In this document: positions 1 to 64,000 of the stretch, piece after piece
Numbering within the stretch: position 1 is the stretch's first letter
Layout of the letters: the number at the start of each line of letters is the position of its first letter
DNA from: Turneriella sp.
GTDB taxonomy: Bacteria; Spirochaetota; Leptospiria; Turneriellales; Turneriellaceae
Assembly: GCA_965279515.1 (NCBI GenBank)
Contig: CBDIID010000003.1
Location: 3,168,001-3,232,000, forward strand
DNA length: 64,000 nt
Reading direction: 5' to 3'
Translations under genes and position numbers: made by a program
The notes under the pieces: generated by a model
The model's input: only the letters and a program-made list of their open reading frames with translations
Told to the model about the DNA's origin: nothing
The model's database searches: none

Positions 1-273
1 GCCGCGCCGTGAGTCGCAGTGAATAGTGCTGTTATCCTGGATGTTAACGTATTTGCCGAGCACGACAGAATTCATGTCGGCCCGGGCAACGACCCCCGGC
101 CAAAGTGACGAAAATTCGCCCATCGTGGCGTCGCCAAAGACGGTCGCATTCCTGTGAATAAATGCAGTGGGATGGATTTTTTCGGCAGTATATTCTGGTT
201 TCTGCCTGGCTATGGCCTTCGCAGGTTTCGCCCCAGCCTTTTTCACACTGGATTTTTTCTTCTTGGGTGGCAT
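1..273 (-). CDS. Gamma-carbonic-anhydrase-like (YrdA/PaaY) hexapeptide-repeat protein, runs off the left edge
   Basis: Manual translation from ATG at 273: MPPKKKKSSVKK...IHPTAFIHRNATVFGDATMGEFSSLWPGVVARADMNSVVLGKYVNIQDNSTIHCDS. Contains the family R-x-D and NIQDNSxxH motifs. Not in the ORF track. Confidence 0.85.
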   Translation of the reverse strand, partial: MPPKKKKSSVKKAGAKPAKAIARQKPEYTAEKIHPTAFIHRNATVFGDATMGEFSSLWPGVVARADMNSVVLGKYVNIQDNSTIHCDSRRG

Positions 274-280
274 CGCTAAA

Positions 281-1177
281 TTAAGAACCCGCGGTGAATT
301 GGCGCTTGTAAATGGCGTAATCCCCTTCACGCTGGCTGATATAATAGAGCCGGCTCGCCTTTATATCGAGTACGGGAAAAAGATCGTTGCCGGGCGAGTT
401 CGTGACCTGATCGACGCGATTTTTTCCCAGTGAAACTGCATAGATATCGTTATTGCCAGAGACATTGGAAACTGCAAAGAGCAGCAGCCCCTGGATGTCA
501 GTGGTCGGTTGAAACGTGAAGCCGCCCGGTCCGAAGAGCGGTGATATCTGTTTTGAGCCGCGCTCAAGCCGAAAGAGAGAGAACGAACTACCCGCGCGGT
601 TTGAGTAAAAGAAAATGCTCTGCCCTGAAGACGAATATACCGGGCCGAAATCGAAATTTTGTTCGCTGGTAAGCCGCGTCTCTTTACTGGTGGCCAGGTT
701 TAATTCATAGAGATTGTATTTGTTATCTCTCTTGGAATAATACGTCAGGGTGCGCCCATCGGGTGAGATGGCGGGAAATTCACACCAGAAGTTGCGGTCG
801 GTGACGGGTGATACGGTACCGTCGCTGAGATTTACTTTTTTGATCGAGCCCGAACCAGCTTCATTGATGAAATAATAAATTTCTTTGCCGTCGCGTGAGA
901 ACACCGGTTGTGATTCGAGGTAAGAGGTCTTGGTTACGGTGTTTTTTTCTTGTGTCTCCATATTGTAGACAACGATGTCACCCTTCTGGTCGCGGTAGTC
1001 TGAGCTGAAGGCCAGGGATTTGCCGTCGGGTGAAATGGCCAGAGTCTGCAGTTTGCCGTATTCACCGAAAATACGCACAGGTTCCTGGATAGTGAAACTC
1101 ACAGCCGTTAATATTTCTGTCAGCGACAACGCCACCGCGAGTGTCGAAAAAAAGAGAAATGCGTAGGCTGAACGCAT
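281..1177 (-). CDS. TolB-like beta-propeller (PD40 repeats), secreted
   Basis: Signal-like N-terminus; repeated ISPDGKSLAF / PVFSRDGKEIY / PAISPDGRTL motifs. Start placed at ATG 1177 rather than 1210. Confidence 0.8.
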   Translation of the reverse strand: MRSAYAFLFFSTLAVALSLTEILTAVSFTIQEPVRIFGEYGKLQTLAISPDGKSLAFSSDYRDQKGDIVVYNMETQEKNTVTKTSYLESQPVFSRDGKEIYYFINEAGSGSIKKVNLSDGTVSPVTDRNFWCEFPAISPDGRTLTYYSKRDNKYNLYELNLATSKETRLTSEQNFDFGPVYSSSGQSIFFYSNRAGSSFSLFRLERGSKQISPLFGPGGFTFQPTTDIQGLLLFAVSNVSGNNDIYAVSLGKNRVDQVTNSPGNDLFPVLDIKASRLYYISQREGDYAIYKRQFTAGS

Positions 1178-1272
1178 TCGCCACCTTAAAGGAGCGTCTC
1201 GCTCCTGCAAGCCGCAAAATATCCACTGCCATGGCGGGTTTTGCGACCCATAGAGTACAGATGCGGATTGAG

Positions 1273-2049
1273 CTAGAACAGCTTAAACAGACCCATCATG
1301 CCCGGAGCCAACCGGCGCATGAGGTCCAGTACCTTCGCTGTCGGACCAGGCAGGATAAAATCTGTCTTATTGGCAATGGCCTTAATCGTCTCGCGGATGA
1401 CGTTATCGGGCGATTCGATCATGAATTGCGGGTAGTCGTTGATATCGATATTCACGCCAAAACGTTCGGACTGCAGAATCGCGGTGCGCGTAAAAAACGG
1501 ATGCACTGTAGAGACATGAATGCCCTGCTTATGGTAATCCATACGAATGGCGTCAGAGAAACCTTTGATTCCATGCTTCGACGCGGTATAAGGCGCGCCG
1601 CCGGGCATAGGCACGATACCAGCCACCGACGAGATATTCACAATGTGCCCGCTGCCGCGCGAAGCCATGTCGGGCAGAAAATAGTGGCAGATACGCATCG
1701 GGGAAATCAGGTTAATGTTCATGAGTTTTTCCCAGCGGTCGAGCGGCACCTCGCCGAACGGCCCGGCCTGGGCAATACCGGCATTGTTAATGATGATGTC
1801 GGGGCAGGGCGTAATCTTTTTGACATCGGCCAAAAAGCGTTCCGTACCTTCTTTCGTGGAAATATCACCGGCAAAGAATCCCAGAACCTTGCCAGGCCCC
1901 GAGTAAGTTTTGTAGCTGGCCAGTGATTCAGCTTTGACATCCGACAAAATCAGATGGCCACCAAGTTCGAGAAGCTGCGTCGCAAACTGCGCGCCGAGGC
2001 CGCCCGAAGCGCCTGTGAGAAGAATGCTCTTGCCTTCAAAATATTTCAT
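1273..2049 (-). CDS. Short-chain dehydrogenase/reductase
   Basis: TGASGGLG, NNAG and YTASK motifs. Confidence 0.9.
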   Translation of the reverse strand: MKYFEGKSILLTGASGGLGAQFATQLLELGGHLILSDVKAESLASYKTYSGPGKVLGFFAGDISTKEGTERFLADVKKITPCPDIIINNAGIAQAGPFGEVPLDRWEKLMNINLISPMRICHYFLPDMASRGSGHIVNISSVAGIVPMPGGAPYTASKHGIKGFSDAIRMDYHKQGIHVSTVHPFFTRTAILQSERFGVNIDINDYPQFMIESPDNVIRETIKAIANKTDFILPGPTAKVLDLMRRLAPGMMGLFKLF

Positions 2050-2146
2050 GGGCATTCGTTTAAAAGTTGAACACTGCGTCAATTATTAGCTATAGTGGGA
2101 TATCCCCAGTTCTTTACCCTTCGTCTTCGCTACCGCTTTTGCCGGG

Positions 2147-3577
2147 GTGACTTCGGTTATTGCATCGTATCTCGGCGGCCTCGCGGCAGTGCTCGGTGTT
2201 TTGCTTCGCCTTGCGGCCGGGGCGGTGGGCAGCTGGTTTCAGTCGCAGAAGGTAAAGATCATTGTCCTGCTGCTGGCTATCCCGCTTTTGCTTTCTCTCG
2301 TGCACCATCTCTTGCCCGGCACCCTGGGGCGATGGTATGCGGACCTCGATCAGAAAAAGGCGGGCTTTGCCGCAACGTGGCGTGCCTTCGATGCGCGTTG
2401 CAGCGTCTCGGTTTGCCGTTATCTTTTCCCGTCGCCGATGCGTCACTATGAGCTCCATGTCAAAGAAGAGGCGGGGTTTGAGAAATTCACCGCGGCGCTG
2501 AAGCGGCGCAATGAAAAACTTCCGCCGGCCCGCAGCGCCGAAGCGCAGGAGTTCATTCGACGCTTTATACCCGGCCGTTCAGACGCCTACACTTCGGGTC
2601 GGCGGGCGCAGGGCCCGGAAAATATTTCCACGATTTACCTGACCGGCACGTCGGCGCGCCCGGCGAGGGTCGATAAATATCTGAGTTTCAGCCGCGCACA
2701 AAAGCTCAACGGCATCTGCTTTGACATCAAAGACGTTTATGGTTTTGTGAACTATAAAACCAACTTGCCTGAGGTTAAATTGACCCAGGGCAAAATCACT
2801 CCGCCGTTGGGTGAACTAGCTCCCCTCATTGCCTATTACAAAAGCAAAAAGTTCTACACAATCGCCCGCGTCGCGATGCACCAGGACGAACTCATGGCGG
2901 GCAAATTTCCCGACCGGCAGATTAAGCTGAAATCGGGCGGACCGCTCTTAACCAAGGGGCGCACTGTCTGGGTTGACCCCAACAAAAAAGCGGTGCAGGA
3001 CTATAACCTCGCCATCATCCGCGAGGTACTGCAGGCGGGCGCCGATGAGATCCAGCTCGACTACATCCGTTACCCCGCCGAGGGCGATTGGAAAATCGCC
3101 GAGTATGATGGCCTGAAAGATTTCGACGACAAGCCGCGCATCATTGGGCACTTTCTGCAGCGCGTGCATTCCCTGACGCGCGCCTATGGCGCCTACCTGT
3201 CGCTTGACGTGTTCGGTGTAGTCGCCTGGCAGGAACCCCTCGATATCAAGAGCACGGGGCAGAACATGCACGTGCTCGGGCAGGCGGCCGATGTGCTGTC
3301 GCCGATGCTTTACCCCTCGCACTTCGGCCATTCCTTTGGCGGCGTGAGCAATCCCGCCGATAAGCCCGCGCTTTTCTTAGAAGAGGGCGTCAGCAACCTG
3401 AGAGAGATCAATAAGACGCAAATCATTCGCCCATGGTTGCAGGCATTCAAGTGGCGGGTGACACACTATACGCCGCAGTATATCACCGAGCAGATCCGCG
3501 GTTCGAAAAAAGCCGGCGGGCAGGGCTATCTGCTCTGGAATGCCGGCAATATCTACGAACACTATTCGGAGCCCTAG
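2147..3577 (+). CDS. Putative glycoside hydrolase (DUF4015-like TIM barrel), membrane anchored
   Basis: FDIKD, WVDP, DEIQLDYIRYP, SLDVFG, PMLYPSHF and RPWLQAF motifs. Confidence 0.75.
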   Translation: MTSVIASYLGGLAAVLGVLLRLAAGAVGSWFQSQKVKIIVLLLAIPLLLSLVHHLLPGTLGRWYADLDQKKAGFAATWRAFDARCSVSVCRYLFPSPMRHYELHVKEEAGFEKFTAALKRRNEKLPPARSAEAQEFIRRFIPGRSDAYTSGRRAQGPENISTIYLTGTSARPARVDKYLSFSRAQKLNGICFDIKDVYGFVNYKTNLPEVKLTQGKITPPLGELAPLIAYYKSKKFYTIARVAMHQDELMAGKFPDRQIKLKSGGPLLTKGRTVWVDPNKKAVQDYNLAIIREVLQAGADEIQLDYIRYPAEGDWKIAEYDGLKDFDDKPRIIGHFLQRVHSLTRAYGAYLSLDVFGVVAWQEPLDIKSTGQNMHVLGQAADVLSPMLYPSHFGHSFGGVSNPADKPALFLEEGVSNLREINKTQIIRPWLQAFKWRVTHYTPQYITEQIRGSKKAGGQGYLLWNAGNIYEHYSEP

Positions 3578-3579
3578 GC

Positions 3580-4647
3580 TTGCAGAGCTTTTGGCCGCGG
3601 GAATACTCTGCGCTCGACTTTGAACTGCCTGAAAAATTAATCGCGGCGCAGCCGGTCTCCCCAGCCGACCACGCGCGGCTGATGGTCATCGATCGCACCA
3701 CGGGCACGATTCAGCACGATCACTTTTACAATCTGGGCAGGTACCTTTTGGCAGGCGATGCCATCTTCTACAACGCGACGCGGGTAGAAGAGAGAAGGGC
3801 GTATCTTAAAAAGCCGGGTAGTGAGAAAAATTTTGAATGTGTATTTTTAAAAGTCGCCCCTAAGTCTGGGGGAAGGGTTGGGGATGGGGGCGTCTGGCAG
3901 GTTCTCATGCGCAGCATCCGTCGCCTGAAAGACGGCCAGCTGCTGCAGGCGGTGAAAGATGCCACATATGAATTCACGCTGCGCCGGGAAGATGATAGGA
4001 TCTACCTCGAATCTAAAACTCCGCTCGCCGCAGCCGACTTCGCGCGCATCGGTGAGATGCCGATACCGCCTTATATGCGCCGCGCGGCTGATGCCACGGA
4101 TGCGGAAACTTACCAGAACTTCTTTAACGAGCAGATCGAGCAGAAGGAGAAAATCTCCGGCTCGGCGGCTTCACCGACGGCAGCGCTGCATTTTACGCCT
4201 GAGCTGTTTGATAAGGTGAAAGCGGGCGGCATCGAATTCCACCCGGTCTGCCTCGATATTGGCTATGGCACTTTTGCGCCCGTCACAGAAGCAAATTTCG
4301 CACAGCGCAAGCTGCACTCTGAGCATTATTACATACCGCCCGCGAGCATCCGCAGGCTCGAAACGGCTGTGGGCCGAAAAATCGCCCTGGGCACGACGTC
4401 GCTGCGGGCGCTGCTCTCGCTTGCACATTATGGCGCACCGGAAGGTGAAACGGAGATTTTTATCAAACCGGGTGATATCCTCCCCGGCGTCGATGGGCTT
4501 ATCACCAACTTCCACCTGCCGCAATCGAGCCTCATTTTGCTGACGGCCGCATTCTGCGGCGAAAAACTTCTCGCAGATGCCTACCACGAAGCCATTCGAC
4601 TCGGCTACCGTTTCTATTCGTACGGTGATGCCATGCTCATAATCTGA
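3580..4647 (+). CDS. queA: S-adenosylmethionine:tRNA ribosyltransferase-isomerase
   Basis: DFELPEKLIAAQP, GEMPIPPYMRR, GSAASPTAALHFT, TNFHLPQS and YRFYSYGDAMLI motifs. Start taken at in-frame TTG 3580. Confidence 0.93.
   Translation: MQSFWPREYSALDFELPEKLIAAQPVSPADHARLMVIDRTTGTIQHDHFYNLGRYLLAGDAIFYNATRVEERRAYLKKPGSEKNFECVFLKVAPKSGGRVGDGGVWQVLMRSIRRLKDGQLLQAVKDATYEFTLRREDDRIYLESKTPLAAADFARIGEMPIPPYMRRAADATDAETYQNFFNEQIEQKEKISGSAASPTAALHFTPELFDKVKAGGIEFHPVCLDIGYGTFAPVTEANFAQRKLHSEHYYIPPASIRRLETAVGRKIALGTTSLRALLSLAHYGAPEGETEIFIKPGDILPGVDGLITNFHLPQSSLILLTAAFCGEKLLADAYHEAIRLGYRFYSYGDAMLII
3857..3890. repeat. REP-like C/G-tract element inside queA
   Basis: cccctaagtctgggggaagggttggggatggggg resembles the copies at 5343-5396 and 22001-22068. 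Confidence 0.55.
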
Positions 4648-4684
4648 TTTCAGGGTCACTGCGCGGAGTCGAAGTGACCGCAGA

Positions 4685-5341
4685 TTGAACTTGCGCTTGC
4701 CATTGTTATTTCTTTTGACGGCTGTCTTTTTCCTATTATTCGCCGCCGATTCCGTCAAAAAGAACAATCCCAATAAAGTCGCCGATTTTGCCGAGATCGA
4801 ATCACGCATCTATAAGAATGAGATGCTCGAGAATTTCGAAGAAAAGGCGCTGGCCGAGATTTTTCTGCCGCAAGATACCGAGGCGGATGTTTCGCTCTCA
4901 CGCGAGCTGGCGCCGCCGGTTTCAGAATCGAACCAGTACGTGAGCGTGCGCATCAAAACCCCCGAGACGCGGCGGGTACGGCTGCAGTTCAAGACCCCTC
5001 CCGAGATCAAAGGCTATTGCCGCGCCTTTAACTTTTGGCTGAGTGTCGAGAAGCTGCATGCCCGCATCACCCTGATCGTTGAAGACCGCGAAGGCAAACG
5101 CCACTTTCTGGACAGCGGCGACCTGCAGTTCCGTGGCTGGCGCAAGATTCGCCTGCCGGTAGGGCAGCGCATTCGCCAGCACGACCTCTACCTCAATGAA
5201 AAGGCACCGCTTAAAGTCATTGGGATTGAAACCGTGTTTGCGGCCAAGTACACGAAAGGAAAATTGCCGCTGATTCTGATCGATGAGATTGCGGCCGAGG
5301 TGCGCGAAAAATACGAAATACCCCCACCGTTGAAGAAGTAG
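4685..5341 (+). CDS. flaA: Flagellar filament outer layer (sheath) protein, FlaA family
   Basis: Signal-like N-terminus and the EDREGKRHFLDSGDLQFRGWRKI motif typical of spirochete FlaA. Confidence 0.65.
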   Translation: MNLRLPLLFLLTAVFFLLFAADSVKKNNPNKVADFAEIESRIYKNEMLENFEEKALAEIFLPQDTEADVSLSRELAPPVSESNQYVSVRIKTPETRRVRLQFKTPPEIKGYCRAFNFWLSVEKLHARITLIVEDREGKRHFLDSGDLQFRGWRKIRLPVGQRIRQHDLYLNEKAPLKVIGIETVFAAKYTKGKLPLILIDEIAAEVREKYEIPPPLKK

Positions 5342-5397
5342 TCCCCCACCGCCCTTGCGGGCACCTCCCCCGCATGCGGGGGAGGTTGGGAGGGGGA
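5342..5397. repeat. REP-like palindrome between convergent genes
   Basis: tcccccacc...cctcccccgcatgcgggggagg...ggggga nested hairpin. Confidence 0.7.
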
Positions 5398-6576
5398 CTA
5401 TCGGTTCAATTGCGTCACTGCTTTTTTAATCCCATCCAAAGTCAGGTCATACATGGGAAAAATACCCGCTATTGCGCGCAAGGTTGAGCCCGAAAACTCG
5501 TTATCCCAGCGCTCGGCGGCGATGGGGTTCAGCCACACCGCGTGTGCAAAGCGTGTGCGGATGCTCCTCAGTCGCTCAATCGATGGCTCGTATTCTTCGT
5601 CGCCGTAATTGACATTGCCATAGCGGCTGAAAAGTTCAGACGGCGCCATGCTCGCGTCACCGATGATAAAGATGCGCGTTTCGGCGTCTTCTTTGAGAAT
5701 CGTCTGTAAATCCACCGCTTCGCTGCGCATGTCATCTTTGTAGACATGGCCATAGATTGTGTTATGGAAGAAGTAGGTCTTCAGCGACTTCAGCTGCGCC
5801 GTCATTTTCTCAAAGACGAGCCGGGTGAGAGGCACATGCTGTAGCATCGAATAGCCGCCGTTGTCGATAAACAACATCACCTTGAGCTTGTTGCGTATCG
5901 GCGCGGTGAAGACGAGCTCGATGTCGCCGGTCTTACCCGAGCGGTGGATGGTCTCTGGCAGGTCGAGCTCGGTTTCAGCTTCATGTTTTTTCAGATTTTT
6001 GAGGAGCGCGATGGCCTGCCGCAGGTTCTCGCCGCTGAGGCTTTGCCGCGATGAATAGGCGACATGGCGCCTTTCGCCGATAACCTTGAGCGCGGAGAAG
6101 CCGCGGCCTTCACCCATGACGCGCACGCCACCCGCGGCATTGCCCGAGTGACCAAAAGCTGAGGAACCACCCGTGCCGACCCAGCGGTTGCCGCCGTGGT
6201 GCTCTTTGAGCTGTTCGCGCACGGTGTCCCAGAACTTTTTCATGAGTTCTTTGAGGTCATAATCATAACTACGGAACGGCACCTCGCCGCGGTCGCGGGC
6301 CTGGCGCAACCATTCGCGGAACTGTTTGGTTTCAAGTAGCGCCAGATCGCCTTCGGCGACGGCGGGAATGTCGAGCTTGTAGAAGTAACTGAGAAAGGTG
6401 CGCTCAAAGACATCGGCGTCATCACGGCGTTTGACGCAGATGAGTTTTAGAAGCAGAAAAAGATCATCGAGGCTATTGAGTTCGATCTTCTCCGGCGCGC
6501 GGTAGAAATCGAGAATTTCTTTCGCGCCGACGGCCAAACCTTCGTCGCGCAGGCGGTAAAAGAAGTTCAGCAGCAT
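5398..6576 (-). CDS. VWA-domain (CoxE-like) partner of a MoxR ATPase
   Basis: GGNRWVGTGGSSAFGHSG, DNGGYSM MIDAS-like motif, FFHN, GDASMAP and WLNP. ATG overlaps the upstream stop. Confidence 0.85.
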   Translation of the reverse strand: MLLNFFYRLRDEGLAVGAKEILDFYRAPEKIELNSLDDLFLLLKLICVKRRDDADVFERTFLSYFYKLDIPAVAEGDLALLETKQFREWLRQARDRGEVPFRSYDYDLKELMKKFWDTVREQLKEHHGGNRWVGTGGSSAFGHSGNAAGGVRVMGEGRGFSALKVIGERRHVAYSSRQSLSGENLRQAIALLKNLKKHEAETELDLPETIHRSGKTGDIELVFTAPIRNKLKVMLFIDNGGYSMLQHVPLTRLVFEKMTAQLKSLKTYFFHNTIYGHVYKDDMRSEAVDLQTILKEDAETRIFIIGDASMAPSELFSRYGNVNYGDEEYEPSIERLRSIRTRFAHAVWLNPIAAERWDNEFSGSTLRAIAGIFPMYDLTLDGIKKAVTQLNR

Positions 6577-7400
6577 TAGCCGCCGCGTACCCGCTTTTCG
6601 CCGCGGAAAGCGAGAATGTCTGCGGTACGTTTCAGCAAAATGCCCGACAGCGGTACCTGTTCGATCTCCGCCGGGGTAAATCCGCCCCGTTTGACTGCCG
6701 ACAGCCATTCGATGAGTTCGCTGGTCGCGGGGGCCTTTTCGAAGCCGCGGCCGCGCAACTCATAAAAGACCTTGAGCGCGGTATCGACAATCGGGCCTGT
6801 AAAATCGGGGAAATGCAGCGCAAGAATCTGCCGCATCTCATCGGCATTCGGGAACGTGATATGGTGGCAGAAACAGCGGCGCAGAAAAGGATCGGAGAGC
6901 TCGCGTTTGGCGTTCGAGGTGATGATGATGATGGGCTTCACAGCGGCCTTCACGCGCGTATTCGTCTCGCGGATAGTAAACTCGGAATCTTCAAGCACAT
7001 CGAGCAGGTTGTCTTGCACGTCAGATTCGGTCTTATCGATTTCGTCGAGCAGCAAGACCTTGCGTGTCGTCGAACGGAAGGCGCGGCCGATCGGCCCCCA
7101 GATAATGTAATCGTCAAAATTCTGTACGTTGCGCCCCGACGCCGCATCGGGAAAACGCGAGTCGTTGAGGCGCAGCACGGTGTCTTGGGTGTAGCAGGCT
7201 TCTTCGCCACGGAAGGTGGACTTCGCCCGTAGAATTTCCATCTCAAACCCCAGCGATTCAGAAATCGCAAAGGCCAGCTGGGTTTTACCGGTACCGGGTT
7301 CGCCTGTGAGCAGCAGCGGCTTTTCCATCGCCAGCGCCATATTGACGATGCGCGCCAGCTCGTCGGAGATATGGTATTTTTGCGTGCTATGGAATTCCAT
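6576..7400 (-). CDS. MoxR/CoxD-like AAA+ ATPase
   Basis: Walker A GEPGTGKT, Walker B LLLDEIDK, TSN..RELSDPFLRRC. Confidence 0.92.
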   Translation of the reverse strand: MEFHSTQKYHISDELARIVNMALAMEKPLLLTGEPGTGKTQLAFAISESLGFEMEILRAKSTFRGEEACYTQDTVLRLNDSRFPDAASGRNVQNFDDYIIWGPIGRAFRSTTRKVLLLDEIDKTESDVQDNLLDVLEDSEFTIRETNTRVKAAVKPIIIITSNAKRELSDPFLRRCFCHHITFPNADEMRQILALHFPDFTGPIVDTALKVFYELRGRGFEKAPATSELIEWLSAVKRGGFTPAEIEQVPLSGILLKRTADILAFRGEKRVRGG

Positions 7401-7512
7401 AGCGGCTCTTCAGGCGGACCTTTCACGCCGAAAACGCAAAGCGTAACTTGATGCTGGGTGTACGCTGCACTATAAAAATTGACGACTTGTTCAAGATTAT
7501 TATATTGGAGGC

Positions 7513-8964
7513 ATGAAAGCGAACCACCAAGACGTGCTTATCATTGGCGCGGGGATTTCAGGCATCGGCGCGGCCTGCTATTTACGGCGCGAGTTGCCGA
7601 ACAAAACGTTTGCGATTCTCGAACGCCGCCAGGCTGTTGGTGGTACGTGGGATCTATTCCGTTACCCGGGCATTCGTTCGGACTCCGATATGAACACGTT
7701 TGGTTTTGGTTTCAGGCCCTGGACCGAGACGCGCGTGCTTTCCGACGGGCCGTCGATTAAGCGATATGTCGAAGACACGGCGAAAGAATACAACGTGATG
7801 AGTAAAATCCGCTTCGGCAGCAAGGTCACGAGCGCAAAGTTCTCAAGCAAAGATGCGCTCTGGACGGTTGCGGGTGAGGATGAAAAAAGCGGCGAAGAGT
7901 TCGTCTATACGGCGAATTTTGTCATCGCCTGCACAGGCTATTATAAGTACGACGAAGGCTATAAGCCTGATTTTCCCGGTGAGAAGGATTTCAAGGGGCA
8001 GATCATCCACCCGCAAAAGTGGCCCGAAGATCTGAATTACACCGGTAAGCGCGTCGTCGTCATCGGCTCGGGCGCCACTGCCGTGACGCTGATACCAGCG
8101 ATGGCTGATAAGACTGCGCATATCACGATGCTGCAGCGCTCGCCCACATACATTGTTTCGATTCCCGCAAATGATGTTCTCTCTGAAACGCTGCGGCGGT
8201 TTTTGCCCAAGTCATGGGTTTATCAGATGGCCCGGGCGCGCAATATTCTGATGCAGCGGGTGATCTATGCCCTCGCGAAAGCGCGCCCTGGCGCGATCAA
8301 GCGCCTGCTCTTGGGTGCCGCGAAAATGCGCCTCGGCGATAGCGTCGATATGAAACATTTCACACCGAACTACAATCCCTGGGATGAGCGTCTCTGCGTC
8401 GTACCAGACGGCGATCTGTTCGAGACCATCAAATCGGGCAAGGCATCGATCGTCACCGACCAGATCGAAAAATTCACCGAGAAGGGCATCCAGCTCAAGT
8501 CGGGCGAGCATCTCGACGCCGACATCATTGTCAGCGCGACCGGCCTCAACGTGCAGCTCATGGGCGGCGTGGAGATCGAAATCGATGGCGCCAAGGTGCC
8601 GGTGACAGAGCGCGTGACGTACAAAGCCGTGCTCGTTGAGGGAGTTCCCAACGCCGCGATTATCTTTGGTTATACCAATGCATCATGGACGCTCAAGGTC
8701 GATATTGCCTGTGAGTATATTTGCCGCCTGCTGAAACACATGGATAAGAACCACCACCGTATCGTGGTGGCCCACGCGCCGGGCGACGTCAAAACCCAGG
8801 ACACGGTCATGGGCGCCTTGGCTTCGGGGTACATCCGCCGCGCAGCGGATAAGCTGCCGCGCCAAGGCACGCATGGCGTCTGGAAGGTTTCGAATGATTA
8901 TCTTTCAGATACGGCGATGCTGAAATTCGGTGGCATCACTGACGACGCGCTGAAGTTTACTTAG
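7513..8964 (+). CDS. Flavin-containing Baeyer-Villiger monooxygenase (EthA-like)
   Basis: GAGISG, GGTWDLFRYPGIRSDSD, FKGQIIHPQKWP fingerprint and GSGATA. Confidence 0.92.
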   Translation: MKANHQDVLIIGAGISGIGAACYLRRELPNKTFAILERRQAVGGTWDLFRYPGIRSDSDMNTFGFGFRPWTETRVLSDGPSIKRYVEDTAKEYNVMSKIRFGSKVTSAKFSSKDALWTVAGEDEKSGEEFVYTANFVIACTGYYKYDEGYKPDFPGEKDFKGQIIHPQKWPEDLNYTGKRVVVIGSGATAVTLIPAMADKTAHITMLQRSPTYIVSIPANDVLSETLRRFLPKSWVYQMARARNILMQRVIYALAKARPGAIKRLLLGAAKMRLGDSVDMKHFTPNYNPWDERLCVVPDGDLFETIKSGKASIVTDQIEKFTEKGIQLKSGEHLDADIIVSATGLNVQLMGGVEIEIDGAKVPVTERVTYKAVLVEGVPNAAIIFGYTNASWTLKVDIACEYICRLLKHMDKNHHRIVVAHAPGDVKTQDTVMGALASGYIRRAADKLPRQGTHGVWKVSNDYLSDTAMLKFGGITDDALKFT

Positions 8965-9304
8965 ATTTCAGCGCCTGCTCGAGCGTTTCGTAGACGTCGA
9001 GGTGTGCGTCGGACTTGGTGATCTTAAAGACCTGCATGATTTTACCCGAGACATGGATCAGCCCCAGCTTGCCGTTGTATTCACGGATCTTGCGCTGAAA
9101 GTGAAAAATCGCTCCCATGGCCGACGAATCGAGGTGTTCTACGCCTTGCATGTCAAAGATCACATGCGCCGGCTTTTCTTCGATATACTTTGTTATATCC
9201 GCCTTCAGTTGCGGAATGATATACATCTGCAGCTGCGCTTCGGTAAACTTGATAATGATCGCGCCATCGTGACGTGAAACTTCGACCATGCCGACGACGA
9301 TCAC
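8957..9304 (-). CDS. STAS-domain anti-sigma factor antagonist
   Basis: DMQGVEHLDSSAMG motif. The true start may be ATG 9289. Confidence 0.85.
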   Translation of the reverse strand: MIVVGMVEVSRHDGAIIIKFTEAQLQMYIIPQLKADITKYIEEKPAHVIFDMQGVEHLDSSAMGAIFHFQRKIREYNGKLGLIHVSGKIMQVFKITKSDAHLDVYETLEQALKSK

Positions 9305-9353
9305 CGGTAGGCAGCATTGTCAACAATAACCCGGTTTCTGGCCCCAGTGAAAA

Positions 9354-9794
9354 TTATCCGGGATTCGTTTTGCCCGTTTCGATGTAGCTTTTCAGCATTT
9401 GCTGAATCAGCGACGTCCAGCCGAAGTCGAAGTTCGCGCGTTTGAAATCTTCAAGCGGCGGGAAGGTCTCGAGCCCGGTGTGAGTCAGGCGTACGCGCGT
9501 CATATCACCTTCTTGCATCAACTCAAATGTCACGAGGGAATCGCCTTCGTAGCCATCGTAGCGCCACGAGTAAGACAATTTTCGAGGCGGTATGGCTTCT
9601 ACGACGCGGCACAGGTGCAGATATTGTTTTTCAGGCGGGCCGCCGCTAAAACTGAATTCGAAACCCACTTCAGCCCTAAAGTCCGCGAGATCGAAGTACC
9701 ATTGTTTCATTTCGGTTTTGTCGCTAATCGCTTTCCAGACGCGTTCGGGCGTCGTCTGAATGAGAATCTCTTTGATCAAAGGGGTTGTGCTCAT
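9354..9794 (-). CDS. SRPBCC/AHSA1-domain protein
   Basis: PERVWKAI..MKQWYF, LSYSW, LTHTG and GW motifs. Confidence 0.88.
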   Translation of the reverse strand: MSTTPLIKEILIQTTPERVWKAISDKTEMKQWYFDLADFRAEVGFEFSFSGGPPEKQYLHLCRVVEAIPPRKLSYSWRYDGYEGDSLVTFELMQEGDMTRVRLTHTGLETFPPLEDFKRANFDFGWTSLIQQMLKSYIETGKTNPG

Positions 9795-10096
9795 GTTTCC
9801 TCCAGGAACTTCTTAAGGCCCTGCAATTTGTTATCCCAAAACCGGTCATAATAGGCCACCCAGTCAGATACGGCTTTGAGGGGGGCCAGTCTTGCTTCAC
9901 AGAAACGTTCGCGGCCGCGGTCGTGCAATGCAACAAGTTTGCATTCTTGCAGAATGCGCATGTGTTTTGAAACTGCTGGGCGGCTGATTTTGAAATGCGC
10001 GGCTACACCGTTCATCGTCAGCGGCTGTTTTGCCAGCAGCGAAATGATCTGCCGGCGTGTCGGATCGGCAATGGCTTGAAATACGTCGCGGCGCAT
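9791..10096 (-). CDS. ArsR/SmtB-family regulator
   Basis: FQAIADPTRRQII..ISRPAVSKHMRIL helix-turn-helix; coupled to the SRPBCC gene. Confidence 0.92.
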   Translation of the reverse strand: MRRDVFQAIADPTRRQIISLLAKQPLTMNGVAAHFKISRPAVSKHMRILQECKLVALHDRGRERFCEARLAPLKAVSDWVAYYDRFWDNKLQGLKKFLEET

Positions 10097-10097
10097 A

Positions 10098-10117
10098 ATG
10101 TAACCAATTGGTTACAT
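10098..10117. promoter_or_regulatory. Probable ArsR operator
   Basis: Perfect 20-bp palindrome ATGTAACCAATTGGTTACAT, 1 nt from the arsR ATG. Confidence 0.75.
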
Positions 10118-10155
10118 ATGGAGTCCTGTGCAAGACGTCAAGTGTTTGGCGGATG

Positions 10156-10773
10156 TCAGAACGGTTTTACGGAATCGGTTGAAAAGCGGCCGTTGAGTTC
10201 CTGGAAGAGCCCGTTGTTTTCGATACTCGTCAAATAGACAAAGTCGCGGAGTATCGGCATGCGTCCGGGAATCTGCATGTAGTGCCTGATTTCATTCTTG
10301 ATCGCCTTAATACGGCTTTCTTTATCGCGGGCATCGCCCTTACGCAATGCAAGAAACCGCTTTGTCGCACGGTCGACGAGCATGCCGATATTCCAGCTTG
10401 CAGCCAACTTCAGTGTGTCGCCGAGTTCGTCGTTATTGATCGGCTTCTGCATGTAGTAGATGGCGCCCATGGCCTGTGATTTCTGTGCGGTTTTTGCGGT
10501 GGGGTAACCAGTCATGATGACTACCGCAGTCGATGGCATGGTTTCGCGGATCTTCTCGGCGAAGGCGATGCCATCCATCTTGCCCATGCGGATATCGGTG
10601 AGTACAATATTAAAACGGGTTTTCGCGAGACGTTCGAGCGCCTGCTCGGCGTTGGCACATTCTTCCGTTTCATAGCCCCAAATGCCGGCAGTCTGCGAAA
10701 TCATGGCGCGAATGGCCCGTTCGTCATCGACGATGAGCAGTTTCATTTCGGATTGCGGTGCGCGGTGTGACAT
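10156..10773 (-). CDS. Response regulator with an unrecognised C-terminal domain
   Basis: LIVDDE, TDIRMGKMDG, MTGY and KP receiver motifs. Start placed at ATG 10773. Confidence 0.85.
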   Translation of the reverse strand: MSHRAPQSEMKLLIVDDERAIRAMISQTAGIWGYETEECANAEQALERLAKTRFNIVLTDIRMGKMDGIAFAEKIRETMPSTAVVIMTGYPTAKTAQKSQAMGAIYYMQKPINNDELGDTLKLAASWNIGMLVDRATKRFLALRKGDARDKESRIKAIKNEIRHYMQIPGRMPILRDFVYLTSIENNGLFQELNGRFSTDSVKPF

Positions 10774-10992
10774 CTCTTTCAAAAGGGACGATAAATTACA
10801 AGGTATTTCAACAACATTGGACAGAAAAACACAATCCAAGTGTCTACAATCATTTTCTGCGGGCAATCATTTTTTGGTCGCAACAGCTGATTTTTAAGTG
10901 TCAGGATTCATTGGGTTTTACAAAAACATTGGACAATCATTGACGCCGCAGAGGCATGTGTTAAGATTAAACGTTGCTCGGGGTCCGCTGAA

Positions 10993-13900
10993 ATGAAACG
11001 ATTACAAAGTACCCATTTTCAGCAAATCATCGCATCTGCTATGGATGCCATCATTTCAGTGGATGATTCACAGACGATTTTTATGTTCAACAATGCGGCG
11101 GAACAGATGTTTGGCCACGCTGCGACCGATATCATCGGTAAAAATCTGGATATCCTGATTCCCGGGCGTTACCGCACCGAGCACCGCAACCATATCCAGA
11201 GATTTGGCAAGGCCGCAACAACCAGCCGCCGCATGGGCGGCCTCGGCAAAATTTATGGCCTGCACGCTGACGGGCATGAGTTTCCCCTCGAGGCCGCGAT
11301 TTCGCACGTCGAGGCCGAAGGCCGCCAAATCTATACCGTCATTTTACGGGATATCACAGCACGGATGCGCGCTGAAGAAATTGTCGCGCAGCGGTTGCAA
11401 CTCGAAGATACGTTATCGAAAATGGCGGCATCCACGCCCGGCGTTTTTATTGTCTATCAGGCAACGTCGGCAGATTCCGGGGAGTTTCTTTATCTCAGCC
11501 CGAACGTTGGTGACATTTTTGATCCGGCCGCCGCAAATCTGAAGGCTAACTCCAGCGAGTGGATTGATATGATCCATCCCGACGATCGTGAAAGAGTCAG
11601 GCAAACTGCCGTCTTGGCCCGTGAAAATGGCAAGGTTGCCCCTAGCCACGAATACCGCGTTTTACACCCCACGCGCGGTGAAATCTGGGTCGAGTCACGG
11701 CGCAACATGGAGAAACTGCCTGACGGCGTCGTACGCATCTATTCTTACATGACAGAAATTACGGGAAGGAAAAAGCAAGAGCTGGCGACACAGCAGAGCG
11801 AACGGCAATTGCGCGAAATTCTCGATAACATGTCCGAGGGCTATCAGATCATCGGTTTCGACTGGCGTTATAAATTTTTCAATAATGCCTTTGTGAAACA
11901 GTCGCGGCATTCCGCGGAAACATTAATGGGACATACGGTGCAGGAGCTCTACCCCGGAATCGAGCAAACGGAGGTCTACCAGGCATACCAGAAGTGTTTT
12001 TCGCAGCGGGTGTCTATCCGCATGGAAAATGAATTCCGTTTTCCCGACGGCTCATTGCTCTGGTTCGACCTGTTTTTTCAGCCGACTTCACGGGGGTTAT
12101 CGATTCTCTCCGTCGATATTACCGAGCGTAAACGCCAGCAAATAGCCCTGCACGAAAGCGAGCGCCAGCTGAATGCTGCCATGCGGATTTCAGGCCTGGG
12201 CAGTTTTGAGTTGGATTTTGCGACGGAACTTGTATCTGCATCGGAGCGATTGCTCGAAATATTCGGGCTACAGCCCGGAATTGCCCTAAAACGCGAAGAT
12301 TTTTTCAGGCTGATCCATGTGGATGACCGCGCGCGCGTGCGCAACGCTTCGAGCGTCACGCTGCGTGGTGAAGGGGTTTTCAACGAAGAATACCGTATCG
12401 TGCGTGATGACGGAGAGTTACGTTGGCTGCATGCTCGTGCCGAATTAACAACGGATGGTAAGGGGATGAAACGTTACTCTGGCGCGATCATCGACATCAC
12501 GGAACAGAAAACAATCCAGGAAAACCTGAAAAGTAGTGAAGAGCGCTTTCGGCAGGTTGTCGAGACCATCGAAGAGGTGTTTTGGATGACCGACACGCTC
12601 AAGAACACAATTCTATACATCAGCCCGGCATACGAAAAAATCTGGGGACGCTCAGCAGAAGGTCTTTATTCACAGCCGAAAACATGGCTGGAGGCTATCC
12701 ACCCTGAAGATCAGCCCCGTATTTCGGAGGCACTGAGCCACCAGGCCGAGGGAACTTACAATGAAGAATACCGCGTTGTTCGCCCCGACGGCACGATTGT
12801 CTGGATCTCGGACAAGGGTTTCCCCATTAAGAACAGTGAGGATGTCGTTTACCGCATCGCCGGGGTCGCTCAGGATATCACCGAGCGCAAGCAGCTGAAG
12901 ACCGAACTTTCGCGTTTTGTCGAACTGAGCCCGACGGTGCTTTACGCTATCCGCGTGACTCCAGACAGTCTCCATTCGACCTGGCGCTCGCAGAATCTGG
13001 CGACTCTGACCGGGTATAATCCGTCGGATCCGGAACTAAACAAAGCAGAATGGTGGATGGAGAATATCCATCCTGAAGATCGCGCCCGCGTCATCGAAGC
13101 ACATCCGATTCCCTATGAAATCGCTCACCAGGTCATCGAATACCGCCTGCGTAAGAAAGACGGTACCTTTATCTGGATTCGCGACGAAAAGCGGCTGTTC
13201 CGCGATGCTGCGGGTAAACCCGCGGAGATCGTCGGCAGCTGGTCCGATATCACCGAGAGATTTTTGCTCGAAACACAGATGCGCCAGGCGCAGAAAATGG
13301 AAGCCATCGGCCAGCTTGCTGCAGGGGTCGCCCACGATTTTAATAACCTTCTGACTGTCATCAAGGGCAATAATGATTTGATCAAAGCCGAAGTATCCGC
13401 GTCTCCCGAAGCCCGTGACTGGTGCGACGACATTGAAGCCGCTGCCGAAAAGGCGAGGCACCTGACGCAACAGCTTTTGCTCGTCGGCCGCCGGCAGTCG
13501 TTACAGCTCAAGCCGCTCGAACTCAATGAAACACTGCAGCAGAATGTTGCGCTTTTGGGGCGTATGCTGGGCGAAGATGTCAATGTCCGCTTCCATGGTT
13601 CAGATGTCGCCCTGAACGTCTATGCAGACCCTGGCATGATCAGCCAGATCATACTCAACCTGACCGTGAACGCACGTGATGCAATGCCGCTCGGTGGAGT
13701 ACTCTCCCTGGAGTGTTCTGCCAAAGAGTTGGATGAAGCGACCGCACATGCGATACCTCAGGCGCGGCCGGGAACTTATGCCTGTTTTTCCGTGAGCGAT
13801 ACCGGCACTGGCATACCCCAGGAAATTATGTCACGTATTTTTGAACCTTTTTTTACGACCAAAGAACCGGGCAAGGGTACGGGATTGGGGCTGGCGACGG

Positions 13901-14430
13901 TGTTTGGCATCGTGCAGCAACACCAAGGCTGGGTCAATGTCTACAGCGAACCGGGCCATGGCACAACTTTTCGAATCTACCTGCCGCTGATCCAGGGCAG
14001 TCTGACACAGGAAAAAAAGCAGGAAATCAATGCAACAATCGAAAGCGGGCACGAGACGATTCTCGTGGTGGAAGACGAACTGACACTGCGTAAGCTAGCC
14101 CGGACTATACTCTCGAAACTCGGTTACCGAGTGCTTGAGGCCGGTACCGGGAAAGAAGCCATTGCGCTGTGGCAGCAACACCATAATCTGATCGATCTCG
14201 TCATCAGCGATATTATTATGCCTGACGGTATGAATGGTTTCGAACTGGCTACGCGGCTACGCGCACAAAAGGCCGATCTGAAGATTGTGTTTACCAGCGG
14301 GTATAGTCCCGAAGTGCTCATCGCACAGCATCCACAACCAGAGGGCGCTCTCTTTCTGCCAAAGCCCTATTCCCTGGCCGATCTTTCGCGCATTGTTCGT
14401 ACCGGCCTCGATGGCATTAAGCCGGAATAA
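10993..14430 (+). CDS. Multi-PAS hybrid histidine kinase/receiver
   Basis: About six PAS/PAC repeats, H-box [20 protein letters not shown] and a C-terminal receiver. Confidence 0.95.
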
Positions 14431-14435
14431 TTGCG

Positions 14436-16376
14436 ATGTTGCAACACCAGGGAGAACTTTTTGTCCGCGGCATAGGTTATCCGTTCTGTGTTTTTGACCA
14501 GAAAGAAAGCATCGTCAGCTATAACACGGAATTTGAAAATCTCATTGGCGTTGCCGACATCCAGGGCATGACGCTCACAACCCTTTTTGAAAAAACGGAG
14601 TTTGCCCCTTTGGTGCCGGGGGTGCGCCAGGGGCTTTCTGGCATACGGCCTGCGCCGCAGACCGTACTGATTGAAGGTTTTCCCGTCCGGCACTATCAGG
14701 CAGTCGTTAAGCCACTTCGCGAAGACGGTTCTGAGCAGTTTGCTGTACTGACGCTCGCCGATATTTCAGAGAAAATGCAAGCCTTGCAGTTCGCCCATAA
14801 AGCCCGCAGTTTTTACAACGCCGTTTTTGATGAAATGCCACAGGCTTATTTCATGGTGGATGAAGATTTTGCAGTATTACGCTGCAACCGTGCGGGGCAG
14901 GACATATTCGCCATGTCGCCCGAACAGTTGCTGGGCTTCGATTTAAGAAGACTGTTCCGCTCCAATAGCGACACGCTGGCAGACCAGTTCGCAAAGTTTA
15001 AGGGCGGTACGGCAAAAACACTGCGTCTCGGTGAAGAAGACTTTGTCGAAGGTATTCGCTATGACGGATCAATTTTTCCCGTACGCGTGACGCTGATCCG
15101 CTCTACCCTGGGTGAGATAAATACTTATTCCGTGGTTGTGCTCGATCTCGCCGCCGACCGCGAACGTGAGCGCCGGCATATCGAAGAAGAAAAAAAAGCA
15201 CAGGGCATGATGCGCACCGAGGCACTCGGCAAGCTCGCAGGCAAGTTCGCCCATGACATGAATAACGTACTCGCTGTCATTGGCGGGTTCTGTGAAATTC
15301 TCGCGCTGACGGCACACGGTGATGATGCGAATGCGCTCGAAGAAATACGGCAGGCGGTACGAAAAGGCGCGAACCTGACAGCGCGCACACTTGCCTATAC
15401 CGGCAGACAGCAGATGGAAAGCAAGCCGCTGGACATCGGTCAGCTGATCGCGCTCGGCAAGCATGAATGGAGCGACACCCTGGGCGAGCGCATTTCGCTT
15501 ACTATCCGCGTTCCGGAAGCGAAAGGTGTTGCCCAGGCCGATGAAAAGCAGCTAAAACAGGTCATATTCAGCTTACTCGATAATTGCCGTGAAGCAATGC
15601 CCGAAGGCGGCAAGGTGCAGCTAAGCGTGGGTAAAACACATCTGTCAGCGGATTTTCTTGAAGGTCAGGGCATCGCTGAAGGTTCGGGCGACTTTATCGA
15701 GATTTGTATAGAAGATGACGGACCGGGTATTCCGGCGGCCAAATTGCCGCAGATTTTTGAGCCCTTCTTCTCCACGAAAAATCCGAACACATCCAGCGGC
15801 TTTGGTCTGGCGATTGTCTACGGTATCGTCAAACAGCATGGTGGTTTTATTTTCTGTGAAAACGGAGCCGAGCGTGGCACCAGAATGAAGGTGTTATTGC
15901 CGGCCATCGACGCGGGAGCCGAGGTACCCGATTCCGGCGATATCGACGTCCCGGCCATCGATCCGACTCAGTATACGATCCTTGTTGTGGATGACGAAGA
16001 TCGCATTTTACAGATTCTCGCCAGTACGCTCACCCACGCGGGCTTCGGAATTCTGACGGCCGCGAATGGCCGCGAGGCATTCGAGGTTATTGCCCGGCAC
16101 GGCGGTGATATCGACTTGCTGGTAACGGATATCGTGATGCCCGAAATGACAGGAATCGAGCTGGTACAGAAAATTCTCGAAACTTTTCCGACTCTGCCCG
16201 TAGTTTTTATCACGGGCTATTCGCACCAAATCATGGACAAACATCCCGTGCTGCGCAATTTCCGCATCATCAACAAGCCATTTGCTCCCAGCGACGTGGT
16301 TGCTGTTGTCACGCGGGAAATCGCGCTGCGTAGCATGCACGTCTCCAGCGAAAACGATGCCCTGCCTGAAGGCTAG
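14436..16376 (+). CDS. PAS hybrid histidine kinase/receiver
   Basis: FAHDMNN H-box, DDGPGI, receiver VVDDE/TDIVMP. Confidence 0.92.
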   Translation: MLQHQGELFVRGIGYPFCVFDQKESIVSYNTEFENLIGVADIQGMTLTTLFEKTEFAPLVPGVRQGLSGIRPAPQTVLIEGFPVRHYQAVVKPLREDGSEQFAVLTLADISEKMQALQFAHKARSFYNAVFDEMPQAYFMVDEDFAVLRCNRAGQDIFAMSPEQLLGFDLRRLFRSNSDTLADQFAKFKGGTAKTLRLGEEDFVEGIRYDGSIFPVRVTLIRSTLGEINTYSVVVLDLAADRERERRHIEEEKKAQGMMRTEALGKLAGKFAHDMNNVLAVIGGFCEILALTAHGDDANALEEIRQAVRKGANLTARTLAYTGRQQMESKPLDIGQLIALGKHEWSDTLGERISLTIRVPEAKGVAQADEKQLKQVIFSLLDNCREAMPEGGKVQLSVGKTHLSADFLEGQGIAEGSGDFIEICIEDDGPGIPAAKLPQIFEPFFSTKNPNTSSGFGLAIVYGIVKQHGGFIFCENGAERGTRMKVLLPAIDAGAEVPDSGDIDVPAIDPTQYTILVVDDEDRILQILASTLTHAGFGILTAANGREAFEVIARHGGDIDLLVTDIVMPEMTGIELVQKILETFPTLPVVFITGYSHQIMDKHPVLRNFRIINKPFAPSDVVAVVTREIALRSMHVSSENDALPEG

Positions 16377-16450
16377 GCACCTTTTCGCCCGAAGGAGTTG
16401 ACCCGGCCGTTGCCGCACGGGCGTTGTCCGGGCTTTCCCGCTAAATCAGG

Positions 16451-18010
16451 ATGACCTCAGATTCCCGCGAATACCCGGAACTGCTCTTAGAAGAGCTTCC
16501 ACAGGCCTGCTTTTCGCTCGCCGCGGATTTTACGATCGTGCATGCAAACGGCGCCGCACATCACTCCTTAGGTTATGGCGATTTTTCCGGTTTAAAGCTG
16601 AGCCGCCTGTTAAGCGTTTTGGATGCCGAGGCCGTGGATAGACGGTTCGAGCGTTTTGCAGGATCAGAAATCAGCGTTTTGCGCGTGGGCAGCGATGAGG
16701 AAGCCCGGGCCATGCGCAAGGATGGTTCATCTTACCCGGTGCGCGTTTCTATCGTGCGTACAAAGAGCGTCACAATCAGTTACACGGCGATTCTTTTTGA
16801 TCTCAGCCGCGACCGTGACCTCGAGTTGCGCGCCATCGAAGAGGAAAAAAAACAACAGATCGCGATACGCCATGAAGCCCTGGGCAATCTTGCAGGAAAA
16901 TTCGCGCACGACATGAATAACATACTCGCGGTTATCGGCGGCTTTGGCGAACTGCTCAGTATGGCGCCGCGTGACGAAGACATCGAAGCAATTTTTGAAA
17001 TCAACCATGCGGTGAAGAGGGCGGCAAATCTCACCACACGTATTCTGGCCTATACCGGCAGGCAGCAGATCGATCGCCGTGTCGAAGATATGAAAGTTCT
17101 GATCTCGGAACGAAGTTCCCTGTGGCAGAGTATGTTAGGTGAAAAAATCAACCTGAAACTCGAGCTCAGTGAAGATGGCATAACGGCTTTGATCGACGAC
17201 AAACTGATCGTGCAGGTCATGCTAAACCTGCTCTCCAATTGCCGCGAAGCGCTGCAGGATTCCGGTAATGTCCGCATCAGCGTGGGGGTTGTCTTGGCCG
17301 ATGCGGCTTATTTTCAGAAACGCGGCGTCGATGCCCCTGCGGGAAAATTCGCCGAGATTCGTGTCCGTGATGACGGCCCGGGGATCTCCGCCGAAAGTAT
17401 GCCCATGGTTTTTGAACCGCATTATTCGACTAAAGACCCGAATAAATCGAGCGGACTGGGTCTGGCGATTGCCCGCGGTATCGTGAAACAGCATGAGGGA
17501 TTTATTTTTTGCGACAGTGCACCCGGCGAGGGGACCACGATGCAGATATTATTGCCGCTGACGAATCAGGAAGTGACCCAGCAAACGGGTTTGGAAATTT
17601 CCGCAAAAATCCATCCGCCTGATTTTAAGGTGCTGATCGCAGAAGACGAAGACCAGATTCGGCGTATTCTCGAGAGTTCGCTCTGCGATGCCGGATTCCA
17701 GATCGTTACCGCGGCGAATGGGCGCATTGCGCTCGACTGGCTTGAGGCATGTAACGGGAATATCGACCTGCTCATTTCAGACGTCATGATGCCCGAGGTC
17801 TCGGGAATTGCCCTGGCCCAGCGGGCACTCGAGTTGTACCCGCGGCTGCCGGTGATTTTTATGACCGGCTATTCGAGTCAGGTGCTGGATTCACATCCTG
17901 TTCTGCGCGCCATTCCGGTGATCCATAAACCCTTTTCACCCCGTGCTCTTGTGGCTGCTGCGGTGCTTGAAATTACCAAAGCAGTGTCGAGCCGCGGCGT
18001 TGTGCCATAA
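16451..18010 (+). CDS. PAS hybrid histidine kinase/receiver, paralog of the preceding gene
   Basis: FAHDMNN, DDGPGI, receiver AEDE/SDVMMP. Confidence 0.92.
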   Translation: MTSDSREYPELLLEELPQACFSLAADFTIVHANGAAHHSLGYGDFSGLKLSRLLSVLDAEAVDRRFERFAGSEISVLRVGSDEEARAMRKDGSSYPVRVSIVRTKSVTISYTAILFDLSRDRDLELRAIEEEKKQQIAIRHEALGNLAGKFAHDMNNILAVIGGFGELLSMAPRDEDIEAIFEINHAVKRAANLTTRILAYTGRQQIDRRVEDMKVLISERSSLWQSMLGEKINLKLELSEDGITALIDDKLIVQVMLNLLSNCREALQDSGNVRISVGVVLADAAYFQKRGVDAPAGKFAEIRVRDDGPGISAESMPMVFEPHYSTKDPNKSSGLGLAIARGIVKQHEGFIFCDSAPGEGTTMQILLPLTNQEVTQQTGLEISAKIHPPDFKVLIAEDEDQIRRILESSLCDAGFQIVTAANGRIALDWLEACNGNIDLLISDVMMPEVSGIALAQRALELYPRLPVIFMTGYSSQVLDSHPVLRAIPVIHKPFSPRALVAAAVLEITKAVSSRGVVP

Positions 18011-18079
18011 TGCCGTTAAAAAACCTTGACGGTGTCCTGAATGGTCATATGACCGACCACTGCGATTAGCCGGGTAATT

Positions 18080-19909
18080 TTGCGTAAAATTTTCAAAACA
18101 CTGCCGTTCCTCTTCTTCACGGGATTCATCCCCCTGATTGCCCAGAAGCTCGACCCGAATGCAGAAAAAACCAGGCTGCAAAAGCCTGCCGACCCGGCGA
18201 AACCCGTCGACGAAAAGGGTACCGAAACAGAACAAAAGCCCTGGGAGGCCGGGGACGATATGGTGCCCGCGAAAAAGCTCAAGGCCGACCGCGAAAAGTC
18301 TGCGGAAGACAGGCTGCCATTCGGTCCGCCGCAGATCGAGAAGCGTGAAAATATTTTCGGCGACAATAAAGAGAAAAAAGGCATTCTCGATAAGATGGAA
18401 TACCAGATCGGTTTTATCGCCGAAGGTGCCGGTTTCAACAATACTGACCTGCGCCAGTTGGACGAGTCCACTGTCGCGACGATACAAAATACCGACGACA
18501 AGCAGACACTGGCCTTTTCGCGTTTTTACCTGAACCTGTATTTTCCGCTGACCGAAGATCTTTATTTTCGCGTCGACTTGTTCAAAAACGGCTTTTGGGG
18601 CAACCACCAGCTCGCAGGTTCGAGTTCCAACAACAGCTCGTCTTCAACGCCTGTGGGCGCCGACGTCTTTAACTTCGGCGACCTGCACCTGAACTATGTG
18701 ATCTGGAAAAACCAGAAGAACGACCTGTCGATCAAGATCGGCCGGCAGTTTTTTGAAATCGGCGGCGAGGTGTATGACTATTTTCTCAAGGACTATCTCG
18801 ACGCCGTAACGATCAACTATGCCAATTCGACGATCGGTGGCTTTCGCCTGCTGGCCTTCGACGCTTTCCAGCTCGGCGCCGACCCGACTTTACATGCGAA
18901 CTATGTGCGGTTCTTCTCGCACGATAGCCAGCGTGTGCGCTATTTTGACGGCGATACGAACGTGCTGCGCGCGGGCCTCATCTACGATTCGCGTAACCTG
19001 CTCAACTGGAAAGGGCCGCTGACAGGGGATGTGCTGCAGAATAAACTATATGCCTTCGGAGCCCGCTACGGTGCCGTCAGCAAGGGCGGTTCAGACCGCT
19101 CGAATCTCGGTGCCTCAGGCAATTTTGCCGACAACGATTATAACTTCATGTTCGGCACGCGTTTTCTCTTTAACATACCGCGCAAGCGCTATGTGCTGAA
19201 GACCTGGGCCGACGCAGCAGTATCAGTGGGGATTGACCGCCGTCTACCCACCGCCGCTGGCGAAAGCCAGGACGTGGATACCAACGGCTACGCATTCGGC
19301 GGCGGTGCAAGTCTCGAGTTCCCTAAAATTGCGCCGATCCTGGACATCGATTTAAACGCCGACGGCTTCTATGCGTCGGGCAGCAAGTACGACGGAAACG
19401 GCACCGCAACCTCGCATGGTTTTACGGGTTTCAAAGGCAGCCGCCTCGGCGGACTGATTATGAGTAAGTTCTACGGCTTTCGGCCATCGAGTTTTACCGA
19501 TGCCGCAGGCATTTCAGATTATGCGCATGACTATGAGCGCAAGTCGGCGACGGCGTTCGGTCATGTTGGTGTTGGTACAACACTATGGCAAAAACTGCGT
19601 TTCGGCCTCGACTACTGGATGGCCATTGATACAGGTAATAGCGTGCTCTATGAAAACGCCCGTGCCAACGGTACCACCTCGTCAATTACCAGCACTGTCC
19701 TTAAAGCGCAGGATCGTTTGGGTAAAATCTTAGGGCATGAAATCAATGTCTCGATAGACTTTGCGGTGAACCGTTACTGGACGTTGTACTTCAAAACCGG
19801 CATTTTCTTACCCGGCTCATTCTACTCGACGCCGGGCATTGTCACCGATACACCCTACGGCACCGACAATGCCATGGGTGTTCAGCTCGGTTCGAAGCTG
19901 GTCTTTTAA
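18080..19909 (+). CDS. Outer-membrane beta-barrel protein (alginate-export-like)
   Basis: Signal peptide, IKIGRQFF, LGHEINVSI, amphipathic strands and terminal Phe. Confidence 0.7.
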   Translation: MRKIFKTLPFLFFTGFIPLIAQKLDPNAEKTRLQKPADPAKPVDEKGTETEQKPWEAGDDMVPAKKLKADREKSAEDRLPFGPPQIEKRENIFGDNKEKKGILDKMEYQIGFIAEGAGFNNTDLRQLDESTVATIQNTDDKQTLAFSRFYLNLYFPLTEDLYFRVDLFKNGFWGNHQLAGSSSNNSSSSTPVGADVFNFGDLHLNYVIWKNQKNDLSIKIGRQFFEIGGEVYDYFLKDYLDAVTINYANSTIGGFRLLAFDAFQLGADPTLHANYVRFFSHDSQRVRYFDGDTNVLRAGLIYDSRNLLNWKGPLTGDVLQNKLYAFGARYGAVSKGGSDRSNLGASGNFADNDYNFMFGTRFLFNIPRKRYVLKTWADAAVSVGIDRRLPTAAGESQDVDTNGYAFGGGASLEFPKIAPILDIDLNADGFYASGSKYDGNGTATSHGFTGFKGSRLGGLIMSKFYGFRPSSFTDAAGISDYAHDYERKSATAFGHVGVGTTLWQKLRFGLDYWMAIDTGNSVLYENARANGTTSSITSTVLKAQDRLGKILGHEINVSIDFAVNRYWTLYFKTGIFLPGSFYSTPGIVTDTPYGTDNAMGVQLGSKLVF

Positions 19910-19929
19910 TTCCCCGTTCAGGGAGGGTA

Positions 19930-20835
19930 TCATAACCTCTCTTCTATTTCCGACCGCGCGTAGTGGAATGCGTTTGTGCAGTAGCCGCAACGCACCTCGA
20001 TTTCGGTAAGGTCGCCGAACAGTTCTTCGATATTCACCCGCGCGAGCTGTACCATCTTCTCGAGGTAGCCCTCGCGGTGGCAGCTGCACCGGTAAACCAG
20101 CGAGTATTCGGCGCTTTCAATCCACTGCTCGCCGGGATAGATATCGTCGAGCAGGTCCATGACGTCCTTCGCGGGTTCACCCCCGGTGGGCTTGCCGCTG
20201 AAGTATTGCGTGAGCGAGCTCAGGCGTTCGAGGTTGTCTGTCAGGATAAATTTCTTTTCTTCAGAAACGTCGGGGAGTGCCTCAATCAGGAGGCCGAAAC
20301 ATTTATCGGCCTCAATCCGCCCGGTACCATTTTCACGCAGTTTCATGCCCGTCAGCATCAGCGTCGCGATCTGCTCGCTTTCGTGGAGGTATTGCTGCAC
20401 AAGATTGGGTACAGAGCGGCTTTGGCTGCCGACGGTACCGCGCGTCGGTTCGGGGGTTTCGGCAAACCGTTTCGTTGCGTGCAGAATACCGCCAAAGATG
20501 TCTTCATCGATGAGGCCGGGAATTGTTACGTTGTTAATATCCTCTGTTACCTGGCATGCCGCGCGAAAGATGCCCTGCGGGCTCGCCTCGACGACCAGGC
20601 TCGAGAGGTATTTCGGCGTCGTGAGCTCAAGCGTCAGGTCGTGTACGTTGCGGAACAGGCCCGCGAGCAAATTGGTGCAAACGACGAGCTCGCTGAAGTG
20701 GTAGATCGCATGTTCGTTGACCGCCACCTGTTTTGTGGCGGCATTGATAGCGCCAGCGGCGCTCACGAAAATCGCCCGGAAGTCAGCGCCCCGCGTGTGG
20801 AACGACATGCAGTACGAGCGTTCGTTATCAGCCAT
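19930..20835 (-). CDS. hslO: Hsp33 redox-regulated chaperone
   Basis: YLHESEQIAT and C-terminal CSC...EVRCGYC zinc motif. Confidence 0.88.
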   Translation of the reverse strand: MADNERSYCMSFHTRGADFRAIFVSAAGAINAATKQVAVNEHAIYHFSELVVCTNLLAGLFRNVHDLTLELTTPKYLSSLVVEASPQGIFRAACQVTEDINNVTIPGLIDEDIFGGILHATKRFAETPEPTRGTVGSQSRSVPNLVQQYLHESEQIATLMLTGMKLRENGTGRIEADKCFGLLIEALPDVSEEKKFILTDNLERLSSLTQYFSGKPTGGEPAKDVMDLLDDIYPGEQWIESAEYSLVYRCSCHREGYLEKMVQLARVNIEELFGDLTEIEVRCGYCTNAFHYARSEIEERL

Positions 20836-21733
20836 CTTTATTACGCGGAAGAAACCGGGCGGGGCTCAGTGTGGAAATCAAATTTTCATCCGTGCCGTCG
20901 CCGGTTAAGTGCGCGGCAACCGCGTGTGCGAGGTAGGGGGCATAGGTCATCGCATGGTAACCCATCGCGCAGAACAGAAAGGGTGAGGCATTCACCTTTT
21001 CTGCAAAGCCGACGACCGGAAAACGATCGCGTGTCGTAAGGCGTTGGCCGCCGAGCAGTGCATGCCTGCCGGTCGGATGCAATCCCCTGGCAAAGGCTGC
21101 CGCCGAGTCTCGTGTCTCGCCGTTGCGGTGGATAAACCCGGCCCTTGAAGGAAGATGCATGTAGTTCGTGACTTTGTCCCCATTCTTGCCGATCTCTGCA
21201 TCTGGCGCCGGCGCACCGTGGCGGCTGAAATACGATTCCCAACCCGGAATAATTTGCGTTGCCGCCAGGGCAGTGGCGGCGCCCGTTGCGACGCAGGTAA
21301 GGGCGAAGTCTGGCAAAACTGCACCGGTATTGTGCAAGGTATCGTTACTGAATTGCACTCCCTGTGCCTTTAGTCTTCTCTTCAGCTGTTTGAGATAACG
21401 CCGTGCCTCAATAATAAAATAGCTGCCGAAGGCATTGTTTCTCTCGGTGACAGCGTCACCGCCCATATCACGATACCAGAGCCGGGCATACGTCGCCGAT
21501 TTTTCCCAAAGCGGCGCGCGCGTTTTCAGGGTGTGGCAGGCATGCATCAGCGGAATTCTCACACCCCCGGTACGCCGGGGTTCAAAGACGGTGACAGAAA
21601 AATTTTGCCCCGCCAGTGCTTGCGCCAGGTGCAGGCCACTGATACCCCCGCCAATTACGGCGACGCGGGCCGCAGGTTGCAAAACGCCTTCGCTTTGACG
21701 CCAAATGTCCATCAAAAGTTCACTGCGTTTCAT
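20828..21733 (-). CDS. mnmC: FAD-dependent oxidoreductase, MnmC C-terminal half
   Basis: IGGGISG, RLTTRDRFPVVG and terminal LSPARF; coupled to mnmD. Confidence 0.7.
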   Translation of the reverse strand: MKRSELLMDIWRQSEGVLQPAARVAVIGGGISGLHLAQALAGQNFSVTVFEPRRTGGVRIPLMHACHTLKTRAPLWEKSATYARLWYRDMGGDAVTERNNAFGSYFIIEARRYLKQLKRRLKAQGVQFSNDTLHNTGAVLPDFALTCVATGAATALAATQIIPGWESYFSRHGAPAPDAEIGKNGDKVTNYMHLPSRAGFIHRNGETRDSAAAFARGLHPTGRHALLGGQRLTTRDRFPVVGFAEKVNASPFLFCAMGYHAMTYAPYLAHAVAAHLTGDGTDENLISTLSPARFLPRNKDG

Positions 21734-22461
21734 GGTCTGTATCCCCGCAGCATTTCACGCTTTGAACCAAAGCCCGCGACCTTCTCGACATAAAAACCCG
21801 CAGTCACAAGGTTGCGTTTCACCCAGCCTGCTGCCGAATATGTCGAAAACGTGCCCCCGGGTTTTGTCAGAGCAAAGGCCCTTGTAAAAACTTCAGCGCT
21901 CCACATCGCGGGGTTTTTGGCCGGCGAGAAGCCGTCGAAGTACCAGGCATCGGCGAGGAAGCTAGCTTCGCTGAGGAAGGTGAGGACGTCGGTGTGGTAA
22001 ACCTCACCCCCTAGCCCCCTCCCCTTGTAGGGGAGGGGGAAGGTTGAGTCGGCAGCCGGGGGAGAGGGTTTCCAAAAGGCAAGATATTCTTCCTGAGATA
22101 TTTTCAATTTCGGAAGTAAAAGTTCTGCTTGGGTTTTTTCTGGAAAATTTTCCTCAACGGAAAAATATTGCAGTCTCCGCAAGCCATCCGCCTTTTTTGC
22201 TGCATGCAATGTCAGGGCATAGTTCAGGCCGAAACCGAAACCGAGTTCTGCGACAGTGAAATTTTCAGTGGCGGCGCCTGTGCTGCGACCGTCTTCGGTC
22301 TCCCGCTTCGGGAGCGTAGTCGAAGCCATGCGTTCGGCAATGCGATTTGCTTCGATGAAAACAAATTGTTTTTCAGCTTCGGGATCTTCATCCGTGAAAT
22401 AGATGTCGCCGTATTTTTCAGAAAAAAACGGGCGTCCTTCGATACGCCCTTGGCTACTCAG
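21730..22461 (-). CDS. mnmD: tRNA mnm5s2U34 methyltransferase (MnmC N-terminal half); probable CTG start
   Basis: ELGFGFGLN, AWYFDGFSPAKNPAMW and GFGSKREML. The conserved N-terminus PFFSEKYGDIYF..E.QFVF is in frame upstream of the ORF-track ATG 22329. Confidence 0.85.
   Translation of the reverse strand: MSSQGRIEGRPFFSEKYGDIYFTDEDPEAEKQFVFIEANRIAERMASTTLPKRETEDGRSTGAATENFTVAELGFGFGLNYALTLHAAKKADGLRRLQYFSVEENFPEKTQAELLLPKLKISQEEYLAFWKPSPPAADSTFPLPYKGRGLGGEVYHTDVLTFLSEASFLADAWYFDGFSPAKNPAMWSAEVFTRAFALTKPGGTFSTYSAAGWVKRNLVTAGFYVEKVAGFGSKREMLRGYRP
22001..22068. repeat. REP-like palindrome inside mnmD
   Basis: cctcaccccctagccccctccccttgtaggggagggggaag...gggggagaggg. Confidence 0.7.
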
Positions 22462-22474
22462 GACAGGCTCCGGC

Positions 22475-23299
22475 TCACATCTTTGGAATGTTACGGCCGT
22501 AGAAAATCTCGTTCATCTCTTTTTTGAGGCTCTGCTTGATCTTCTTCTTTTCACCCGGTACGAAATCTTTTTTTGCCGAGCCGAACAGGTAGTTGTCGAG
22601 GTCGAATTCCTTGAGCAGCATCTTGGTGTGGAAGATGTTTTCCTGGTAGACGTTGATGTCGGTGAGCTGGTACATCTGCCGCAAATCTTCGGAGATAAAA
22701 TTCTGGATCGAGTTGATCTTGTGGTCGATGAAGTATTTCTTGCCGTCGACGTCGCGGGTAAAACCGCGCACGCGGTAGTCGCTCATGACGATGTCGGGGC
22801 TGAAGGAGTGTAACAGGTAGTTGAGCGCCTTCAAAGGTGAAATCTGGCCGCAGGTCGAGACGTCGATGTCCGCGCGGAACGTGCTGATACCATGGTCGGG
22901 GTGGCTTTCGGGATAAGTGTGCACGGTGATATGGCTTTTGTCGAGGTGGGCGACGACAGCTTCGGATTCAGGGCCGGGTAATTCGCGCTCGGTGTCGAAG
23001 ATATTGCGTTTTTCGACCTCGATGTGGTTTTCAGAAACCAACATCGTGACGGACGCCCCCTGCGGATCGTAATCCTGCGAGGCGATGTTCAGAATATTGG
23101 CGCCGATGATTTTGGCCACGTTGGTGAGAATCTCGGTAAGGCGCTCGGCGTTGTAGACTTCGTCGATATATTCGATGTACGCGCGCTGGTTTTTTGCGCT
23201 GACCGCATAGCAGATATCGTACATGTTGAAACTCAGGGTCTTGGTCAGGTTATTAAAGCCGTAGAGTTTGAGCTTCTTCTTCAGGGGCTTGATTTTCAT
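22475..23299 (-). CDS. speD: S-adenosylmethionine decarboxylase proenzyme (E. coli type)
   Basis: [39 protein letters not shown] and DVSTCG. Confidence 0.96.
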
Positions 23300-23554
23300 G
23301 GTTCGATACGGGTGCAGCTACTTCGAAGCGAAGACCCGGGATGACGGGGTCGCACCACGAGTCGCGCTATGGCGCGTTGGGGCTGAAAAACAGGGGGTCA
23401 ATCCTTAAAGGTGGTGGGTCAGGACTCCGATATATGTACTGAGCTTTCAGATTGAAAATATTAGGTCAAAAAGATTGACACCATATTTTCAGTACCCGAA
23501 GCCAACGCTACAGGGCAAAACCCTGCAACACGCGCAAAACATAAGAGGTATTGA

Positions 23555-24328
23555 ATGAAAAAGATTTTGGCAATATTCCTTTTGGCAGGCGTGACCTTCG
23601 CCTTGTTTCCGCAGGCTGCAGGCACAGAGCCAAAAGATTCACAACCAATCGTCGTCGGGACTGAACAAGCTGATCAGACCCCAAAATCGACACCGGTCAT
23701 CCGGACGATTACGACAAAAAAAGCTTACACACACACTGAGACGATTCCTGAGACAACAACAACTGTTATTGCTCCAGACCGCGTTTTGGTACGTGAAGGT
23801 GTACTGAGCTGGGTCAGCATTGGTCTGCGGGTATCCGCGGATTATCATGTTACACAGAAAGACGGCGCTTTGAGCCCACTCTGGCTCTACGGCGAATTCT
23901 ATAATACAACGTGGGGTGTTGAACTCGGCGTTGGTCGTCTGGTGCAACCTATCAATACAATTACAGATGTAACTACGAATGCCACGGTAACGGGCATCGC
24001 CGGTTCGCGTAATTATTGGACGGTTGAAACTGTCTTCAAATACTATATGCCGTTTGCTAAATGGTTTTGGGCTGGCGCAGGTTTTGCATACAATTCGTAT
24101 GATAATGGCTTCGTTTATACCACTGCAGTGGCATACCAGAACCTCTTGTTCATGCGTTCACAATTCCTTTGGGAAGGTGGATTGGGCATCAAGGTTGCGC
24201 TGGGCAATGGCTTTAACGTAGTCCATTTCGATCCGAACATTCGGGTTCTCGGTCCGCTCAACACTGACGGCGCCAGTTCCGTTATCGTTCGTTTGAACCT
24301 CGGTTTTACTTACAGCTTCGGTCTCTAA
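23555..24328 (+). CDS. Secreted/outer-membrane small beta-barrel protein
   Basis: Signal peptide, Thr-rich linker, amphipathic strands ending LGFTYSFGL; GAGG before the ATG. Confidence 0.7.
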   Translation: MKKILAIFLLAGVTFALFPQAAGTEPKDSQPIVVGTEQADQTPKSTPVIRTITTKKAYTHTETIPETTTTVIAPDRVLVREGVLSWVSIGLRVSADYHVTQKDGALSPLWLYGEFYNTTWGVELGVGRLVQPINTITDVTTNATVTGIAGSRNYWTVETVFKYYMPFAKWFWAGAGFAYNSYDNGFVYTTAVAYQNLLFMRSQFLWEGGLGIKVALGNGFNVVHFDPNIRVLGPLNTDGASSVIVRLNLGFTYSFGL

Positions 24329-24358
24329 GTTCTCCGCGGTTTCACCGCAACCGAATAG

Positions 24359-24385
24359 AAACCCCGGCCCGCGCCGGGGTTTTTT
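24359..24385 (+). terminator. Rho-independent terminator
   Basis: aaaccccggc-ccgc-gccggggttt followed by Ts. Confidence 0.85.
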
Positions 24386-24470
24386 ATTTCCGGGCTATGT
24401 CACGCAGGTGAGTTGGATGTATGGCGTCCCTCGATACGCTGTCGCTACTCGGGAACCGCAAGCTAACTTT

Positions 24471-25151
24471 ATGACAGGTAACAAATTCGGCACCGTAACT
24501 TCCGCATCTGCTGTCGCGCAGAAAAATGCCGTGATCTACTCACAGCAGAAAACTGTGCTCGAAGGCAGCGCAGTCGCCACGCAACTGATCCGCTCTGCCT
24601 GGCCTGAAGCCCCGGCAGAAACAGGTGCCATCCATGCCGCGACGCCGCTGGAAAAAGACGGCATACGCCAGTTCTCCACCGACATGCCGACATTCGTGGT
24701 GCGCAAAGAGAACTTGCTGAGTCTTGTTGCTTTCATTCGCAACGATGCCGCATTCCGCTATGATTTTCTGTTAGATCTGACCGCTGTCGATTTCCTGAAT
24801 TCGCCGCGTGCCCAGGATCACGCCGATAACGACGGCAAACGTTTTCAGGTTGTTTATCTCTTCCGTTCGCAGATAACAGACCGCCGTTCGGCGACGCTCA
24901 GAATCTGCGTCCCGGTCGATGAAAACGAAGAGGTGCCATCGCTCACCCAGGTGTGGCCGGGCGCCGATTGGCCAGAGCGCGAAGTTTTTGACCTCATGGG
25001 CATCCGCTTTGCGGGTCACCCGAACCTGCGCCGCATTGTGCTGCCCGAGAACTACCGGGGTCACCCGCTACGCAAAGATTTTCCCGTCAAAGGCATCGGC
25101 GAAGACTATCTCATCGAAGATCTCCTTTATAAAAGGCGAAACGAAGATTAA
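24471..25151 (+). CDS. nuoC: NADH-quinone oxidoreductase subunit C
   Basis: DLTAVD and WPEREVFDLMGIRFAGHPNLRRI..GHPLRKDFP. Start uncertain (24408-24471). Confidence 0.92.
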   Translation: MTGNKFGTVTSASAVAQKNAVIYSQQKTVLEGSAVATQLIRSAWPEAPAETGAIHAATPLEKDGIRQFSTDMPTFVVRKENLLSLVAFIRNDAAFRYDFLLDLTAVDFLNSPRAQDHADNDGKRFQVVYLFRSQITDRRSATLRICVPVDENEEVPSLTQVWPGADWPEREVFDLMGIRFAGHPNLRRIVLPENYRGHPLRKDFPVKGIGEDYLIEDLLYKRRNED

Positions 25152-26050
25152 TGGCCGCCGCGCCCCAGCCTTCTTACCGCGGTAAAGTCCGCGACGTCTA
25201 CGACCTGGGCAACCGGCTGCTGTTGGTCTCCTCTGACCGGCTTTCGGCCTTCGACGTTGTCTTTGGCGATTCGATACCGAACAAGGGCAAGATTCTGAAC
25301 TCCATATCGGCGCACTGGTTTTCGCTGCTGAGAAATATTCCGAACCATTTTATTTCCGCTGAGTCGGATGCCTTTCCGCCGGAGTTTAAGGGCGCCCAGT
25401 TTGCGGGTCGCTCCGTGCTTGCGCGCAAAACACAGCGCATTGATTTTGAATGCGTCGTGCGCGCCTTTCTGATGGGTTCGGGGCATAAAGAATACATGGC
25501 TTCCCAGACCCTCGCGGGAGAAAAATTACCCGCGGGGCTCGCCAAAGGCGCGATGCTGCCACAGCCGGTTTTTACGCCGGCGGTGAAGAACGATACCGGG
25601 CATGACGAGAACATCTCTTTCGCCGAAATGAAAACCCGGTTACCGGATTATGCCGATGCGCTGCGCGAGAAAAGCCTCTCGCTTTTCCAGTTCGCCTTTG
25701 AACGTTTGCTCGAGCGGGGAATCTATCTGCTCGATACGAAATTCGAATTTGGTATCCTGAACGGTGGGCTGATGCTCATTGATGAGATCTTTACCCCTGA
25801 TTCGTCGCGTTTCGTCGAAATCGCCGAATATGAAAAAGCGATGGCGGAAGGCAAAGAAATCCCGACGATGGATAAACAGATTGTCCGCGATTTTGTCGAA
25901 AGTATCGGCTGGAATAAGACGCCACCGGCGCCCCGATTGCCGGCCGAGGTAATTCAGAAAACCGTACAGCAATACCGCAAGATGGAAGAAATTATCCTGA
26001 GCATACCCCCTTCCGCTGCTTGGGTGGGGTTTGGAGAGAAAAAAAGATGA
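25151..26050 (+). CDS. purC: SAICAR synthetase
   Basis: GKVRDVY, SDRLSAFD, DTKFEFG and DEIFTPDSSRF. Confidence 0.96.
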   Translation: MAAAPQPSYRGKVRDVYDLGNRLLLVSSDRLSAFDVVFGDSIPNKGKILNSISAHWFSLLRNIPNHFISAESDAFPPEFKGAQFAGRSVLARKTQRIDFECVVRAFLMGSGHKEYMASQTLAGEKLPAGLAKGAMLPQPVFTPAVKNDTGHDENISFAEMKTRLPDYADALREKSLSLFQFAFERLLERGIYLLDTKFEFGILNGGLMLIDEIFTPDSSRFVEIAEYEKAMAEGKEIPTMDKQIVRDFVESIGWNKTPPAPRLPAEVIQKTVQQYRKMEEIILSIPPSAAWVGFGEKKR

Positions 26051-26313
26051 AAAAGTTTTCGGCAACCGCGACGGTGCGCTTTAAAAAATCGGTACTCGAG
26101 CCACAGGGCAAGGCGATTCAGCTCTCGCTGGCAGAAAAGGGCTCGCATGAGTTCACATTGGTGCGCGTTGGTAAATACATCGAGGTTGAGCTCGAAGCCG
26201 ACTCAAAGGAAGCTGCCGAACAAAAAATGAAAAAAATTGCCGCAGATATGCTGTTTAACGACGTCATGGAGACCTGCGAAGTGCATGTCTCGGAAAAAGG
26301 TGCCGAGGGGTGA
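26047..26313 (+). CDS. purS: FGAM synthase subunit PurS
   Basis: VLEPQGKAI, VRVGKYIE and LFNDVME. Confidence 0.9.
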   Translation: MKKFSATATVRFKKSVLEPQGKAIQLSLAEKGSHEFTLVRVGKYIEVELEADSKEAAEQKMKKIAADMLFNDVMETCEVHVSEKGAEG

Positions 26314-26972
26314 AAACGGCCGTTCTGACATTCCCCGGCAGTAACTGCGACCAGGACCTGGTCGAGGCGCTGAAGAACGATTTTAACTGCAGCGTCGACC
26401 TGCTCTGGCATACGGAGTCATTCACGCCCTCGCATGATTTTTATTTTGTTCCGGGCGGCTTCTCCTACGGTGACTATCTGCGCACCGGCGCGCTTGCCGC
26501 GCAGTCAAAGTCCGTCGAGTCATTGCGCGCCGCGGCGGCGCAGGGGCGACCCATCGTCGGTATCTGCAATGGTTTCCAGATTCTATGCGAGACAAAGCTG
26601 TTGCCCGGCGCGCTGATACGCAACACTAACCTGCAGCACATCTGCGAATGGACACCGCTTACGGGCGACGGCGACTGGAAGGGAATTTATCCGCCAGGCT
26701 ATGCCTTGCCGATTTCGCATGGCGAGGGCAATTTTATCTGCTCTGCAGAAGATCTCGCTGAGATCAAACAAAACGGCCAGGCATTGCTGCGCTATACTAC
26801 TAACCCCAACGGTGCTACGTATGACATCGCCGGTCTTGCTTCAAAGAACAAGCGCGTCATCGGTCTCATGCCCCATCCCGAGCGCGCACTCAAAACGCAA
26901 AAAGATGCCGCAGTCTCGCAGCACCGTTACGGCAAAATCTTTTTCGAAAATATTTTTCGTCTCGCGGCCTGA
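26310..26972 (+). CDS. purQ: FGAM synthase glutaminase subunit
   Basis: FPGSNCD, PGGFSYGDYLR, GICNGFQIL and MPHPER. Confidence 0.96.
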   Translation: MKTAVLTFPGSNCDQDLVEALKNDFNCSVDLLWHTESFTPSHDFYFVPGGFSYGDYLRTGALAAQSKSVESLRAAAAQGRPIVGICNGFQILCETKLLPGALIRNTNLQHICEWTPLTGDGDWKGIYPPGYALPISHGEGNFICSAEDLAEIKQNGQALLRYTTNPNGATYDIAGLASKNKRVIGLMPHPERALKTQKDAAVSQHRYGKIFFENIFRLAA

Positions 26973-26974
26973 AT

Positions 26975-27970
26975 ATGAAGAGTGAAGGCGCAAGCTCACG
27001 CGCGTTAGTAGCGGGAGTTTTTGGCGCCTACTACCATGTTTTACCTTTTCCGCTGGGCGGTGAGCGTTTCAAAGCCAAACCGCGCGGCAAGCTGCGTATC
27101 GATTATAACGAAAAGAACGTCGGCTACAACAAGCTCCGGGAAACCCTGCTCGCGATCGGCGATACGGTCGATATCGAAACGGACCCGAATAACCCCGACA
27201 CGTACATCATTACCGCTGTCGATAAGCGCCACAATTCGATACACCGCGCCTCGTTCGGCCGCCAGCAATGCCTTGCCGCGAATGTCGACGGCGTGGTGGT
27301 GATGGCGAGTATTCGTTCGCCCGATTTTAATCTCGGTTTTGTTGAGCGCTGTATGGCAGAGATACAGATTTCCGGCGCGGATGTTATTCTTATCGTGAAC
27401 AAGTTTGACCTGATTACGGAGCCCGATGTTGAAAACGAGAAGATCTTTGCGTATTATAAGAAAATAGGTCTGCCCGTCTTTTGCGAAAGTATTCAGGCGG
27501 GATTATCCCCCGAGCTCAAGGCGCGGCTCAGCGAAGGCACATGGCTCCTTTTGGGGCAGTCAGGCACTGGTAAGAGCACACTGCTCAACAAACTTCTGGG
27601 CGAAGATTTGCAGGTCGTCGGCGAGGTGAGCCTCATCGACAAGGGCCGCCACACGACGACGAACCCCGCACTGTATTTCAGCCCGAGCCATAAGAACCTG
27701 ATTCTCATCGATGTGCCGGGGCTGCGCGAGTTTGGCATGCATCACCGCGAGCCGCTTGAGATTCGTCATGGGTTTCCGGATTTTGCGGAAATTCAGTGCA
27801 GGTTCGAAAACTGCCTTCATCTCAATGAGCCGGGCTGCGGTGTAAAAGCCGCCTTAGAAGCGGGGGATATCCCCGAGTTTCGCTACCGCTGCTACGTGTC
27901 GATGCTCGATACCGTGGGCGAGAATTTTAAGCCGCGCAAAGGCGACTACTGGCGCGGCATTCGTAAATAG
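26975..27970 (+). CDS. rsgA: Ribosome small subunit-dependent GTPase
   Basis: NKFD, GQSGTGKSTL, GRHTTT, DVPG and CRFENCLH..EPGC. Confidence 0.95.
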   Translation: MKSEGASSRALVAGVFGAYYHVLPFPLGGERFKAKPRGKLRIDYNEKNVGYNKLRETLLAIGDTVDIETDPNNPDTYIITAVDKRHNSIHRASFGRQQCLAANVDGVVVMASIRSPDFNLGFVERCMAEIQISGADVILIVNKFDLITEPDVENEKIFAYYKKIGLPVFCESIQAGLSPELKARLSEGTWLLLGQSGTGKSTLLNKLLGEDLQVVGEVSLIDKGRHTTTNPALYFSPSHKNLILIDVPGLREFGMHHREPLEIRHGFPDFAEIQCRFENCLHLNEPGCGVKAALEAGDIPEFRYRCYVSMLDTVGENFKPRKGDYWRGIRK

Positions 27971-27971
27971 C

Positions 27972-28643
27972 TCAGGCCATTGGCGCAAAGACGCGCGGGC
28001 GGTGCATCAATGCCCAGAGCGTGATCTGGCCGGGGCGGATGCCGGCATGTTTTTGAAGCAGGTAAGCAGCATGATTGAGGGTTGCACCTGTAGTTGAGAC
28101 ATCGTCAGCGATCACGTAGCGTTCTGCGGCTGGCAGATTTTTTCCACTCCAGATAAGGCTTTCGTGGATACGCTTATAACGTTCGGCTTCGCCGAGCAGT
28201 TTGTTCGCGTCATTTTGCAAGAGCTTTCGTTTCACCAGAAATGCATCCAGGATTAGCTTTTGCCTGGGAACAAGTGCTTTAAGCAATCGTCGCAAAAAAT
28301 TCCGCCGTGACGGCAAGGCCAGAACGATTGTCGATCCGCCGGAAATTCCGGTCAAATCGCCTCGCGATTCGCGGATGAAAAAATTCACAGCGCGGCGGCG
28401 GTCAGAAAATTTGGCTGCACTGAAGAGTGTTTTGCCGGGGCCCTCATAGAGAAAGGCGTATTGGCGTTGGATTTCGTCTTCTGAAGGGAGAAATCCCACT
28501 CGCTTTAGGATGCCGTCCTGGGAGCAGGTTTTGCAGAACAGATCGTGGTGTGCGATCTTTGTGCCGCACTCGAGGCAGAGTTCGGGGAAAAGGGCGCTGA
28601 GTGCGTCGCCGATCAGAGATTTCTGAGGTAGAGCCGAATCCAT
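27972..28643 (-). CDS. ComF-family phosphoribosyltransferase-like protein
   Basis: N-terminal CxxC..CxxC and C-terminal DDVSTTGATL. Confidence 0.8.
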   Translation of the reverse strand: MDSALPQKSLIGDALSALFPELCLECGTKIAHHDLFCKTCSQDGILKRVGFLPSEDEIQRQYAFLYEGPGKTLFSAAKFSDRRRAVNFFIRESRGDLTGISGGSTIVLALPSRRNFLRRLLKALVPRQKLILDAFLVKRKLLQNDANKLLGEAERYKRIHESLIWSGKNLPAAERYVIADDVSTTGATLNHAAYLLQKHAGIRPGQITLWALMHRPRVFAPMA

Positions 28644-29242
28644 TCCTGCAGGTTTTCCCGCGTGACTGCTGCTGGCTTGTCAGTCGATTTTTTAAGTTTT
28701 TCCGAAGCACCTTGGATTTCTTTGACAGAATAGCCCAGCGAAACCAAGGCCTGAACGACCAGATCATCGGCCGTTGCCTTCTCGGTGATTTTTCCCGACT
28801 TTTTGCCCTCCGCCAGTTTTTCGAGGCGTGTTTTTTTCGCGTTGGCCTCAAAGCAGAGCTTTTCGGCCTTGGTCTTGCCGACACCCGGTACCTTGACGAG
28901 AGCCGCGACGTCGGCGGCGAGAAGCGCGGTCAGCAAGGCATCTGCGCCGATCGTGGAAATAATACCCATCGCCGCCTGTGGCCCAAAACCGTTGAGTGAG
29001 CGGATGAAATCAAAGAGCGTGGCTTCGTCTTCGCTGAGAAAGCCAAAGAGCTGCGCGTTATCTTCGGAATAGACGCTGCGCGTGACGAGAGCAAATTCCT
29101 TACCCGCAGTATCGTACCCCCCCGCCACGATCGCCTCATAGACGCTGCCGGGAATGCGCGCGCCATAACCGACACCGCCGGCTTCGAGCACGACGAAAAA
29201 CGGGTCGACGCGGGTAGGGATACCCCGCAGCGAATAGATCAT
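28613..29242 (-). CDS. ruvA: Holliday junction branch migration protein
   Basis: GGVGY, LFGF, NGFGP, VPGVGKTKAE and ALVSLGY. Confidence 0.95.
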   Translation of the reverse strand: MIYSLRGIPTRVDPFFVVLEAGGVGYGARIPGSVYEAIVAGGYDTAGKEFALVTRSVYSEDNAQLFGFLSEDEATLFDFIRSLNGFGPQAAMGIISTIGADALLTALLAADVAALVKVPGVGKTKAEKLCFEANAKKTRLEKLAEGKKSGKITEKATADDLVVQALVSLGYSVKEIQGASEKLKKSTDKPAAVTRENLQEWIRLYLRNL

Positions 29243-29997
29243 GCGGGCCCCTGTTTCAGGCGTAAGCCGTCGTAATAGGTTTTGATTTTTGTCAGTAGCA
29301 TTGTGGTATCCATCTCTTGGGCGAAAGCTTCAAATTCTTTTTGCAGGTTCTCGCGGACGTCTCCAGTGTAGAGTGCGTTGGCAAAACGTTTTGTGAGCCG
29401 TAAACTGAAGGCATCCTGCGCGCCCATGCGCTGGGCCATTTTTACCGCTCGCTCTAGAAGCTCGCTTTCTGGCCTGATCTCATTCACAAAGCCTGCAGCG
29501 AGCGCGCGCTTCGCTGGTAAATTGTCGGCTTTCCAGATGAGTTCCAGCGCGCGCATGGGGCCAATCTTGCGCGCGAGTGTCGTGACCAGCGGCGGGGCTC
29601 CAAATTTAATTTCAGGATGGCCAAAGACGGCGCGTTCTCCGGCGATGATGTAGTCAGCGCCGAGTGCCAGATCAAAACCACCGGCCAAAACAAAACCGGA
29701 GTAGGCGCCGATCAGGGGTTTGGGAAAACAATACACCGCTGCATGGTACTCGACGGGCCGGTGGTTGAATGAAGCGAGCTTTGAGGCGATCACTTCTTCG
29801 AGGTCATAGCCGACGCTGAAATGTGGTCCGTTGTGCGTCAGCACAGCGGCAGTTACGGAAGTATCCGCAGCCAGCGTATTCAAGGCGGCTTCGATTTCAT
29901 CGCGGAAGGCATTGGAGAGTGCGTTAAATTTCTCCGGGCGGTTGAGGCGTACGACCGCAACAGAGCCGGCCTTTTCAATGAGCAGATTTTTTGCCAT
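29239..29997 (-). CDS. Enoyl-CoA hydratase/isomerase family protein
   Basis: LNRPEKFNAL, FSVGYDL, AGGFDLAL and FGHPEIKFG. Confidence 0.9.
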   Translation of the reverse strand: MAKNLLIEKAGSVAVVRLNRPEKFNALSNAFRDEIEAALNTLAADTSVTAAVLTHNGPHFSVGYDLEEVIASKLASFNHRPVEYHAAVYCFPKPLIGAYSGFVLAGGFDLALGADYIIAGERAVFGHPEIKFGAPPLVTTLARKIGPMRALELIWKADNLPAKRALAAGFVNEIRPESELLERAVKMAQRMGAQDAFSLRLTKRFANALYTGDVRENLQKEFEAFAQEMDTTMLLTKIKTYYDGLRLKQGPA

Positions 29998-30053
29998 CGC
30001 GGGTTCCTTTGGCCCAAGACGCGTCTGGCCGGGCAACCACAAAGCGGATGGAA

Positions 30054-30278
30054 CTATTTCTTTTTGATGAACTGGTCGAGGTCAGGCGGCAGATGCGATT
30101 CCGAAGCGGCGCGGTTCTCTTTCTGTATCTCAGCATGGATCTCGCCGCGGAAAACTTTGACTTCTTTGGGGGCCTTAACGCCCAGTTTCACCTGGTCGCC
30201 TTTGATTTCGACGACGATAATCTCGACGTTGTCGCCGATGACGATCGAATCGTTAACGCGCCGCGCGAGAACCAGCAT
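30054..30278 (-). CDS. csrA: Carbon storage regulator
   Basis: [34 protein letters not shown]. Confidence 0.96.
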
Positions 30279-30745
30279 CAGGCATGTCCTTTGGCGCGCG
30301 TGTCATCGGTATGATCGACGAGATCTAAGAGCGGCGTGCGAACCAGGTGGTTCGGATCGTCGGAAACAAACTGGCTGCCGAGCTTCTTGGGGCGGTTCAC
30401 CAGTATTGGCCCCTGCAGGTTGATCGTCATGCTTTCGGGTTTGCCGGCAGGCACGGTGATGATACCCCAGATCTCCACCTCAGCCGGCTGGGAGGCTTCG
30501 ATGATGGTCAGGTGTTGTGTATTGATGTTAGGGACATACTTGGTCGTGATCTCGGGAATCAGGGTGACAAGAAACGCCAGCCGTGCCTCTTCGAGGGATT
30601 GCAGCCAGTGGAAGGTACTGCCCGACTTGGTGGGCAAAAGCGCGAAGTGGCGGAAAGCCTCAAACGCGAAAAGACCTTCCGGGAAGAAGATCTGCTTTGC
30701 GGCTTCTATCTCAATTTTACCGAGTGCGCGTGTTTCAAATTGCAT
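30278..30745 (-). CDS. fliW: Flagellar assembly factor
   Basis: [13 protein letters not shown] and [11 protein letters not shown]; adjacent to csrA. Confidence 0.93.
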
Positions 30746-30796
30746 TGTTTTTCCCTTTTTTAGGACTATACACTAAACTTGCGGTCTTCGGGGAAA

Positions 30797-31233
30797 AACG
30801 CAGAGTACGCTGAGTTACGCAAAGTTTCATAGTTGATGGGCAATCCGTTTCATGCCATTCTTCAGGCTTGTCACGTTAAAATTCAGGAGCAAACCAAGTT
30901 TCAGACCAGATAATTTAAGATATGTCAGCACCTGAGCTCCGTGTAATGGCAGCAATTTTTCAACTGCCTTGATTTCAAGTATCAGTGCATCTTCAATCAA
31001 TAAGTCGATCCGATAACCAGCGTCGATCTTAATTCCCTGATAACTCACTGGACATTCTACTTGCTTTTTAACTTTAATATCGTTCTTTGTAAGTTCATAA
31101 GCCAAGCATGCTTCATATGCGCTTTCGAGTAACCCCGGGCCTAGTGCTGTATGAACCTTCATAGCCGCACCGATTACCTTGCTGGAAAGGATGTTCAAGT
31201 CCACACTTTGCGTAACTCTGCGTCCTTTGCGTT
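30797..31233. mobile_element. Putative inverted-repeat-bounded GxxExxY cassette
   Basis: 29-bp inverted repeats (26/29 match) at 30797-30825 and 31205-31233 enclose essentially only the GxxExxY ORF; AT-richer than the flanks; interrupts flgL-fliW. Confidence 0.65.
30827..31204 (-). CDS. GxxExxY protein (PD-(D/E)XK nuclease superfamily)
   Basis: VHTALGPGLLESAYE, YRIDLLIE..ILEIKAV and QVLTYLK..GLLLNFN. Confidence 0.93.
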   Translation of the reverse strand: MDLNILSSKVIGAAMKVHTALGPGLLESAYEACLAYELTKNDIKVKKQVECPVSYQGIKIDAGYRIDLLIEDALILEIKAVEKLLPLHGAQVLTYLKLSGLKLGLLLNFNVTSLKNGMKRIAHQL

Positions 31234-32489
31234 TATCTTAAAAAATCCATCAGGGTTTGTTTGATGATGCCAGCGCCGACGCGCAGGGCATACGAGTGCA
31301 CGGCCTCGAGCCACTTGAGGTCGACGATCGATTGCGTTACGTCGACGCTTTCATTCTTCGCGAGGAGTTCCTTCGTATATGTGGTGTCCCACGCGACGCG
31401 CTTCTCATGCTGTTCGAGGCGGTTCACCCGCGCGCCCACCTCGGCGCGGTAGCGCAGTACGTTTTCGAGGGCGCTGTCGAGCGCCTCGAGGTCACGGCCA
31501 CCAATGAGTTTGGTATCGCCCTTAATGAGATCGTCGCGCAGCATAATCACGACTTCGAAAATTGAAAGACCCGACACGGTTGCCGTCGTGGCAAAATTGT
31601 TCGGCGGCTCGGGGTTTGTGCCGTCGATGAGACCCAGGTCCTGCAGAACCGTGCCGCCTTCTAAATCTTCGAGCCAGATCTGATGTGGCGATTTGGATGT
31701 CAGAATGAGGTCATCCTGCGAGCCCTTGCTGGCGCGCACTTCAACCGGTGCCGTATTGATTTTGTCGATGACGTCGTTGATGGTGTCGCCGGCCGAAACC
31801 TGGATACGCACGCCGTTGATTGCGATCAGCTGATCACCCTGCGCGACAAAACCCGAGGAGTCTTTGTTCGAGGCGATCGAGGTGTTGGTGCCCCAGAATA
31901 CACGGTTGCCGGGCAGCGTGATATCCATCTGCTCGCGGCGTTCGATCTCTCGGTTCTGCACCTGGATGTCGCCCTGGTACTGCACGCCGGTCACGGCATT
32001 ACCCTGGTCGATACCGGCAGTCTGCAAGTGCGAGTAGACGGGCAAGAACGGATCGCGTTCGATGATACTGCCGCCAAAGAGCGTGCGGCCTGTAGCGTCC
32101 TTACTGTTGGCGATATCGATGAGTGCGAGTAAGTGCTGGTTGATCTCTTTCGCCACGGCTTCTTTGAGTTCAAAACCACTGTTCGTGCCGTTCGCCGCCT
32201 GAATTGTCAGGTAGCGCATGCGCTGGAAAATTTCACCGACGCGGTCGATCTCGCCGTCCATGACATTGAGGCGGTCTTTCGCTTCACCGATGTTGCGCTC
32301 GTACTGGTCGAGCTCGGTGAGGCGTGTGCGGTAGAGCATTTGATTCGCCGCAGCAACCGGGTCTGACGAGGGCAGCTGGATTTTGGAACCCGTCGCGAGC
32401 TCGCGTTCGGTTTTTTCGAGAGCAACCTGATGCCTGTTCAAAGTCGACAGCATCGTGTTATTCTGCATGATGTTGGTTACGCGTATCAT
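31233..32489 (-). CDS. flgL: Flagellar hook-associated protein 3
   Basis: Flagellin-like termini (PSSDPVAA; RAEVGARVNRL; LMDFLR); downstream of flgK. Confidence 0.95.
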   Translation of the reverse strand: MIRVTNIMQNNTMLSTLNRHQVALEKTERELATGSKIQLPSSDPVAAANQMLYRTRLTELDQYERNIGEAKDRLNVMDGEIDRVGEIFQRMRYLTIQAANGTNSGFELKEAVAKEINQHLLALIDIANSKDATGRTLFGGSIIERDPFLPVYSHLQTAGIDQGNAVTGVQYQGDIQVQNREIERREQMDITLPGNRVFWGTNTSIASNKDSSGFVAQGDQLIAINGVRIQVSAGDTINDVIDKINTAPVEVRASKGSQDDLILTSKSPHQIWLEDLEGGTVLQDLGLIDGTNPEPPNNFATTATVSGLSIFEVVIMLRDDLIKGDTKLIGGRDLEALDSALENVLRYRAEVGARVNRLEQHEKRVAWDTTYTKELLAKNESVDVTQSIVDLKWLEAVHSYALRVGAGIIKQTLMDFLR

Positions 32490-32511
32490 AATTTATCCTT
32501 TCAAATTTCCC

Positions 32512-34419
32512 TTAACCCAGGTGATTGATTAACCTATCGAGCATATCGTTCATCGTCTGCATGATGCGCGCGGCGGCGTTGTAGCCATGCTGGAATGTCA
32601 CCATCGCCGCCATCTCTTCGTCGAGGTTGACACCCATGACGGATTGCCGCAGGTTCTCGAGGTTCGTCAGAATCAACTTCTGGTTATCCACCTGTTCTTT
32701 GGCGGTCTTGGATTCAATACCGGCTTTCGCGATGAGTGCGTTGTAGAACTCATCGCTGTTGCGGTGTTCCCCAACCATCGTTTCTTTGTGCCGCATTGCC
32801 TGCGCGATGCGTGTGGCGTTGCCGCCGTCTTTGGCGCCGAAAGCCATGTTCGCATCGCCAGTACCACCGACGTCTTTACCCAGGCCCGCAGCGATGAGTG
32901 CGGTGTTGCCCTCGACTTCATTCGACAGGTGCATTGCGCCAGCCGGATGGATGATCGAGGTCAGCGTAATGCGGTCGAGAGTCGACTGCAACTTATTGAT
33001 CTCGTCTGTGCGGCGGTAGTCAAAGGCTCCCGCGGCGCCCGAGTTCTGCAAGAGGCCTGAAAAGCCTGTCAAAAATTCACCCGAATCCTCAATGTGGCGG
33101 ATCATAAAATTGGTCAGGTAATTATCCGACGCTTCACGGCCCTTCAGCACCAGGTTGTTGTTGTGGTTGAGGTAGGCCACGACGCCGGCATCTGAGCGGT
33201 TGATCGCATGGATCACGTCGTTCAGCGACATGTCGGGGCGGTAGGTGACGTAGACCGGCGTATGCTCGGCGTCGTTCTTTACGAATGACATGGTACCCGC
33301 AACACCGATCGGGCGATCGGCAGTCAGCGCATTTTTACCCGCGACCTTGAATATCGCGCTCGTGTCATCGACGCCGTCGCCCGAGAGGTCGTAGTTGCCG
33401 CGGATGTTGCGCGATAGCGGATCGATGCGGAAGAAGTTGATATTGGTTTCTTTGGTGAGACCGAAACCGTCGCGGTGCACTTCGTTGACCGTGTCGTTGA
33501 GGTTGATCGCAAGCAAATCCATCTTCTCGATGTTCTCGCGGATCGTAATATCGCGCATTTCCAGGAGGCCCTGGGCGCTGCCCGAACGGAATAGTGCTTT
33601 TTGACCGTTATGCTCCCAAGTGGCCTTTTTCATGCCTTCATTGGCAGCATCACCCTGGATCAGAATTTTGTGCTGCACCCGGCCCTGCACGAGCATCTCA
33701 CCGCCGAGGTAGACGATGAATTCGTCGGGGTCTTGTTTTTCGAGCGTGATGTCGGCGAGCTTCGAGAGTTCCTGCACAATCGCGTCGCGTTTGTCCATCA
33801 GGTCATTCGGGCGATCGCCCACGGCCTGCGACTTCATGATGCGGTCATTGAGATCGCGCAGCTGTGATGCCATGTCGTTGATGCGGCCGACAGTGACTTC
33901 GAATTCGAAGTCTGCCTGGCGGCGCAGGTCTGAAAGTTTATTGAATGTGTCGCGCATGCGGAATGTGACTTCGCGGCCGCGTGTACGTACGAGCTCACGG
34001 TGGCTCATCTCTTCCGGGAACTGCGAGAGTTCCTGCCATGATTGCCAGAAGCGGTCGAGCTGCGCGCGCAGGGAGTCATCCGACGGTTCGTTGTAGATGA
34101 CTTCGACCTGGTGCAGGTATTTCTCACGGGTTTCCCATTGTGACTTTGTCTGCTCGGCGTTGTGGATGCGGCCATCGACAAACTCGTCGCGCATGCGCTC
34201 AACGGCGCCGGCTTTCGGGCCCTGACCCAACTGGCCCGCGCCCGCAGCGCGGTTGAGTGACGGTTCATAGAGAGGATGCATCGTCTCCATGTCGACACGC
34301 TGGCGTGAGTAGTTCTTGTTATCGGCGTTCGAGATGTTGTGGCCAGTGGTGGTCATGGCCTGCTGGTGCGTGGCGATTCCGCGCCGCGCGATCTCGATGC
34401 CCATGAAGGTAGATGGCAT
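32512..34419 (-). CDS. flgK: Flagellar hook-associated protein 1
   Basis: GHNISNADNKNYSRQR and GVNLDEEM..FQHGYNAAAR. Confidence 0.96.
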   Translation of the reverse strand: MPSTFMGIEIARRGIATHQQAMTTTGHNISNADNKNYSRQRVDMETMHPLYEPSLNRAAGAGQLGQGPKAGAVERMRDEFVDGRIHNAEQTKSQWETREKYLHQVEVIYNEPSDDSLRAQLDRFWQSWQELSQFPEEMSHRELVRTRGREVTFRMRDTFNKLSDLRRQADFEFEVTVGRINDMASQLRDLNDRIMKSQAVGDRPNDLMDKRDAIVQELSKLADITLEKQDPDEFIVYLGGEMLVQGRVQHKILIQGDAANEGMKKATWEHNGQKALFRSGSAQGLLEMRDITIRENIEKMDLLAINLNDTVNEVHRDGFGLTKETNINFFRIDPLSRNIRGNYDLSGDGVDDTSAIFKVAGKNALTADRPIGVAGTMSFVKNDAEHTPVYVTYRPDMSLNDVIHAINRSDAGVVAYLNHNNNLVLKGREASDNYLTNFMIRHIEDSGEFLTGFSGLLQNSGAAGAFDYRRTDEINKLQSTLDRITLTSIIHPAGAMHLSNEVEGNTALIAAGLGKDVGGTGDANMAFGAKDGGNATRIAQAMRHKETMVGEHRNSDEFYNALIAKAGIESKTAKEQVDNQKLILTNLENLRQSVMGVNLDEEMAAMVTFQHGYNAAARIMQTMNDMLDRLINHLG

Positions 34420-34441
34420 AGTTCCTCCTATTCCTTAGATA

Positions 34442-34987
34442 TTAGCAGTTCGCGTCGACGAGCATCGGGCGAGAACCGACACGCTCATGGTGCGGATGTT
34501 TCCCGGCGAGACTCGATAACATCGTTTTGAAAAGATCGCGGCTATCAATCAGCATGCTGGCGTTGAGTTCGCTAAGGCGCTTGAGTTCGCTGAGTGCGGC
34601 TTTAAGCGCCGTCTGGTAGCGGCCGAGCTCGGTTTTTTCCGGCGCGCTCACGGCGGCCGATTCGATGATTTCTGCGAGGCGCGGGTCTTGGTCGGTGTGC
34701 ATGATTTGGCGCGCGAGCTTGTCGCGCCGGCTTTCCAGAAGATCAATTTTATGGAGTTCCTTCGCCTGCTCCCCCGCGGATGTCTTCAAGAGCTCGCCGT
34801 TGCGGGCGATGATGGCCTCTTGCTTGGTCATCTCAAGCTGTATCAGCTTATGGTGGGCTGCCAGCTCATCCCTCAGAACCTCAACCAACTCGCCTACCGT
34901 AGGAGTTACGTCTGCCGCAAAGACGCCATCCTTGGCGGCGTCAGATCCTGCGCGTCCTTGCGCCTGGGACATAATCTGGGTTTTCAT
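34442..34987 (-). CDS. flgN: Flagellar export chaperone FlgN
   Basis: Helical protein directly upstream of flgK with the FlgN-like pattern KQEAII..LESRR..LNASML. Confidence 0.75.
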   Translation of the reverse strand: MKTQIMSQAQGRAGSDAAKDGVFAADVTPTVGELVEVLRDELAAHHKLIQLEMTKQEAIIARNGELLKTSAGEQAKELHKIDLLESRRDKLARQIMHTDQDPRLAEIIESAAVSAPEKTELGRYQTALKAALSELKRLSELNASMLIDSRDLFKTMLSSLAGKHPHHERVGSRPMLVDANC

Positions 34988-35033
34988 ATCTTAATATTCG
35001 GCGAATTTCGAAAGTACATAAGGAAATTAACTT

Positions 35034-35067
35034 TCCCTTGCCCCGGAATTAATTCCGGGGCAAGGGA
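35034..35067. repeat. Perfect 34-bp palindrome
   Basis: TCCCTTGCCCCGGAATT-AATTCCGGGGCAAGGGA. Confidence 0.9.
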
Positions 35068-35077
35068 GTGAAAACAC

Positions 35078-35112
35078 TTGACGACTTAAAGAGCCTTAGC
35101 TAAGCTTAGTCT
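35078..35112 (+). promoter_or_regulatory. Sigma70-like leaderless promoter with probable TA operator
   Basis: TTGACG-N17-TAAGCT-N6-ATG; palindrome CTAAGCTTAG overlaps the -10. Confidence 0.7.
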
Positions 35113-35349
35113 ATGTTACTATTTAACATCCACGATGCAAAATCTAATCTTTCGGGCCTGGTGGCTGACGTCGAAATGAAGCATGAAATCGTGATGCTCT
35201 GCCGTAACGGTAAGCCAGTCGCCCAGATCGTGCCGATTCAACCTCTGGGGTCGGCGCTAAAGCACAGCCCTAAACTCGGGAAGCTGAAGCTGCATTATAA
35301 TCCCATGGAAGGCCTTGCCGCTGACGAATGGCCGACCGAAGCCCGCTAA
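35113..35349 (+). CDS. Phd/YefM-family antitoxin
   Basis: NIHDAKSNLSGLV..RNGKPVAQIVP. Confidence 0.9.
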   Translation: MLLFNIHDAKSNLSGLVADVEMKHEIVMLCRNGKPVAQIVPIQPLGSALKHSPKLGKLKLHYNPMEGLAADEWPTEAR

Positions 35350-35361
35350 GTCGATCCACAA

Positions 35362-35748
35362 ATGCTGTTGCTGGATACCTGTGCGTTACTCTGGCTGGTC
35401 CAGGATTATAAGCAGTTACCGAAAAAAGTGCAATCGGCCCTGGACAAGCGGCAGGGTGCCATCTATGTTTCTGCTATTTCGGCATTTGAAATCGGCATAA
35501 AACACCAGAAGAAAAAACTGTCCCTGCCGCTGAAGCCGCAGCAATGGTTCGATGAAGTCCTTGACTTCCACGGTCTGACAGAGCTTCCCCTGACGGCTAA
35601 AATCCTGTTTGCTGCAACAGCATTGCCGCCGCACCATAACGATCCGGCCGATCGTATTTTGATCGCAACGGCGGCGTTTCACAAACTGACTCTGCTCACG
35701 CCCGACGAAGAGATTCATAAATATGCGGGAGCCAAACTTCTCTGGTAA
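35362..35748 (+). CDS. vapC: VapC PIN-domain toxin
   Basis: LLLDTCALLW, SAISAFEI, HNDPADRILIA and LLTPD. Confidence 0.93.
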   Translation: MLLLDTCALLWLVQDYKQLPKKVQSALDKRQGAIYVSAISAFEIGIKHQKKKLSLPLKPQQWFDEVLDFHGLTELPLTAKILFAATALPPHHNDPADRILIATAAFHKLTLLTPDEEIHKYAGAKLLW

Positions 35749-35788
35749 AAAACGGTTTGCTTCATCGGTGTAAATCCCACAGCAACCC

Positions 35789-37939
35789 ATGCCGGTCATC
35801 GAAGTAACCCCCGGGGTAAGCGTTCTGGACGCCGGGGGCAAAACCCTGCTGTTCGGTTGCCCACCCGAAGTCATCAAGCACCTGATGCTGAAGGGCATCA
35901 AGAGCCCCGAAGTCATTGTGATTCCCGATACCCCGTATCGTTTCGATGTTTTGCAAAACTGCACCGAGTTTCCGCTCTATTATTTTCTCTTCGTCGAGCG
36001 CAATTTTATGGCGGGCAAGAAGCTGACGATTGTTGGTACGGCCGCGCATCTCAAGGCGAACCGTAAGCTGTTGCGGCTGACCCTGCTGGGTCCGACGCGC
36101 GCAGAGTATGATGCGCTCGGAGCGAACCCGGCCTTCGACGAACTCTTCCGTGAATCACGCGCGCTGGCGATCAAAAACAAAGAAGGCCGCGAGCTGACGA
36201 TCGATGATTTTGTGAACTTCATTCCCTTCAAAGAAGGTATCGCCGATGTCGACGGCGTGCGTATCGAGCATGCCGGCAAAAATATCTACCGCGCCGGCGG
36301 CGAAAAGATCGACATCAACTTCAACACGCCCCAGCTTCCGCCCTACGACCTGCGCTATGACTTCGTGACGACGCATCCGATTCACTTCGGTGCGACGGTC
36401 TTGGGGGGCGCTTCGGGTTTTATCGCCGACAAGCCCTGCTCGGGTCTTTTGCTGCACTACAACTCAGAAAACATGCTCGTAGACTGTGTGCCCTATCTCG
36501 AGCAGGCGTTGAATGCCAGGGGGATGTCCACCACCGAGATCCGTTCGATTTACCTGACGCATATCCACGACGACCATTGCAATATTTTTCCCCTGCTACG
36601 CCTCTCGAACCGTGTGCGTTTTCTCGCCACCAAGGAAATCTTTTGGATGGCCATGACCAAACTCTCGCTGCAGACGATGTTGCCTTACGAAGACCTCAAG
36701 GACATGTTTGAGTTCACCGAGGTGCACCCCGGCAAAACCACCGAATTTTTCGGTATGTCGATCGAGCCGCACTACACGGTGCATTCGATTCCGACGATCG
36801 GCGCCACTTTCCGTATGAAAGAAGGCAACCAGACGCGGAGCATTGTCTTCATCGGCGACAATAAATCTTTTGCCGACATCGAGAAGATGGTCGAGGGTGG
36901 GATTGTCCGCCCTGAAAAATTTGAAATCCTGCGCAGCCGTTATACCGACCGCCACGACGTACTCTTCGCCGACGGGGGCATGGGCATTCTGCACGGTGAC
37001 CCGCGCGATGCGCTGGGCTCTCACTCTGACCGTATTGTCTTCATGCACCTGGAGAAATTGCCAGCCGAATTCGACGCCACGTTCTCGCATGCCGCGCACG
37101 GCAAGCGCTACAATATCATCCAGGGCAGCTATGACTCTTACATCATCCGCACGATGCAGATTCTGACCGATTCGTTCCGCAATATCTCGCATGAGTGGAG
37201 CGCGGCGCTGATGAATAATTTCCGCATTGTGACTTTTAATTCGGGTGACATTATCTTTAAACAGAACGAAGCCTCGAAGGGGCTCATCTACATCATTCTC
37301 GCTGGTTCGTGCAGCGTCATGGTGCATGACGGCAAGACGCTCTCTGAAAAGGCGCGCAAAGAGGCAGGCGACTTTGTGGGCGAGATGGCCGTGCTCGATG
37401 AGAACAAAGTCCGTTCGGCCTCGATTGTCGCCGCGACGCCGGTAACGCTCTGTGCCATCGATGAAAACCTGTTCCACGAATTTCTCATTGCCGAAGACCG
37501 CACTGAAGAGATGCGGAACCTCTGGCGTTCGCGCTCTGAACTCGAACGTTTTGCCCCCTTCAATGAGTTTTCTGATAACGTCAACGACCGCATCGCACGT
37601 AATTCTATCCGCATGCGCGTTGCGGCGGGTGAAACCCTGGTAGAGCAGGGCAAAAACGACGGTGAGTTTTTTATCATTCTCTCCGGATCTTTCCGCGTCA
37701 CGCATAACGGGGTGGAGGTCAACACGCTGAAACCGGGTGATATGTTTGGCGAGTACGGCTCGCTGGCTGATACCGCCCGCAACGCCACCGTCACGGCAGT
37801 CGTCGACAGTATCGTGCTTGAAATTGCGCGCGGGGAGATCCGCAAGGTTGTCGAATCGGCGCCGATCTTTCACTTCTGTATGCGCGAAATCATGATCGGG
37901 CGTTCGAAAGAACTCAAACGCATCAAGGCTTCAGCGTAA
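35789..37939 (+). CDS. Metallo-beta-lactamase-fold hydrolase with two C-terminal cNMP-binding domains
   Basis: THIHDDH, HSIPT and GD motifs; FVGEMA..RSASI and FGEYG..RNATV cassettes. Confidence 0.85.
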   Translation: MPVIEVTPGVSVLDAGGKTLLFGCPPEVIKHLMLKGIKSPEVIVIPDTPYRFDVLQNCTEFPLYYFLFVERNFMAGKKLTIVGTAAHLKANRKLLRLTLLGPTRAEYDALGANPAFDELFRESRALAIKNKEGRELTIDDFVNFIPFKEGIADVDGVRIEHAGKNIYRAGGEKIDINFNTPQLPPYDLRYDFVTTHPIHFGATVLGGASGFIADKPCSGLLLHYNSENMLVDCVPYLEQALNARGMSTTEIRSIYLTHIHDDHCNIFPLLRLSNRVRFLATKEIFWMAMTKLSLQTMLPYEDLKDMFEFTEVHPGKTTEFFGMSIEPHYTVHSIPTIGATFRMKEGNQTRSIVFIGDNKSFADIEKMVEGGIVRPEKFEILRSRYTDRHDVLFADGGMGILHGDPRDALGSHSDRIVFMHLEKLPAEFDATFSHAAHGKRYNIIQGSYDSYIIRTMQILTDSFRNISHEWSAALMNNFRIVTFNSGDIIFKQNEASKGLIYIILAGSCSVMVHDGKTLSEKARKEAGDFVGEMAVLDENKVRSASIVAATPVTLCAIDENLFHEFLIAEDRTEEMRNLWRSRSELERFAPFNEFSDNVNDRIARNSIRMRVAAGETLVEQGKNDGEFFIILSGSFRVTHNGVEVNTLKPGDMFGEYGSLADTARNATVTAVVDSIVLEIARGEIRKVVESAPIFHFCMREIMIGRSKELKRIKASA

Positions 37940-37992
37940 TTTTTTTGACGGTTAAAAAATTCCATGATATTTTTCCTGACGGAGGTTTGAAA

Positions 37993-38475
37993 ATGAAAAA
38001 ACTGGTTATCTTTACAGTCTTAGCACTTGGGCTTGCATTACCGCTATCGGCCGGTCCTAAAAGTCGCGTGGCGGGCGACCTGCAGAAGCTGCTGGCCCTG
38101 CACCAGGCAGAAATGCAGTCACTTTTTGCCGGTATGGGCACGGCCGAAACTGCGCTGCCGGCTTTTTTCTGCGATGTTTCGTTCACCGGCGAAAAGCAGG
38201 TAGAGAGCTTCCTGAGAAACGTCTCGGCTTCAGCGCCGCAGGGACAGATGTACAGCCAGGTGAGCTTTACGCAGTTCGTGTCGATCAATGGCAATATGCG
38301 CAGCGTGTCTTACAATCTTGTGAATAACGGCGGTAACGTGACGTTTGTGAAGAGCGCAAACATTAACGGCCAGATGCTGAAGGCAGTCTATGAGTTTGAT
38401 GCGGCCTCGCGCAAGCTGAAGACCGGCACCTTTGACGGCAAAAAGCCGATCAAGAATTCGGAATATTCGATTTAG
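37993..38475 (+). CDS. Secreted hypothetical protein
   Basis: GGAGG then ATG 37993; signal peptide MKKLVIFTVLALGLALPLSA. Confidence 0.75.
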   Translation: MKKLVIFTVLALGLALPLSAGPKSRVAGDLQKLLALHQAEMQSLFAGMGTAETALPAFFCDVSFTGEKQVESFLRNVSASAPQGQMYSQVSFTQFVSINGNMRSVSYNLVNNGGNVTFVKSANINGQMLKAVYEFDAASRKLKTGTFDGKKPIKNSEYSI

Positions 38476-39101
38476 TAGCGATAACTAAAACTCATCCCCT
38501 GGATGAGCTCACTGTTGCGCCCCGCCAGGCTGAAGTCGGTGATCTGTTTCATGTAAACCTGCGCGCGCGCGTCGGCGAAATAATCGAAGAGCAATAGTAA
38601 CACCGCGTCGATGGCGAGGCCAATACCAATGCCCGTGGTGAGGTCGGCCTTTTGTGTGACGCCGATGACGGTTGTAGCGACGCCGCCGGCGAAAATGGAA
38701 ACTTCAGCGAACTTGAGAATTGTGAACTGGGTAATCACCCGGTCCATGCGCACACCCTCAAACCTCTTATAATCGGCTGGCGTGTTCTCGAGTTGTTTCT
38801 CCAGCTTTTCGAGCTGGCTGTCCGTGCGCAAATAAACGCCGCCCCCAACGGCAAGGCCGATGGCGCCGATACCGATGAGCGAATAGCCGATGCCCTTGCT
38901 CATGTCGCCCTGTGTCACGAGATAAGCGCCGGTACCACCCGCAACTAGGGCTCCACCCATGCCGACGAGCGCCGCGGTCTTTTCCTGGTCGAAATAAGAG
39001 CGCATCGCCTCGCGCATCGTGTCCTTGCCGGTGGCTGGTTTCTCTTCAGCGACGAGAGCCGAGCAGCAAATAAGGCTCAGGAAAACAGTTCTAATCGTCA
39101 T
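38472..39101 (-). CDS. Hypothetical membrane protein
   Basis: Signal peptide plus about four hydrophobic segments; coupled to the upstream ligase. Confidence 0.75.
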   Translation of the reverse strand: MTIRTVFLSLICCSALVAEEKPATGKDTMREAMRSYFDQEKTAALVGMGGALVAGGTGAYLVTQGDMSKGIGYSLIGIGAIGLAVGGGVYLRTDSQLEKLEKQLENTPADYKRFEGVRMDRVITQFTILKFAEVSIFAGGVATTVIGVTQKADLTTGIGIGLAIDAVLLLLFDYFADARAQVYMKQITDFSLAGRNSELIQGMSFSYRY

Positions 39102-40681
39102 GTATTGCCTCCGGAAGTGGCCTGATGCTGCTCGACAATCTTATTCTTCTGGATCTTGCCCGTCGCCGTTTTCGGAAAAGCTGTCACAAACTCAATCACC
39201 TTGGGCATCTTGTAGTTGGCAATTTTCTCCCGCAGGTAGGCGCGGATGTCCTTCGCGGTCAACGCCATGCCTTCTTTAAGAATGATAAAGGCGCCGACGA
39301 CTTCGCCGTAGGATTTATCCGGTATGCCGACAATCGCACACTCAGAGATAGCGTCATTTTTATAGAGAACTTCTTCAATCTCTTTCGGGTAGATATTTTC
39401 GCCACCCTGGATAATCATTTCTTTTTTGCGGCCCGTGATGTAGTAGTAACCCTCACTGTCGCGATGGCCTAAATCCCCTGTATGCAGCCAACCATCGACG
39501 ATCGTCGATTTGTTGGATTCTTCTTTTTTATAATAGCCCGTCATCATGTTGGGGCCCTTGATGACGATTTCGCCAATTTCGCCATCGGGCAAAAACTCAT
39601 TTCGGCCTTCGACGTTCGCGCTCACGATTGCCATCCCTTGCCCCGGAATCGATAAACCAATCGAACCGATCTTGCGCTTGCCGTGCATCGGGTTCAACGA
39701 CGAGACGCAGGTGCCTTCAGAGAGACCGTAACCCTCGATGATCTTGCCTTTGAACTTTTCTTCAAACTTGTTGAAGACCTCGACCGGCATCGGAGCCGCG
39801 CCGCAGATGCAAGCTTTGAGAAAGGAGAGATCTTGCCCTTCAGCTTCCTTGAGTTCGTTGAGAAAATTATAGATTGTTGGCACGCCGCTAAATGTTGTAC
39901 AACGGTATTTTTTCAGCGTGTCGATGAACGAGCGCGGTTTGAATCCCTCTTCGAGCACGACGGACGCCCCGGCCCACAGCGTCGCCATCATCGAGGCGAT
40001 CTGGGCATTGACATGGAAAAGCGGCATGATACAAAGCGCAGTGTCGTCCTTGGCGAGGTCGATCATCTGGTGGCAGACATAGCTGTTATAGAGAATATTG
40101 CCGTGCGTGAGTATGACGCCTTTCGGGTGCCCCGTTGTGCCCGAAGTGTAGATCATCGAGGCCTTGTCGCTGCTCTTCAGGTCGGTGCAGGTATAACGGG
40201 GGGATTTCTCCATCTGCTGATTCAGGATTTTTGCTTGCGGTGAGGCCTCGTCGGCAGCGGTGAGCACGAGGTGTTTTATTTTGCCGAGCTTTGCCCACAC
40301 CGGCTCGAGCACCTTGCGGAACTGCGGCGTCGTGATGAGAATCCCGGCGTCTGAATCGTTCAGAATATATTCGAGCTCATCGGCCTTGAGCAAGGTATTG
40401 ATCGTGACGGCGGTAAATCCGCCTTTCATGGCCCCGAACCAGGCGAACAAAAATTCGACGGAGTTGGGTATGAGCACGGCAATATGGTTGCCCTTTTGCG
40501 CACCGAGCGCCTGCAGCATTCCCGCGGCCTGGTCAGAGAGGGCGTCGAATTCTGCATACGACCAGGCTTTCTCATTGTAATAAAGATAGGTTTTGTCCGC
40601 ATGCTGCAGCACGCGCTCTTTCCACAGGGCGGCGATGGTCGGGCAGGGGGGGACGGTCTGGATATGGGCAAACGGGTTCAT
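39098..40681 (-). CDS. Long-chain acyl-CoA ligase (AMP-binding)
   Basis: YTSGTTGHPKG, EGYGLSE, TGDLG and TATGKIQK. Confidence 0.93.
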   Translation of the reverse strand: MNPFAHIQTVPPCPTIAALWKERVLQHADKTYLYYNEKAWSYAEFDALSDQAAGMLQALGAQKGNHIAVLIPNSVEFLFAWFGAMKGGFTAVTINTLLKADELEYILNDSDAGILITTPQFRKVLEPVWAKLGKIKHLVLTAADEASPQAKILNQQMEKSPRYTCTDLKSSDKASMIYTSGTTGHPKGVILTHGNILYNSYVCHQMIDLAKDDTALCIMPLFHVNAQIASMMATLWAGASVVLEEGFKPRSFIDTLKKYRCTTFSGVPTIYNFLNELKEAEGQDLSFLKACICGAAPMPVEVFNKFEEKFKGKIIEGYGLSEGTCVSSLNPMHGKRKIGSIGLSIPGQGMAIVSANVEGRNEFLPDGEIGEIVIKGPNMMTGYYKKEESNKSTIVDGWLHTGDLGHRDSEGYYYITGRKKEMIIQGGENIYPKEIEEVLYKNDAISECAIVGIPDKSYGEVVGAFIILKEGMALTAKDIRAYLREKIANYKMPKVIEFVTAFPKTATGKIQKNKIVEQHQATSGGNT

Positions 40682-40773
40682 TCAGGCCAGAACCGCCGCG
40701 AAAACGACTCCGTCAAGGAAGCTTAGGCAAAAAAAGTTGAATGCAAATTCCGCAAAAACCTGTCTATACTGCT

Positions 40774-41244
40774 ATGAGTCCGATTCGAACTTCACGCATT
40801 GCGCCCGTAGTGGCGCAGATGGGCTTTCGCGGGGTACTTGAGGCGGCCTATCTTTTTCGCCTGCTGTTGGAGCAGAAATCGAACCTGGCGACACGCACGG
40901 CGATGGCAAAGCTGTTTGGGTCGTGGTGGGGCGCAGCCACCCAGGAGAAGCAGTATTTCGAGCTCATCAGCACCTATGTGCTCTGCCACCATCAAAAAGA
41001 GTATTATGGTTATTTAAAGACGGAACGGATCAAGTACAAGTCCAACGATCTGCGCGCTGCGCGCGGGCATTTGATCCGCTACCTGAATGAAATACAGAGT
41101 TTGGGAAGTATGAGCGATGTCATCAACGACCTGACACCGCTGCAAAGCACCGCCGCTAACGCCCCATGGCCTGCCACAGCAATTCCAAATTATCTTTATC
41201 GAGCGAGTGCCCCTGATTCGGGAACTCATGATAGGTTACCGTAA
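40774..41244 (+). CDS. Hypothetical protein
   Basis: Fills an otherwise empty gap; 3' end overlaps the convergent hydrolase gene; no recognised motif. Confidence 0.45.
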   Translation: MSPIRTSRIAPVVAQMGFRGVLEAAYLFRLLLEQKSNLATRTAMAKLFGSWWGAATQEKQYFELISTYVLCHHQKEYYGYLKTERIKYKSNDLRAARGHLIRYLNEIQSLGSMSDVINDLTPLQSTAANAPWPATAIPNYLYRASAPDSGTHDRLP

Positions 41245-42001
41245 TACCGAGCTGCCCCTCAAGAAACTGCTTTGCCTCGGGCTGCTGCTCTTGCACACGC
41301 GGTGCGTCCTTTTTGCCGCCGACAGTGAGGATAACCGCCTTACCCTGTGTCAGGCGCGCGTATTCGGCCTTGCGCTGTTCGGGTGAAAGCATCGGGTTCG
41401 GCATAAAATACTGGCCATAGAAATTGCCCTTGAAGCTCGCCATGCCCGCATAATTAAAGAATATTTTATCGCGCTCGCCAGGTATGCCGGGGTCGATGCT
41501 CTGCACGAAGGTGAGTAACGCCGTGAGCCCGCCCGCCGAAAAACCGGTGACAAAGACTTTATTGGTATCGCCAACTTTTTTTTCGGCGAGGCGGGTCAGA
41601 ATGAGATTTGTACCCTGCCGCGAATCTTCGGCGGCTTCGACCATATTGCCCGAGAGCGGCCACCAGTTCTGTACGCTCAGCACCAGGAACTTCTTATCGG
41701 TCGCTGCCTTGTGCAGCACATTGCCGGCGTTTTTATAGAGCTTTTTGTCCTTACTGTTGCCGTGGTAAAAGACCACAATCGGTGCCGAAGCAAGTTCGGC
41801 GGGTGTCACCGTGGCGGGGATAAACAGCAGCGCGCGCACGCCGTCGGCGCCTGCAAAACGAAAAGATTCGCCGCGTGCCTGGATCTCGTGTTTGCCGGCC
41901 TTGCCATCGTCCAAAACCTTGGGAAACAGCACGTCGGCGGTCTGCGCCGAAAGGCTAAAGACCGCCAGCAAAAACAGTGGGACATAATTTTTAAGGGCCA
42001 T
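41156..42001 (-). CDS. Secreted alpha/beta-hydrolase
   Basis: Signal peptide, FYHG, nucleophile elbow GFSAGG and C-terminal GH. Confidence 0.82.
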   Translation of the reverse strand: MALKNYVPLFLLAVFSLSAQTADVLFPKVLDDGKAGKHEIQARGESFRFAGADGVRALLFIPATVTPAELASAPIVVFYHGNSKDKKLYKNAGNVLHKAATDKKFLVLSVQNWWPLSGNMVEAAEDSRQGTNLILTRLAEKKVGDTNKVFVTGFSAGGLTALLTFVQSIDPGIPGERDKIFFNYAGMASFKGNFYGQYFMPNPMLSPEQRKAEYARLTQGKAVILTVGGKKDAPRVQEQQPEAKQFLEGQLGITVTYHEFPNQGHSLDKDNLELLWQAMGR

Positions 42002-42086
42002 AGAGTATAAACAGGGGGAAATCCCACCTACGTCAAGTATAAGCGAAAATCACATGACGGGGCATGCGGCAAAAAGAGGATAACCC

Positions 42087-42536
42087 ATGGCTCTCGTCAA
42101 AAGCTCGCAGGAAATCACCAATTCGACCATCGGGCCGAACTCTTATTTTACCGGCCGTTTTTATATCAACGGCTCGCTCAAGATCGACGGTAAGTTCGAA
42201 GGCCGCGCTCTGCAGGCAGACCAGCTCTACATCGGCACCACTGGCAAGGTGAAGACCAGCGTCGCGGCGAACTCGGTGTTTGTCGAAGGCGTCATTATCG
42301 GTAATATTGCGGCGAAGAGCCGTGTGATGCTTTTGCCCACGGCGAAAATTTTCGGCGACATCAAAACACCCGAACTCATCATCCAGAACGGTGTGATTCT
42401 CGAAGGCCGCTGCGTGATCGCGAACGACCTCAAGGCATCGGCGAAAGACGTCATCGAAGCCGAGTATCTGAAAGACAACCTCAACGAAGGCATTCTCTTC
42501 CCGAAGAGTGCGCGTCCTGAGAAAGAAAAAGCATAA
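42087..42536 (+). CDS. Bactofilin (polymer-forming cytoskeletal protein)
   Basis: TIGPNSYFTG..SLKIDGKFEG..GDIKTPELIIQNGVILEG. Confidence 0.9.
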   Translation: MALVKSSQEITNSTIGPNSYFTGRFYINGSLKIDGKFEGRALQADQLYIGTTGKVKTSVAANSVFVEGVIIGNIAAKSRVMLLPTAKIFGDIKTPELIIQNGVILEGRCVIANDLKASAKDVIEAEYLKDNLNEGILFPKSARPEKEKA

Positions 42537-42569
42537 GCTGGTTTTCAGCTATTAATAGCTTCAGAAAAT

Positions 42570-42661
42570 AACCGCAAAGGACGCAAAGTTTCGCAAAGTA
42601 ATCGGAGCAGGCAGGAAAGCTTTGATATCTTCCTTTGCGTTTCTCTGCGTACTTTGCGGTT
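42570..42661. repeat. Gene-less inverted-repeat element of the same family as the GxxExxY cassette ends
   Basis: aaccgcaaaggacgcaaagtttcgcaaag - 34 nt - ctttgcgtttctctgcgtactttgcggtt (24/29 complementary). Confidence 0.8.
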
Positions 42662-42695
42662 GATTCTTGCAGTTCCTTAATTTCAGGAGATTAGC

Positions 42696-43745
42696 ATCGC
42701 TTCCCCAAATGCCACCTCTCCGGTTATTGTATCTCAGGGCGACGCCGCTGGTGCCGGCTGGTACGCCTTTAAAGAAATCATTGCATCGCATAAGAAATTC
42801 TTTCCGGTAAAAAAGAAGGATTTCCCCCTCATACGCCGCCTTGTTACAGTCGGTGATCTCTTCGACACCGAAGCCGACTTTGTCGAAAAACATTTCCATG
42901 TCACCGATTTTTCGGCAAAACCAGCAGTCATCGACGCGCTGCTCGCCGATAAAAAAATAAAAAAACCGATCTTTCTCGCCGTCGCGCGCGGCAAAAACCT
43001 CGAACCCGGCAAGGGCAATTCGCTGATTGCGCTGCGCTCGTACCACGCCTTCCAGAAGGCGATGAAACTGTTCCAGGAACATGCATCCTCTTCGCTGGTG
43101 ACCCTGCCGGTTTCGAAAGAACTCATCATGAAGGCCGGCATGACTTTTACCGGGCATACCGAAGAGCTCGCCGCGGCTTTTCAGAAAAAGGTCTTCATGT
43201 GCATGTACCACAGGAAGTTTTCCGTAATCCCGCTGACCAACCACATTCCCTTGGCGATGGTTTCGCGCAAACTCTATGAGGTCTCTATTGAAGATCTCGG
43301 GGAAACGCTGCACCAGTACACGGCAATATTCCAGCCTAAAGCCAAAACCGCGTGGTGCGGGGTGAATCCCCATTGCGGCGAGAACGGGCGCATCGGCAAC
43401 GAAGAAGAATTTGTACGCCGGGGAATTGACCTTTTGGCGAAAAAGGGCATCCCCGTCGACGGCCCGATTTCGGCTGACGCGGTCTTTACCAAGCACGTGC
43501 TCGGCAATTATTCCCTGGTGCTTGCCAACTACCACGACCAGGGGCTCATTCCCTTTAAGTCGCTGGCGGGCATGGCGGGCGTCAATACGACGCTGGGGTT
43601 GCCGCGGCTTCGGGTTTCACCCGACCACGGCACGGCGTTTCAGCAGACCGCCGCAAAACAGGTGGACGTGACAGGCGTGCTCGCGAGTTTGCGGTTTGCT
43701 TTTGGGTACGCGGAAAAATGGCAGCAGGCATCTCAGCAGCATTAG
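42696..43745 (+). CDS. pdxA: 4-hydroxythreonine-4-phosphate dehydrogenase; start codon unresolved
   Basis: SQGDAAGAG (at about 42732), VTLPVSKE, GHTEEL, NPHCGENG, YHDQGLIPFK and RVSPDHGTAF. Frame open from 42681. Confidence 0.9.
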   Translation: MASPNATSPVIVSQGDAAGAGWYAFKEIIASHKKFFPVKKKDFPLIRRLVTVGDLFDTEADFVEKHFHVTDFSAKPAVIDALLADKKIKKPIFLAVARGKNLEPGKGNSLIALRSYHAFQKAMKLFQEHASSSLVTLPVSKELIMKAGMTFTGHTEELAAAFQKKVFMCMYHRKFSVIPLTNHIPLAMVSRKLYEVSIEDLGETLHQYTAIFQPKAKTAWCGVNPHCGENGRIGNEEEFVRRGIDLLAKKGIPVDGPISADAVFTKHVLGNYSLVLANYHDQGLIPFKSLAGMAGVNTTLGLPRLRVSPDHGTAFQQTAAKQVDVTGVLASLRFAFGYAEKWQQASQQH

Positions 43746-44074
43746 CACTCGGCGCTCTCGCGCTGCTTTTTTTGACCTTTCGTAGCGGCGTTGCGCTCTA
43801 CCAGAAAATATTGGGCTATGCGACCCTGGCCGGGCTCGTTTATTTTTATTTTCCCGAATTGCAGCTGACGTATAAGCAGCTTACGGCGGGGGATTACAAG
43901 ACCGCGCTCAGGGAATTTGTTTCTGTTTTGCAGGTCGCCCTGCCGGTGCTCGCCTTCGCGCTGTTCTGGATGGCGTTTGTGGTCTCGTCGGCAATGGACG
44001 CGGGCAAAATACTTATTTTTCTCTTTATTCTTTTTCTCGCGTCGAGTATTGCGAAGATTATCTACCTGGTTTAA
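43718..44074 (+). CDS. Small integral membrane protein
   Basis: Four hydrophobic segments; overlaps the pdxA end. Confidence 0.7.
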   Translation: MAAGISAALALGALALLFLTFRSGVALYQKILGYATLAGLVYFYFPELQLTYKQLTAGDYKTALREFVSVLQVALPVLAFALFWMAFVVSSAMDAGKILIFLFILFLASSIAKIIYLV

Positions 44075-44208
44075 TTCAGGTCTTCTTTTTTCCAGGCCGC
44101 AGTACGCTTATAGGTTTTACGGGAAATATTCTGCGCTTTCGGGCGCTGGCGAATGAGCGTGCGGGGGGCTCTTTGTTTCACTTTGACGGTAATCTTCTGC
44201 GTTTTCAT
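44071..44208 (-). CDS. Small basic protein (45 aa)
   Basis: MKTQKITVKVKQRAPRTLIRQRPKAQNISRKTYKRTAAWKKEDLN; fills an intergenic gap. Confidence 0.5.
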   Translation of the reverse strand: MKTQKITVKVKQRAPRTLIRQRPKAQNISRKTYKRTAAWKKEDLN

Positions 44209-44296
44209 CAAAATCCCTGAGTTAAGTACGTAAGAAAACGCAGCTCCGGACATTTTTTAGGAAATCCGGGTTTACAATTTCAAAATACACAAACTC

Positions 44297-45910
44297 GTGC
44301 CCATAAAGCCGATGGATGCCGAGGTACTCAAGCATGAATTTTTCTTCGAGCACTCCCTGGATCTGTTAGCCATCGTCGGCAGCGACGGTTATTTTAAGCT
44401 CGTTAATCCGGCTTTCGAGCGCGTACTCGGTTACAGCGCCGCGGAAATGTATGCCAAGCCGGTGGTTGATTTTTTACACCCGGATGACGTGGCTAAAACC
44501 AAACGCGGTATTGCAACGCTCACGGGGGGATCTCCCACCATTGCTTCGAAAAACCGCTATCTCTGCAAAAATGGCGAGTACAAATGGATGTCGTGGAATT
44601 CAGCCCCGGTCGGCCCGAACTTTTATACAATTGGCAGGGATGTCACGGCTCAGGTCGCATCTGAAGAACAGATTCAGCTTCTTAACCAGGGGTTGCAGCG
44701 CAATAATGCCGACCTGGAGCAAGAGATTCAGGCCCGTCTTACAGAACTCAAACAGACCGAAGCGCAGGTTCAGCAGTTGCAGAAGATGGATGCGGTGGGC
44801 AGGCTCGCAGGTGGCATTGCCCATGACTTCAACAATATGTTGGCGGTCATCATGCTCAGCTGTGAACTCCTGAAAGAAGATCATGCGGATGGCGCAGCGG
44901 TCTTAGACCACGTCGAGTCGATCAGGGAAGTTACCGACCGTGCGGCAGCGCTGACGCGGCAGCTGCTCGTTTTCAGCAGAAAGCAGGTCACCCAGTTGCA
45001 GGCAGTCGATGTCAATGCATTGCTCATGCAACTGGAGAAAATGCTGAAACGGCTCATCGGCGAAAATATCCAGATTGTCCTGAAGCTTTCGGCCGATGCC
45101 AAACACGTCAGCGGCGACCCTAACCAGATGGAGCAGATCGTGATGAATCTCGTCGTGAATGCCCGCGATGCGATGCCTAATGGGGGCAAAATTACTATCG
45201 AAACGGCGAATGTGTATCTCGATGAAACTTTCACGAACAAACATTTGTCGGTCAGCGAAGGCGATTATGTGCTTTTCAGTGTCGCCGATGAAGGTACGGG
45301 CATGGACGCAGAAACCGTATCGAAAATATTCGAGCCCTTTTTTACGACAAAGCCGCCGGGCAAAGGTACGGGATTAGGTTTAACGACAACATACGGCATC
45401 GTCAAACAAAGCAACGGCACCATTTGGGTCTATAGCGAACCGGGACGGGGTACGGTTTTTAAGATTTATTTACCGATCGTCGAAAAAGCTGCGGCCGATC
45501 GCAGAGAGCTTTCCCTTACCGAAGCCAAGATTACCGGTAACGAAATCATTTTGCTCGTCGAGGATGATAAAAATCTGCGCAATGCATTCATGGCGATGAT
45601 GAAGAAAAAGGGCTATCAGGTGCTCGTTGCCGAAAATGGGCTCGAGGCACTAAAGATTGTCGAAACGCAGGGGGAAAAAATCGATCTGCTTCTGACGGAT
45701 ATCATCATGCCGGATATTAGCGGTTTTGAGCTGGCGAAGAGGGCAAAACTTGCTCAGCCTTCGCTGCGGGTGCTCTATATGTCAGGTTACACAAGCGATA
45801 CACTGGAAAGCTCTGGCATGGATCGTGTCGAAATTCTCGAATTCATCCAGAAGCCGTTCGGCATGGATACGTTGACGGCGAAGATTGCCGCGATTCTTAA
45901 CCCGCGCTGA
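44297..45910 (+). CDS. PAS hybrid histidine kinase/receiver
   Basis: PAS (FLHPDD), GIAHDFNN, NARDAM, GTGLGL and a receiver. Confidence 0.94.
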   Translation: MPIKPMDAEVLKHEFFFEHSLDLLAIVGSDGYFKLVNPAFERVLGYSAAEMYAKPVVDFLHPDDVAKTKRGIATLTGGSPTIASKNRYLCKNGEYKWMSWNSAPVGPNFYTIGRDVTAQVASEEQIQLLNQGLQRNNADLEQEIQARLTELKQTEAQVQQLQKMDAVGRLAGGIAHDFNNMLAVIMLSCELLKEDHADGAAVLDHVESIREVTDRAAALTRQLLVFSRKQVTQLQAVDVNALLMQLEKMLKRLIGENIQIVLKLSADAKHVSGDPNQMEQIVMNLVVNARDAMPNGGKITIETANVYLDETFTNKHLSVSEGDYVLFSVADEGTGMDAETVSKIFEPFFTTKPPGKGTGLGLTTTYGIVKQSNGTIWVYSEPGRGTVFKIYLPIVEKAAADRRELSLTEAKITGNEIILLVEDDKNLRNAFMAMMKKKGYQVLVAENGLEALKIVETQGEKIDLLLTDIIMPDISGFELAKRAKLAQPSLRVLYMSGYTSDTLESSGMDRVEILEFIQKPFGMDTLTAKIAAILNPR

Positions 45911-47009
45911 TCTCGTTATACCACTGCTGTGCATAACGATCGGTCATACCGGCGATGAAATCGGCAATGACCCTGTGAGCGCCCAGGATTTCCGTTCGTT
46001 CGAAAAAATCTTCCGGTAGCTTTTGAGGGTTAGCGACCAGGTAGTCGAAGATAGCGTGAATCATTTGCGTCGCGCGTTCGTTCATGCCGACTACATCTTT
46101 GTGGCGATAGAGATGGTGGAAGAGGAATTTTTTGAGCTGTTTTACACGCGCATCCATCGTCTCTGAGAATGTGATGAGCGGCGGTTTTGCAATATCGGCA
46201 TTGTATGCGAGAACGTCTTCGAAAGCGGAGAGCCCCGCCTTTGCGATGTGTGCCTGGGAGGTTGCGATGAGATCGCCTGCCATGCTATTGATGAGTTCAC
46301 GGATGGTCGCCCGGATACAAATTTTATCTTTTATCTGCGGGTATTTGCTGCGGATCATCGTAAAATTTTCCCGCCAGATATCCACCTCGTCGAGTGCTTT
46401 GAGTTGCAAATGGCCGCTGTCGAGACCATCATCGATGTCATGGTTATTGTAGGCGATCTCATCGCAGATGTCGACGATCATCGCCTCGAAGGCATGGCCT
46501 CGGCCCGCAGGCAGCGAGGCGTGCTTTTGCAGACTGGAACGCGTACCCTGAGTCAGGTTGAGCCCGGCGAACGCGGGGTAACGTTCTTCGAGCGTCGTTA
46601 CGATTCGCAATGTCTGTTCGTTGTGATCGAAGCCGCCATGCTCGCGCATTTTCTCATGCAAGGCGCGCTCTCCCGCATGACCAAAAGGGGGATGCCCCAT
46701 GTCATGCGCTAATGCTACGGTTTCGGTCAAATCTTCGTTGAGGCCGAGCGTGCGGGCAACAGTGCGTGCAATCTGCGCCACCTCGATCGAATGCGTCAGG
46801 CGTGTGCGGAAGTTGTCCCCCAAGTGGTTTACGAAGACCTGCGTCTTGTATTCAAGACGCCGGAAATATTTGGAGTGCACGACGCGGTCACGGTCGCGCT
46901 GAAAATCATTGCGCAGCGGGTGCGACTCTTCGGGAAACTCGCGGCTCTCGAAATATTTGCCTTGGGCGGCGAGCGGTGAGAGTACAACTAAAGTATTAGG
47001 CCGTATCAT
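45897..47009 (-). CDS. dgt: dGTP triphosphohydrolase (HD family)
   Basis: FRRLEYKTQVF, RTRLTHS, AHDMGHPPFGHAGE and DFIAGMTDRYA. Confidence 0.94.
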   Translation of the reverse strand: MIRPNTLVVLSPLAAQGKYFESREFPEESHPLRNDFQRDRDRVVHSKYFRRLEYKTQVFVNHLGDNFRTRLTHSIEVAQIARTVARTLGLNEDLTETVALAHDMGHPPFGHAGERALHEKMREHGGFDHNEQTLRIVTTLEERYPAFAGLNLTQGTRSSLQKHASLPAGRGHAFEAMIVDICDEIAYNNHDIDDGLDSGHLQLKALDEVDIWRENFTMIRSKYPQIKDKICIRATIRELINSMAGDLIATSQAHIAKAGLSAFEDVLAYNADIAKPPLITFSETMDARVKQLKKFLFHHLYRHKDVVGMNERATQMIHAIFDYLVANPQKLPEDFFERTEILGAHRVIADFIAGMTDRYAQQWYNEISAG

Positions 47010-47097
47010 GATCTATCATCGGACAGTAATCAGGGTCTGGCCGCAGCTGCGAACCTATTTCCTTGACGATCACCGCTCCTGAGATTATTGTTAAGGC

Positions 47098-47622
47098 ATG
47101 CCGAAAGTCTACCGTATCATACTGATCATCTTCGCGCTGGCTCTTTTGCAAAGCTGTAAAACGCCAAAACCTGTACATAAAAAACCAAGACCCGTACCCA
47201 CGGATTTTGTGGAACTGGCCGCGTTGGCCTTTCCCCCTGAAGGCGGAGTCAAAATGGAATACAGCGATGTTTTATGGGGCGAGCTTTATCAACTGCCGCG
47301 CTGGTATTTCCTGAAAATACCAGCAAGCGCCGCTGAGCAGGCCCCTTCGCCTCAAACCGTCGGGGGCAAAGCCTGGTACCTTGCGTTTACCGACGCGGGC
47401 AAATTGAAATATTATGCGAAGAAAAATCAGCACCTGGATGCAAAAGGCCAGGCACTCTATCTGACGATGACTCCGGGGCAGGCTGTCGAGTTTGCCCGCA
47501 CACATAATAACGGTCAGGTCGTCGGCGTGCGCTTTAATGAAGGGCAAAAGGCTGGCTGGTCCGGGCCGATGCATAATCTGACGTTGCTGCCTGAATATCT
47601 GAAAGCAAAGGGGTTGTACTGA
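47098..47622 (+). CDS. Lipoprotein, possibly SseB-like
   Basis: Lipobox LQSC; YLAFTD motif. Confidence 0.7.
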   Translation: MPKVYRIILIIFALALLQSCKTPKPVHKKPRPVPTDFVELAALAFPPEGGVKMEYSDVLWGELYQLPRWYFLKIPASAAEQAPSPQTVGGKAWYLAFTDAGKLKYYAKKNQHLDAKGQALYLTMTPGQAVEFARTHNNGQVVGVRFNEGQKAGWSGPMHNLTLLPEYLKAKGLY

Positions 47623-47676
47623 GCCGGTAACGGCCACTTTGTCTTGACTTCACGCGGCAATTGCAGATTCTTTACC

Positions 47677-48966
47677 ATGCTGAAATATTCCCGAGTTTTG
47701 TTTTCTTTCGCTGTTTTAACGTTGTTTGCCAATGCGACCTATGCGTGGCAAAACCATTACCTCTTCAACAGGGCTGCCCTCGAAGTTTTGCCTGAAGTTG
47801 CCAACGCGCCCAAGGTTCCCGTCGAGCGGCTCGAAGATTTTCTTCTCAAAGAACAAGAAGGCCTCGTTAAGCTCATGGCGCAGATTGAGGCCGATGCAAA
47901 ACTGACCTATGCCAAGGCGGCCCCGCAACCCGATGCACTGGCTTTTAAAGGCGGCGATGCCGCGACGATACGCAATAATTTCATGCGCGCGCTGCGCCTT
48001 AACCCCGGTACACCGCTCGGTTATTTTTTGCAAGTCGCACCTGGTCGTCCCTTGCCCGGTAAAAAATCCAACCCCGATATTGTCAGCATCTTTGGTGAAA
48101 AAGATCTCAAGCGCGCCTATGTATTTTATGATATCAAAAAGGGCGAGATGGTTGCCCCGCTCGAGGTGCTGGCAACCGCAGGCGATGAGCCGGATTTCGG
48201 CCTGGACATCAATCTCTTTACCGATAACAATCAGGATTTCAGCAAGAACTATGGCTTTGGTGAGCAGTCATTCGGCGACCCAAAACTTTATTACGGCTCA
48301 CAGGCGCCTTTCCACATCGGTTATTACCACGAATCGGGCATTATTTTTATGGCCGCTGGTTTTTTAAAACGCACCTACCCACGCTACCGTGTGCATCAGA
48401 ATCTGAGTCTTGCGCGTTACGCGTTCAAGACCGGGCATCCTTACTGGGGTTATCGTTTTCTCGGCTGGGGATTACACTATGTCGGCGACCTGACGCAACC
48501 CTACCATGCGCGTGTTTTGCCCAACTATGGCACGATGGGCATGCTGTGGATTAACATCAAGGCGATGATGGGTTTTGATACGGCAAAGAAAGAAGCGATC
48601 GAACGTATTTCAAACCGGCATACGACCATCGAGAACTATCATTTCTCGGTGCTGGCGGCGGCGTATGCGGAAAATAACCTCAAGCACCCTTTTCTGCAGG
48701 CAGTTATGGCAACGGATAAAGATAAAGGTTATGGTGCATTCGACGATAACTATGTCGTCGAGGTTTTAACTAAGGATAGCTACGGAATTTCCGATCGCAT
48801 CGATACGCTGATCGACGAGTCAAACCTGCTCAAAGGGTTTGCCGATGGAAACCTTTTGCCTGAAGTCAATAAGAAGGCGCTGGCAGAACTCGATACGGCT
48901 ATTACGGAGCATATGCGCGGCGTTGGCTCGCACCTGCGTAACTTCGTCCGGGCCGGGGTAAACTAG
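47677..48966 (+). CDS. Secreted zinc-dependent phospholipase C/P1 nuclease-fold protein
   Basis: Mature N-terminal Trp (AYA-WQNH), GWGLHYVGDLTQPYH and H...E motifs. Confidence 0.75.
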   Translation: MLKYSRVLFSFAVLTLFANATYAWQNHYLFNRAALEVLPEVANAPKVPVERLEDFLLKEQEGLVKLMAQIEADAKLTYAKAAPQPDALAFKGGDAATIRNNFMRALRLNPGTPLGYFLQVAPGRPLPGKKSNPDIVSIFGEKDLKRAYVFYDIKKGEMVAPLEVLATAGDEPDFGLDINLFTDNNQDFSKNYGFGEQSFGDPKLYYGSQAPFHIGYYHESGIIFMAAGFLKRTYPRYRVHQNLSLARYAFKTGHPYWGYRFLGWGLHYVGDLTQPYHARVLPNYGTMGMLWINIKAMMGFDTAKKEAIERISNRHTTIENYHFSVLAAAYAENNLKHPFLQAVMATDKDKGYGAFDDNYVVEVLTKDSYGISDRIDTLIDESNLLKGFADGNLLPEVNKKALAELDTAITEHMRGVGSHLRNFVRAGVN

Positions 48967-48984
48967 GCCCGGACGCGAAACGGG

Positions 48985-51093
<2,109 letters not shown>

Positions 51094-51143
51094 TCACAGA
51101 AATTACCGACGGGAAGCCGAACTGCCGATATTTAGAAAGGCCT

Positions 51144-52346
51144 ATGCCCGAAATCAAGATTAAAGACTATAAAGCGGGATCCACCGTCATTATTCAGAAT
51201 GCCCCGAACCCGGGGTTGTTTTATATTGTCAGAAAAGGCGTGCTCGCGATCGATACGGAGCACCGCCTCAACGATAAGGTGCTCTCGCGTTTTGAGGCGG
51301 GTGACAGCTTTGGCCTGGTCTCGGCGCTCACCGGGCACCATTTTCTCGTCACCATCTATGCGGCGAACGACGCGCAGGTTGCGGAGATTCCCATCACCAT
51401 GATCGGCAGTTATCTCAAGGCCCAGCCCGAACTGGCGCTCAAGATGCTGCGCCTCTATTCGCGGGAGCTAAGGACCATACAGTTGCATCTCTCAAGGCTC
51501 GATACTCCCGAAGACCGCAATGTGAGTCCGGAGATTCTGCTCGCGCTGGCGCAAAAGTATATCGATTGGGAAAAACCGCAGTACGCCGCGCGCGCGATCA
51601 AATCATACATCAGCTGGGCCGAGAAGAACAATGGCGTTCATCTCGATACCGCCCGCAACCTGTGGAAAGATGTTGAGGGTGCACATAAGTCGATTGAATT
51701 TTCCGGAAAGGGCACCCTGGTTCCGGCAGATACCATGCTCTTCTCCGAAGGCGAAATGGGGCGCGATATTTTTGTCATACTCGCCGGCTCGGTAAAGATG
51801 ATGCGGATTGTCCGCGGCGAAGAATTCATCATCGATGTGTTGGGTGCGGGTGAGCTGTTCGGCGAAATGGCGTTTATCGAAAGCGCGCCGCGCATGGGTT
51901 CGGCGATTACCACACAGGATTCGCAGCTTATCCGCATTAGCCCCGAGCAGCTTGTTTCGAGCGTGGGTGAGGGCGTGCTGCAGAAAATTTTCGAGAACAT
52001 GGCGCGGCGTATCTGGTTTTCGCACCAGCGGCTCATCATCTTCAAGATCACGGACCCCCTGGTGCGCATGTATGCCTTTCTCTATAACCTGGTGCGTAAC
52101 CAGAATATGCGGATGAAGGATAAGAGCGGACAGGATCGTTCATATAAATTCGATATTACTTTGAGTGAACTCAAGACGATGTGCGGCATTATGCGCCTGA
52201 AAGATTCCACGGAGTCAGCACTCTCCGGGAACACGAATTTTATCATCGCCCCGGACAGCATCACAGTCAAGAGCCGCAAGAAGCTCGAAGACCAGGTCGC
52301 CTATTACCGCGCCAAGTCGGGCCAGATCATCGCTGAGACGAAATAA
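51144..52346 (+). CDS. Tandem cNMP-binding (Crp/Fnr-like) protein
   Basis: Two cNMP domains (DSFGLVS degenerate; LFGEMA..PRMGSA) and a Crp-like C-terminus. Confidence 0.82.
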   Translation: MPEIKIKDYKAGSTVIIQNAPNPGLFYIVRKGVLAIDTEHRLNDKVLSRFEAGDSFGLVSALTGHHFLVTIYAANDAQVAEIPITMIGSYLKAQPELALKMLRLYSRELRTIQLHLSRLDTPEDRNVSPEILLALAQKYIDWEKPQYAARAIKSYISWAEKNNGVHLDTARNLWKDVEGAHKSIEFSGKGTLVPADTMLFSEGEMGRDIFVILAGSVKMMRIVRGEEFIIDVLGAGELFGEMAFIESAPRMGSAITTQDSQLIRISPEQLVSSVGEGVLQKIFENMARRIWFSHQRLIIFKITDPLVRMYAFLYNLVRNQNMRMKDKSGQDRSYKFDITLSELKTMCGIMRLKDSTESALSGNTNFIIAPDSITVKSRKKLEDQVAYYRAKSGQIIAETK

Positions 52347-52362
52347 GATTCATCAGGTTTTT

Positions 52363-52464
52363 TCATTTGTCTTTGCGGTTACCCAGGTATTGAATAATGG
52401 ACAAAACACCGCCAGTCGTAGCGATGATAGCGGCACCAATCAGGAATAGCAGCCGTTCACCCAT
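52363..52464 (-). CDS. Small single-TM peptide (33 aa)
   Basis: MGERLLFLIGAAIIATTGGVLSIIQYLGNRKDK; overlaps the stop of the upstream small ORF. Confidence 0.45.
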   Translation of the reverse strand: MGERLLFLIGAAIIATTGGVLSIIQYLGNRKDK

Positions 52465-52576
52465 GGCGGCGCGATTTTTCTACTTCGCGGGCAACCATGC
52501 GTGACAACCCCACGCCCATCAGATACAAACCTGAGGTTATTGCGACAATGCTTGCAATAATCATGAGGGGGCTCAT
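52457..52576 (-). CDS. Small single-TM peptide (39 aa)
   Basis: MSPLMIIASIVAITSGLYLMGVGLSRMVAREVEKSRRHG, preceded by TTGACG-N17-TAGCTT-N6-ATG. Confidence 0.55.
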   Translation of the reverse strand: MSPLMIIASIVAITSGLYLMGVGLSRMVAREVEKSRRHG

Positions 52577-52617
52577 GTGGTTAAGCTAAGCCTGATTTCC
52601 TGCTGCGTCAATTAAAA

Positions 52618-54708
52618 TTAGGGATACTGCCACGTCGTTCTCAGATCGAGCGACATGAGAAAGATCGAGGCGTTATAAAAATTCTGCGCGCTTTCGAGAT
52701 AAAAATAATACCAGCGGTGGCTCATGGTAAAAGTGAGCGGATCGGCTATTGTGAAGATGACGGAGTTACCAATATCGATGCGGTGCCGCCATAAATTCTG
52801 GTAGGTCAGCGACGAGAATGAATCGAAGCCAAGCTTATATTTAACTCCCGGGTAGAACTCCCACAGCATTGCCACGGTCGCCTCAAAACCCCAGTTCGGG
52901 CTGTTGACCGGGTCAAGGATTTCCTTTTCGAGACCGGCACCGAGGCGCCCGGTAAAAAGTTTCCAGGAAAATTCGGCACCTAAGGTTTCCCGCAGAAAGC
53001 TGGGTTTAAGCCCCGTTACGGGGTCGGCGATGACGACGGTATCGATGCGGTTTTTTTGGTACGGTTTAATATACCACTCGGTATTGTAGGTATAGGTCAG
53101 GTCGCCGCGGAGCAAGTTGCGGATCACCTGGTCGTTCTGTCGCACATAGAAGATGTAGGGATTAAAAGAGATATTGTGCCGGCGGTTGTAGAGTATGAAG
53201 TTGACGTCGTTTTCGAGGCCCCATTTAAAATACGATGTTGTGGCCTGGCCCGGTGGTGTATCGATGCCGCCGGTGTTCGAGACGTTCCCCGTTTCATAGA
53301 CATTCGAAAGATTGAAGATGGTCAGCAGGCGAAACCGGTTATCCGCCGCGGCTTCGGGATTCTGAATGCCGCGTTCGAGAGTGCTTGTGATAGCGTCGCT
53401 GATGCCGAACCATTGGCTTTCTCCCTGCGGGCGCTTCTCTGCTTGTTTTGCGGCGAATTCATAGCCGCGCTGCGTGGCGCAGACACGGTAGCGCACGTTG
53501 TCGCGTATCGGGTAGCCGGTGATGGTGTCGGCGGACATTCCGGAGAAGACGAGGTGAGGGTTCGCCTTGTAAAATTGCCGCATCGCTGCGCCGGAAAGCC
53601 GGAACGAGAAAATATTATAATCGTTCTGCACAGCATAACGAATCTGGTGCGGCCGCGTGAGCTCGCCGAAATTGGCGGTGTCGACGTCGGCCGCTTCGAC
53701 AAAGGCTGCGTCGCAACGCGCGGCATCGCGCACAGAGGCCGCGGCGAATTGCGGGGTTAACTTCAGGGGCTCGAAGACTTTTCCACCACCCGCACCATCT
53801 TCATCTGCGGCATACCATTTCTGCCATAACGACAGTCGCCGGATAAATGACGGCGGCGGTGCAGTAAACTTCCCGGTATCAAAGATATCGAGAAGTTCGC
53901 GCTCGGCGATATCCCAGGTGCGGCCGCTTTTTTTCAGCGTCAGTTTCATGAGTGAGGTCGCTGGCGGCATCGCTATGACGCGCCGGCCATCGGGCAGTTC
54001 GATCGCACGCACACTGTCTGTGCCGAGCGCAGCTTCCGCATCGCCGCCGCAGATGAGAATGTCTATGCGCGGGTTCTGCGCCAGCAGCGGCACCGCGTCG
54101 CGCACCGAGACGCTCGTCAGGGCAATGGTGAGATCGGGTTTTTCGGCGGCTGTGCGTTCCACGGTGGCGGTGAGAGTGGCTTCCGTGGGGTCGAGGCGCA
54201 GGTCGAGCAGCTCTGCCTCTTCAAAGGATACCAGCGAGCGCGCCGAGGTGATGCCGATCACCGCGGTTTTTAATCCCCCCTTGTTGAGGATTGCATATGG
54301 TTCAAAGAGCGGCAGCTTATCGCGCATGATGTTCGCCGAGATCAGGCGAATGCCGCGCGCGCGGCGGATGTACTCTAAACTTTCGGCACCGATGTTCAGG
54401 TCGGCGGCGGCGACAATGCCGGCATCGAGGCGCAGCATCTGCAGGTAGTCGGCGGTGATCGAACCAAAGCTGAAGCGCGACAGCCGGCCGGGATAAAAGG
54501 CATTGCCGAGATCGAAATGGTATGCCGCGGGGTTTCTGTCTTTGGCCGAACGCAGCAGCGAAGCGATGCGCATCATGTGGTTATCCGCAAGGTTCTGGTC
54601 GAGGGGAAAGCGCCCCGCGAGATTCGACGTCAGGTAGATCGTGACCTCTTTGGGCGCGGCGGCGAGCGGCAATACGCCGAAGCAAAATATTACCAGTAGT
54701 CGTTTCAT
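52618..54708 (-). CDS. 5'-nucleotidase-like domain (degenerate) fused to a C-terminal beta-barrel
   Basis: Signal peptide; TSNLAG, DLGNAF, ISANI and IDILICGG echo UshA/CpdB; aromatic amphipathic strands at the C-terminus. Confidence 0.7.
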   Translation of the reverse strand: MKRLLVIFCFGVLPLAAAPKEVTIYLTSNLAGRFPLDQNLADNHMMRIASLLRSAKDRNPAAYHFDLGNAFYPGRLSRFSFGSITADYLQMLRLDAGIVAAADLNIGAESLEYIRRARGIRLISANIMRDKLPLFEPYAILNKGGLKTAVIGITSARSLVSFEEAELLDLRLDPTEATLTATVERTAAEKPDLTIALTSVSVRDAVPLLAQNPRIDILICGGDAEAALGTDSVRAIELPDGRRVIAMPPATSLMKLTLKKSGRTWDIAERELLDIFDTGKFTAPPPSFIRRLSLWQKWYAADEDGAGGGKVFEPLKLTPQFAAASVRDAARCDAAFVEAADVDTANFGELTRPHQIRYAVQNDYNIFSFRLSGAAMRQFYKANPHLVFSGMSADTITGYPIRDNVRYRVCATQRGYEFAAKQAEKRPQGESQWFGISDAITSTLERGIQNPEAAADNRFRLLTIFNLSNVYETGNVSNTGGIDTPPGQATTSYFKWGLENDVNFILYNRRHNISFNPYIFYVRQNDQVIRNLLRGDLTYTYNTEWYIKPYQKNRIDTVVIADPVTGLKPSFLRETLGAEFSWKLFTGRLGAGLEKEILDPVNSPNWGFEATVAMLWEFYPGVKYKLGFDSFSSLTYQNLWRHRIDIGNSVIFTIADPLTFTMSHRWYYFYLESAQNFYNASIFLMSLDLRTTWQYP

Positions 54709-55306
54709 TACCGGGCAGGTTGTTTGCTCTTGAGGGCTGCCAATTCGCGGCGCAAATCTTCGAGTTCTTTCTCTTTTTCGGCGAGGCGCTGGCGGAAATC
54801 CTGGATCTCTTTGCTTTGTGCAAACTGTTTCTCCGCGGCTTCGCGTGTGAGCTGTTCCTTTTCACGCGCCGCGCTGACCTGCAGGTGTGAAATTTCTTCC
54901 TGTAGTTTTTTTGCGTCTCGGCAGCCTTTTCGGCGACCTGTTGATTCAGTTGCGTCAGTTGTTTGATTTTGCCGCCGCTGTCCGATTCGAGAATGGTGAG
55001 CTTCTCCGTCAGGTTCGCGACATTGGCCTCGGTCGCTTTGAGTTGCGCGGCCCGCTTCTCTTCTACGGCCGTGAAGGTGGCCTGTCGTTTTTCAAAGTCG
55101 GCTTTTTGCAGCTCTGCAGCACGCGTCACCTCGAGATTCTCTTCGCGCAATACCTGGTTTTCGCGTTCGAGCAGGGCGGTTTTTTTCGCGATCAGGGCAC
55201 GCTCTGCGGCTATCTGGTCAGCGGAACGGTCGGGGCGGCCGAAACTGACGCAACCAAAGGCGGATATCCCCCATAAAAACAAGCTGAGTCGGTGCATGGG
55301 CGGCAT
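54708..55306 (-). pseudogene. Coiled-coil lipoprotein interrupted by a frameshift at an A7 run (or recoded)
   Basis: Lipobox AFGC. After AAETQK the -1 frame continues KLQEEISHLQ...KEKELEDLRRELAALKSKQPAR to a TAA overlapping the next ATG. Confidence 0.75.
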
Positions 55307-55397
55307 TTTCCACGTTGGAAGTACGGGGTCGATACGTTCTTGACGCGGTGTGCAAAAATCCGTTTTTGGCCGGGAAATCGTATTCCCACGAGGTCTG

Positions 55398-56060
55398 ATG
55401 CAAGCAACCGCTAAGAAATCTCTGAAAGAAGCCATGGCAACCAGCGAAACGATTCGCATGTTCAAGTGGGACTGGATGGAGAAACTCTCGCATGTGCATC
55501 CGGCAACGCCCTTCGTTATCTATATTCCCGTTGTATCGGTCGCTATGTATTTTGCATTCATGCAGGGCAATGTGACGGTGCTGTCGGCGCTTGGGTATTT
55601 CGGCATTGGCATGCTGATCTGGTCGCTGATTGAATACCTGATGCACCGCTTCTTTTTCCACATTCCACAGACAAATAAGGTCTTTAAAGCGATTTATTTC
55701 TATTCGCATGGCATCCACCACGATGCGCCGAACGATGCGACCCGCCTGGTGATGCCCCCCGGAGCCAGCGTACCGCTGGCAATTCTGTTCTTTTACGGTT
55801 TTAAGGCCTGGGGTGGCATCTATTACCTGCCGCTGTTTTCGGGTTTTGTGACTGCGTATATGATCTATGACTTCATCCACTTCGCGACGCATTTTTTTAG
55901 CTGGAAGGCCGCCTGGTTCCGCAAGATCAAAGAGAACCACATGCGCCACCATTTTCTGACAAATAAATACAATTTCGGGCTGAGTTCACCGCTCTGGGAT
56001 TATGTCTTCTTCACGTTTTTCAAGGGCAAAGAAAGCCTGACCGAAAAACGGGATCATTGA
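55398..56060 (+). CDS. Fatty acid hydroxylase/sterol desaturase family protein
   Basis: EYLMHRFFFH, HGIHH, RLVMPP, YDFIHFATH and HMRHH. Confidence 0.92.
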   Translation: MQATAKKSLKEAMATSETIRMFKWDWMEKLSHVHPATPFVIYIPVVSVAMYFAFMQGNVTVLSALGYFGIGMLIWSLIEYLMHRFFFHIPQTNKVFKAIYFYSHGIHHDAPNDATRLVMPPGASVPLAILFFYGFKAWGGIYYLPLFSGFVTAYMIYDFIHFATHFFSWKAAWFRKIKENHMRHHFLTNKYNFGLSSPLWDYVFFTFFKGKESLTEKRDH

Positions 56061-56228
56061 CGCGGCGAATGCCCCGCCGGCTTGACGAAAGGCTTTTAAA
56101 ATAGCAAAATAAATTGACATTCTGTGACTGAATTGCGTCTCGCAGTTAAGTCTCATACTGACAAGGGTCGATACTTGAAAGAGTTACCCTTGCAGTTGAA
56201 TTGCAACGTTAAAATTAGAGAGGAAAAA

Positions 56229-57440
56229 ATGTTACCGAATATGACACGCACCATTAAAGTAGCGCTCGTGGTCATGATCGCATCAGCTTCATGGCTGATC
56301 GCACAAGACCTGCAGCAACCAGCTATTGACTCGGCAGATAAAGCCGCACAAGACGCAGAAAAGAAAGTAGATGAAGCTGAAAAAGCAGCCGACGGCAAAG
56401 TCGACGCTCCTGCAGCTACAGACCGCGCAGCAGACAAGCCGGCTGACAAGCCCGCAGACGCTGCAAAACCCGCAACTGCGGATAACCAGGTTGGCAATAT
56501 CTACAACGACGGCAAAAACACTTACGCTACATCACAGGCGAAGTTCGAGCTGACGGCTACAGATAATATCTCAAACCTCGACTTCATCGAATACAAAATC
56601 GACGACATCACTAACCAGTTCAGCGTTTACGGTCATCCGTTCGGCCTCGAAAAAGAAGGCCCGCACAAAATCGTATACCGCTCCGTTGACCGTGTAGGTA
56701 ACCGCGAAGAAGATAACATCTTTAACGTAATTATCGATAACACCGGCCCGGTAATGAATTTCGCGCTCAACAAAGCGCCGATCATCATCGATGGTAAGCG
56801 TTACCTCGCTCCCGGCACAAAACTCGAAATCCGTGCGACAGACAACTTCAGCGGTGTTAAATCCGTTGAGTATTCAGCGAACGGTTCAGACTGGCAGCCA
56901 TACAAAGACGGCATCGTCCTCGACAAGCCAGGTGCAGCGCAACTGAAATACCGCGCGGTAGATAACCTTGGTAACAAATCAGAAAACCTCAGCGGTTTCT
57001 CAACAACCAGCCCAGGCCAAGGCGCAAGCCCTGAAGACCTCGCTGTTATCAATTCTCTCTATGTTGAAAATACTCCGCCGATCGTGATGATTACTCCATC
57101 ACAGCGCTGGATCAACGTTGATGGCAAAAAATACGCCCGCCGTGATAATACCTACCTCGTTGAGGCGCAAGACGCTGAATCGGGTGTGGCGAACATCTTC
57201 GTAAAAATCGATAACGCGGCAGAATGGCAGATTTACAGCGGTAAACTGGTATTCCAGACAGAAGGCCCGCACAGCGTCGAAGCTAAGGCGACAGATAAAG
57301 TAGGCAACGAATCACAACCCGTTAAGGTTGAATTCATCGTCGACGATAACCCGCCGAAATCTACGATCCGTCCAGTGGGTGGCGCTACAGCGCCCGCACC
57401 AGCGGCTCCAGCACCAGCACCAGCACCGGCGAACCCATAA
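56229..57440 (+). CDS. OmpL47-like secreted protein with repeated Ig-like domains
   Basis: Signal peptide; three ATD..S.V..IEY / EG.H...Y.A.D.VGN repeats; Ala/Pro tail; GAGG RBS. Confidence 0.78.
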   Translation: MLPNMTRTIKVALVVMIASASWLIAQDLQQPAIDSADKAAQDAEKKVDEAEKAADGKVDAPAATDRAADKPADKPADAAKPATADNQVGNIYNDGKNTYATSQAKFELTATDNISNLDFIEYKIDDITNQFSVYGHPFGLEKEGPHKIVYRSVDRVGNREEDNIFNVIIDNTGPVMNFALNKAPIIIDGKRYLAPGTKLEIRATDNFSGVKSVEYSANGSDWQPYKDGIVLDKPGAAQLKYRAVDNLGNKSENLSGFSTTSPGQGASPEDLAVINSLYVENTPPIVMITPSQRWINVDGKKYARRDNTYLVEAQDAESGVANIFVKIDNAAEWQIYSGKLVFQTEGPHSVEAKATDKVGNESQPVKVEFIVDDNPPKSTIRPVGGATAPAPAAPAPAPAPANP

Positions 57441-57463
57441 GCCGGCATATAAAGCGAAACACG

Positions 57464-58111
57464 ATGTTTCGCTTCAAGGGCCCCGCATTTGCGGGGCTTT
57501 TTTTTGCCCTAATTCTGATGCCCGGGGTGGGATTTCCCGCTCAGGGCGCAAAACTTTCCGCGTCAGGCCAGCAGTACTTCCGCGCCTTTCTCGAAGCCTT
57601 CACCCCTTTGGTATTGAAGCGCGAGAAAAAAGGGGGAAATCCGCGCTGGGGTGGCAAGAACCGCGATTGCGCCGGGCTCGTCCGTTATCTGTTCTGGGAA
57701 GCCCTGCAGGCACACCGCGAAGATTTTCTCGACATATACCCCGCCGTGCGGTCGCTGAGGCGGCCGATGGCAGCCGAATTTTCAGCTATTGAATCGGATT
57801 GGTCGCGCGATAATTTCACTGCCTCGCAGCTCATCGCGCGTTCCGTTTTCGTGTCGCGTTCACCATCCAGGCTGCGCCTGAAGACAGGCGACCTGATGTA
57901 TTTCCAGTCGCCGGAGTTAAAGATCCGTCATGTCATGCTTGTTGTGCACGCAGGTTCTGAAATCTACCTCGTCTATCATACCGGTGATGCGCGCAATGAA
58001 CTGCGCATTCGCACTCTTGCTGACATCGCTGCACTTCCCGAAAGCGAATGGCATCCGGAAAGTTCCAACCCGGTTTTTCAGGGAATTTACCGGCCGTTAT
58101 TCCTCGATTGA
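57464..58111 (+). CDS. DUF1175 (YfaT-like) protein
   Basis: RDCAGLVRY, GDLMYF, HVML, VYHTG and WHPESSNPVFQGIYR. Confidence 0.8.
   Translation: MFRFKGPAFAGLFFALILMPGVGFPAQGAKLSASGQQYFRAFLEAFTPLVLKREKKGGNPRWGGKNRDCAGLVRYLFWEALQAHREDFLDIYPAVRSLRRPMAAEFSAIESDWSRDNFTASQLIARSVFVSRSPSRLRLKTGDLMYFQSPELKIRHVMLVVHAGSEIYLVYHTGDARNELRIRTLADIAALPESEWHPESSNPVFQGIYRPLFLD
57480..57505 (+). terminator. Rho-independent terminator of the OmpL47-like gene
   Basis: gccccgc-attt-gcggggc followed by T8. Confidence 0.8.
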
Positions 58112-58180
58112 CCGTCAAATTGACGTATGCCGATTCGTCTAAGTGATTGCCATTCTGTCTATGCCGCAAAACCTGATGGA

Positions 58181-58729
58181 ATGTTCAGGACTTTCACGGG
58201 TATATTATTAATCACCGCCGTAGTTTCGTGCGGTAAAAAGAAGCTTGATACGCCCGAGGCGGCACTGACCGCCGTTCAAGAAGCTTACATCAAACGCGAT
58301 GCCAAAGCCTTCATCGCCGTTCTTTCCAAAGAGACGCTGACTGAACTCGAAGAGAAGATCGAGCAGATGCGTTCGATGTTCCAGAATATCCCAGAGAACC
58401 CCCAGGCCGCCCAGGCCTTCGAACACATGGCTAAGCAGATGGGCATGCCGGTTTCCAAGCTCAAAGAGCTCACGATCGAAGATTTTATCGGCTATATGAT
58501 GAGCAATGAAGGGGCGAGCGGCAGCGAAACAACCCTGCTGCCGAAAGAAATGTTGCCTCCCGCGAAGATTCTGAAGCGTGTTGAGAAGGGCAATAAGGCG
58601 ACGCTTTATTTTGCCGACGATGAAAAGTTGTCTTTTATCAAGACAGATGCAGGTTGGCGCGTGACTCTCAATGCTGAAAATGTTACGGCTAAGGGTTTGC
58701 CCGGCCAGGGGCAAGAAGAGCCCGAATAG
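58181..58729 (+). CDS. Lipoprotein
   Basis: MFRTFTGILLITAVVSC lipobox; TPEAAL..GWRV pattern. Confidence 0.75.
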   Translation: MFRTFTGILLITAVVSCGKKKLDTPEAALTAVQEAYIKRDAKAFIAVLSKETLTELEEKIEQMRSMFQNIPENPQAAQAFEHMAKQMGMPVSKLKELTIEDFIGYMMSNEGASGSETTLLPKEMLPPAKILKRVEKGNKATLYFADDEKLSFIKTDAGWRVTLNAENVTAKGLPGQGQEEPE

Positions 58730-58730
58730 C

Positions 58731-59264
58731 CTATTCGAGCGTTTCTAACGTCACCGATTCATTCGTATAGACGCAGATTTCCGCTGCAACTTTCAGCGAT
58801 TCTTTACAAATTTCAGCGGCGCTGAACTTGGTATGGCGCACCAGCGCACGGGCCGAGGCCAGCGCATAGTTGCCGCCTGAACCAATCGCGATAATGCCTT
58901 CTTCGGGTTCGATGACATCGCCGTTACCGGTTAGCAAAAAGATCTTTTCTTTATCAGCGGCAATGAGCATGGCCTCTAAGCGGCGCAGCATCTTGTCGGT
59001 ACGCCAGTCTTTAGCCAGCTCTACCGACGCGCGTGTCAGGTTGCCGCTATAGGCCTGTAGTTTCTCTTCGAGCTTTTCGAGCAGCGTAAAGGCGTCGGCG
59101 GTGGCTCCCGCAAAACCTGCGAGAATTTTGCCACTGAAGAGTTTGCGTACTTTAACGGCATTGCCCTTGAGAATGGTCTGCCCCGCGCTGACCTGGCCAT
59201 CGCCTGCCATGGCCGTCTGGCCGTCGCGTTTGACGCAGAGGATTGTCGTTGCATGCATTTTCAT
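58731..59264 (-). CDS. hslV: ATP-dependent protease peptidase subunit
   Basis: [25 protein letters not shown] and [11 protein letters not shown] overlaps the upstream stop. Confidence 0.96.
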
Positions 59265-60238
59265 TACCAGACCGCCAGATGGTCTTCTGTAACGCCGTAA
59301 CCCGTAAACTTTTCGGTTTCGCCGCCAATCTTGACCTGGCCGTCGAAGACGCCGTAGGGCTGAACAAATTTGCTCTTGAGGAAACCCAGGTTCAGGTCTT
59401 CGCTGCGCGCGCCGAACGGGCGAAAGCGCGCTTCGAAAACATTGTCGCGCGTCAGGATGCGCCAAATGGATTTTTCGGCCGGACGGATATAGTGGAAGTG
59501 CGCTGAGCTGAGCCCCATCGGCTTGCCGTCGAGCCAGAGCGCGTTTTCAATGCCGTCATTAAATTTGTCGACGAGATTGACCGAGAGCGATTTGCCCGAT
59601 TCGGTCTTGCCGATCATCGACAGCCAGTTCCACTCGGTGCGGCGCGCCGGGTACCCCTTGGTGTAGTCGATCATGCCGAAATCGCCGGAGAATTTATGCC
59701 TGCGTGAGCCGAGGATAAACTCGCCTTCGCAGCTGAGCCCCATCTCTTTGTACGTAAAATTGAAAGGACGCTTGGCGGCCGGAGCGATAGTGCTGAGGCC
59801 GTTTCCGGTCAGTTTGAAGATTGCCGTGAAATCGTAGGCACCGCGGATGTTGACGACGACGCGGTCGCCTGAGGGCAGAATTTCATAACGGCCTAAACGC
59901 CAGCTATCCGAAAGCGTCGCGTTAAAATCGGAGTTGAAGCCCAGGGGCAGCGTGAGCTTATCTTCGACGAAATACTTTTCCGCTGGTATATAGACATAGC
60001 TGAATGCATTGCCGATATAACCGGCGTCGGCGATGGCAATACCCGCGTAGAAGTCGCGGCTAAAAATGCCGAGATAGATCCATGCCTTGCGCTCGGTGCG
60101 GCGGCGCGGAGCGAGCTTGCTGTTGAAATCCCATTCGGTGGTTGTCGTGTCGGCGATCGGCCCTTCATAGAGGCCGAAGATGTTTTTTTCGTCGGGGTGG
60201 GGAAGCGCCGGGCGCCTTGGCTTGAATTCGCTTTCCAT
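59264..60238 (-). CDS. DUF2804-family protein
   Basis: [32 protein letters not shown] and EDHLAVW. Confidence 0.75.
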
Positions 60239-60281
60239 CGGGGTTATGGTATTTGCGGCTTCGGCGCTCAGGCTGTACTCC

Positions 60282-61721
60282 TTATTTCGGCTGCATCAGG
60301 TAGGCGTTTACAGCGTTGGCGCATTTACGCCCTTCGGCGATTGCCCAGACGATGAGGCTCTGGCCGCGGCGCATGTCGCCGGCAGCAAAGACCTTGTCGA
60401 CGCTGGTTTTATGCGCGCCCGCGTGATCGCCGAAGTCGGCCTTCACATTGCCGCGCGGGTCGAGTTGAAGACCGGCTTTCTCGAATTGTTCAATCAGACC
60501 GTTCTTTTGGGGGCCTAAAAAGCCCATCGCCAGCAGCACAAGCTCAGCTTTGAGTTCAAAATCTGAACCGGCAACATCGACGAACTTGCCATCTTTCATC
60601 TCGACTTTTTTACAGCTGAGGCTTGTGACATTGCCTTTGCCGTCGTCGTTGAATTTAACGGTGTTGATCGACCACATTCTCTCGGCCCCTTCTTCGTGGC
60701 TGGAAGAGGTTCTGAGTTTCATTGGCCAGTAGGGCCATGGTGTCGATGCTGCCCGGTCTGTGGGGGGCATTGGAAAGAGTTCGAGCTGTGTGACGGATGC
60801 CGCTTTGTGGCGGTTCGATGTGCCGACGCAGTCAGAACCGGTGTCACCGCCGCCAATCACGACGACATGTTTGCCTGTCGCTGAAATTGCATTGGCGACT
60901 TCAATCCCCGCGTTTTTACGGTTGTTCTGCGGCAGAAATTCCATCGCGAAATGGACGCCCTTGAATTCGCGGCCCGGAATCGGCAGGTCTCGGGGTGCTT
61001 CGGCGCCCCCTGAAAGGACGACAGCATCATATTCTTTGAGCAGGTCTTGAGCGGAGATGTCTTTGCCGACAGTGACGCCGGTTTTGATGACGACGCCTTC
61101 GGCGACCATCTGTTCGGCGCGGCGGTCAATCTGCCATTTTTCAAACTTAAAATCGGGAATGCCAAAACGGATGAGGCCGCCGATCTTCTCGTTCTTTTCA
61201 AAAAGCGTGACCGAGTGGCCCATGCGCGCCAGCTGTTGCGAAGCCGCCATACCCGCAGGACCTGAACCCACGACCGCTACCTTTTTACCCGTCTTGTGGT
61301 TATTGATCTGCGGTTTTACCCAGCCATTCTTAAAGCCGGTATCAATGATAAAACGTTCGATACCCTTGATCGCTACAGCCGGCTCATTGATACCGAGTGT
61401 GCATGCACCCTCGCAGGGTGCAGGGCAGAGACGGCCTGTGAACTCGGGGAAATTATTGGTTGAGTGCAGGTTCTCGAGCGCGTCTTCGTAGCGGCCGCGG
61501 AACACGAGGTCGTTAAACTCGGGGATATAGTTATCCACCGGACAACCGGTATCGCCATGGCAGAACGGGATGCCGCAATCCATACAGCGCGCACCCTGGA
61601 TTTTAGCGGTATCCTGTTCGAAGGTGTGTTCGAACTCTTTGTAATGTTTTACCCTATCAGCAACCGCATCGTAAGTTTGCGACGCGCGGTCATATTCCAT
61701 GAACCCCGTCGGTTTACCCAT
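60282..61721 (-). CDS. gltD: Glutamate synthase small subunit
   Basis: [25 protein letters not shown] and [15 protein letters not shown]. Confidence 0.97.
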
Positions 61722-64000
61722 TCTTCACACCCACCTTCAGTTTTGACTCATCGACCATTTCATTCTCTTTCTGCGCCTCATCTTCGAGCGCTGCAAGAGC
61801 CTTCTTATATTCGCCTGGAATGATTTTTTTGAAGTTCTTCAGCTGATTTTTCCAGTCGCCCAGAATCTCTGTCGCCCGTTTCGAGCCCGTGTGCTCTTTG
61901 TGGCGCGTGATCATATGCAAAAGTTCATCCGCATCGCGCTCGACCGTGACATCTTCGATGTCGACGAGCTCCATGTTGACGAACTTCTGGTGCACCTTGT
62001 TCGGATCCCAGATGTAGGCGATGCCGCCCGACATGCCGGCCGCAAAGTTGCGTCCGATAGAACCGAGTACGACAACGCGGCCACCGGTCATGTATTCGAC
62101 GCCGTGGTCGCCTGTGCCTTCGATCACCGCATGCACGCCTGAGTTGCGTACACCAAAACGTTCGCCGGCACGGCCTTCAAAGTAGGCTTCGCCCGAGGTC
62201 GCACCATAAAGGCAGGTGTTGCCGATAATGATATTTTCCGCCGCAGGATAGAGCGTCTTTTCCGGTGTGCGGACGACGAGCTTACCGCCCGAGAGTCCCT
62301 TGCCGCAATAGTCGTTCGCCTGGCCCGAGAGCTTGAGCGTCACGCCTTTCGCGAGGAAACAACCGAAGCTCTGGCCTGCATTGCCTTTCATCTGGATCTG
62401 TATGGTATCGTGCGGCAAACCTTCTTCGCCATAACGTTTTGCGACCTCGCCCGAGAGCATTGCGCCGACAGTGCGGTCGACGTTAGTCACGGGCAGCTGG
62501 ATCGTCACCGGTTCTTGTTTATCGAGCGCAGGTTTAGCCATCTCGATGATACGGTTATCGATCTGTTTATCGATTTCGTGGTTCTGCGCCTTCGTGCGGT
62601 AGAGGTCGGTCTTATAGACCGGCGTCTGTGACACTAAGAGTTTGGAGAGGTCGAGGCCGCGTGCCTTCCAGTGGTCTTTCGGGCGCGTGGTGACGATCTT
62701 TTCTGTGCGGCCAACCATTTCGGAAAGTTTGCGGAAGCCGAGCTTCGCCATGTATTCGCGCACTTCTTCGGCGATATAGAACATGAAGTTCACTACATGC
62801 TCTGGCTTACCGTTGAATTTTTTGCGCAGCTCGGGGTCTTGCGTTGCGACGCCAACCGGGCAAGTATTGAGATGGCACTTGCGCATCATGATGCAACCCA
62901 GGGTTACAAGAGGGGCCGTTGCAAAACCAAACTCTTCGGCGCCGAGCAGGGCAGCGATGACGACGTCACGCCCTGTTTTCATCTGGCCATCCGCCTGAAC
63001 ATAGACGCGGTCTCGCAGGCCATTGACCATCAGTACCTGGTGCGTTTCGGCAAGGCCGAGTTCCCACGGCGTGCCGGCATACTGGATCGAGCTGATGGGC
63101 GATGCACCCGTGCCGCCGTCGTGGCCACTGATGAGAATGTGGTCTGCGTGCGCTTTTGCGACGCCCGCTGCGACCGTACCGACGCCACTTTCGGAAACCA
63201 GTTTCACGGAAATGCGCGCGCGCGGGTTGATGTTCTTCAGATCGAAGATCAGCTGTTTGAGATCTTCGATCGAATAGATGTCGTGGTGTGGCGGCGGCGA
63301 AATCAGTGTCACGCCTGGGGTGGAGTGACGGACTTTGCCGATGATCTTATCGACCTTAAAGCCGGGCAGCTGCCCACCTTCGCCGGGTTTCGCACCCTGC
63401 GCCATTTTAATCTGCAGTTCGTCGGCGTTGATGAGGTAACTCGCGGTGACGCCGAAACGTCCCGAAGCCACCTGTTTGATGGCTGAGCGTAAGCTGTCGC
63501 CGTTTGGCAACGTTACAAAACGTTCTGCGCCTTCGCCGCCCTCGCCGGTGTTAGATTTACCACCGATGCGGTTCATGGCAATCGCGAGGTTGGTATGCGC
63601 CTCCCACGAGATCGAGCCGAAGCTCATCGCGCCTGTGGCGAAACGTTTGACGATTTCTTTTGCCGGTTCGACTTCTTCGATCGGAATCGGCGTTGCTGCA
63701 TAATCAAAGTCGAGCAGCGAGCGCAACGTCACGCGGTGTTTTTCCTGGTTATTAATCGCGGCCGTATATTCCTTGAATGTCTTATAATCCGAGTTGCGCG
63801 TACTGATCTGCAGCTTGGCGACCGTCGTCGGGTTCCAGAGGTGGGCTTCGCCGTCGACACGGTAGTGGTAGAGACCGCCCGATGCCAGCATGCCTTCTTT
63901 CATGAGATCGAAAGCTGCTGTGTGGCGCTGGCGCGCCTCTTCTTCGAGCATCTCGAGGCTCATGCCTTCGACACGGCTCGGTGTGCCCGTGAAGTAGTGT
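61714..64000 (-). CDS. gltB: Glutamate synthase large subunit, 5' part beyond the window
   Basis: [41 protein letters not shown] and GXGXG domain. Confidence 0.97.

Follow-up and report, generated by a model that had tools for sequence, protein, structure and literature searches.

A GxxExxY gene packaged between phased inverted arms in a Turneriella flagellar operon: a candidate enzyme-carrying member of a family of small gene-less units

Why should a flagellar operon carry, between flgL and fliW, a small gene of the GxxExxY family that is tightly enclosed by inverted repeats? We examined this arrangement in a 64,000-nucleotide stretch of DNA from Turneriella sp. (contig CBDIID010000003.1, positions 3,168,001 to 3,232,000), here called the window, whose numbering is used below unless another locus is named. 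The GxxExxY gene (30827..31204, minus strand) encodes 125 amino acids and lies between two arms, one downstream of the gene at 30797..30825 and the other, inverted relative to the first, upstream of it at 31205..31233; the whole unit is 437 bp long. A first-pass annotation of the sequence had reported that the arms match at 26 of 29 positions, and our recount gave the same figure at the same coordinates. This arm pair is the top inverted repeat of a 1.5-kb region and extends to 33 nt at 88%. The downstream arm carries three phased words of the form CGC-N-R-AG at spacings of 9 and 10 nt, has T at arm position 10 and scores 45.3 bits, while the upstream arm has G at that position and scores 48.6 bits. 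The core CGCA[A/G]AG that had been ascribed to every unit is present in five of the six, the remaining one reading CGCTGAG.

The gene fills the space between the arms almost completely. Its GTG start directly follows the upstream arm and its stop lies 1 nt from the downstream arm, and base 31233, at the outer end of the upstream arm, is also the last A of the flgL stop codon. Both host genes, flgL upstream (31233..32489, minus strand) and fliW downstream (30278..30745, minus strand), are intact, in agreement with the annotated view that no host gene is broken; csrA follows fliW at 30054-30278. The GxxExxY gene is co-oriented with flgK, flgL, fliW and csrA. It had also been described as AT-richer than its neighbours, and its GC content is indeed 42%, as compared with 55-57% for fliW, flgL and flgK, with a GC3 of 0.42 that is among the lowest 1.5% in a set of 1081 predicted genes of similar size. 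Contigs from public sequencing runs, which possibly represent the source sample, span the locus in one piece with zero differences, and thus the cassette is not an assembly artefact. As the annotation had stated, neither a target-site duplication nor a transposase was found at the cassette, and we found no sigma-70 promoter or terminator inside it. No clear ribosome-binding site precedes the GTG start. In a homologous cassette (L025:1399-1500), the gene and its upstream arm share a reading frame, and the arm follows a TTG with GAGG just upstream, so that the arm may be translated in some cassettes. The window also holds a Phd/PIN type II toxin-antitoxin pair (35113-35748), which lies upstream of the flagellar operon; in front of this pair is a palindromic repeat (~35036-35068) with further copies elsewhere in the assembly.

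The family assignment made from the sequence alone was borne out by profile searches, in which the protein scored 152.5 bits against TIGR04256 (cut-off 35) and 148.5 bits against PF13366 (PDDEXK_3; cut-off 22 bits; E 1e-43). It is the product of the only GxxExxY gene in the Turneriella genome. The gene is intact and its putative catalytic residues are present: E27, D67, E77, K79, Q91 and Y95 are invariant among 92 homologous sequences, and we take the first four to be the PD-(D/E)XK motif and the last two to belong to the QxxxY motif. The structure was predicted with a pLDDT of 96. The best Foldseek rows for this model were Cas4 SSO0001 (E 2.5e-3, TM 0.57) and lambda-type exonucleases, and a wide structure search returned restriction-endonuclease-like folds (best Z 8.2, rmsd 3.2 over 99 residues). 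The protein thus probably has a restriction-endonuclease-like fold nearest to Cas4 and lambda exonuclease, although these matches to a predicted model are modest and give its fold rather than its function. A sequence search of the PDB gave no match at E up to 10, a search of the ESM Atlas yielded no usable match beyond PF13366, and PADLOC returned only weak Cas4b and PDDEXK matches (E ~0.01). The GxxExxY/PDDEXK_3 family is very large, as 8000 of 8000 scored candidates passed, and in the portion of PMC3424549 available to us its function is listed as 'Unknown', with multiple transfers.

The arms are not confined to the cassette. A search of the Turneriella genome with an arm profile gave 54 matches of at least 14 bits, 52 of them above 27 bits, whereas reversed or complemented control sequence gave none of at least 18 bits. 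Fifty of these matches form 25 inverted pairs, namely the cassette, 23 gene-less units and one unit interrupted by an insertion sequence (IS); among the other four, two have a truncated partner, one is of a hybrid type and one is probably due to chance. Beyond the cassette, the arm family occupies about 27 other sites in the genome. The gene-less units measure 63-103 bp, with spacers of 5-45 nt (23 pairs), and, IS genes aside, no gene other than the GxxExxY gene lies between arms. One gene-less member lies in the window itself (42571..42660), with two arms, a 32-nt spacer and a position 34 nt past the stop of a bactofilin gene; it folds as one hairpin (z about -5.5). A crude gene model places 19 of the 28 elements between genes of the same orientation, 7 between convergent genes and 2 between divergent ones, and 22 of the 25 pairs are found within 50 nt of an upstream stop codon, a count from the same crude model that has no null to compare with.

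How these units arose can be judged in part from their spacers and flanks. Most spacers are unrelated, but 2 of 253 spacer pairs score at least 24, where 0.03 would be expected, and thus whole gene-less units have been copied at least occasionally. If they were instead deletion products of cassettes that kept the stop codon of the gene, a stop should often lie just inside an arm; this was seen for 14 of 46 arms, as compared with 9.9 expected (P 0.087), an excess too small to show such an origin. Target-site duplications, which may have decayed in old copies, were not apparent: 15 of the 25 pairs have no flanking direct repeat of at least 3 nt, and the repeats at the others are no longer than those between cross-paired flanks. 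The interrupted unit (L201; G000:C3:453961-455272, where G000 denotes the Turneriella genome) has a DDE-transposase IS inside the short spacer of a gene-less arm pair. This IS is present in five identical genome copies with CTAG at both ends, the other four lying outside arm pairs, and its ends are unrelated to the arms. The hybrid unit (L202; G000:C3:1276779-1276862) combines one CACGGAG-like arm with one CGCAGAG-like arm. On contig G000:C3, the 28 elements are concentrated about the GC-skew maximum, which lies near 0.31 Mb (KS p 0.0016), but the dnaA gene (4.28 Mb) coincides with neither extreme of the skew. The orientation of the pairs relative to the skew-predicted leading strand was not significantly biased (16 of 25).

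We then asked what is conserved in the arms. Partner arms are identical at 21.68 of 29 positions on average, which is less than the 22.80 obtained when arms are re-paired at random (a value this low was reached in 0 of 20,000 permutations). The pair around the gene matches better than any of the other 24. Part of the low identity is explained by a weak polarity of the arms at position 10, which is G or T (2 of 150 null fits did equally well). Alternatively, the low partner identity may reflect removal by the host of short hairpins that are too perfect. On the sense strand, G·U mismatches were not preferred over A·C mismatches either in 16 local elements (29 versus 23) or in 39 cassettes (44 versus 50). 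Since partner arms are less alike than random pairs and mismatches are not biased towards G·U, it is the word that is conserved and not the pairing. Departures from the consensus occur in 11 of 782 cells at 17 positions, as compared with 196 of 552 at the other 12, a contrast that is partly circular because the positions and the matches were chosen from the same data; decayed arms scoring between 16 and 27 bits are almost absent. A single arm folds as DNA no better than shuffled sequences (z 0.26-0.97), so that pairing is possible only between one arm and the other. Selection keeps three phased words rather than a perfect or strand-specific stem, which is better accounted for by a DNA-binding protein than by RNA processing. 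A search for covariation between protein residues and arm bases (330, 348 and 273 uncorrected tests) gave no clean link, the best signal being the last alignment column and likely an end artefact.

These properties bear on two suggestions of the first-pass annotation. The idea that the nuclease acts on hairpin ends lost ground, in that single arms are not palindromic and partner arms are less alike than random pairs. The idea that the arms pair in the mRNA and the insert is looped out like an intervening sequence was likewise weakened by the low partner identity and by the lack of a G·U bias on the transcribed strand.

The packaging of the gene between arms extends far beyond Turneriella. We collected 80 homologous loci from many phyla, 79 of which could be scored; one of them duplicates the cassette of a relative (G009, see below) and a few are close kin. 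An inverted match between the two flanks was present at 46 of these 79 homologues but at only 1 of 409 shifted controls, in line with the enrichment of GxxExxY flanks for inverted repeats that had been predicted, and in 26 of the 79 the locus's own partner arm ranked first among all partners. When 97 loci were searched for the three-word pattern, it was present on the upstream side at 65, on the downstream side at 72 and on both at 55, as compared with 9 of 968 control windows. Neighbouring genes are mostly co-oriented with the GxxExxY gene (57 of 75 upstream and 58 of 74 downstream). Among the 95 of 149 neighbour ORFs that were scanned, mostly unrelated housekeeping genes, we found neither a transposase nor a recurring partner.

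A comparison of the flgL-fliW junction across relatives, a check that the annotation had proposed, showed that the gene is not syntenically conserved: of 19 relatives with both host genes, 18 have no GxxExxY gene there and a gap of 2-130 nt. The exception is G009, which has a 57%-identical GxxExxY gene between arms built on CACGGAG instead of CGCAAAG. Seven metagenome contigs that cover the junction comprise four empty sites, two with a G009-type cassette and one that is uninformative. The arm word is specific to the lineage. Matches to the CGCAAAG-type pattern number 50 in Turneriella, 1 in G009 and 0 in 29 other genomes, while those to the CACGGAG-type pattern number 11 in G009, 0 in Turneriella and 1-6 in each of five further genomes; in two of the genomes surveyed, both incomplete (G008 and G010), arm matches were found but no GxxExxY gene was detected. 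The host tree rejects Turneriella and G009 as sisters (AU p 1.7e-7). The gene trees disagree with one another on whether the two GxxExxY genes are sisters, placing them as sisters at SH-aLRT 86, as non-sisters, or with a weak sister link (89/47) in the starred six-row clade. Because the hosts are not sisters, a single old insertion at flgL-fliW would need, by our own count, about 7-8 losses. Either two insertions may have taken place at this junction, or one old insertion may have been followed by these losses and by a concerted change of the arm word. A second junction, between trpD-like and trpC-like genes, is shared by two cassettes with different arm words (L095 and L104).

The gene-less sites are harder to follow across species. 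Seven of them were compared with up to five relatives each, and the same arm pair was present in none, but the intergenic DNA is too diverged to align and does not fix the exact ends of the units; some of these junctions are only a few bases long in relatives. By eye, degenerate arm-like words were seen at junctions orthologous to those of Turneriella in L183 (G006), L219 (G001) and L012 (G004), and they could be remnants of older units. At L181, L184, L004 and L006, the same junctions hold other, unrelated palindromic repeats in relatives, and thus such junctions collect several repeat families.

Comparison of closely related cassettes provided evidence both of movement and of long residence. 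Two of them (L055 and L068) are 81% identical over 463 nt, with the similarity ending within ~8 nt of the outer arm ends and the flanks unrelated. Within a single gene cluster, three related cassettes are each found at a different junction, one in G009, one in G012 and one in G013; in Turneriella this cluster has no such gene. In two of the three (L025 and L031), the block is 86% identical, the arm bases are identical at 58 of 58 positions, and the gene has 35 synonymous and 14 non-synonymous codon changes. The two GxxExxY proteins are 87% identical in amino acids, as compared with 62% for the product of a neighbouring host gene, which points to horizontal transfer. The pair also shares ~53 nt of a host gene end, so that the move was not strictly from arm to arm. 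Of 16 close cassette pairs, 11 share at least one flank, indicating that long residence is commoner than movement. The cassette family was absent from 50,697 phage records and present in 5 of 72,556 plasmids, and no excision or circle joints at the arms were seen in the contigs of the public runs X1-X4 or X7, a type of data that drops rare variants.

With somewhat more confidence than doubt, we read the 437-bp unit as the enzyme-carrying member of a slow-moving selfish family that also comprises gene-less copies, with mobilisation that would be directed by the arms. The nuclease would then act on the arms, and the unit would move by its own enzyme. In favour of this reading are the packaging of the gene, the gene-less copies, the lineage-specific word, the empty sites of relatives and the related cassettes at unrelated junctions, and it passed both conditions that the annotation had set for refuting it. 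Against it stand the prevalence of shared flanks, the mostly unrelated spacers, the arm matches in G008 and G010, the lack of a clean residue-to-base link, the modest fold matches and the near absence of the family from phages and plasmids. The same observations could also reflect a domesticated system resembling Ssn, in which a site-specific nuclease cleaves single-stranded DNA close to paired arms and modulates recombination or the uptake of foreign DNA, the arm pairs being kept for their benefit to the host and spread as a by-product. Cas4, which is among the nearest folds, acts on single-stranded DNA, and the gene-less units, folded as DNA, give good hairpins (z about -5.5). The near absence of decayed arms and the rarity of departures from the consensus, at positions chosen after seeing the data, suggest continuing selection at each site, and the order repeat-gene-repeat with dispersed copies matches the NTS-ssnA-NTS arrangement as given in the part of PMC11893778 at hand. 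We nevertheless consider this origin unlikely, given that partner arms are not kept complementary, that the leading-strand orientation bias is not significant and that the enzyme has a fold other than GIY-YIG.

A role at the level of RNA, in which the arms pair in the operon mRNA so that the insert is looped out or processed like an intervening sequence and the gene-less units serve as mRNA-stabilising or terminator-like hairpins, seems to us quite improbable. It would suit the position of most pairs just past a stop codon, subject to the limits of that count noted above, and the prevailing co-orientation of homologue neighbours, and the two arms are indeed paired in the cassette's minimum-energy RNA fold. 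However, that fold is only weakly better than those of shuffled sequences (z -1.85; 4 of 100 as good), G·U pairs are not in excess, an Rfam match was absent in 8 loci, and both the intact nuclease site and the spread of the arms would be left without explanation. Very improbable, in our judgement, is that the arms are a family like MITEs or REPs moved by some other enzyme and that the GxxExxY gene is cargo that landed between them. An IS did land inside one arm pair, and these junctions draw other repeat families in relatives, as such a history would predict; yet the association of gene and arms spans many phyla and tracks the arm type by genome, the sole Y1 transposase of the genome (PF01797) lies ~270 kb from the nearest arm, and the IS has unrelated ends and only one of its five copies in an arm pair.

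Several known systems resemble the preferred reading, that of a selfish family with its own enzyme. REPIN/RAYT systems, as described in the accessible text of PMC3337134, similarly combine one enzyme gene with many extragenic inverted doublets that have variable, mostly unique spacers, occur in lineage-specific types and are chromosomal. The RAYT enzyme, however, is an HUH tyrosine (Y1) transposase whereas ours is a PD-(D/E)XK protein (PF13366), and each REP repeat holds an imperfect palindrome, while the arms here are periodic and non-palindromic and form only ~28 units. The REP/RAYT analogy drawn in the annotation has thus come closer through the gene-less copies, but the HUH enzyme and the palindrome within a single repeat are absent. 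In TIRtrons, terminal inverted repeats lie directly on both sides of a gene, and some of these repeats form dimers dispersed elsewhere; their TIRYT enzymes are again HUH tyrosine transposases rather than PD-(D/E)XK proteins, and arms of three phased words are not among the TIRtron features described in the excerpt of PMC3733652 that we had. Ssn/SRM systems pair a small single-domain nuclease gene with its own flanking repeat, which is also dispersed, and many such enzyme/repeat pairs exist across phyla, but Ssn is a GIY-YIG protein and each SRM is itself a hairpin of 20-50 nt, whereas the arms here are unstructured and their mutual pairing is not conserved (PMC11893778, in part). The sole PF01541 match in the Turneriella genome lies inside a 670-amino acid frame elsewhere, and the cassette gene matches PF13366 only.

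Like IS elements and MITEs, the family has terminal inverted repeats and comprises a gene-bearing unit and short gene-less ones, but the cassette has no DDE transposase, target duplication or recent identical copies, and the family is nearly absent from plasmids and phages. Intervening sequences of 23S rRNA, which carry a four-helix-bundle ORF (PF05635), also enclose an ORF between inverted repeats inside a transcript; the cassette differs in its position at the flgL-fliW mRNA junction and in its protein family, and PF05635 was not found in the Turneriella genome. The cassette therefore departs from REPIN/RAYT, TIRtrons and Ssn/SRM in its enzyme, and from REP and SRM also in the lack of a palindromic repeat. 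We found no description of an association between GxxExxY genes and repeats in the literature searched, which included the available part of bioRxiv 10.64898/2026.10.21.760802 and excluded subscription papers and bioRxiv supplements.

How might such a unit move? In the mechanism that we envisage, each arm would be bound by the PD-(D/E)XK protein at its three phased CGC-N-R-AG words, probably in duplex form, as the 9-10 nt spacing puts the words roughly on one face of the helix. Having brought the two arms into contact, the protein would nick or cleave the DNA close to their AT-rich outer ends. Repair by the host would then finish the move, a rare event, to a position just behind a stop codon, without target duplication. 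Transcription of the gene would likely come from the host operon, and units, once inserted, would persist for long periods by vertical descent. More tentatively, and with less confidence than doubt, GxxExxY proteins in general could be the stand-alone mobilising enzymes of minimal transposons found across phyla. A Cas4/RecB-like nuclease of 125 amino acids would then read three phased 7-base words at each duplex end, with its own word for each protein lineage, and move 440-bp cassettes and 60-100-bp gene-less units behind stop codons without DDE, HUH, tyrosine or serine chemistry or target duplication.

The arms provide a specific candidate substrate for GxxExxY/PDDEXK_3 proteins, and the natural variants of the word are built-in controls of specificity. 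With one gene, one arm type and ~27 gene-less targets, the Turneriella genome is a clean test case. If the protein only cuts at these units, it would represent a third fold, after HUH and GIY-YIG, that is paired with dispersed extragenic repeats, and the family might yield very small nucleases with sequence specificity. Should the protein move the units, this would be a new transposition chemistry of minimal size, and the system would be categorically new.
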